A stretch of DNA of 33,421 bases. It comes from a virus. Taxonomy: Duplodnaviria; Caudoviricetes. The DNA lies in the IMG/VR virus record IMGVR_UViG_3300005662_000121, positions 1-33,421 of that record; one strand, given 5' to 3'. Position numbers and translations under genes: made by a program. Below are positions 1-33,421 of the stretch, piece by piece. Numbering within the stretch: position 1 is the first letter of the stretch; the number at the start of each line of letters is the position of its first letter. The notes under the pieces are model-generated. The model was given only the letters and a program-made list of their open reading frames with translations, was not told where the DNA came from and ran no database searches.

Positions 1-10
1 ATAATATATA

Positions 11-50
11 ATTATATAAGTTACTTATATAATATACTTACTTATATAAT
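11..50. repeat. AT-rich direct and inverted repeats
   Basis: TTACTTATATAAT at 21-33 and 38-50; ATTATATAAGT (11-21) is the reverse complement of ACTTATATAAT (23-33). Confidence 0.6.
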
Positions 51-123
51 GTATATGAATAACCCTAAATTAATAAATTAACACTATTTTAACAAAGTAC
101 TTTTAATTATTTTTAATCTTTTT

Positions 124-131
124 TAACTTTG
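124..131 (+). promoter_or_regulatory. Bacteroidota-type -7 promoter box for the pre-early genes
   Basis: TAACTTTG matches TAnnTTTG, upstream of the first ORF. Confidence 0.5.
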
Positions 132-191
132 TATTGAATAGTTACCTATCTTTATTAAGTCAATATTGACATACAAAACAAACTTTATTTT

Positions 192-311
192 ATGTACTAT
201 TTCAGCGAAACAATTTTGCCCCTGTTATTTATTGGCTTAGTTACCTATTTTGTAGGTACTTTATGCCGTTTATTTATTCACCTTTTAATATCTGAACATG
301 CAAACAATTAG
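192..311 (+). CDS. Small membrane protein (39 aa), not in ORF track
   Basis: MYYFSETILPLLFIGLVTYFVGTLCRLFIHLLISEHANN; one hydrophobic span; A-rich leader. Confidence 0.6.
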   Translation: MYYFSETILPLLFIGLVTYFVGTLCRLFIHLLISEHANN

Positions 312-399
312 CCTTTTCGAATTGATTGCCCTATTTATAGGATCAATTCTAATTTATTCCCTTATCAAAACAATTCACCAAACAAATAAAAATAAATAA
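298..399 (+). CDS. Small membrane protein (33 aa), not in ORF track
   Basis: MQTISLFELIALFIGSILIYSLIKTIHQTNKNK; overlaps the previous ORF and abuts the next; TM span plus basic tail. Confidence 0.6.
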   Translation: MQTISLFELIALFIGSILIYSLIKTIHQTNKNK

Positions 400-400
400 C

Positions 401-667
401 ATGACTATTGAAATTTCCACTACTTACGGGTTTTGCCATAATTGGACGTTAAAAGCATACGGCAAAAGTTTCTACTTAGGGCAAGACGTTAAATTTTGTG
501 AACGTATTTTAGGCTGCAATACCTCGTATATTGTTAGTCAAATTGGTTCCAATGATCTAAGTAAAGAAGCTACAAAAAAGAAACTAGCAAAGTTTATAGT
601 TAATAGCCTTAATTTAAACAGATCAAACATTAAAAATATCGATCCATGGCAATTAGCCGCCGAATAA
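401..667 (+). CDS. Hypothetical pre-early protein
   Basis: 88 aa ORF in a tightly packed operon. Confidence 0.75.
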   Translation: MTIEISTTYGFCHNWTLKAYGKSFYLGQDVKFCERILGCNTSYIVSQIGSNDLSKEATKKKLAKFIVNSLNLNRSNIKNIDPWQLAAE

Positions 668-693
668 TTAAATAACCTTTTAATATTAAAAAC

Positions 694-924
694 ATGACAA
701 ACAAACAAAACCCAATAATAGGAACCGAAAAAGGAACCTTTTACCTAATTGAATTGGCCTCAGAATTGGCCGAAAAATTTATAGAACTAAAATATAAATA
801 TAGCATGATAAATATTTATAATTCGGACGAATTCGAACAATTTTCGTATACAGATGAAATACAGGACGAATTTAATTTTATCTATGATGAAATTGAAGCA
901 TACCTACAAAATAACAAATTATAA
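694..924 (+). CDS. Small acidic pre-early protein (DNA-mimic candidate)
   Basis: C-terminal half rich in D/E and aromatics (SDEFEQFSYTDEIQDEFNFIYDEIE). Confidence 0.7.
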   Translation: MTNKQNPIIGTEKGTFYLIELASELAEKFIELKYKYSMINIYNSDEFEQFSYTDEIQDEFNFIYDEIEAYLQNNKL

Positions 925-945
925 ACAAAACAAAACCTTTATTTT

Positions 946-1686
946 ATGTCAACCTTAACACTACAAAAACCAATTTCAAACAGTTATAAGCCTGTAAAAA
1001 ACTTACTTTCTGAGGGATCAACAAATATAAAAACAGCTAAAAATAGCTTAAAAACATATATTTTATACTTAGCCCCGTCTAATATTGTGGACGGTTTGAA
1101 CCTTTGCCCGTTCGCTTCTGAGGGTTGCAAAAAAGCCTGTTTATATTCGGCGGGACGTGGTAAATTTTCCAATGTTCAATTAGCTAGGATCAACAAAACA
1201 AAGTTTTGGGGCTTCAATCGTTCGGCCTTTTATATTCAATTGGCCAATGAATTAATGAGCATTTTGGACAAAACTATAAAAACAGGGGAACAAATAGCCA
1301 TAAGATTGAACGGGACGTCCGACATTGATCATATTGACCTATTAAACAGGTATACAGGTATTAATTTCCTCGATCCCTTTTATAGTTCCCTTTTATTTTA
1401 TGACTATACAAAAAATTATAATCATATTAGGAAATATGCGGGAACCAATTACAAAATAACTTTTTCGAGGTCTGAGGTTAACGAATTAGATGCATACAGG
1501 ACGTTAAAAGACGGGGGGAACGTTGCTATAGTTTTTAAGGATCAATTGCCCGAATATTGGAACGGGTTCCCTGTTATAAACGGGGATGAAACAGACCTAC
1601 GCTATTTTGATCCTGTTAACGTGGTAATTGGGTTAAAAGCTAAAGGGGACGCTAAAAAAGACAAAACAGGTTTTGTAGTTAGTTAG
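946..1686 (+). CDS. Gp88-family phage protein (Cys-cluster, radical-SAM-like)
   Basis: CPFASEGCKKACLYSAGRG, RLNGTSD, FYDYTK, GDETDLR and GLKAKG motifs recalled for the phage Gp88 family. Confidence 0.75.
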   Translation: MSTLTLQKPISNSYKPVKNLLSEGSTNIKTAKNSLKTYILYLAPSNIVDGLNLCPFASEGCKKACLYSAGRGKFSNVQLARINKTKFWGFNRSAFYIQLANELMSILDKTIKTGEQIAIRLNGTSDIDHIDLLNRYTGINFLDPFYSSLLFYDYTKNYNHIRKYAGTNYKITFSRSEVNELDAYRTLKDGGNVAIVFKDQLPEYWNGFPVINGDETDLRYFDPVNVVIGLKAKGDAKKDKTGFVVS

Positions 1687-1699
1687 TTGATATAATAGC

Positions 1700-1730
1700 G
1701 GGGAACTGTAAAAGGTTCCCCCTTTTTTTT
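1700..1730 (+). terminator. Intrinsic terminator
   Basis: GGGGAAC-tgtaaaag-GTTCCCC followed by T8. Confidence 0.8.
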
Positions 1731-1775
1731 GTTTGGCCTGTTAGGAGGCTTTTAGTGTTCGATCCACTCAAACAA
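1729..1775 (+). ncRNA. Minimal tRNA-like element (acceptor stem plus T-arm)
   Basis: TTGTTTG/CAAACAA 7-bp stem enclosing a GCCT..AGGC hairpin and an AGTG-TTCGATC-CACT T-arm. Confidence 0.45.
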
Positions 1776-1796
1776 ACAAACCAAAATAAACATAAA

Positions 1797-1985
1797 ATGA
1801 ACGTATACCAATTATTGGCTATTATTAAGCAATTGGAGGCGGAACAAAATCCCGCCAATAGTTATTTGCTACAGTTTTATAATGATCTGTATCAATGTGA
1901 ACTTATAATGATAGCGGAAAAAGTTACAAAACAATTAGATAGGGAACCAATTACAAAACATTGGTTTGAATACTTAGCAAAATAA
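1797..1985 (+). CDS. Hypothetical protein
   Basis: ATG 1797 after an A-rich leader preferred over the track's GTG 1755, which lies in the RNA hairpin. Confidence 0.65.
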   Translation: MNVYQLLAIIKQLEAEQNPANSYLLQFYNDLYQCELIMIAEKVTKQLDREPITKHWFEYLAK

Positions 1986-1990
1986 CAAAC

Positions 1991-2080
1991 ATGATCCAAA
2001 CAACAAAAAAGGAGCTCCCTAAATTGATCCTGATAATTGATAAAATTATAAGCCAATTAGAGGCCGAAAATAAGCCTTAA
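1991..2080 (+). CDS. Small hypothetical peptide (29 aa)
   Basis: MIQTTKKELPKLILIIDKIISQLEAENKP; shares II.QLEAE..P with the upstream ORF. Confidence 0.4.
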   Translation: MIQTTKKELPKLILIIDKIISQLEAENKP

Positions 2081-2202
2081 AATTTTATTTAATACAAAGG
2101 TATTAACTTAAAAAGATAGGGCAAATTTGAGGCTTAAAATAGCTTTAAATAGTATTTTTATACTGTTATAAGCTTAGGATATTGTAATATATCAATGTTA
2201 TC

Positions 2203-2420
2203 ACATTAATGTTTAAACATTAGTTGTTTATGCAACTAATAGACAATTTCCGCATATGGCCAAAAATCCAGCAAAAAACCCCGCAAAAATCCATGGCAAC
2301 AGTCCGCTTACGCTAACAAAAACCTGCTAAAAATCCCATGCGGACAAAAATCTGCTCGGATCACGCAAAAATCTTTTGTGAAAACTTTAACATAAAAATC
2401 TGAAATAATAACAAAAACTC
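2203..2420. repeat. Palindrome cluster plus A-tract repeat array
   Basis: ACATTAATGT, ATGTTTAAACAT, ATTAGTTG..CAACTAAT; A-tract units resembling YAAAAAYC with tracts starting at 2262, 2273, 2285, 2318, 2329, 2346, 2367, 2394, 2413. Confidence 0.75.
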
Positions 2421-2454
2421 CTTAATTTTACCAAACAAAACAAAAAACCCATCT

Positions 2455-2670
2455 ATGAATTTCGAATTAATCACCGCCAAGTATGATTGCAGATGCAGTC
2501 TAACTGGCAAAAACTTCAGTCGTGGTGACCAAGTGTACTACAACTACGAAGCAAAAACCTTTCTTGATCCTGTGTATTACGAGAACATTATGAGCCAACA
2601 AAAATCTCGTGGGGCACAAAGCTATTTTGAACGACACAAAAAACTTAACAAGATTTATCCTAACACTTAA
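2455..2670 (+). CDS. Hypothetical protein (degenerate zinc-ribbon-like)
   Basis: TAKYDCRCSLTGKNFSRGDQVYY resembles small phage AKY..C..CG..I..G proteins. Confidence 0.65.
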   Translation: MNFELITAKYDCRCSLTGKNFSRGDQVYYNYEAKTFLDPVYYENIMSQQKSRGAQSYFERHKKLNKIYPNT

Positions 2671-2675
2671 AGCAC

Positions 2676-2740
2676 TATCCCTACTAATTAATAAATTATA
2701 ATCGTTAGTGGGTTATCCCAATGGGAGTAGGGATATTTTT
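2676..2740 (+). terminator. Long hairpin, possible terminator or attenuator
   Basis: TATCCCTACT (2676-2685) pairs with AGTAGGGATA (2726-2735), then T5. Confidence 0.5.
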
Positions 2741-2762
2741 AACACCAAAAAACCTTAAACAC

Positions 2763-2966
2763 ATGGCAAAATTCCAGTTCATTACAGAAACTAATCCTGT
2801 TACACAAGCAAAAATCTATTACACAAAGAAAGATGACCTATTTGTAGAGAATAGTTTAAGCTATGATAAGATTAAAGCTTATGAAAGATTTGTAAACATT
2901 TCTAGCGGATTAAAAACTGATCCGATAATAGAAATAAATGAAACAAGATATTCAATCACCCAATAA
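2763..2966 (+). CDS. Hypothetical protein
   Basis: ATG 2763 after an A/C-rich leader; the track start 2721 lies inside the hairpin. Confidence 0.65.
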   Translation: MAKFQFITETNPVTQAKIYYTKKDDLFVENSLSYDKIKAYERFVNISSGLKTDPIIEINETRYSITQ

Positions 2967-2978
2967 AAATCTGCAATC

Positions 2979-3221
2979 GTGCACCCAACCCCATCACATC
3001 TAAAACAAAAAGGCCTCCGTGACTATTTTATGGTTACAATAGATGCCCAAAGGATCAAAAAGGATTACCTCTATCGTGGTATGTTTATTCATTGGGATTC
3101 CAAAAAACCCCTAGATAAGTTCTACTACTGGAGAGGAGATTATTTCACATCTATCGAAGGAGCTATGCGTTCTATCGATAGACATTACAAACTATATAAA
3201 AAACTAAAAAATGTTGATTAG
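2979..3221 (+). CDS. Hypothetical protein
   Basis: 80 aa basic/aromatic ORF, GTG start, overlaps next gene. Confidence 0.65.
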   Translation: MHPTPSHLKQKGLRDYFMVTIDAQRIKKDYLYRGMFIHWDSKKPLDKFYYWRGDYFTSIEGAMRSIDRHYKLYKKLKNVD

Positions 3222-3408
3222 AGATTATCGTGCCTTACTTAAGTATGGCGATATAAAAAAGATTTGTGAGGTAACAGGATATTCACCATACCTAATAAAA
3301 ACTCGTTTAGCTAAAGCTGATGAGGAGATGATAGAAATCGTAGAAGCTTTCTACGCTAAAAAAATTGAACAACTTAAAAATTCTATTTATGATTACCAGC
3401 AAGAGTAA
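3211..3408 (+). CDS. Small HTH-like (Cro-like) regulator
   Basis: GDIKKICEVTGYSPYLIKTRL fits a helix-turn-helix pattern. Confidence 0.55.
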   Translation: MLIRDYRALLKYGDIKKICEVTGYSPYLIKTRLAKADEEMIEIVEAFYAKKIEQLKNSIYDYQQE

Positions 3409-3748
3409 GATAATTGACTATTGGGCTATACCTTCTATTCGTAAGACAAAGCTTAACCCAAGACAAAGAGAAGCTATTGCCAATGAGATTATATTCAAAG
3501 TATGTTTATACTACAACATTACTAATGAAGAAATCAGAGGCAAAAAAAGGCACAGAACAATTGTAATGGCTAGGCATATGTCTATGTTTCTAATAAGAAC
3601 TAGAGTTAAGTTAAAGCTTAAAGCAATCGGAGATTTGTTTGGCCGTGACCATAGTACTGTCATGCACGGCATAGCATCTATACAGGATCAATCCGATGTA
3701 GATGAGTTAGTTAGTACTGACATAGAAAACCTTATCAATATTTTATAA
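3389..3748 (+). CDS. DnaA C-terminal (domain IV)-like HTH protein
   Basis: IRGKKRHRTIVMARHMSMFL..LKAIGDLFGRDHSTVMHG matches the DnaA DNA-binding signature; start uncertain (3365 or 3389). Confidence 0.85.
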   Translation: MITSKSKIIDYWAIPSIRKTKLNPRQREAIANEIIFKVCLYYNITNEEIRGKKRHRTIVMARHMSMFLIRTRVKLKLKAIGDLFGRDHSTVMHGIASIQDQSDVDELVSTDIENLINIL

Positions 3749-3766
3749 ATCAAAACACCAAAAACT

Positions 3767-3973
3767 ATGAGTGATTTTTCAAATTGGAGTGAGCAAGAAC
3801 AAAGATTGTTCATTGCTAAAATCATCCACAACATTAACTATTCACAGAACAATTTAATCCTAATGAAAGCTTTAGTAGAGCTATGGGATACATACCCAGT
3901 TCGTGAGGCATTGTTCTTTACACAAAATTTAATCAACCAAAAAACTTTATCTAATGGAAATGCAATTAACTAA
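3767..3973 (+). CDS. Hypothetical protein
   Basis: 68 aa, A/C-rich leader, overlaps the SSAP gene. Confidence 0.7.
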   Translation: MSDFSNWSEQEQRLFIAKIIHNINYSQNNLILMKALVELWDTYPVREALFFTQNLINQKTLSNGNAIN

Positions 3974-4658
3974 TCCTTCGTATGAATTAATTAACAAGGA
4001 TTCAATGCTTAAACTATCTACTGAATTATCTCAGTTGATAAAAGAAAAAGGACTTTCAAGTAATATACAAGGTAAACAATTCGTTAATGTTGAAGGTTGG
4101 CAATTCGCTGGTGCTTCACTTGGATTAATGCCTATTATCACATCAACTCAAGATTTATCAAATGAAACATCTATTAAATATATGGCGACTTGTGAAGTTC
4201 GCAATATTACTACTGGTACAGTTGTTGCTACTGGTATTGCTCTTTGTTCCAATGCCGAGAAAACGAAGAGATACTTTGACGAGTATGCTATTCTCAGTAT
4301 GGCTCAAACAAGAGCTATTGGTAAGGCGTATCGTAATCTATTGGCCTGGTTAATGAAGGCTGCAGGATTCGAGGCGACACCTGCTGAAGAGATGGACTTT
4401 GCAGATGCGAAAGCAGATGCTAGGGCAAAGGAAGAAATACCTACCAAAAAACCTAAAGTATTTGAGGTTGAGATAGTACCAGATGAGCCTTATGTTGAGG
4501 TATTCCGTGATGATATTATAAAAGATATACAAGCGGCTGCTAGGATGAAGGACTTAACTGATATATTCTTTTCTAATAAGGAATACATAGAAAAAGACCA
4601 ACAATTAATGAAATTAATGACGGCTAAAAAAGAATCATTAACCACAAAAAAGAAATAA
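3954..4658 (+). CDS. Putative single-strand annealing/recombination protein (Rad52/RecT-like superfamily)
   Basis: MAQTRAIGKAYR and ATPAEEM motifs, flexible linker and small C-terminal domain; position upstream of replication genes. Confidence 0.55.
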   Translation: MEMQLTNPSYELINKDSMLKLSTELSQLIKEKGLSSNIQGKQFVNVEGWQFAGASLGLMPIITSTQDLSNETSIKYMATCEVRNITTGTVVATGIALCSNAEKTKRYFDEYAILSMAQTRAIGKAYRNLLAWLMKAAGFEATPAEEMDFADAKADARAKEEIPTKKPKVFEVEIVPDEPYVEVFRDDIIKDIQAAARMKDLTDIFFSNKEYIEKDQQLMKLMTAKKESLTTKKK

Positions 4659-4659
4659 T

Positions 4660-5121
4660 ATGAGTAATTTACTACCATCTATTGAATTAAATTCAATTAC
4701 ACCATCCAAATTTAGCATAGAATTACTTAAGCAAGTAGTTGTATCACATTTTAGAGAAACAGGCGAGAACCCCCTTGAGATGCTCGTTAAAGCAGAAGCA
4801 TTAGTTCAGTTGTTAGAAGGAATCAGGGCTGAATTAAAAGAAGATGTTATTAGTCAGTTAGACTTACATCCTCAAGGTAAGGCAATAGTGCTTGATGCTG
4901 AGATTAGTAGAATAGAATCAGGAGTTAAGTATGCCTATGATGGTGACCATACATGGCTTAAGTATAACCAAGAGCTTGAGGCTATTAAGTTTAAGCAAAA
5001 GGAAAGAGAGTCTTTACTTAAGACTATTAAAGAACCATTGGTTGATCCTGAAACTGGCGAGATGATTTATCCTGCTCCTAAGTTTAGTACTACCACATTT
5101 AAAATATCATTAAAGAAGTAA
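4660..5121 (+). CDS. Hypothetical phage protein (coiled-coil, recombination module)
   Basis: 153 aa helical ORF with VDPETGE near the C-terminus. Confidence 0.75.
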   Translation: MSNLLPSIELNSITPSKFSIELLKQVVVSHFRETGENPLEMLVKAEALVQLLEGIRAELKEDVISQLDLHPQGKAIVLDAEISRIESGVKYAYDGDHTWLKYNQELEAIKFKQKERESLLKTIKEPLVDPETGEMIYPAPKFSTTTFKISLKK

Positions 5122-5122
5122 T

Positions 5123-5236
5123 ATGAAAGTATTAGCAATCATTAAGTTTTTCTTTATAGCAGTACCAATAGCGGTGCTGCTATTCATATTCTGTGAAACT
5201 TATTTTAAAATCAAAGCAATAAAACGACTATTTTAA
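5123..5236 (+). CDS. Small membrane protein (37 aa), not in ORF track
   Basis: MKVLAIIKFFFIAVPIAVLLFIFCETYFKIKAIKRLF; fills the gap exactly, with TAATG coupling to the next gene. Confidence 0.7.
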   Translation: MKVLAIIKFFFIAVPIAVLLFIFCETYFKIKAIKRLF

Positions 5237-5451
5237 TGGCACAAGAAATTAAAGGATTAGAGAACTCAATACCAATTAGAATGGTTTATACTGATACTAT
5301 GGAAGAGGTGCTATTTAAGTCGGCTGCAGCAGCTAGTCGTAAGACAAAGATAGCATCTCAAGTAATCCGTGAATCGCTTAACCCTGTTGCTCGTAAGAGA
5401 TTTATTGTGGATAACAGAAAAGTGGTTTTTAGGATTGCTAAAGAAGTTTAG
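5236..5451 (+). CDS. Stand-alone NUMOD1-like HTH protein
   Basis: EEVLFKSAAAASRKTKIASQVIRESL resembles the F.S..EAA...I pattern also present in this window's HNH and GIY-YIG tails. Confidence 0.55.
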   Translation: MAQEIKGLENSIPIRMVYTDTMEEVLFKSAAAASRKTKIASQVIRESLNPVARKRFIVDNRKVVFRIAKEV

Positions 5452-5459
5452 TATATTTG
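5452..5459 (+). promoter_or_regulatory. TAnnTTTG promoter box for the replication operon
   Basis: TATATTTG directly after a stop codon and before a structured leader. Confidence 0.65.
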
Positions 5460-5461
5460 TC

Positions 5462-5550
5462 ATGCTATCCGTACATAGCATTAAGAACTTATTGCCCGAG
5501 GAGGCGTTGGAGTGTACGGACTTCAGCAAATCTGAGGGCTTTTTTATTTT
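5462..5550 (+). ncRNA. Structured leader RNA with complementary 8-nt loops and terminator-like end
   Basis: ATGCTA[TCCGTACA]TAGCAT and GTTGGAG[TGTACGGA]CTTCAGC inside GCCC..GGGC plus a T-run. Confidence 0.65.
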
Positions 5551-5943
5551 ATGTCATATAGTTTAAAACTACAAGATCCGAGGTGGCAAAGGAAACGCCT
5601 TGAGATATTACAAAGAGATAATTTCCAATGTAAAGGATGTAATTCAACTGATAAAGCACTTCATGTGCATCATAATTATTACGAATATGGTACAGAACCA
5701 TGGGATTACAATGATGATTGTTATGATACACTATGTTATGAGTGCCATTACGATGCTAGTATCATGTCGAAAGAGATTAAAAATGTACTAAAATTTGCTA
5801 GGTTTAGAAGATTAGCTGAGTTAAGAAATCTTATTGTTATGTCAGAGCTTTTAGATAATGATGATTTAATTGAAGTAAGAAAATTAATAGTAACTAAATT
5901 AATTAACAAAGGAATAGAAATAGAAGATGGAGCACCACTTTAA
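5551..5943 (+). CDS. HNH endonuclease
   Basis: RDNFQCKGC..LHVHH..TLCYECH. Confidence 0.85.
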   Translation: MSYSLKLQDPRWQRKRLEILQRDNFQCKGCNSTDKALHVHHNYYEYGTEPWDYNDDCYDTLCYECHYDASIMSKEIKNVLKFARFRRLAELRNLIVMSELLDNDDLIEVRKLIVTKLINKGIEIEDGAPL

Positions 5944-6559
5944 TACTGAATATGCCTTGAAATATGGCATAGAAGAAGCGATAGTAATCAATAACTTACA
6001 ATTTTGGATTACTAAAAATAGAGCTAATAAGAAGCATTTTATTGAAAACAGAACTTGGACTTATAATTCATATAAGGCTTTTAGTGAGATATTTCCTTAC
6101 TGGAATGAACATAAGATGAAAAGGATTTTAGATTCATTAGTAGAAAAAGAAATATTGCTTAGAGAGAATTATAATAAAAGTGGTTACGATAGGACTTGTT
6201 GGTATGCTTTTAAGGATGAAAACTCCTTTTTGCAGAATTACAATAACCATATTGCAGAATTGCAAAATGGATCTAATGAAACTGCTACACCTATACCATA
6301 TAATAATACAGTTAAAAAGACATCTACTAATAAATTTATTAGGCCGACAATAGAACAAGTTAAGTTATATTGTAAAGAAATAAGTTTCAATTTAGATGCT
6401 GATAAATTTTGTGACCACTATGATTCAAATGGATGGCTAGTAGGTAAAAACCCTATGAAAGATTGGAAAGCTTCTATTAGAACATGGAAAAGAAACTCAT
6501 CAAAGTTTGATACAAATGAAGATGGGAAAAAAATAATACCTAAAATAAAAATACCATAA
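5927..6559 (+). CDS. Phage replication initiator (winged-helix N-terminus, DnaD-like C-terminus)
   Basis: WTYNSY..FPYW N-terminal domain; FCDHYDSNGW.VGKNPMKDWKASIRTW C-terminal domain; coupled to the helicase gene. Confidence 0.75.
   Translation: MEHHFNTEYALKYGIEEAIVINNLQFWITKNRANKKHFIENRTWTYNSYKAFSEIFPYWNEHKMKRILDSLVEKEILLRENYNKSGYDRTCWYAFKDENSFLQNYNNHIAELQNGSNETATPIPYNNTVKKTSTNKFIRPTIEQVKLYCKEISFNLDADKFCDHYDSNGWLVGKNPMKDWKASIRTWKRNSSKFDTNEDGKKIIPKIKIP
6226..6270. repeat. Iteron-like repeats inside the initiator gene (candidate ori)
   Basis: TTGCAGAATT at 6230 and 6252; imperfect palindrome CCATATTGCA-GAAT-TGCAAAATGG. Confidence 0.45.
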
Positions 6560-7890
6560 TGCAAGTCATAGACCTACCTAAAAACACAGAGATTGAACGC
6601 AATATCCTAGGTTCGTTATTAATCGACAAAAAATCTTTGTCATTAGTAATCAACTACTTAAAAGAGGATATATTCTACGACTATAAGCATAAGCTTGTAT
6701 TCAGAACGATTAGAGAGATGTACGATAAGAATATCCCAATAGATATTACTACACTCTATCAACGCATCGTAGATGCTAAACAAACGGATCAAGTAAATGC
6801 CTACTACCTTTCCGAGCTTACTAAAGATGTGGTATCAACTGCTCACCTAGAAGCCCATATAGAGTTAATCATAGAACTTTATAAGCGTAGGATGTTGGTG
6901 GTGCTGGGTGGAGAGCTTGTGGTTGGGGCGACCAATGGCGAGGAAGATACCATAGACTTCATGGCTGAGGTATCCAAAAAACTCATTCAGCTACAAGAGT
7001 TTGGTAATATCTACGAGAAGATGATGGAAGATATTATTTTATCAATCAATTATTCTCGTGATATGGCTCAAAAAGGTGGTTTATTGGGCTATAACACAGG
7101 TTTTAATGAGCTAAACAATACCCTATGCGGATGGGTTAAGCCTGACTTAGTAATCGTAGCTGCAAGACCTGGAATGGGTAAGACCGCCTTTATGCTTTCT
7201 AGTATCTACCAACTAGCTTGTTTAGATAGCGTTCCTGTGGCCGTTTTTAGCCTCGAAATGAGCTCCGAACAGTTAGTTGAAAGGTTAGAGTCAATCGGCT
7301 CACAACTGCCCTTAAAATGGCTTAGAATGAATACTTTGGATGACAAACAAAGAAAGGTTTTACTAAAGACAGATGACTTATTATTAGCTTCCCCCATACA
7401 TATTGAAGATATGGGCGGTATAAGTGTAACCCAACTCAGAGCAAAAGCCACCATCTTAAAGCAAAAGTATGGAATCAAGGTAATCTTTATCGATTACCTC
7501 CAACTTATGAGTGGTACAGGCAAATCAAACCAAAACAGGGAACAAGAGGTTAGCTACATCAGTAGAAGCCTAAAAGCCCTTGCTAAAGAGTTGGAAGTAC
7601 CTATTATCGCCCTATCTCAATTATCTCGTAGAGTAGAGGAGCGAGGAGATAAGATGCCTCAGTTATCTGACCTTAGGGAATCAGGTTCTATTGAACAAGA
7701 TAGCGATGCGGTTATTATGCTTATGCGACCTGCTTACTATGAAATGACTGAGCCTATTGAAATTAGTGGCAAAGAATACGCTACTAATGATTTAGTTATC
7801 TGTAAGGTAGAAAAGAATAGGCACGGAGCAACACGCAACCTAGCATTAAGATTTTTACCTGAAACAATGAAATTTGAAGACTATGAGTAA
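6559..7890 (+). CDS. dnaB: Replicative DNA helicase, DnaB family
   Basis: AARPGMGKT, FSLEMS, IDYLQL, LSQLSR and DLRESGSIEQD motifs. Confidence 0.97.
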   Translation: MQVIDLPKNTEIERNILGSLLIDKKSLSLVINYLKEDIFYDYKHKLVFRTIREMYDKNIPIDITTLYQRIVDAKQTDQVNAYYLSELTKDVVSTAHLEAHIELIIELYKRRMLVVLGGELVVGATNGEEDTIDFMAEVSKKLIQLQEFGNIYEKMMEDIILSINYSRDMAQKGGLLGYNTGFNELNNTLCGWVKPDLVIVAARPGMGKTAFMLSSIYQLACLDSVPVAVFSLEMSSEQLVERLESIGSQLPLKWLRMNTLDDKQRKVLLKTDDLLLASPIHIEDMGGISVTQLRAKATILKQKYGIKVIFIDYLQLMSGTGKSNQNREQEVSYISRSLKALAKELEVPIIALSQLSRRVEERGDKMPQLSDLRESGSIEQDSDAVIMLMRPAYYEMTEPIEISGKEYATNDLVICKVEKNRHGATRNLALRFLPETMKFEDYE

Positions 7891-8068
7891 CGAAACATTT
7901 ATACCAATGCAAGATGTGATTTATAGAATAAACACGCATCCAGACTTAACACCTAAAGACAAGAAAGAGTTTGCCCATATCACTAATAGCTTGTATATGT
8001 CAGATAAGGGTAAAGAAAAAATACTTAAACCAACATTAACTAACCAACAAAGAAACAAATTAAAATGA
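7883..8068 (+). CDS. Hypothetical protein
   Basis: ORF overlapping both neighbours; ATG 7883 likely. Confidence 0.6.
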   Translation: MSNETFIPMQDVIYRINTHPDLTPKDKKEFAHITNSLYMSDKGKEKILKPTLTNQQRNKLK

Positions 8069-8277
8069 AAACAGTATTGCAACAATTAATGGATTTAATG
8101 AGTGAACAACCATTTACTTTTGGAAATGCCATAAATTTAGTTATTCTTAATGAATTAATTGAAAAAGAAAAAGAGCAGATTATAGATGCTTATTGTAGCG
8201 GATATCAACATGGAAGCACACTTGAAATAATACAATCAGAAGAATACTATAACGAAACTTATAATCAAAACAAATAA
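8065..8277 (+). CDS. Hypothetical protein (MKT..Q / EKEQI family), paralog of 14534-14734
   Basis: MKTVLQQL..EKEQIIDAY..EEYYNETYN. Confidence 0.75.
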   Translation: MKTVLQQLMDLMSEQPFTFGNAINLVILNELIEKEKEQIIDAYCSGYQHGSTLEIIQSEEYYNETYNQNK

Positions 8278-8278
8278 T

Positions 8279-8614
8279 ATGAAACAAGTGTATGTAAGCA
8301 ACAATCTCGGTGATCCGTTAGAATACGATTACGACTTAAAGTATGAGGATGGTAAAACAATATGCCTATACTCAAATAATAGTGAGTGGGCTGATTATAC
8401 GCATGGACAAGAGGCAGGATTTATTAAAGATATTGAAGATGGATTTGTAGTTAAGGTTGGTGAACAAAAGATAAAGCTAGACTATGCAGAGATGCAAGTA
8501 CTAAAAATCCTTTTACTATCTGATTTAAACGATGCAGATTACTTTGAGATTAGAGAATCAATAACAATTAAAGCATGGCCAAGGGATATAGAAACAGGAG
8601 AAAGTTTGAGATAG
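8279..8614 (+). CDS. Hypothetical acidic protein
   Basis: 111 aa ORF in operon. Confidence 0.7.
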   Translation: MKQVYVSNNLGDPLEYDYDLKYEDGKTICLYSNNSEWADYTHGQEAGFIKDIEDGFVVKVGEQKIKLDYAEMQVLKILLLSDLNDADYFEIRESITIKAWPRDIETGESLR

Positions 8615-8940
8615 AAGAGGCAAAGGCTAAGGATGGAACTTACCAGGCTATTAAACTATTTGCCAAGAGTACTAAGGTTATTGTTATACATCAAACAGAA
8701 GCACTAAAGAAAAAGTATTTCCTACTTGAGTACGAAAATAATGGTGAACCTAGTGGCATAAGTGATACAAGAGCAGAATTTTTTGCATTTAACCTTGATT
8801 TAAGGGATAGAATAGTTTTTATAAGAGCAGAGTTCTTAAGGGTTAAAGCAAGGAGATATTGGCGAGTTGGAGAGATAAAAGTAAAGGATGGAATTAAGTA
8901 TGTTAAAATGCCAACAGAAGAACTAATCAGGTGGTACTAA
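8575..8940 (+). CDS. PD-(D/E)XK-like protein, possibly catalytically degenerate
   Basis: EYENNGEPSGISDTRAEFF resembles the E..S.GKPSGI..T.AD.W segment of phage nuclease-like proteins; no clear E.K motif. Confidence 0.5.
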   Translation: MAKGYRNRRKFEIEEAKAKDGTYQAIKLFAKSTKVIVIHQTEALKKKYFLLEYENNGEPSGISDTRAEFFAFNLDLRDRIVFIRAEFLRVKARRYWRVGEIKVKDGIKYVKMPTEELIRWY

Positions 8941-8961
8941 CAATATATTAATAATATATTG

Positions 8962-8969
8962 TAATTTTG
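8962..8969 (+). promoter_or_regulatory. TAnnTTTG promoter box
   Basis: TAATTTTG, 4 nt before ATG 8974. Confidence 0.55.
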
Positions 8970-8973
8970 GTAC

Positions 8974-9336
8974 ATGGCCTACATATCTGCAAGTGATTTA
9001 ACAAAGATGATGATGGATTATCTAAAAGATAATGGGTGTGAAGTATGGAGGAATAATAACCTAGCAGTTAGAGGTAGAGCATTTATAGGTAAGAAAGGAG
9101 TTCCCGATATCATTGGTTATAGTAAGAAGTATGGTCACTTTGTTTGTTGCGAAATTAAGGCAATTGCTGATAGATTATCTACAGACCAAATGCTATTTCT
9201 AGACGAAGTTGGGAATGCTGGTGGTACTGCTATGATTTGCCAACAGTTAAGAGATGAAAGCATAAGAGTTCAATTTTATAAAGACGGAGAAATAAATGAC
9301 TTTTATTATGAAAATAAACAATTAGTAAAGAGATGA
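8974..9336 (+). CDS. VRR-NUC-like nuclease / Holliday junction resolvase
   Basis: GVPDIIG..EIK..LSTDQ..FL motif. Confidence 0.85.
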   Translation: MAYISASDLTKMMMDYLKDNGCEVWRNNNLAVRGRAFIGKKGVPDIIGYSKKYGHFVCCEIKAIADRLSTDQMLFLDEVGNAGGTAMICQQLRDESIRVQFYKDGEINDFYYENKQLVKR

Positions 9337-9833
9337 GAACAATAGTAGGATTTGAAAATTATTCGGTTACTAAGGATGGTAAAGTTTTTAGTAATTTTAG
9401 TAATAAGTTTATAAAGCCATTTTTAAGAGAAAGTTCTTATGAATATTTGTATGTGAATCTTTATAATAATGGCAAGAAATCAAAACATAGCATTCATAGA
9501 CTGGTTGCTAATGCCTATATAGCTAATCCATATAATAAACCACAAGTAAATCATATTAATGGTAAAAAACTTGATAATAGACTTGAAAATTTAGAATGGG
9601 CTACCGCTAGCGAAAATGGACTTCACGCATATAAAAACGGGTTAAGCAAGGTATCTGATTATCATAAAAAGTGTATGATAGAAAGGCAAAATAAAATTGT
9701 TTTAGATACTAGCAATGGTGTTTTTTATGAATCAGCAAAAGAGGCAGCAAAATATTATAACATAAAAGCAACAACATTAATGGGATATATGAGAGGGGAA
9801 AGAAAAAATAAAACAAGTTTAATTTACGCATAA
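9333..9833 (+). CDS. HNH homing endonuclease (NUMOD4-HNH-NUMOD1 type)
   Basis: YSVTKDGKV, IHRLVA, VNHINGKKLDNRLENLEW, YESAKEAA. Confidence 0.92.
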   Translation: MRTIVGFENYSVTKDGKVFSNFSNKFIKPFLRESSYEYLYVNLYNNGKKSKHSIHRLVANAYIANPYNKPQVNHINGKKLDNRLENLEWATASENGLHAYKNGLSKVSDYHKKCMIERQNKIVLDTSNGVFYESAKEAAKYYNIKATTLMGYMRGERKNKTSLIYA

Positions 9834-9958
9834 TGGCAAAAGCGAAGACTGGGAGTTCAACAAAGGTGAGCTTCGGCTCAAGGAAACGAGGTAGAGCAAA
9901 GAAATCATTTAATAAACATAGCCCTAGGCCAAAGGCTTACATAGGTCAAGGTCGTTAA
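9833..9958 (+). CDS. Small highly basic peptide ending in Y-x-G-Q-G-R (41 aa), not in ORF track
   Basis: MAKAKTGSSTKVSFGSRKRGRAKKSFNKHSPRPKAYIGQGR; TAATG coupling to the HNH gene. Confidence 0.8.
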   Translation: MAKAKTGSSTKVSFGSRKRGRAKKSFNKHSPRPKAYIGQGR

Positions 9959-9961
9959 AAT

Positions 9962-10050
9962 AGTTAGGTGGTAGACAATTTAGGAAAGTACGCTTAGACA
10001 CATCAATAGATACTAAGAAAATGTAGGTTCGAATCCTACCCTAACTGCAA
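9962..10050 (+). tRNA. tRNA-like RNA / pseudo-tRNA with 15-nt anticodon loop (no assignable anticodon)
   Basis: AGTTAGG/CCTAACT acceptor stem, GTAGG-TTCGAAT-CCTAC T-arm, CTTAG/CTAAG anticodon stem. Confidence 0.7.
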
Positions 10051-10065
10051 ATAAAACAAAGTAAA

Positions 10066-10266
10066 ATGGAAAAAGTAGAGATAGAAAATAAGATAGAGAA
10101 AGCACCTAAGACAGTTAAGAAGGCAAAGGATGAGTTTACGAAAGAAACCTATGATTTTTTGCATCAAGTGTTAGTAGATTTTGCAATAGATACAAAGCAT
10201 AGACCTCAGCTTAAAGTAATCTTACAGAACGCAAAGGCAGAACCAAAGAATAACAGTAGCATTTAA
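10066..10266 (+). CDS. Hypothetical protein
   Basis: 66 aa ORF with A-rich leader. Confidence 0.65.
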   Translation: MEKVEIENKIEKAPKTVKKAKDEFTKETYDFLHQVLVDFAIDTKHRPQLKVILQNAKAEPKNNSSI

Positions 10267-10284
10267 TAACCAAAAATATATAAC

Positions 10285-10536
10285 ATGGCAGCAGGTAAAG
10301 AAAAGATTTTCCTAGGAAGGTCACAAACAATGAAAACGGCATTTGGGGAGTTTAAGAAAGTATCATTCGGCCCAGATGATTTAAAGAAGATGAATGATTT
10401 CGCAGCAACTAATAATGGTTGGGCTAACATCCTTATCAAAGAAAAGAAAGGCTCTACACCAGGTGAAGCAGGTTTCTATATTGAGCTTGACACTTGGGTT
10501 AAAGATGGCCAACCAGCTAAAAATTTACCATTTTAA
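10285..10536 (+). CDS. Small ssDNA-binding-like protein
   Basis: Beta-rich aromatic core and C-terminal LPF, like SSB tails. Confidence 0.5.
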   Translation: MAAGKEKIFLGRSQTMKTAFGEFKKVSFGPDDLKKMNDFAATNNGWANILIKEKKGSTPGEAGFYIELDTWVKDGQPAKNLPF

Positions 10537-10545
10537 CAAATGATT

Positions 10546-10731
10546 ATGAAAACAAATTACAAAGATGTAGTGGTTAATTTACTAATTTTGCTCGTAGGAG
10601 TTTATCTACCATTTGCATTTATTGTAAATGAGTTTAATCCTTTAGCTTGGAATTGGTTTAGTAGATCATTATATGTACTTACTTTGGTAGGATTATTAAC
10701 TTACGCTATAAAGGAGTATAAACAAAAATAG
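10546..10731 (+). CDS. Two-TM membrane protein
   Basis: Two hydrophobic segments; start 10540 or 10546. Confidence 0.7.
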   Translation: MKTNYKDVVVNLLILLVGVYLPFAFIVNEFNPLAWNWFSRSLYVLTLVGLLTYAIKEYKQK

Positions 10732-10759
10732 TTTTGTGTGTTTTTTTGAAATAAAGGTA

Positions 10760-10790
10760 AGTCCTGTCGTTTCTACGATGGGACTTTTTT
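10760..10790 (+). terminator. Intrinsic terminator, end of the early operon
   Basis: AGTCCTGTC-gtttctac-GATGGGACT plus T-run. Confidence 0.8.
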
Positions 10791-10877
10791 ATTTGGTAAA
10801 TTAAATATTAATTTTTAGGTTTGCATTGCCGCATCAAGTACGCAGATGCATCCTTTTGGATGTTTTTGTTTGTCTAT

Positions 10878-10912
10878 AAGCCCTAGCAATTTTGAGTTGT
10901 TAGGGCTTTTTT
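10878..10912 (+). terminator. Second intrinsic terminator
   Basis: AAGCCCTAGCAAT..GTTGTTAGGGCTT plus T-run. Confidence 0.75.
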
Positions 10913-10915
10913 ATT

Positions 10916-10943
10916 AAAAACCCCCCAGTTTTTACCTGAGGGG
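10916..10943 (-). terminator. Intrinsic terminator, end of the late operon
   Basis: Minus strand CCCCTCAG-gtaaaaa-CTGGGGGG-TTTTT. Confidence 0.75.
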
Positions 10944-10976
10944 AAACCAAAACACCACCAACTATGAGAGAGCTTC

Positions 10977-11243
10977 TTATGATTGCCTATTTGTTTTATC
11001 GTAGAACCTTGTTAATACAGTTCCGTATAAGGCTTCCTGATATCTTTTAATAAAAGAGTCTGAACTCTCATCTATGTAGAAGTAGTCCTGTGATTGCATA
11101 TACACATAGCACTTATCTTTATCCTCTTCATCATCTGTAACGGATTCAACCAAATGAATATTTATCCAAGCATCTGATGGCTCTGTGCCATCACCATACT
11201 CGTAGCTATCATCTTCCGTTAATTGCGTTATTTGAAGTAACAT
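10977..11243 (-). CDS. Acidic protein, FlbD/LytTR-like pattern
   Basis: WINIHLVESV..CYVYM....FYIDES resembles the FlbD IN..LIE.I..T.I.L..V.ES pattern. Confidence 0.55.
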   Translation of the reverse strand: MLLQITQLTEDDSYEYGDGTEPSDAWINIHLVESVTDDEEDKDKCYVYMQSQDYFYIDESSDSFIKRYQEALYGTVLTRFYDKTNRQS

Positions 11244-11364
11244 TTAATATACTATGTTTTATTATTGTTAGTCTTAGCTTTTGAACTATTAAATTCAATC
11301 TCACTTCTAAATCATCTCTTTTTTTCATCAACTCTTCAATCTCTAGTTCTGCTTTAGTCTTCAT
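11209..11364 (-). CDS. Small coiled-coil protein (51 aa), not in ORF track
   Basis: MKTKAELEIEELMKKRDDLEVRLNLIVQKL..; overlaps the next gene. Confidence 0.55.
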   Translation of the reverse strand: MKTKAELEIEELMKKRDDLEVRLNLIVQKLRLTIIKHSILNVTSNNAINGR

Positions 11365-11365
11365 A

Positions 11366-11373
11366 CAAATTTA
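11366..11373 (-). promoter_or_regulatory. TAnnTTTG promoter box
   Basis: Minus strand TAAATTTG in the intergenic gap. Confidence 0.5.
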
Positions 11374-11455
11374 CGCTTTAATTATTATAGAAATAAAAAG
11401 TGCACACATCATTGATTATCAATGAAATATACACTTATGTTATAACGGATTTAAC

Positions 11456-12166
11456 CTACTTTTTGCTTGGAAGCCTTACTATCTTGCTTCCTAATGGCAT
11501 GGGTACAAATATAGCAATTCTACCGCCATCTAAAACAACTCCACAACCTAATGTTGGTCGTTTGGGGAAAGGTCGTGAATACTCCATTGCGTAGGCATTA
11601 ATGTCTATCCCACAACCCACATTCATGCCGAATATCATATCCTTGTCACTTGAGGAGTACAAAACTCCCCCAAAGGAGTGAATATGACCTATTACAGTTG
11701 ATTGTCTAGCATCTCTTGCTCTATTGATTGCACCTGCTTGTCCTGATGATCCTGTACCATGAGTATATAAAACACCATCTATTTCCCATTCTAAGCTCCA
11801 TTTCCAGCCTCTAGGAGCTTCCCAAGCATCTTCATAGGACTTGATAAATCTCTCTGGTAATCCGTTCGCTAATGCCTTTCTTTTGTGTAGGGCACTATGG
11901 TTTCCTATACAGACTTTTACATTAGGGAAACGCTTGTACCAAATGTTTAATTGTTGCATAGCTAAGATAGCCTCCTTAGAAGCAGAATCCCCATTAGGGT
12001 TATGCTCATGGAAGCTAATCGCATGATTGTCCACTTCATCTCCTATGTGGACTATTTCGGTACATTGAAACTTGTTGAATACCTCATAACAAAAGTCGAG
12101 GTACTTAGGATGGCAGAAAGGAAAATGGGTATCGCCTATGACACCCACATTTTTGGTTTTGCTCAT
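11456..12166 (-). CDS. Calcineurin-like metallophosphoesterase
   Basis: GDTH, GDEVD, GNH, HG and GHIH metal-binding motifs. Confidence 0.9.
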   Translation of the reverse strand: MSKTKNVGVIGDTHFPFCHPKYLDFCYEVFNKFQCTEIVHIGDEVDNHAISFHEHNPNGDSASKEAILAMQQLNIWYKRFPNVKVCIGNHSALHKRKALANGLPERFIKSYEDAWEAPRGWKWSLEWEIDGVLYTHGTGSSGQAGAINRARDARQSTVIGHIHSFGGVLYSSSDKDMIFGMNVGCGIDINAYAMEYSRPFPKRPTLGCGVVLDGGRIAIFVPMPLGSKIVRLPSKK

Positions 12167-12180
12167 ATTGGTTGTTTTGG

Positions 12181-12639
12181 TTAGTAAGTCGAGTAAGTAG
12201 TCTTGCCGTTTACTTTGGATGCTCTCAAAGTTTGCTTTCTATTGTCTTTACCTCTGTATCCTACATGAACCCAATCAGGCTTCTCTTTATTACCGAACTC
12301 CCAAATTAATTGGTCGTAATCAAGATTGTCCTTTATGTAATTAAAGATGTCTGTATTGCTTACCTCTCCACTATGACCATCCATATCTATATCTGCCGCA
12401 CGGCCTTTGCAATGATCTGAATTTAAACTGCCTCCAATGAAATGGTTAAGGTCAGCACTTCTGTATCCACTAGAAATATTAATAGGGCCAAACTTTGCTC
12501 TAATAGGTTCTAGTACCTTCTCGCATAAAGTCTTTATGTTTTCTAAATGCTCAGGTGTTGGGTTATTACTAACTCCTTCACGCTTTGCTGACTCACTCCT
12601 GGTGAACTCGCATAAGTCAAAATGTGCTGATAAACGCAT
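12181..12639 (-). CDS. Endolysin, peptidase M15 family
   Basis: LSAHF...EF, ISSGYRS, S.H..G.AAD and W.HV motifs. Confidence 0.9.
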   Translation of the reverse strand: MRLSAHFDLCEFTRSESAKREGVSNNPTPEHLENIKTLCEKVLEPIRAKFGPINISSGYRSADLNHFIGGSLNSDHCKGRAADIDMDGHSGEVSNTDIFNYIKDNLDYDQLIWEFGNKEKPDWVHVGYRGKDNRKQTLRASKVNGKTTYSTY

Positions 12640-12641
12640 AA

Positions 12642-12851
12642 CTATTTTTTAAATACTTTCTCTACTGTTGTTAAGCCTAAACAACCAAACGCTAACAAAG
12701 CTACTGATTCTACAAGTATTGTTGCAGGAGCAGTATGTTCATCACTAAAACTATTGTGGTACATAGTAACGCATAATGATATTACACATAGTAAACCACA
12801 TAATCTTTTCATGCTTAATCTTCCGTTATCTTCCGTAAAAAACTGTTTCAT
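12642..12851 (-). CDS. Putative holin
   Basis: 69 aa, two TM segments, basic C-terminus, directly upstream of the endolysin. Confidence 0.65.
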   Translation of the reverse strand: MKQFFTEDNGRLSMKRLCGLLCVISLCVTMYHNSFSDEHTAPATILVESVALLAFGCLGLTTVEKVFKK

Positions 12852-12852
12852 A

Positions 12853-13215
12853 TTAATTTCCTGTTGTATCTACTTTAGTCTTACCCCAAAAGCTTTTCTT
12901 CTCTTTTATCTGAATAGTATCATGAATGTAAATAGTATCTATTTTTATCTTCATTGCACTTATGTCATTTTTAAGTTGCTTATTCTCATTAGATAACTGA
13001 GCTATCTTGTTAGTAGTAGTTATTATTAGCTTGTCTTTAGTCTTATCTGCTTTTATTTGAACCTTTTTATTATGTTCTAGTGTCTTACTAAAATCACTCA
13101 TTAACTGTTTAAACTCTCTGTCATCTTTAGTTAATTTAGGTTCTTTAACTCCTTCTACTTTAACATATCCTATTAAGGTGAAGATTGACAATAATGAAAA
13201 GAATAATAATTTCAT
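12853..13215 (-). CDS. Membrane-anchored coiled-coil protein (spanin-like candidate)
   Basis: N-terminal hydrophobic anchor plus heptad region, within the lysis cassette. Confidence 0.55.
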   Translation of the reverse strand: MKLLFFSLLSIFTLIGYVKVEGVKEPKLTKDDREFKQLMSDFSKTLEHNKKVQIKADKTKDKLIITTTNKIAQLSNENKQLKNDISAMKIKIDTIYIHDTIQIKEKKSFWGKTKVDTTGN

Positions 13216-13220
13216 GGCTA

Positions 13221-13526
13221 TTATTTTACAGATTTTTTAATAGCTCCTAAGTCTTGTAGTGTTTCTAGTTTAGTACTAGTAGCACTTAAAGCAGTCTTAC
13301 ACTCCATTAGGGCTTGTGTTTTTAAGGAATCCTTATGCTCAAGGTTGGTTATTCTGTATTCCTGGCTTTGTATTTGGCCCTTAAAAGTGCTTTTGATGTC
13401 TACATACAAATAGGATATACCTATAAGTACAACGAATAATGTACCCACAATAGGGTTTTTAGCGAAATCTTTGAATGATATAGGTAATGGGTTTGCTCCC
13501 AAGATACCTTCTTTTTTTACTGCCAT
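13221..13526 (-). CDS. Single-TM coiled-coil protein
   Basis: TM span IVGTLFVVLIGISYLYV followed by a helical region. Confidence 0.65.
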   Translation of the reverse strand: MAVKKEGILGANPLPISFKDFAKNPIVGTLFVVLIGISYLYVDIKSTFKGQIQSQEYRITNLEHKDSLKTQALMECKTALSATSTKLETLQDLGAIKKSVK

Positions 13527-13527
13527 T

Positions 13528-14121
13528 TTACTTTTTTCCTATTTTAAAGTAGATACCACCAGAGTACCCAATATTGTAATTTTTACTAATATCTACGCTA
13601 AGGCCTATTAGAGCCTTATTTCTGACACTTAGCATCAAGGAAGGACTTAGTACCTCCAAGCCTACAAGTGGTCTGTATGAGCCTCTAATGCCCCAATAAA
13701 GGGTATTAGTAGCTTTACTAGCGTAGAACTCTCTTACAACGATGGTTTTTTGGGTTATATCTGCCTTAAAGCCTCTACTGATGATCCTATTTTGGCTGAT
13801 AGTATCATCTATTACAAAGATATTAGAATCTTTCTTAATAGTGTCGGAATAAGCCTTAACTTGGCTATAATCGGCTACTATGCGTATCGTATCGGATATA
13901 TGCGTATATAAGGTATCTATGACTTTATAGGGTATAGAATCACCTTTTTTGTACCGATTTATGTACGCTTTTGCATATAAGGTATCGTGTATGGTTTGTA
14001 CCTTCTTATATTTAGACAAGTCAAGAGGAGTCTTTATATAGGTAGGTTTAACCAAAAAATATAGCCATAACACTAAAAGTACTATGGCTATGAACAAGAT
14101 ATTGTCCTTAATGAACTTCAT
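13528..14121 (-). CDS. Membrane-anchored protein with beta-rich C-terminus (possible unimolecular spanin-like)
   Basis: N-terminal TM, DT-rich middle, amphipathic beta strands ending GGIYFKIGKK. Confidence 0.55.
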   Translation of the reverse strand: MKFIKDNILFIAIVLLVLWLYFLVKPTYIKTPLDLSKYKKVQTIHDTLYAKAYINRYKKGDSIPYKVIDTLYTHISDTIRIVADYSQVKAYSDTIKKDSNIFVIDDTISQNRIISRGFKADITQKTIVVREFYASKATNTLYWGIRGSYRPLVGLEVLSPSLMLSVRNKALIGLSVDISKNYNIGYSGGIYFKIGKK

Positions 14122-14507
14122 TATAGTTCTTCTTCTTCTTCTTTAATAAATGTGATACCGCTTGTCCAATCTTCAAGGAATGTAAAATGCTCTAAACCTT
14201 GTGTGTTGATAACTTCAATCTTTTTAAACTCAAATTCCTTTTCTCCTAGTTCTTTAATTTGCTCTTGTAGTTTTTTTAATCCTTCTTTAGTAAACTTATA
14301 ATCTTGTTTGTCGTTAAGGATTAACACACCATCTTTGTCGGTAGCTGCGTTATCTAGTCTTAACTCTTGTGCTTTAGTTGCGTATTCCTCTTGATAAGGT
14401 TTTAGCTTTTCAGCAAACTTTACTAACTTTTTAATAACCTTTTCTTCAGGGTTACCTTGAATGTTGTTGATTTGGTTGATTACCTCGTTGATTTTTTTGT
14501 ACTTCAT
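14121..14507 (-). CDS. Hypothetical phage protein
   Basis: 128 aa charged helical ORF after the tail fibre genes. Confidence 0.75.
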   Translation of the reverse strand: MKYKKINEVINQINNIQGNPEEKVIKKLVKFAEKLKPYQEEYATKAQELRLDNAATDKDGVLILNDKQDYKFTKEGLKKLQEQIKELGEKEFEFKKIEVINTQGLEHFTFLEDWTSGITFIKEEEEEL

Positions 14508-14524
14508 AATGTTTGATTTTTTTA

Positions 14525-14532
14525 CAAATATA
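14525..14532 (-). promoter_or_regulatory. TAnnTTTG promoter box (lysis cassette)
   Basis: Minus strand TATATTTG-TAAAAA. Confidence 0.55.
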
Positions 14533-14533
14533 G

Positions 14534-14734
14534 TTAATTGTTATAGGTTTGTTTTAAATATTGTTCATTGCTTTTAAATAAATAAAACATATTCCCATCT
14601 TCTCTTGCTGCTACTATCTGCTCTTTTTCTACATTTAATTGACTTTCGCACATATCTATTACTTCAATAGGTATATTAAATTCTAGTTGATATTCTTTTA
14701 ATTCATCTAGTAATTCTTGCATTGCTGTTTTCAT
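14534..14734 (-). CDS. Hypothetical protein, paralog of 8065-8277
   Basis: MKTAMQEL..EKEQIVAA..EQYLKQTYN. Confidence 0.75.
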   Translation of the reverse strand: MKTAMQELLDELKEYQLEFNIPIEVIDMCESQLNVEKEQIVAAREDGNMFYLFKSNEQYLKQTYNN

Positions 14735-14748
14735 AATATTGGTTTTGC

Positions 14749-14756
14749 CAAAATTA
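14749..14756 (-). promoter_or_regulatory. TAnnTTTG promoter box
   Basis: Minus strand TAATTTTG in the gap. Confidence 0.5.
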
Positions 14757-14759
14757 GTA

Positions 14760-15059
14760 CTATTCGGTTACTTCAGCAACTACTTCAGGCGGAACATAAT
14801 CCCCTATGATTGTAAGGTTAAGTTGGTCGCTAGATGCTGCCCAATTCCAACAATACTCATCATCATTACCCCAAGCAGCGTAAGCCTCACCACTCATTGT
14901 TAAATTGCCTTGTGCTACATTAGCTAAATCACTATCTAATAATGAGTAGTAAAACGATGCAGATGAACCTAGCACCCCACCGATAGGGTACATATTAAAG
15001 ATAGTTGCCGTTACTGATTTTCCGTTTATCCAACTTTGGATAGGAGAAATTTGTTTCAT
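14760..15059 (-). CDS. Tail-fibre-associated small protein
   Basis: Position after the fibre gene; GNLTMSGEAYAAWG.DD..W. Confidence 0.6.
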   Translation of the reverse strand: MKQISPIQSWINGKSVTATIFNMYPIGGVLGSSASFYYSLLDSDLANVAQGNLTMSGEAYAAWGNDDEYCWNWAASSDQLNLTIIGDYVPPEVVAEVTE

Positions 15060-15077
15060 ATTTTATATTTTATTTTT

Positions 15078-15566
15078 TTAACAAGAAACAATTGATAAAA
15101 TTACTCCCGATGTGTTAACTTGCAATGATAACGCACCATAAGAATAGTTATATATCCATCTACTTGAACTAAATGTTTTAGCCGTTGTTAATGCTCTATT
15201 TGTGTATAATTGAGCACCAACCGCAAAAGTTGATGAATATAATATTTGGTCTTCTAACCCCATAGGAAGACAACTTGTTACATTTGTACTGCTTATATCA
15301 AAACTTGCTTGTAATATAAAGTCTAATTTAGTTAGGCATTTTGAATTAGATACACCTGTAAAAGTATCATAAAGATTCATTGTGCCATCATTAACATAAA
15401 AGTAAATACCATATGTATTCAAATCTCCAACAGTCATTACCTCTCTTGTATTAGGCGGAGCGGTTGGATAATAACTTCCGTAAAAGCCACCTGTTGTAAC
15501 TCCATCTAAAAATGCCTTAAAAGTTACTAATTGATTGTTAGCGTTACCTGCCCAAGTATCTGCCAT
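15078..15566 (-). CDS. Putative virion/tail-fibre-associated protein
   Basis: T/S/G-rich beta composition, directly after the fibre gene. Confidence 0.6.
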   Translation of the reverse strand: MADTWAGNANNQLVTFKAFLDGVTTGGFYGSYYPTAPPNTREVMTVGDLNTYGIYFYVNDGTMNLYDTFTGVSNSKCLTKLDFILQASFDISSTNVTSCLPMGLEDQILYSSTFAVGAQLYTNRALTTAKTFSSSRWIYNYSYGALSLQVNTSGVILSIVSC

Positions 15567-15567
15567 A

Positions 15568-18500
15568 TTAATTCATTTTAGCTTTTAGTTCTTTAATCTC
15601 TTGCTCCAATGCGTAGATTTTAGCAGTGTGTACCTCACGATAAGATAGGCTTAACATATCATCACTACCTTTTGAAACTGCACTATCTAATATCCCAACA
15701 AAATCTTGAGCATAATAACCTAGTTCAACCTTTCCGTTTTTAGTGTAAAGTTTAGGGGTTATTGATGCAATGCCTTTTGTTTGATAGTTATCTTTGATAA
15801 GTGTTTTTAATCTACTATCGCTGCTCTCAAAAAAGCCCGTTGCAGTCACCGATGAACTAAATGTAGCTGCTCCTGTGGTTGCAAGTGTTAAAGCCTTTGT
15901 TGCTCCTGCAAAAAACCTTAAGTCATTTCCTGCAACTGTATATAAATCATAACCTGTTCCACCATCTCCACTTACTGCACCTCTTTGACCTATAAAAAAT
16001 TTAGCATTTGAACTTTCATCAAATCTTATATAAGGAGTATTTGTTGTTGAATTAAATACTGCATTTAATGACACACTACTAGAGAATGTAGCTGCTCCTG
16101 TGGATGCTATGGTAAGTCTTTTTACTGCTGATGTAACAAATGCTAATGTGTCAGCACTTTCTCTATACATACCTAATCCTGTATCTCCATAAAATCCATA
16201 CGAAGGATATGTTGTATTTCCTGCTACACCTGATATTTGTATTTGTCCTGTAAATGGTTGATAGAAATCACCATTTGTATCAATATATAAACCTGTACCA
16301 AATCTTACTTGACCACTAAACCTTCCTGTACCATTAACATCTAGCTTGTAGCCTGAATCGGTAGTAGTTCCAATAAGAACATTCCCTCCACCACTTTGAA
16401 ATACTAAATTACCCCAAGCAACTGCAGGTTTTAACGAATTAATTACCCCATAATTACCTGCTTCATTGTATCCTATTCTTACTCCATAACCACTTGCAAC
16501 TCCAAATATTGCTTGTTGACTGTCGGTATCTTCATTTGAATAAGTTGGTAAAGCAATATGTAATTTACCTGTCGGTGTAACTCCTAATCCTAAATTGCCT
16601 GAAGTATCTAATAACATTTTACTAGACCCATTAATTGCAAATCCTAAAGAATGATTTGTCCAAGTTCCAATATATCCAATAGTTGAACTTAAATAATTTC
16701 CTAATCCAACAGTACCATTAGTAACATAAGTTTTTAATCCACTATCTGGAACAGTAGTACCTCCAATAATAACATTAGTACCATTATCATATACTAAACT
16801 ATTCCCTATTGTACTTGCACCTGTAAATTTAGGTAAGTAGTTTGTAGTACCTGTTCCTGTTACAGGATTAGTTAAAGCACTTTGATATTGTGGAATATTT
16901 AAAGTGTTTGAACTAAAGGTCGCTGCACCACTTGTTCCTGTTGTTGTTAATGTTATTGTTCCCTGCTTTGAATTAAATGTTGTCCAATCCGCACTTGATA
17001 ATGCACCTCTATTCGCTGCACTCGCAGTAGGTACATTTAAAGTAATTACAGGAGTTGTTGTTGAATTAGCAACACTTGAACTTAAATCCGTTCCACTTGT
17101 TCCTATTGTTAAAGCAGCTACGCTTGTAACTGTTCCTACACCACTACCACCAACTAATGCTATTGTGCCACTTGCGGCAGGGAATGTGTATTGATAAGGT
17201 AAAGTTCCACTAAAATAAAAACTATTTGAATATGTATCAAAGTCAATATTTATACCCTTATTTCCAGAAGCTGAATAAGCAGAAAGTCCAACATAACCTG
17301 CTAAACTTGCTGAAACATTATTTTTTAATATTACCCCACCATCAAACTTTGTAAAAGTAGAAAATGTTTTTGCTCCTGTGATTGTTTCCGTACCTGCTAA
17401 AGTAACATAGCCACTTAATGCAGAACTTGTAATATATCCTGCACCATTTGCTATTTGACTATTGTCAGTTGGTATTGTTATTACCCCTGTCGTTGAATTA
17501 TAAGCACCACTTCCTGCAACGAATGATAAAGCTAATCTTGCCCTTGAATCCGTAAAGTAAAGGTTACCACTTTCAGTAACTTGTGCAGTTGTATAATCAC
17601 CACTCGTTGCTACCACTGCTCCTGTTCTACCGAATACCGAAGTAACAGGATAAGATATGTCGCTAGTTAAAGCTATCGTTCCTGTTCCGTTAGGCAAAGT
17701 AACTGTCCTATTTACACTTAATGTTGGCGGTTGTAATGTTAAGAAAAAGCCTGAATTAGCAAAAGTAATATTGTTAGTTGTTACACTTGATGTCAAAGTA
17801 ACTGCTCCGCTAAATGTTTTAGCACCTGTAATGGTTTGCGTTCCTGCTAACTTAACAACTAAACTATCATCTGCAGGTGTATAACCTAAAGCAGTTGCAA
17901 TTGATTTATTCTCCCATAATGAAGTTGAAGTATTATAAAATAAACCTTGATTGTTAGATGGAGTTTGTGCTGACACATTATGTAACTCATCCATTTCAAA
18001 GCCATTTTGTATCCTTACCTCTACCACCCCTTGAGTTGGGTGCGACCTTGTAACAATAGCCACATACACTAAATGTGCAGGAGCATATTGTTTAACCGAT
18101 GTCCATTGACCTGCAACAGTAGAACTTAAGTAAAGTTGTGTACCATTAGGGTATGCTTGAGTATCTAAATCCATTAAAGAACCGATAACTACTACATAGC
18201 CATTATTCATATTAGTAATGTCCGTTTGAACAACACCATAAGTTTGAGCAGATGTAGCATCACCTGTTGCAATAGCCTTTGTAACTGTTGGTAGGTTGCC
18301 TTGACCACCATTGATATAAACAACTGTTCCCTTTGTTAAGGTTGCTCCTGTGCTATTATAAACCTCCGTAATTAATCTTTGTGCTTCACTAGCAATAGTA
18401 GGGAAAGTAGCTAAACTACCATCACCTCTTATGTATTGTGCAGTTGTTCCTGCTCCAGTTACTGCTAGTGTACCTCCTGCTCCTGTTAATGGTGAGTTGG

Positions 18501-19059
18501 TAACTGTAAATGCACTTGGCATTGTTAATCCAACACTTGTTATTAAAGTAGGGAAGGTTGTTAAGTTTCCTGCTCCGTTTACATATTCAAGGTTTGTTCC
18601 ATTGAAATTAGCAGTTATCGTACCGCTTGTCGTAATTGGAGAAGAACCTATTGTGATTGCACCTCCATTAGTGGATAAGCCAACCGAGGTTACGCTTCCT
18701 GTCGCACCACCTGACCTTTGCCATATTGATCCGCTATAAACTGCTGAGTCACCCACTATAAAAGATATAGGCCCTGCACCGAAGTTAACAGTACCTGCCA
18801 CATTACATAAATAAACATCACCCTGGTTACCTGTGCCATTAGCAAGAGTTGGTGTGTTAGTAGCAGCATTCCAAACTCCCTTGTACTCCATAACCGAGTT
18901 AGGTAGCTGAGATACTAATATCTTTCCGTTAGAGTCAAGCCTAGGTACACCATTAGCCACATCAAAAGCTACAGAACTTAATACTCCACTTGTGCCAATA
19001 ATGACATCTTGTAAATCTCTAACTTTCGCACCTCCAGTAATCTGTATTTGTTGACTCAT
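15568..19059 (-). CDS. Tail fibre / receptor-binding protein with C-terminal peptidase S74 chaperone domain
   Basis: G/T/S-rich modules, VTSVFGRTG motif, SDSRLK..G..AQD..coiled-coil end. Confidence 0.9.
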   Translation of the reverse strand: MSQQIQITGGAKVRDLQDVIIGTSGVLSSVAFDVANGVPRLDSNGKILVSQLPNSVMEYKGVWNAATNTPTLANGTGNQGDVYLCNVAGTVNFGAGPISFIVGDSAVYSGSIWQRSGGATGSVTSVGLSTNGGAITIGSSPITTSGTITANFNGTNLEYVNGAGNLTTFPTLITSVGLTMPSAFTVTNSPLTGAGGTLAVTGAGTTAQYIRGDGSLATFPTIASEAQRLITEVYNSTGATLTKGTVVYINGGQGNLPTVTKAIATGDATSAQTYGVVQTDITNMNNGYVVVIGSLMDLDTQAYPNGTQLYLSSTVAGQWTSVKQYAPAHLVYVAIVTRSHPTQGVVEVRIQNGFEMDELHNVSAQTPSNNQGLFYNTSTSLWENKSIATALGYTPADDSLVVKLAGTQTITGAKTFSGAVTLTSSVTTNNITFANSGFFLTLQPPTLSVNRTVTLPNGTGTIALTSDISYPVTSVFGRTGAVVATSGDYTTAQVTESGNLYFTDSRARLALSFVAGSGAYNSTTGVITIPTDNSQIANGAGYITSSALSGYVTLAGTETITGAKTFSTFTKFDGGVILKNNVSASLAGYVGLSAYSASGNKGINIDFDTYSNSFYFSGTLPYQYTFPAASGTIALVGGSGVGTVTSVAALTIGTSGTDLSSSVANSTTTPVITLNVPTASAANRGALSSADWTTFNSKQGTITLTTTGTSGAATFSSNTLNIPQYQSALTNPVTGTGTTNYLPKFTGASTIGNSLVYDNGTNVIIGGTTVPDSGLKTYVTNGTVGLGNYLSSTIGYIGTWTNHSLGFAINGSSKMLLDTSGNLGLGVTPTGKLHIALPTYSNEDTDSQQAIFGVASGYGVRIGYNEAGNYGVINSLKPAVAWGNLVFQSGGGNVLIGTTTDSGYKLDVNGTGRFSGQVRFGTGLYIDTNGDFYQPFTGQIQISGVAGNTTYPSYGFYGDTGLGMYRESADTLAFVTSAVKRLTIASTGAATFSSSVSLNAVFNSTTNTPYIRFDESSNAKFFIGQRGAVSGDGGTGYDLYTVAGNDLRFFAGATKALTLATTGAATFSSSVTATGFFESSDSRLKTLIKDNYQTKGIASITPKLYTKNGKVELGYYAQDFVGILDSAVSKGSDDMLSLSYREVHTAKIYALEQEIKELKAKMN

Positions 19060-19074
19060 TATATATCTAATTAA

Positions 19075-20253
19075 TTATTTTACAATCATTCTGACAAACT
19101 CATCCACTTCTAATGGTCTTGCCGTTGCAAAGGTAAGAACTCCTGTGGCACTATTAAAGCTAACATTCTCATCCGTTGGTACACCGCTTGTAGCTATCGT
19201 TCTAACCTCTACACCACCTCTTGTAACCGATATACAAGTAGCTCCTATTGCACCTGAGAATGTAACAGTTGTTTCACCACCTGCTGCCGTATAAGAAAAA
19301 CTATTCACGCTTGAAGTTGATATTGTAGAACCTCCGTCTATGACTTGAGTTCCTGTTATTGAATAAGCACCTGTTCCTTGTAATGCCAATGAATAAGTAG
19401 ATGCACCCTCTACAGGAGCACTTAAGCTGATTGATGTGATATTAGCAGTTCCGCTTACTATTGAGTATCCGTAAGTACCACTTGCATCTGCATTGTCATT
19501 ATCTATTGAGAATCTAACATCTATTGAAGCTCTGTTTAATTGCTTCTGCATTAAAGCAAGATAGGAGTAACCACTTAAGGCTATAAACCCATCACAATTA
19601 ACTGTCCATGAAGTAATGTCATTTTTAAACTCCCTAAACCAAGCAGATGTTTGAGAGGTTACTTCTATTTGTTCAGTAGATGCCTCAAATGAGCAACTTG
19701 TAGAAGCTCCCATTGGAGTTCCTAATGGTATAGTTGTAGTTACTTGAGCTACATTACTTGATTGAGTATAAAGGGTAATTTGGTTAGTAGTTATACCTGT
19801 GTAAATAACCTCAATTAAAAGCCTATCTGTGGCACTTATAGTCGTTTGAGTGACTGTCATTGCCGTAGAATATAAGGTCTTTGTTAGGGCTGTAAGAGTG
19901 GTTGCTGAGGATGTAAACAATAAGGTAGCAATACTGCCATTATACTTATATAGTTTATACTGAACTTGAGCACCTGCAAAGGCAGTAGCAATAGAATAAT
20001 AAGCACTAAAAGTCCAAGTACCTGCTGGTATTGTTGTAACACCAGGATCAAGAGCATCCGTAATAAACGAAGCTATTGTACCTGCTCCTGTTTTATTGAA
20101 ATCAACTGAAGTACCTGCCACTTGGCTTCTGCTTAATTCCTTACACACAATACTATCAAAAGTGCCTTGTGCAGTACCTCCATTAAAGTAATAGATAGCG
20201 TTGCTATCATATTCATATAAAACTATGTTCGTTCCGTTTATTACACTTGCCAT
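19075..20253 (-). CDS. Tail-tube-like minor tail protein with an inserted domain
   Basis: Aligns by eye to the major tail protein: NGTNIVL/[insert]/GASTSCSF..SWTVNCDG..TYSLALQGTG. Confidence 0.75.
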   Translation of the reverse strand: MASVINGTNIVLYEYDSNAIYYFNGGTAQGTFDSIVCKELSRSQVAGTSVDFNKTGAGTIASFITDALDPGVTTIPAGTWTFSAYYSIATAFAGAQVQYKLYKYNGSIATLLFTSSATTLTALTKTLYSTAMTVTQTTISATDRLLIEVIYTGITTNQITLYTQSSNVAQVTTTIPLGTPMGASTSCSFEASTEQIEVTSQTSAWFREFKNDITSWTVNCDGFIALSGYSYLALMQKQLNRASIDVRFSIDNDNADASGTYGYSIVSGTANITSISLSAPVEGASTYSLALQGTGAYSITGTQVIDGGSTISTSSVNSFSYTAAGGETTVTFSGAIGATCISVTRGGVEVRTIATSGVPTDENVSFNSATGVLTFATARPLEVDEFVRMIVK

Positions 20254-20269
20254 TTTATTCGTTTATTCT

Positions 20270-22261
20270 TTAATTATAAGGTATTCCATTTACTGTAAAT
20301 ATTGTATTTATTGTACTTGCAATCTCTTCATTAGTAATATCTAGCAATGTTGCTTGAGTTTCACAACCTACAATATCAATAGTCATATTCCCAGTCATAT
20401 ATCTTTTATTCTGAATGTTTATTTGTGCTGCATCGGTATCTAGTATTTTTAGTAGTTTATTAGCTGCAAAACTACCATTACTTGTTGTTATTCCAAATAG
20501 GTTACAATCTACATTAATTAAGTTTCTTCTATAACTATTTATGTATTCTTTCATTATTGTCTGACTTAATCCATCTGTAGGGGTTGTATAAGGGCCATAA
20601 CGATACCATCCTGTTGCAGATACAAAGTTCCCTGATACTAATTGTTGGATAGTTCCATAAGCCATATTTGCTTGTATTCTATTTACACCATCATCATCAT
20701 AAATTGGGTAACCTAATGGCAAATCGACTTCTAATTGGTATTGATTATTTGCATCTACTATTGATGTAGATGATATATCTGTTAATGGAGATTTAAAACT
20801 TAACCCAAATGATCCAATTTTTACATTTGTTGCACAATTAGCAATGTCTTGCGTTAGCATATAAGTAATTGCCAATGTTCCGTTTATAGGTATTGGTGGA
20901 GTAGTTATTGATACTTCGTTTATTTCATCTTTATCAACTGCTACAACTTCATAATAATTATCAAATGGTGCAACTGATGCATTTTGCCAATCTCCATTTA
21001 CATTAATATAAAAAATAGGAGCACCGCTACCAATGCCAGTTAATTGTATTTGTATTTGTCCTCTTACTTTATCAATGCTTTGCTCAAAAAATGTTTGAGT
21101 ATATGTTAAAGTATCATTTTCGGTTACATATCCAACAGGGTTTGTATGGACTTCGGTTAATCCAGTAACTCCTGTTGATGTTCCTAATGTAATATTAAAC
21201 CAATCGCTTGCCTCATAAGGCTTACTAACAATAGATACGCTTCCGCCTGTACCTTGATTAAATGTTTGCCATAAAGTAGGAAATCCACTTGTTAGGCTTT
21301 TAAGATTAAAGTTAGAGATGTAATTAGGAGAATAAGTAATATTATATTTATAACTAAAATTGTTATAGCCTTTTTTAAATAACTTAAACTGATTATTATT
21401 AGTAAAGTAAAGTCCACTTGTATTTCCTGTGTATGCTTGAATCTCACTTAAAGTATTAAATGTACCAGATGTTGCTAGTGTTCCGTCTGCGGTATATTCT
21501 GTGTAATATGTAAATGCAAAGTATGGAGCAGCAGCAAATTCATTTACTGCTACAATATTCCATTTGCCATTAGCTTGGTACAATTTACAACCAAATGACT
21601 TTAATATTTTAGTTAAAATAACTAAACAATTTTCATATGATTCATCATCATTTTGAAAGTAAACAGGCCTTAAATAGCTTTGATTAAATGGTTCGTATTG
21701 TGTTCCATCTCCTCTATTAGACATACCTGATGCAAAATAAGAACAAGCAGTTAATAAGTTTAATCCTACTGGGAAGCCTATTTTAGCTAAAGAATTGTAT
21801 AAAAAGTAAAGTACCGTTTGTGGGCTTAATTTAGTGTTGCCTGCAACATTTGTTTCAGTATATGTAAATGGAATATAATCCAACATTCCTAAACCATCAA
21901 TAGCATTAAATGATAAACTCTTTCTTCCTGTGCTAAACGAATACTGAACATTATCGCTTAATGCCCATCCTTGCCAATATGCACTTCCATCTATCTTTAA
22001 TTTAACTAAATATTTTCTATCGTTTAATGTTGTAAAGTTTGGTATGTTTTCTTGATTATCTGTAACATCTATTGTTATTCCTAATTGACTAGCATAAATA
22101 GGCTCATATATATCATCTGATTTAGGTATATATTGTAATTCAATACTCATTGCTTGATATTCAATTACAGAAGCAACTGCCTCATCAATATACATTTCAA
22201 CAACCGCAATTTTATCATTTTTGGTTGCAGCGGTTATTTGATATTTTAAGTTATATGCCAC
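20270..22261 (-). CDS. Tail tip/hub protein
   Basis: 663 aa, immediately after the tape measure gene. Confidence 0.7.
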   Translation of the reverse strand: MAYNLKYQITAATKNDKIAVVEMYIDEAVASVIEYQAMSIELQYIPKSDDIYEPIYASQLGITIDVTDNQENIPNFTTLNDRKYLVKLKIDGSAYWQGWALSDNVQYSFSTGRKSLSFNAIDGLGMLDYIPFTYTETNVAGNTKLSPQTVLYFLYNSLAKIGFPVGLNLLTACSYFASGMSNRGDGTQYEPFNQSYLRPVYFQNDDESYENCLVILTKILKSFGCKLYQANGKWNIVAVNEFAAAPYFAFTYYTEYTADGTLATSGTFNTLSEIQAYTGNTSGLYFTNNNQFKLFKKGYNNFSYKYNITYSPNYISNFNLKSLTSGFPTLWQTFNQGTGGSVSIVSKPYEASDWFNITLGTSTGVTGLTEVHTNPVGYVTENDTLTYTQTFFEQSIDKVRGQIQIQLTGIGSGAPIFYINVNGDWQNASVAPFDNYYEVVAVDKDEINEVSITTPPIPINGTLAITYMLTQDIANCATNVKIGSFGLSFKSPLTDISSTSIVDANNQYQLEVDLPLGYPIYDDDGVNRIQANMAYGTIQQLVSGNFVSATGWYRYGPYTTPTDGLSQTIMKEYINSYRRNLINVDCNLFGITTSNGSFAANKLLKILDTDAAQINIQNKRYMTGNMTIDIVGCETQATLLDITNEEIASTINTIFTVNGIPYN

Positions 22262-24233
22262 CTCTTCTTAAGTTTAATGATGAATTAGATCGTTGTAAAG
22301 CTAAAACTAAATCATTACCTCTTAACACAAATTCTCCATTACCTCCTCCTCCAATCATTGATTTAAGTTTATCTAATGGTGCAATTACCTCTGGGTTGCT
22401 TTGTGCACCAGGATACTCACCCATCAACCCCATTGTAGGGCCACTAACTATACCACCATTTGCAAATTTAGGTGTGTTGTCTTTGACTAATTTATTTTTA
22501 ATAACCATACCTGTTGCAATAGCTGCTAATCCTATTGGTATTGCTAATCCAGCAAAAGCTCCACCTGTTTCAAATAACTTTTTAATACCTAAAAATACTG
22601 TAGAAATTGAAACTAAATATGTACCAAGTTGAATTAATCCGTCACCTAGCATACTTAAAAACCCATTTAAACTAAAACTTGAACCTGAAAAAACATTACC
22701 TATTTGTTTCCCTAATTCGACTAAAGCACCTGTAGCTAAATCATTAAATGTTTTGTTTATATTCATTTCTAATTGCTCCAACGGATCAATAAGGCCTTCC
22801 ATTGTTCTTTTTAATGAAGCAATTTTATCCTCAAATGCTGCCGTACTTTGCCCTGCTTCTGCTGCTGCTGCTGCTTCTTCTTCTAGTTTGTCTATTGCTC
22901 CTTGAATTGCATTTACTTGTGCTTGATAATTTCCTTTCGTTCCTCTTAATGTTGCAGCTAATTCTGCATCTACCTCTTTTATTCTTTTATTAGCAAATTG
23001 TTCATTTATACTGTTAATTGCAGCAGCTAGTTTGTTTCTAGTAGCTAGAATCATTTGAGCTACTTTTTCATGCTCTTTAGCTTCTTCTTGTCCAAGCTTA
23101 TGCTGCTCCTCTATAAATTTTCTACCCGTTTCTGCTTGTGAATTTAATATTAACTGGTTGTAAGTATCTTTTATGGTTTTTATATACTCATCGCTTTGTC
23201 CTTCCATTTGAGCTCTTTTAACTGCCAAATCTCTTTCCCTTCCTAAAATCTCCTCTTCATAACTAGCAAACATTAACAAGTCATCTTTATAGTATTTTTG
23301 CTTAGCTTGTAATAGTTTAATAGTAGGATCTTCTAATTTAGCCTGTGCTCCACCAGTTTTTGTTGGAACTGCTACCTTTGATAGGTTTGTTATTCTTTCT
23401 GCTAAATCAGCTTCTTTTTGAAGCATCCCATTATATTTCTTAAGAGCTGCGTTTTGTTGATTAATTAACTCAGGATTTCTATAACCACTTTTTAATAAAG
23501 CAATACCAGCCTCCGTTTCATACTTTAATCTTTCTTCAATATTTTTAGTTAGCTGCTCTTCTAGTTTCTTGGCTTTTATAACATTACCAAGATTACCTAC
23601 ATAAGCTAAATAAGAATCATTTAACGCTGATACTGATGTTTTTTCTTTATCTAAATTGCCAAAATATTGAGGATTTATAGAGTTTAATTCTTTTATAATC
23701 TCTTTTCTTTCTAATGCACTTGTATTACTACTTTTATATTGGGCAACCAATAATGCTACCTTGGTAGCCTCTTGTGATACTGATTCTATTGCTTTTTTAT
23801 TAGCAGCTTCAAACTTATTAGTTGTGCTTATAGAATCAAATAAACCCATATTGTAAGCAGTAAAAAATGCTATAATAGCAGAACCTGCTAGATATATAGC
23901 TCCACTCATTCCTGCAAAACCACCAATAAGTGCAGGTAAGTTGTTTTGAATACCTCTAAATCCATACGGCAAATCTTGAATAACTAATGCAAGATTAGTC
24001 CATTGCATATTAGATTTTTTAAGTTGGTTGCCAGTTGTTGCAGCCGCAGCACCTGCTGCATTTTGTGCCGTAGCAAATTGCTTTAAACTAGCAGTCGCAG
24101 CATCAACACTTTGTTTGGTAAACTTTAAATCTAAGTTATTATCTTTTAAATATTGGCTAAGCTTCTTTGCTGATGCAGGAACATTACCTAGATCAAAGTC
24201 AAAGACTATCTTAACCATTTGATTATCTGCCAT
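22251..24233 (-). CDS. Tape measure protein
   Basis: Ala-rich helical protein, IQDLPYGFRGIQNN, hydrophobic segments, FANGGIVSGPT..GE..PEVIAPL. Confidence 0.9.
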   Translation of the reverse strand: MADNQMVKIVFDFDLGNVPASAKKLSQYLKDNNLDLKFTKQSVDAATASLKQFATAQNAAGAAAATTGNQLKKSNMQWTNLALVIQDLPYGFRGIQNNLPALIGGFAGMSGAIYLAGSAIIAFFTAYNMGLFDSISTTNKFEAANKKAIESVSQEATKVALLVAQYKSSNTSALERKEIIKELNSINPQYFGNLDKEKTSVSALNDSYLAYVGNLGNVIKAKKLEEQLTKNIEERLKYETEAGIALLKSGYRNPELINQQNAALKKYNGMLQKEADLAERITNLSKVAVPTKTGGAQAKLEDPTIKLLQAKQKYYKDDLLMFASYEEEILGRERDLAVKRAQMEGQSDEYIKTIKDTYNQLILNSQAETGRKFIEEQHKLGQEEAKEHEKVAQMILATRNKLAAAINSINEQFANKRIKEVDAELAATLRGTKGNYQAQVNAIQGAIDKLEEEAAAAAEAGQSTAAFEDKIASLKRTMEGLIDPLEQLEMNINKTFNDLATGALVELGKQIGNVFSGSSFSLNGFLSMLGDGLIQLGTYLVSISTVFLGIKKLFETGGAFAGLAIPIGLAAIATGMVIKNKLVKDNTPKFANGGIVSGPTMGLMGEYPGAQSNPEVIAPLDKLKSMIGGGGNGEFVLRGNDLVLALQRSNSSLNLRRGGI

Positions 24234-24550
24234 TATCTTATCGGTTTAGCGATTTTATATTTTTCTAAAACTTGTTTAAGCTCATCTTCTGTCATTACCC
24301 TTTGCTTCACAAAGTTACGAGTATCGCAGTCTAATTCAATAAGCTCTTGTGGCTTAACTTTCTTACCTTTTGGTAACTGAATATTGATTAGTAGCGTTGT
24401 TTGCCATCTCGTTCTAATCCACTTCTGTTCTTCCTCATGCCTGTATCCGTACCAAACAAAATCTAATTCAGCCATGGTCATCTCCCAAAACAAATGGGGA
24501 AGCACTTTGCACTCCCCCATTGTATATCTTTCTATGTCAATCCACTCTAA
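24233..24550 (-). CDS. Tail assembly chaperone extension (gpT-like, -1 frameshift product)
   Basis: Frame is open from the A9 run (LEWIDIERYTMGECK..FWEMTMAEL). Confidence 0.75.
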   Translation of the reverse strand, partial: LEWIDIERYTMGECKVLPHLFWEMTMAELDFVWYGYRHEEEQKWIRTRWQTTLLINIQLPKGKKVKPQELIELDCDTRNFVKQRVMTEDELKQVLEKYKIAKPIR

Positions 24551-24918
24551 TTTTTTTTTACTCCATCTTTTTTACTTGACTTTGTTGGCTTATCATCTAT
24601 TCCGCTATTCATACTTTCTGAAAGTGCTGCCATTACCTCTTGGAACTTATTACCTCCCATTCCACCCATATCATCTATCCAATCACACACTTCCATTTCA
24701 GTAAAACTTGGAGTGATTCCTTGAGAATATAATGGATATTCAGCAGCCGATTTCATTAAGTTAACAATAGCATCAAGTGAATCTTTACCACTTAAAGCAT
24801 CTCCTATGTCAGAAGGCCCTATCCCTTGTAATTGACAGAATCTTTTAAGACTCCAAGTACAAAAACGCATCGGTATCTTCTTTCCATCGGAAAGAGTTAA
24901 TTCAAATTGTCCTCTCAT
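24547..24918 (-). CDS. Tail assembly chaperone (gpG-like)
   Basis: Between the major tail and tape measure genes; ends VKKN on GTA AAA AAA AAT TAG. Confidence 0.85.
   Translation of the reverse strand: MRGQFELTLSDGKKIPMRFCTWSLKRFCQLQGIGPSDIGDALSGKDSLDAIVNLMKSAAEYPLYSQGITPSFTEMEVCDWIDDMGGMGGNKFQEVMAALSESMNSGIDDKPTKSSKKDGVKKN
24551..24559 (-). promoter_or_regulatory. Programmed -1 frameshift slippery site
   Basis: A9 run just before the stop; the -1 frame joins the downstream ORF. Confidence 0.8.
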
Positions 24919-24945
24919 ATATTTGGTTTTTTTGGTTTGTTTTTA

Positions 24946-25401
24946 CTATGCGTTGGTAGCGATAGTTAATGGCCCTGTTCCTTTGAAAGAAACTGAGTAA
25001 GTAACTGGATTCTCCATATCAGCAGTCATATCTACACTCTCAATAAACGCTGAACCTGAATAAATCACATCTCCTGAAACTGGAGTTACACCACCAACTG
25101 TTGAGTTATCTACAGTAGTAAACTTAACTTGAACTGCAGTTCTAGCGATTGCTAAAGCATTCAATTCAGCAGTAGTTACATAAGTAGCAACTGTTCCTGG
25201 AACTACTGTAGCTAAGCCATCAGTTGTTAAAGACCAAGACCTTTGCCCACCAATTTCATCAGCCCATCCTAAGCTTTGTTTTGTAGATGCGTCTGGAGCA
25301 TCGATAGCCAAACTTAAAGAACATGAAGTAGCGAAACCTATTACTTCAGTTCCAATTAGAACTACTAATGAAGTTCCGTTAAATACACTTGTTGTTGCCA
25401 T
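24946..25401 (-). CDS. Major tail (tube) protein, TP901-1-like
   Basis: GFATSCSLS..STK...W.D.I.G.RSWS..YSGSAFIESV..TYSVSFKGTGPL. Confidence 0.9.
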   Translation of the reverse strand: MATTSVFNGTSLVVLIGTEVIGFATSCSLSLAIDAPDASTKQSLGWADEIGGQRSWSLTTDGLATVVPGTVATYVTTAELNALAIARTAVQVKFTTVDNSTVGGVTPVSGDVIYSGSAFIESVDMTADMENPVTYSVSFKGTGPLTIATNA

Positions 25402-25418
25402 TTTATTTTATTTTTCTT

Positions 25419-25847
25419 TTATGTTAATTGATTCACGAAATGATCCATTGTTATAACCCTTCTAAACACATATGCCTCATCCACATAGTCAAAGGTAGCA
25501 ATATTACTAGCAACCTTACAAGTGACTATTTTAAAGTCAGGTGCAGTATTAGGATAGCTTGGTGGTCTAACACCTATTATCTCTAATAGTTCATTTGCAT
25601 AAGTATCAACAGTCTTCTGTCCTACTTCTCCTGTTTTAAAAGTCCTATAAACTATGTCAAATTGGATAGTAACATTAAAAGCAAAGCTTTGTTTATTACT
25701 ATTGTCCACTTGTGTCTGACTACTGATAATCAAAAAAGGGGGCTCTACTGTGTCAGGTGCTATGGTATCATAAGCAGCTAATGAGTAGGAAGCTGAGATA
25801 AACTTATCGTAATAAGCTTTCCTTAATGTATATCCGCAGTCCTTCAT
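25419..25847 (-). CDS. Tail terminator/completion protein
   Basis: Size and position before the major tail gene; YD..P....PF. Confidence 0.7.
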   Translation of the reverse strand: MKDCGYTLRKAYYDKFISASYSLAAYDTIAPDTVEPPFLIISSQTQVDNSNKQSFAFNVTIQFDIVYRTFKTGEVGQKTVDTYANELLEIIGVRPPSYPNTAPDFKIVTCKVASNIATFDYVDEAYVFRRVITMDHFVNQLT

Positions 25848-25854
25848 TTTGGTA

Positions 25855-25862
25855 CAAATTTA
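25855..25862 (-). promoter_or_regulatory. TAnnTTTG promoter box
   Basis: Minus strand TAAATTTG in the gap. Confidence 0.5.
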
Positions 25863-25873
25863 ATGAAATATAT

Positions 25874-26320
25874 TTATATCTTAACAGACTTCAATTTCTT
25901 AAGCATAGATGTAAATACCTCGCTATAAGAACTAAACATATATGGCCTATATGGAACACCTATTACCTTATTTGATTTTTTGAATGTTAAAGCATATGCT
26001 TCTAAATCAGCCATGTTTACATTTTGGTAAACAGGTATCTGAAATCTAGTTCCTGTTCCAAACTCTACATAAGGAGCATATCTTACATTCGTATTACCTG
26101 CACTTACACTAGCCCCTTTACCTGGTACAAACTTACTATGTCTAATAGAGTTTTTTAAAGCTCCTGTTTTTACAGGTACTTCCTGTTTTGCTTTGGCTGC
26201 TATTTCTATAACGGCTGCATCTATAATAAGCTTTGATTCATCCATCATTTTTTGAGGGGCTGCATCAAACCTTTTGATTATCGCATCAACACCATATATT
26301 TTTACACCAAACTTTGCCAT
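25874..26320 (-). CDS. HK97 gp10-like tail completion protein
   Basis: PVKTGALKNSI, YAPYVEFGT and RPYM motifs. Confidence 0.9.
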   Translation of the reverse strand: MAKFGVKIYGVDAIIKRFDAAPQKMMDESKLIIDAAVIEIAAKAKQEVPVKTGALKNSIRHSKFVPGKGASVSAGNTNVRYAPYVEFGTGTRFQIPVYQNVNMADLEAYALTFKKSNKVIGVPYRPYMFSSYSEVFTSMLKKLKSVKI

Positions 26321-26640
26321 TACTTAAGCGTTGCACAACCTATTAAATAATATTGATTCAAGTCGGCTTCGTTAATAATAGAGTTAATCATATAAGTCCT
26401 TGACTTCCAAGTTATTACAAGAGCATTAGTAAATGTTTTACCTGTTGTGTATCTGATCCTAAATGTAACTCCATCATTAATACTATCCTTACCTGCTATA
26501 TTAGTCCTAGAATTGGTATTAGTGACTAATTCAGCCCAGCAAGTGTAGTATGGTACTAAAGTATTCACAAACCCTCCTGCACTATCAGAAACGCTTGTTT
26601 TAGTATTAAATGTAATCCTATTTCTTAATTGTCCTATCAT
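26320..26640 (-). CDS. Head-tail adaptor/head closure protein (SPP1 gp16-like)
   Basis: GQLRNRITF..D..GG..WA..FRIRY. Confidence 0.85.
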   Translation of the reverse strand: MIGQLRNRITFNTKTSVSDSAGGFVNTLVPYYTCWAELVTNTNSRTNIAGKDSINDGVTFRIRYTTGKTFTNALVITWKSRTYMINSIINEADLNQYYLIGCATLK

Positions 26641-27185
26641 TAGAAGATAATACTTACCCTTTTGTAAGGTTTCATTAGTTCGTAAGCCGTTGTTAAGTTA
26701 GCTGAAGGCTTAGAGCTTTCAACACTTGATTCTCTGTATTCGTACAAATCACCTACCATCTTCAACAAAGCCGTTTTCATAGACTCTGGAGTAGTGGCAT
26801 ATCCACAAGTATAAGTGAATCTAAAGTCACTCATAATAGGGGATGTGAAGTAAACCTTTTTGTATGTATCGCCTATAACTCTGTAATCTCCAACTGTCAT
26901 TGCTACCCACTCAGCACCATCCCAATATTCTACTAATGAAATAGTGTTAATAGGGGCATAAGGAAGCTCTATAAACTCATCTACATAAGCTACCACCTTA
27001 AGTGTTCTAGGACTCATAGCAACCGCAGCATACTGCTCTAATCTAATCCTAGCGGTTTCTATAAGGCTAGTAATCAAAGTATCATCCTCGCTATAATCTA
27101 CCCTTAAATAATCTTTCGCTGCTTGTAAGGTAACGATTGTTGCCGAAGGGGCTACTGTAGTCGTTACATCTCTTAGTATCTGCAT
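26640..27185 (-). CDS. Head-tail connector (HK97 gp6 / SPP1 gp15-like)
   Basis: VTLQAAKDYLRVD..DDTLI..A..; ALLKMVGDLYEYRE. Confidence 0.9.
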   Translation of the reverse strand: MQILRDVTTTVAPSATIVTLQAAKDYLRVDYSEDDTLITSLIETARIRLEQYAAVAMSPRTLKVVAYVDEFIELPYAPINTISLVEYWDGAEWVAMTVGDYRVIGDTYKKVYFTSPIMSDFRFTYTCGYATTPESMKTALLKMVGDLYEYRESSVESSKPSANLTTAYELMKPYKRVSIIF

Positions 27186-27199
27186 TATGCTAATTTTTA

Positions 27200-27207
27200 C
27201 AAAAATA
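27200..27207 (-). promoter_or_regulatory. TAnnTTTG promoter box
   Basis: Minus strand TATTTTTG-TAAAAA; same context as the box at 32150. Confidence 0.55.
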
Positions 27208-27208
27208 A

Positions 27209-27919
27209 CTAAAATTTAGTGTACTTCCATTTGAAGCCTCCTGATGATGGAATCTTACCTAAAGCAGCAGAGCTTATGTTTTTTATACCTAAACATCTTT
27301 GAGCTTCAGACACATTTCTATATTCATCTATAAACATACCATTCATAGTATATTGGTAAACCACCCTTGATTTTCCGCTATTAAGACTTTGCTTGATTTT
27401 AGTAGCTTCTGATGCTTTAGGCCTAAACTTACCTTTTTGATTTTGTGGTAGTTTAGCTATATGTTCAGCAGTAAACTTTTTGCCCTTGTTTGATTCTGAT
27501 ATTCTTTTCTTAGTTTCTTCGCTATGTTTTTTACCCATAGCAGAATTTCTTAATTTGTCAATCCACGCTTGGTCGAATATTCTTCCCTTTCTAGCTTCAG
27601 ACATTTTAGCCTTTGATTCATCACTTATAAAACCACTTTTGCCTTTGGCTTCAGTAAGTCTACAGTTAAGCCCATTCTCTCCAATAACATTATAAAAGTC
27701 TTGCCAATACCTTTCTCTTTCGTTAAGGTTTTCTGCTAAACACTCTTCAATAAATTCAATAGTATGTGCATCATAACCATACTTTTGCAATGAATTGTAA
27801 ATCCTTACTTGGTATGGCTTTGCACCATTCTTGTAATAATTTTTTCTTTTAGTAAAATTGGTTGTTTGACCAATGTAAATCTTGCCACTTAGACTTGTGA
27901 TTTTATATATTCCTATCAT
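27209..27919 (-). CDS. GIY-YIG homing endonuclease with NUMOD3/NUMOD1 domains
   Basis: GIYKIT..IYIGQT; repeated SEETKKRIS-type units; VSEAQR..I..GGFKWKY; ATG 27919 preferred. Confidence 0.92.
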   Translation of the reverse strand: MIGIYKITSLSGKIYIGQTTNFTKRKNYYKNGAKPYQVRIYNSLQKYGYDAHTIEFIEECLAENLNERERYWQDFYNVIGENGLNCRLTEAKGKSGFISDESKAKMSEARKGRIFDQAWIDKLRNSAMGKKHSEETKKRISESNKGKKFTAEHIAKLPQNQKGKFRPKASEATKIKQSLNSGKSRVVYQYTMNGMFIDEYRNVSEAQRCLGIKNISSAALGKIPSSGGFKWKYTKF

Positions 27920-27951
27920 AAAAAAAGGGAGTAGCTTTTGAACTACTCCCC
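27920..27951 (-). terminator. Intrinsic terminator after the capsid gene
   Basis: Minus strand GGGAGTAGT-tcaaaa-GCTACTCCC-T7. Confidence 0.8.
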
Positions 27952-27980
27952 TCAAAGATAGGATAATTATGTTATATTAC

Positions 27981-29147
27981 CTAAGCAACATTGCCAAAAT
28001 CCCCATAGATAAACGCACCAGCGTAATAGATAGGTAAAGCGATACGAGCTTCAACTCTTACAGTAATCATGTTCTTTGTAAAGTTATCAGCATCAAATTC
28101 AGAGAATTGAACTGAGATACCTTGATTTTGCATGATTTGAGCACCCATAGACCAGTCACCTACTACAAACTTATCTACTGCGATTGCAGTTGATTTGTAA
28201 AGAGGGATACCAGCGATAGACACATTACCATCAGTTGTAACAACTGTAGAAGCAGGTAAAGAGTACGCAGAACCAGAGTTCTTAGTGTTCATGATAGCAG
28301 CCCAATCAGTTGGGTTAACTAAAATACCTGTTGCAGAATAGTTAGAAGTTTCTAACTGAGCAATAGCTTGAACTAATTGCTCAACATCTACTGTAGCAGC
28401 ACCAGTTGCAGCAGTAGCTACACCTAAGATACCTTGTAAGTTAGGAGCAGTACCAGAACCACTTAAGATTTGAGCATCTTCAGCAACTAAATACTTCTCT
28501 AACAAACGAGATTGTAAGAAAGAAGTCATAGCAGGTATATCATCTAACATTTGGCGAGAGATACGAACATAACCAGCAATGTACTGAGCTGCTGCATCTT
28601 TCATTGTAATATCAAAATCAACTTGCTCTTTAGAAGAACCTTGTACTTGAGCTGCTGGAGCACCTTCTCCACCACTTTCATAAGGGAAAGTAAATAAACC
28701 TTGAGATAAACTACCGATTGGTAATAAACTACGCATATGCACTTTACGAGAAGGCAAAGCATATACTTGATTAGCATATTGACGAGTGATGTCACCTGTA
28801 AGGTTAACCGCTTCTGTCATGTTACCAACTGCTTTTGTATCCAAGATAAAGCTTGAACGCTTTTGTTCACCACGAGCTAATTTCGCTAAGCTATCACCAT
28901 TTTGTTCGATAGCGTCTGCAAGGGTAGCATTAAACCCTTTTACTTCAGTTTGATTCATTTTAACACGATTTTGTTTTGCTTCCAATTTTTCGATTTCATC
29001 CTTAACAACTGTAATTGAAGCTTTAGTAGCTTCTAATTCAGCCTTTACGCTTTCTAATGCACTAGCATTATCAGCCTTTGCACTTTCGATTGCTCCGTTT
29101 ACTTCGGATTTGATGCCTTCGAATGCACTTTTAATTTCTTCTACCAT
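27981..29147 (-). CDS. Major capsid protein, HK97 family
   Basis: Coiled-coil delta domain; ISRQMLDD, EDAQILSGSG, NPTDW, FTKNMITVRVEAR. Confidence 0.95.
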   Translation of the reverse strand: MVEEIKSAFEGIKSEVNGAIESAKADNASALESVKAELEATKASITVVKDEIEKLEAKQNRVKMNQTEVKGFNATLADAIEQNGDSLAKLARGEQKRSSFILDTKAVGNMTEAVNLTGDITRQYANQVYALPSRKVHMRSLLPIGSLSQGLFTFPYESGGEGAPAAQVQGSSKEQVDFDITMKDAAAQYIAGYVRISRQMLDDIPAMTSFLQSRLLEKYLVAEDAQILSGSGTAPNLQGILGVATAATGAATVDVEQLVQAIAQLETSNYSATGILVNPTDWAAIMNTKNSGSAYSLPASTVVTTDGNVSIAGIPLYKSTAIAVDKFVVGDWSMGAQIMQNQGISVQFSEFDADNFTKNMITVRVEARIALPIYYAGAFIYGDFGNVA

Positions 29148-29878
29148 TAGTTGAAAATTTTAAATGATTGTAAATATTTGTTTATTTCTATTTCTACGGA
29201 AATCATCGGATCTTCTTCCTCAGTTGGCAATGCTTCTTCAGCGGTTGGCTCAGGAGAGATTGACTCTTCATCTTCCATTTCAGATAGATATTGTTGTAAT
29301 TGCTTGAGTTTAAGTTCTAACAATTCGAATGTTTCATCAGTAAAGTGTCCATTTCTCAATGACTTAATGGTTTTACCCATCTCATCAACTAGAGTTGACT
29401 TAATCTGACTTTTAACTCCTACTGTTGGTGTATTTGCGTTTGCACCCCACAATACTGAACTTCCCTCAAACAATTTTATTTCATTGATTTCATTGTACCC
29501 TGATTTCTGTTGTGACTTAATAGTCTGAAATCCGATACTATGTTCTGTGATATGACCATCTTTATATAACTCATACAAGTCATTACCTAAAGTCGTATTA
29601 GGTATCTTAACACTTGCCTTTAAACCATAAGCATCTTCCATCATCTCATATGGCTTAGCAATGGGCTTGTCTGTAGAGTGGTTCATTAGATGCCAAATTC
29701 TATTTTTGGCTTGTGGGCCATTTTCTTTTAGTGTTTTAGTAAATGCTCCTGGTGTGATTATATCACCATCGGAATCTACATTACCAAAAGCAGAGTAGTA
29801 CATAGTAATAACTCTACTTCCATCCTCCATGTCTATTGGAGAACCTTCAATCGACTTCTTGTTATAAAAATTACTCAT
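29147..29878 (-). CDS. Prohead maturation protease, HK97 family
   Basis: FGNVDSDGDII..GAF.KTL, NH, SIGF, LFEGS.V..GAN; ATG 29878 preferred. Confidence 0.92.
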   Translation of the reverse strand: MSNFYNKKSIEGSPIDMEDGSRVITMYYSAFGNVDSDGDIITPGAFTKTLKENGPQAKNRIWHLMNHSTDKPIAKPYEMMEDAYGLKASVKIPNTTLGNDLYELYKDGHITEHSIGFQTIKSQQKSGYNEINEIKLFEGSSVLWGANANTPTVGVKSQIKSTLVDEMGKTIKSLRNGHFTDETFELLELKLKQLQQYLSEMEDEESISPEPTAEEALPTEEEDPMISVEIEINKYLQSFKIFN

Positions 29879-29888
29879 ATTTATTTGT

Positions 29889-30719
29889 TTAAGCGACATA
29901 CACCGTGCAGCATCGGCAGTTGCAGTTATTAGCTGCTCCACCACTTGCATCATGTGCATATTGCATTTCAATTACACCGTAGTTAGGAGTGTTTACCATG
30001 AATGGTTGATTCACAGGTATTCTTACTCCACCATCATCAGGGTTCGTTTGCCTATCTAATGCTAGATGCCAAGTTCTTGGACTACCAACATATTCAGCGT
30101 GAACCCATTGTTTTAGCAAAGGTATATTAATTCCTTGTGTTGCCCCAATCGCACCTGTGCTTAAAGCTTGATGAGATTCCGTTCTTGCTATTAATAAACT
30201 CCTTGAAACATTTATCTTGCCTTCTCTAAGAAGCTGAATAGCCATTGCGTTTGTTTCGTTTGTAGAAAGGTTATTAGCCCTTCCATAAGCAATCACATTA
30301 TTTAGTATTTTAGCTATCTCGTTATCCGTTGTATTTTGTATGCCGTACATTTTTGGGCCACTAATTGAAACCCAGTACGACAACATAAACGCTAACCACT
30401 CATCCATTATGTTTAACGGATCAAGGTCAAAATCTTCCGCTTTCTTATCCTTGTCAAATATCTTCTGATACCTCATAGCGGTATAGCCACCAGTACCTTC
30501 GTACAAAGTTCGTAAAATATTGCTAATCTTATCTTGGTTGAAAAATGTCTTGTTATAGTTAGCTAGTTGGAATACACCTATCTCTTTTACCAACTCCGCA
30601 GCTTTGTTAAAATCACTTTGTAAAGCCTTTTCAATTTTGGGCCTAAATTCCGTGATGGACTTCCTCGCTATGGTTTGTTGCAAATTGAATTGCTGAGAAG
30701 GTTGTAATATCTTGGACAT
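29889..30719 (-). CDS. Minor head protein (Mu gpF / SPP1 gp7-like)
   Basis: IARTE, K.W..R.WH, NCRC. Confidence 0.88.
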   Translation of the reverse strand: MSKILQPSQQFNLQQTIARKSITEFRPKIEKALQSDFNKAAELVKEIGVFQLANYNKTFFNQDKISNILRTLYEGTGGYTAMRYQKIFDKDKKAEDFDLDPLNIMDEWLAFMLSYWVSISGPKMYGIQNTTDNEIAKILNNVIAYGRANNLSTNETNAMAIQLLREGKINVSRSLLIARTESHQALSTGAIGATQGINIPLLKQWVHAEYVGSPRTWHLALDRQTNPDDGGVRIPVNQPFMVNTPNYGVIEMQYAHDASGGAANNCNCRCCTVYVA

Positions 30720-30724
30720 CCATA

Positions 30725-32134
30725 TTATTTTACAGGAGGCAAATTATAATCTCCTTGTTGTTGAGCATCTCTTGGATTCTGCAACATTGTTAACTCATCG
30801 ATAGGTAAGTAACCAGCAGGTATGTAGATAGCGTTCATGACATCATCTTGAACAGTATCGTATCTCATTGCTTGTCTTTTTTCGTTAGGTGTAATCCACC
30901 ATGATTGAGAAAGGATAGCAGATAACTCTTTCATATCCTCTTGTAACTCTGGGAACACAGTAATATCAAAATCGATATAGTATCCTTGTCCAATCTCACC
31001 TTCAAAGAATCTATTGAACGCATCACGAATTAAAACTAATTCAGGAAGTACTACTTGCGTAAGCATTTCCTTTTTAGCCTCTTTCATGTTATTGTAAGTC
31101 TTGTTATCAGGATCATTAAACAAAGCAGAGTTAACTCCGTACACATTACACAACTCACGAAGCGTAATCTTCTCTGATTCTAACAACTGAAGGTCAACAG
31201 GAGATAATCCCATATTCACCCAACCTAATTTAGCACCTGCAATTAAAATCTTACCAGCATTTTGAATAATGCCTCCTTGCGTTTTAGTTCCGTACTGATT
31301 GTAGAAATCTTCTTTTAACTTACCAGCTTGTTCAGGGCCGAAATCATTTGATTCATCTGCATACAAGATACCCTTAGGCCCTTGATTCTGCAACATCCCT
31401 ACAGAGGTATCTTTAGCATCGTTACTGCGTTGAACAGTTCTGTAAGCAGCTTGTAAAGGCGATAGTCCATATAATTGTTGTCCATTAGTGTTGAAGTAGG
31501 GGTTGAAGTATTTTAAGTGGATTACATCTTTAGCATCCAACTGATCCCACCCAACTAATGTGAAAGAGTAGCCTTCAACCCCATTGATAGTACCATCGCT
31601 AATGATAGCGACATATTGGGATGGGAGAGTAACAAGTTCAGCAACCTTGCCACTAGCTAATCTATTAGCCCATATGTAAGAGTTACCTGTAATAAGTTTA
31701 TAGCCAATGATATTCTCAATAAACTCAGAGAATGATTGGTATGGATTCGGTCTTTCTAATAATTTGTTTAGCGGACTATCAGCAATCTCATCAACTGCTT
31801 TAATCCTTACTAGCTCCGCACGAGCAATATCTGCTCCGCTTGATGCGTTAGCCATCATAGATTTATAAGTGTTCAAGTCTTTCTTGCTCTTAACCTTATA
31901 AACATAGAATGGAACTGTAGAGATTGTTTTTGAGATACGCTTGATGATAGAATAGACTTCGCTATTGTTATCGTAATCCTGTACGAACTTGGCATAGTCT
32001 AAATTTGGGTAAAGCGTTCTACCGCCTATTAAACCACCAAAATCACCAAATGGGTTATTAAGGTTCGTATTTTTTCTAGGGGCTGCCTTTTGTTTAAAAG
32101 GATTAACCGCACTTAGTATGTCCGTTAACTTCAC
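30725..32134 (-). CDS. Portal protein, HK97 family
   Basis: LLERPNP, GNSY, VIHLK, GLSPL, TPNE.R. Confidence 0.95.
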   Translation of the reverse strand: MKLTDILSAVNPFKQKAAPRKNTNLNNPFGDFGGLIGGRTLYPNLDYAKFVQDYDNNSEVYSIIKRISKTISTVPFYVYKVKSKKDLNTYKSMMANASSGADIARAELVRIKAVDEIADSPLNKLLERPNPYQSFSEFIENIIGYKLITGNSYIWANRLASGKVAELVTLPSQYVAIISDGTINGVEGYSFTLVGWDQLDAKDVIHLKYFNPYFNTNGQQLYGLSPLQAAYRTVQRSNDAKDTSVGMLQNQGPKGILYADESNDFGPEQAGKLKEDFYNQYGTKTQGGIIQNAGKILIAGAKLGWVNMGLSPVDLQLLESEKITLRELCNVYGVNSALFNDPDNKTYNNMKEAKKEMLTQVVLPELVLIRDAFNRFFEGEIGQGYYIDFDITVFPELQEDMKELSAILSQSWWITPNEKRQAMRYDTVQDDVMNAIYIPAGYLPIDELTMLQNPRDAQQQGDYNLPPVK

Positions 32135-32149
32135 TATATGATATTTTTA

Positions 32150-32157
32150 CAAAAGTA
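32150..32157 (-). promoter_or_regulatory. TAnnTTTG promoter box (head operon)
   Basis: Minus strand TACTTTTG-TAAAAA. Confidence 0.55.
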
Positions 32158-32192
32158 ACAAATTTTTAGTCTAAACCACATTGCTTCGCAAT

Positions 32193-33329
32193 CTAAACCA
32201 CCCATCCTCTCTTTGCTTTCGCATATTTTGAGTAGATAGCATAACGCATGGCATCCATCAAGTGGTCACGAAACTTAACAGGCTCATCCATTGTGTTGCC
32301 ATCATGATCCGTTTTCCACTTGTAGTTTTTAATCTCATCTAACAAATCTAAAGATTCTGATTTTATAAACAATGGAAATGATTTAACCTTGTTAATTCCT
32401 GCGAACACATCTTTGGTAGCTGACTTTAAATTAAACCCTGCTTTATTTACCTCGGCTATTGTTTTGGGTTCGGCAGCATCTGCGAATATCTCATCCCTAC
32501 GAGATAGCCCCATAGACTTTAAGCGGTCTATTAGGAGTGAGGTTGACATCTTAGTATCATATATCAGTTGCTCGACATAAATGTCACCATCAAAGTTTTT
32601 GCATCTAACAAGTGCCGTTTGGTTGTTATAACCAAAGTCAAGTCCGTAAAAAACATCTCCACCTTCAGGAAAGTTCCTTCTTCTTCTCCAATGGCTATAA
32701 ATCGTAGCTTCACTAATTGCTCTTTCCCCTAATCCATAAACTCTCCAGTATTCGTGGTCAGCATCCTTCAATCTTTCAATTTCCGCAATAATGGTTTTAT
32801 CTAGAAATGGATTATCCTTATAGGTTGTTATGGTAAAGTCGGTATCTTCCCTAGGAATGACTTTATCGTAAATCCAAGAGTAATAATCGGAAGGATTATA
32901 GTCAAGTACGATTTTATCCGTAGTTCTTAGGGCTAACTGCATCCAAGATTCGTAGTTAACCTCATTTGCCTCGTTAATAAACAGATAGTGCCTTTTACGA
33001 CCTCTAATCTTCTGCGGTTGGTCGGTAGATACAAATTCTACCGTATTGCCATTAAGGAAGTATAAGTTCTCTGATTTGTTGTGTTTATCCTCTGAATAAA
33101 GCTTATACTTAGATAGTATCTCAATAAAATCTCTCATAACCGATCCCTTGATACTTGGTAGGGATGAACGGCAAATTGTTAGGGTTTTACCTCTTTCTTG
33201 CAAAAGCTTAACTATAAACCAGGTAAGCACATTGTAAGTCTTTCCTGACCTCGTACCTCCTTGCATAACAGAGATTCTCTTCTTTGAGTTGTTTAGTACC
33301 TCAAAGACAACATTGGTGGTTACTTCCAT
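32193..33329 (-). CDS. terL: Terminase large subunit (PBSX-like)
   Basis: GGTRSGKT Walker A, LFINEANE Walker B, YGLDFG and DHLMDAMRY nuclease motifs. Confidence 0.96.
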   Translation of the reverse strand: MEVTTNVVFEVLNNSKKRISVMQGGTRSGKTYNVLTWFIVKLLQERGKTLTICRSSLPSIKGSVMRDFIEILSKYKLYSEDKHNKSENLYFLNGNTVEFVSTDQPQKIRGRKRHYLFINEANEVNYESWMQLALRTTDKIVLDYNPSDYYSWIYDKVIPREDTDFTITTYKDNPFLDKTIIAEIERLKDADHEYWRVYGLGERAISEATIYSHWRRRRNFPEGGDVFYGLDFGYNNQTALVRCKNFDGDIYVEQLIYDTKMSTSLLIDRLKSMGLSRRDEIFADAAEPKTIAEVNKAGFNLKSATKDVFAGINKVKSFPLFIKSESLDLLDEIKNYKWKTDHDGNTMDEPVKFRDHLMDAMRYAIYSKYAKAKRGWVV

Positions 33330-33362
33330 AGAAATAAATTAAAAATTTTGGTTTGCTCAAGA

Positions 33363-33370
33363 CAAAGCTA
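33363..33370 (-). promoter_or_regulatory. TAnnTTTG promoter box for terL
   Basis: Minus strand TAGCTTTG about 34 nt upstream of the ATG. Confidence 0.5.
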
Positions 33371-33421
33371 ATCCTTTTCGTTTTATAGGAAAGTAGGGGA
33401 TATCCACCATAAAGTGCATTA

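Follow-up and report, generated by a model that had tools for sequence, protein, structure and literature searches.

The left end of the window (the whole stretch analyzed, 33,421 nt) belongs to a swappable gene cassette with two sequence-defined boundaries, within which two kinds of restriction-like sites are purged under ongoing selection and which bears the signature of T5 first-step DNA. We consider this cassette, from a cos-like element to an array of phased A-tracts, to be probably the first DNA to enter the host, with entry likely pausing until restriction is disarmed. The window covers 33.4 kb of the ~35.5-kb genome of an HK97-type siphophage, and the remaining 2.1-kb gap, which was closed with a relative (L001), holds the small terminase and a 64-aa ORF. 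The best capsid and terminase matches point to Bacteroidota as the likely host group; a genome scan for the host returned a single 9-kb contig, in a Bdellovibrio bin and likely misbinned. The large terminase belongs to the PBSX family (TIGR01547), its best cultured matches being 35–36% identical. Comparisons used 67 non-redundant relatives from this freshwater phage family (68 in the element-anchored profile, after which L183 was left out for want of the right block of the element), whose kinship means that per-locus counts are not fully independent. The main-text literature searched contained no paper describing such an architecture.

Table 1. Features of the window bearing on the purged cassette
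Feature	Position	Strand	Remarks
Purged zone, putative first-step DNA	1..2450	.	True start ~275 bp ahead of the window, at the cos-like element
o1, 88-aa ORF	401..667	+	55 homologs, phage-type only
o2, 76-aa acidic ORF	694..924	+	Net charge −9; two helices predicted
GP88 family protein (PF17338)	946..1686	+	Invariant C54/C61/C65; radical-SAM-like predicted fold
Bidirectional intrinsic-terminator-like hairpin	1700..1721	.	Downstream of GP88; L001 10143–10164
o4, 62-aa ORF ending ...EYLAK	1797..1985	+	Final 18 bp form a DNA element
Array of 8 AAAAA(T/C)C(C/T) units	2262..2401	+ oriented	Modal spacing 11 nt; right purge boundary; candidate injection-stop signal
o5, first backbone gene	2455..2670	+	97–99% identical among phages with differing cassettes
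Large terminase, PBSX family	32193..33329	-	Small terminase and 64-aa ORF next, in the gap closed with L001

Two independent purges in the cassette

The first-pass annotation had described the left ~2.5 kb as having an odd k-mer signature, which was borne out and proved more extensive than first described. Specifically, GAGA/TCTC is absent from positions 1–2580 (169 in the rest of the window), AGAG occurs once (vs 206), CAAG four times (vs 297; a single copy before 2450) and GCAC never (vs 125), while CCAG does not appear until 2268. Other words lean the opposite way, as had also been noticed for GATC (16 vs 27), ACGT (9 vs 0) and GGWWCC (7 vs 0); CCCG (13 vs 6) and GACG (12 vs 10) do so too. 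The counts for GGCC and AATT were 7 vs 28 and 53 vs 240. The 4-mer distortion of the segment reaches G = 910, where 2-kb windows have a median of 198, and the bias persisted after control for both amino-acid and codon composition. A proposed purge of asymmetric motifs ending in AG held for contiguous asymmetric words in general, but the excess of AG-ending words was modest (15 among the 60 highest-ranking six-mers, vs 169 of 1,292).

The purge recurs across relatives irrespective of cargo, and most of their slots show two independent purges, one of short asymmetric words (GAGA, GAAG, GATG and CAAG) and one of A...T pairs 8–10 bp apart. CGCAG, for example, is depleted (0.09 vs 0.39 per kb). Depletion of contiguous asymmetric adenine words, which would fit avoidance of Type III, IIG or BREX sites alike, and the bipartite effect are uncorrelated (rho about 0), and this independence excludes the contiguous words being mere Type I half-sites. 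The cassette of one relative, L158, looks unpurged (here, as for the GA/TC and penalty-model analyses below, 23 ORF families that looked spurious on visual inspection were excluded).

The observed-to-expected (O/E) ratios of A...T at 8, 9 and 10 bp were 0.87, 0.84 and 0.90 in the 67 cassettes, vs ~1.0 on either flank, and 0.66, 0.65 and 0.69 in G/C context. The resulting bipartite index of the cassettes (0.66) fell below synonymous codon shuffles in 64 of 67, compared with 10/34 and 21/38 for two backbone sets, and reached or exceeded 0.85 in seven zones of 67. For the window segment it was 0.65, vs 0.99 ± 0.08 in 114 overlapping backbone windows, a value matched by one of 500 4-mer-preserving shuffles. 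The geometry is bipartite and the half-sites mix freely, as in avoidance of Type I restriction sites; helix periodicity was rejected as the source of the effect. A spacing of 9 bp is given for the Type I sites of Mme2I (PMC12455610) and of EcoR124II (PMC10644984). Twelve published bipartite motifs were only modestly depleted in the zones (246 vs 320, several being undepleted); past the array the counts were 620 vs 558.

The same index outlines the first-step DNA of T5, being 0.59–0.81 over 0–10 kb and 1.09 and 1.07 beyond the annotated stop signal, with 2-kb windows at 0.68–0.70 also found outside the first-step DNA. It is low at the left ends of the T7-like pelagiphages HTVC309P (0.47, 0.62) and HTVC120P (0.49, 0.54) and over most of the 50 kb examined of phi10:1; by this index, T7, HMO-2011 and LittleGuy gave no clear end signal.

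Selection is ongoing. In closely related phages, avoidance among synonymous variants splits by region: words purged from the zone are avoided in the cassette alone (31 vs 51.5, P = 4e-4), and those forbidden in the backbone are avoided there alone (36 vs 84, P = 7e-10). Hypermutation and a frozen cassette were both rejected, as synonymous divergence matches that of the backbone. The backbone has its own avoidance relative to codon shuffling (ACGT, 0 vs 58 expected; GCGC, 0 vs 24; CCGG, 0 vs 19; GATC, 28 vs 72), so that much of the apparent palindrome excess in the segment is backbone depletion. A forced trade-off behind the tolerated words was rejected, since many of the sites within cassette genes could be removed by a synonymous change at no cost (ACGT, 8/9; GATC, 9/10; CCCG, 8/11; GACG, 5/12; GGWWCC, 6/6); the tolerance of each cassette for 4-bp words missing from the backbone is explained only in part.

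Boundaries of the purged zone

The right boundary, previously drawn at 2580, lies instead at ~2260–2450 (changepoint 2346), three CAAG copies being located at 2451–2580. An array of helically phased CAAAAA(T/C)C units is present in all 67 relatives (with at least five units in 65), always ahead of a translation start, and the purge ends there although its distance from the element varies from 1.8 to 3.6 kb. Upstream of the array, word O/E was 0.49–0.76 and the bipartite index 0.57–0.75; over the 300 nt directly past it, the two values were 1.05 and 1.09. Loci with a near array (n = 18) recover at +2.0–2.4 kb, whereas those with a far array (n = 22) remain purged at +2.0–2.8 kb. Of 50 loci, 35 had their changepoint no more than 300 nt from the array and 15 missed it, while a fixed position did as well for only 17; a fixed-distance boundary was rejected, as the purge edge follows the array. 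Even where variable genes continue past the array (11 loci), word O/E rises from 0.58 before it to 1.06 after it. Unitigs branch at 2430–2500.

On the left, the odd segment begins ~275 bp ahead of the window, upstream of the small terminase in L001, where a conserved cos-like element lies at ~8146–8212. In the element-anchored profile of 68 relatives, asymmetric-word O/E drops from 1.0–1.3 to 0.5 within one 250-nt bin. The element has a spacer of fixed length and variable sequence, partly dyad in several alleles, which we take to resemble a cohesive end. A strict pattern for its right block matched no stretch, being too strict. None of the 80 contigs listed, all assembled, ends at the element; in sequencing run X3 one unitig would end a few bases from it if no indels intervene, an observation given no weight here, and unitigs of X1 and X2 cross it. 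A point against first entry from this element is that PBSX-family terminases are usually headful. For headful phages, one report argues that early-region site avoidance is irrelevant (PMC12455610).

Cargo of the slot

Across the 67 relatives the slot holds many unrelated cargoes. It takes at least eight alternative cargoes, almost all without an assigned function; cassettes are exchanged among near-identical backbones, all their genes point inward, and homologs of the cargo lie near genome ends in cultured phages. No cargo matched known anti-defence families, and Pfam/PHROG searches revealed no homologs of dmp, A1 or A2 among the window ORFs and 53 cassette representatives. Rfam gave no match, and o1 had none in Pfam, PHROG, NCBIfam or Atlas. 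By its charge only, o2 is a candidate DNA mimic; its low-confidence structural model had no fold match.

GP88 scored 123 bits against the PF17338 profile (cut-off 24.4). Its invariant cysteine motif is CX6CX3C rather than the CX3CX2C of radical SAM proteins, a superfamily in which variant cysteine spacings occur. The best 14 of 48,161 chains compared with its structural model were radical SAM enzymes, some of them presumed to belong to that class (Z only 4.8–6.2; rmsd, 4.3–8.2); Foldseek returned no match at E ≤ 0.001, and no solved structure matched in sequence. GP88 is predicted to bind S-adenosylmethionine (SAM) and is a candidate anti-restriction enzyme. The 18-bp element at the 3′ end of o4 is common to the last ORF of unrelated cassettes (strict pattern in 29/67 relatives). 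Its identity as a Bacteroidota −7 promoter was rejected, promoter matches (52) being no more numerous than expected (51).

Proposed staged entry, alternatives and known systems

In the reading we favor, the cos-like element would mark the physical end of the genome that is packaged last and leaves the virion first, and entry would pause at the array to let cassette proteins act. Type I, III and IIG enzymes would then be encountered in active form only by DNA ahead of the array, which alone would need to be free of their sites. A cargo protein would subsequently block the enzymes; here this would most likely be GP88, acting on SAM, or alternatively o2 as a DNA mimic. Each cassette allele may be tied to one host lineage and keep the Type II-like 4-bp words that this lineage leaves uncut, while the freely recombining backbone would avoid the words of all hosts. 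Against the favored reading stands the backbone's strong palindrome avoidance, which would be unexpected if a blanket protection of the T5 kind operated. The first-pass annotation had likewise proposed a first-injected, defence-evading segment: its terminase-adjacent position, cos-like start, recurrence, ongoing selection and T5 signature agree with that part of the interpretation. The purge with Type I-like spacing, the exchangeable nature of the cassette and the array at its boundary had been overlooked, and the proposed GATC mark found no support.

Two alternatives also treat the zone as leading DNA. It could be a long direct terminal repeat as in T5, with element and array as physical ends, the bent array serving as a terminase loading site instead of or besides a pause, and the leading copy, entering first, being purged. 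Both boundaries are indeed sharp and sequence-defined, canonical packaging would run from array through cassette to terS, the first-step DNA of T5 is its repeat, and small terminases could bind phased A-tracts, as that of SPP1 reportedly does at pacL. Zone depth on unitigs was 1.35x in one run but 0.71, 0.88 and ~1.1 in three others, ratios confounded by strain mixing; the spacer looks more like a cohesive end, and a repeat alone would leave DNA past the array unshielded unless entry paused, which makes this arrangement unlikely. We find it more unlikely still that transcription stages entry in the manner of T7, with host polymerase pulling in the cassette, the array regulating the next promoter and later DNA entering only once a cassette product switches that promoter on. 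Inward genes, an array before a translation start and the terminator after GP88 would fit, but T7 itself lacks so sharp a purge and Bacteroidota promoters show no excess.

A recently acquired island keeping its donor's signature would account for the exchange of cassettes among near-identical backbones, for each having its own tolerated words and for the unpurged look of L158. Yet the purge recurs in unrelated cargoes, stops at the array where variable genes continue, persists at saturated synonymous divergence and shapes current variants, and no donor with such a genome-wide signature was seen; for the purge this origin is largely refuted and highly improbable, and it may account for part of the palindrome tolerance. 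We give just as little credence to local mutation or selection on DNA shape (TC deamination, 5mC decay or A-tract phasing) acting without restriction. Depletion of GA/TC is seen in 21/21 cassettes and is strongest for TCT and TCA, several of the tolerated words differ from purged ones by a C-to-T change, and TTT-N5/6-AAA (O/E, 0.33–0.35) lies below a Type I-only simulation (~0.7). That simulation nevertheless yields most of the T...A mirror (0.72, 0.69 and 0.69 vs 0.64, 0.62 and 0.79), GC3 is unchanged, codons shift both ways, synonymous divergence equals that of the backbone, and point mutation is incapable of an 8–10-bp pair effect with mix-and-match halves. Finally, positive selection of GATC and other palindromes, whether to mark methylated self DNA or for packaging, is barely credible: GATC reaches 2–3x expectation in some GP88 cassettes, but its O/E is <0.25 in 20 of 66 zones and >1 in 25, GATC, ACGT and GCGC are absent or nearly so from 20, 22 and 45 of the 66, and penalty-only codon models, albeit over-fitted (52–71 penalised words), reproduce the excesses as a by-product.

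A broader proposal, which we offer only tentatively, is that small freshwater siphophages of a widespread family inject in two steps via a minimal phased-A-tract stop, with the cassette as an exchangeable, host-specific counter-defence and GP88 as a new radical-SAM-type anti-restriction enzyme. If so, the missing words of a cassette would read out the restriction repertoire of its host, and the A...T 8–10-bp index, by which Type I avoidance is legible without any known motif, would find first-entering DNA in uncultured phages from sequence alone, providing a route to leading ends and a shortlist of anti-defence genes. The stop mechanism would become open to testing with this direct-repeat array of ~150 bp, which occurs in dozens of natural variants; for T5 the mechanism is described as still unsolved (10.1101/866236), and the papers listed in a search on the T5 stop named no small siphophage with such a signal.

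According to 10.1101/866236 and PMC10644984, restriction sites in T5 matter only in first-step-transfer DNA; here, too, depletion is restricted to the putative first segment. Both systems share a segment with small genes (terminal in T5, putatively so here), a repeat-rich non-coding boundary and a low index that ends at that boundary, which consists of plain direct repeats of phased A5 tracts here and of inverted repeats with DnaA boxes in T5. Unlike T5, this is a 35-kb HK97-type siphophage with a zone of 1.8–3.6 kb and wholly swappable cargo lacking A1, A2 or dmp matches, and its backbone still avoids 4-bp words. In Murciavirus and T7-like phages, PMC12455610 reports that Type I motifs do harm only in the leading region, which is highly variable; that work concerns one motif in one host, whereas ours reveals a motif-free aggregate purge whose right edge is set by sequence across a family of siphophages, and T7 has no comparable index. 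GP88 and o2 recall T3 SAMase (10.1101/2023.02.27.530186) and the Ocr of the T7 genome record in their position in putative leading DNA, in predicted SAM binding (GP88) and in being small and acidic (o2), but match them in neither sequence nor fold, GP88 being radical-SAM-like by prediction. At the whole-genome level, Rusinov 2018 (PMC6286503) reports avoidance of orthodox Type II sites but none of Type I/IIG sites; our backbone likewise avoids orthodox Type II-like words, whereas Type I/IIG-like avoidance is strong here and confined to the zone, ~7% of the genome.

Swappable cargo beside the terminase operon

The window is a single contig from a siphophage; its genes include those of an HK97-type head, DnaB and a PBSX-family terminase, and none matched an integrase. 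The capsid and terminase have their best cultured matches (35–38% identical) in phages of Cellulophaga, Flavobacterium and Bacteroides, the best-matching runs were freshwater metagenomes, and the host, judged from sequence, is probably a member of the Bacteroidota. Both window ends are matched at 99–100% by locus L001, which supplies the missing 2.1 kb, encoding the small terminase and an ORF of 64 aa; this places the odd left segment (cassette) immediately upstream of the terminase operon, with its transcription pointing away from that operon.

Relatives were retrieved via DnaB, so that their choice was independent of the segment. In 11 loci, o5, the first backbone gene, is 97–99% identical, yet the cargo in the slot differs. 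Across 67 non-redundant relatives, a single backbone clade carries at least eight cargo types, including two GP88 subfamilies, a 297-aa unknown protein, an amidoligase and an acidic protein with a peptidase. The distance from the cos-like element at the left edge to o5 was always at least 2.1 kb (2100–4956; 57 relatives). In cultured phages, homologs of the cassette anchor genes lie near genome ends: GP88 lies within 2.2 kb of the start in HMO-2011 and several pelagiphage records; cluster A mycobacteriophages have it ~2 kb from the right end, and Streptomyces phage records each have two copies, at ~4.6 kb. The 297-aa family lies within annotated terminal repeats of Caulobacter phages.

Coordinates of features in the window and in relatives' loci
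Locus	Position	Feature
Window	946–1686	GP88 (PF17338)
Window	1968–1985	DNA for ...EYLAK* ending; same DNA closes unrelated last cassette ORFs (29/67 relatives), ~200–400 bp before array; possible recombination or regulatory site
Window	2262–2401	A-tract array
Window	2455–2670	o5
Window	9333–9833; 27209–27955	Homing-endonuclease-like genes, HNH and GIY-YIG; apparently absent in several relatives
L090; L096	5266–5490; 3693–3977	Cassette ORFs matching TreK (Staphylococcus phage terminal-repeat protein) and Kyanoviridae gp96 families
L158; L101	2318–4877; 2725–5266	Gene pair, 45–58% identical; CG-rich in L101/L135, nearly CG-free and unpurged in L158
L132	4826–5440	C5 DNA methyltransferase (PF00145) between array and o5; likewise in L013, L017, L021, L038, L136 and others
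L286 (Flavobacterium phage 11b)	1–4 kb	Small-ORF region upstream of terS
L291 (T5)	9750–9980	Stop region with direct repeats

Two purges and two word regimes

Every word count that the first-pass annotation gave for the left segment was reproduced, and the bias persisted with amino acids and codon usage held fixed. In the four cassette genes, CAAG occurred once against a codon-controlled expectation of 7.7, and CCAG and ACTC were absent (5.4 and 5.3 expected). The backbone lacked ACGT, GCGC and CCGG (58, 24 and 19 expected) and was poor in GACG (10 versus 60) and GATC (28 versus 72). Since cassette and backbone are each without different words, two regimes coexist on one molecule. The left segment is distinct, as proposed, with its right edge near 2350 by changepoint rather than at 2580.

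Adenine...thymine pairs with the spacing found between the two methylated adenines of Type I sites (8, 9 and 10 bp) had O/E values of 0.87, 0.84 and 0.90 in cassettes and ~1.0 in either flank; in G/C-containing context the cassette values were 0.66, 0.65 and 0.69. This depletion lay below synonymous shuffles in 64/67 cassettes versus 10/34 and 21/38 in two backbone sets, and could also be seen both in the order of amino acids and outside coding DNA. The strongest half-sites were CAC, AAC, GAC, CAG, CAA and GAA, with halves combining freely. A 9-bp adenine spacing applies to AGAG-N6-GTG (PMC12455610) and GAA-N7-RTCG (PMC10644984), and five pairs of bipartite m6A motifs occur in a Chitinophagaceae genome from Lake Biwa (PMC6329791). 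In the window, the index was 0.65 in the zone versus 0.99 ± 0.08 in the backbone, and was equally low in 1 of 500 4-mer-keeping shuffles. Mirror T...A pairs were depleted too (0.64, 0.62 and 0.79), which a simulation penalising A...T alone largely reproduced (0.72, 0.69 and 0.69); TTT-N5/6-AAA was below the simulated level. Depletion of contiguous words was uncorrelated with the bipartite index and therefore constitutes a second purge, of the Type III/IIG/BREX-like words that had been proposed.

Among control phages, the T5 index was 0.59–0.81 across annotated first-step DNA and 1.09 and 1.07 directly past the stop signal, and two T7-like pelagiphages had left-end values of 0.47–0.62. No clear signal came from T7, HMO-2011 or LittleGuy, two windows of T5 outside first-step DNA are also low, and phi10:1 is low all along; the index is therefore not a universal marker, and single windows are subject to noise. 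The small-ORF region of the cultured Flavobacterium phage 11b has index values as low as 0.65 and 0.55 and may be a leading zone of a similar kind. In the high-GC GP88 phages L045, L056, L058, L064 and L071, word distortion likewise reaches its maximum near GP88; two of them have an excess of CGCG/GCGC, and the bipartite effect is weak.

Boundaries of the purged zone

The cos-like element reads ATCAGAAT..GGGCACAAGG, then ~17–18 variable bases, then ACG(A/C)AAAAA..GGTAGGGGGT, and is present in 166/285 loci, where it precedes the terminase operon. Of these, 110 extended at least 2.5 kb past the element and were thinned to 68 representatives with <30% of 14-mers in common (one dropped later); in this set, asymmetric-word O/E went from 1.0–1.3 before the element to 0.5 immediately after. 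Its spacer, fixed in length and partly dyad in several alleles, resembles a cos nicking site; contigs continue through the element, which is compatible with cos, repeat and headful phages alike.

At the right edge, an array of CAAAAA(T/C)(C/T)(T/C) units on a single strand, most often spaced 11 nt, was found in 67/67 relatives, 1.8–3.6 kb from the element and never closer than 1.8 kb; clusters had at most three units in the rest of the window and in 14 other phage loci. Both purges stop there, with upstream values of 0.49–0.76 (words) and 0.57–0.75 (bipartite) versus 1.05 and 1.09 directly after, and additional variable genes between array and o5 in 11 loci are unpurged (1.06 and 0.97). Changepoints track array position (rho 0.59, n = 50), falling within 300 nt of it in 35 loci versus 17 for a fixed position, and follow it in 12/13 loci with o5 far away; the few scored words inside the array slightly favor such matches, a bias from which the upstream bins and bipartite index are free. 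Restriction enzymes should have access to any DNA that has entered the cell; since the sharp edge moves with a cis element, we infer that DNA past the array is held back. A short C5 DNA methyltransferase often lies directly past the array in relatives, outside the purged zone; the window has none. The T5 stop-region repeats, GTGC(A/G)AATCCGAC, superficially resemble the CAAAAATCC array units, probably by chance.

Selection, candidate effectors and known systems

Recent horizontal transfer was named beforehand as an explanation that would undo this reading. GP88 has synonymous divergence like the backbone's, and current close-kin variants are still shaped by zone-specific avoidance: those creating zone-purged words are scarce in the cassette alone (31 versus 51.5), and those creating backbone-forbidden words in the backbone alone (36 versus 84), with crossed tests null (184 versus 198; 9 versus 10.5). 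The bias is kept by selection rather than left by history. A given 4-bp word is either missing from a zone or freely present (O/E <0.25 versus >1 among 66 zones: GCGC, 45 versus 20; GGCC, 30 versus 32), CCGG being <0.25 in 61/66. This tolerance mostly stops at the array (ACGT, 54/60, then 14/55 and 9/93). Trade-offs forcing palindrome tolerance were rejected on analysis of sites in cassette genes; the purge can, as a side effect, push a word above 1. The simplest reading, at which the model is weakest, would tie zone alleles to host lineages and have the backbone recombine between these lineages.

GP88 has a confidently predicted fold (pLDDT 85.5), three invariant cysteines (CX6CX3C) and structural matches of modest Z, the best 14 of them to radical SAM enzymes. 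Phage T3 counters Type I and BREX systems through SAM destruction (10.1101/2023.02.27.530186), so GP88 is the leading candidate anti-restriction effector, a role that is possible rather than probable; the acidic 76-aa ORF o2 ranks second.

Site avoidance in a leading region is already known; in the literature searched, we found no small siphophage in which a motif-free Type I signature ends at an A-tract array that is movable. The segment probably acts like the first-step DNA of T5, yet stands outside the T5 system itself: no A1/A2 match was found among window ORFs or 53 cassette representatives, the boundary is different, and these phages belong to a different phage class.
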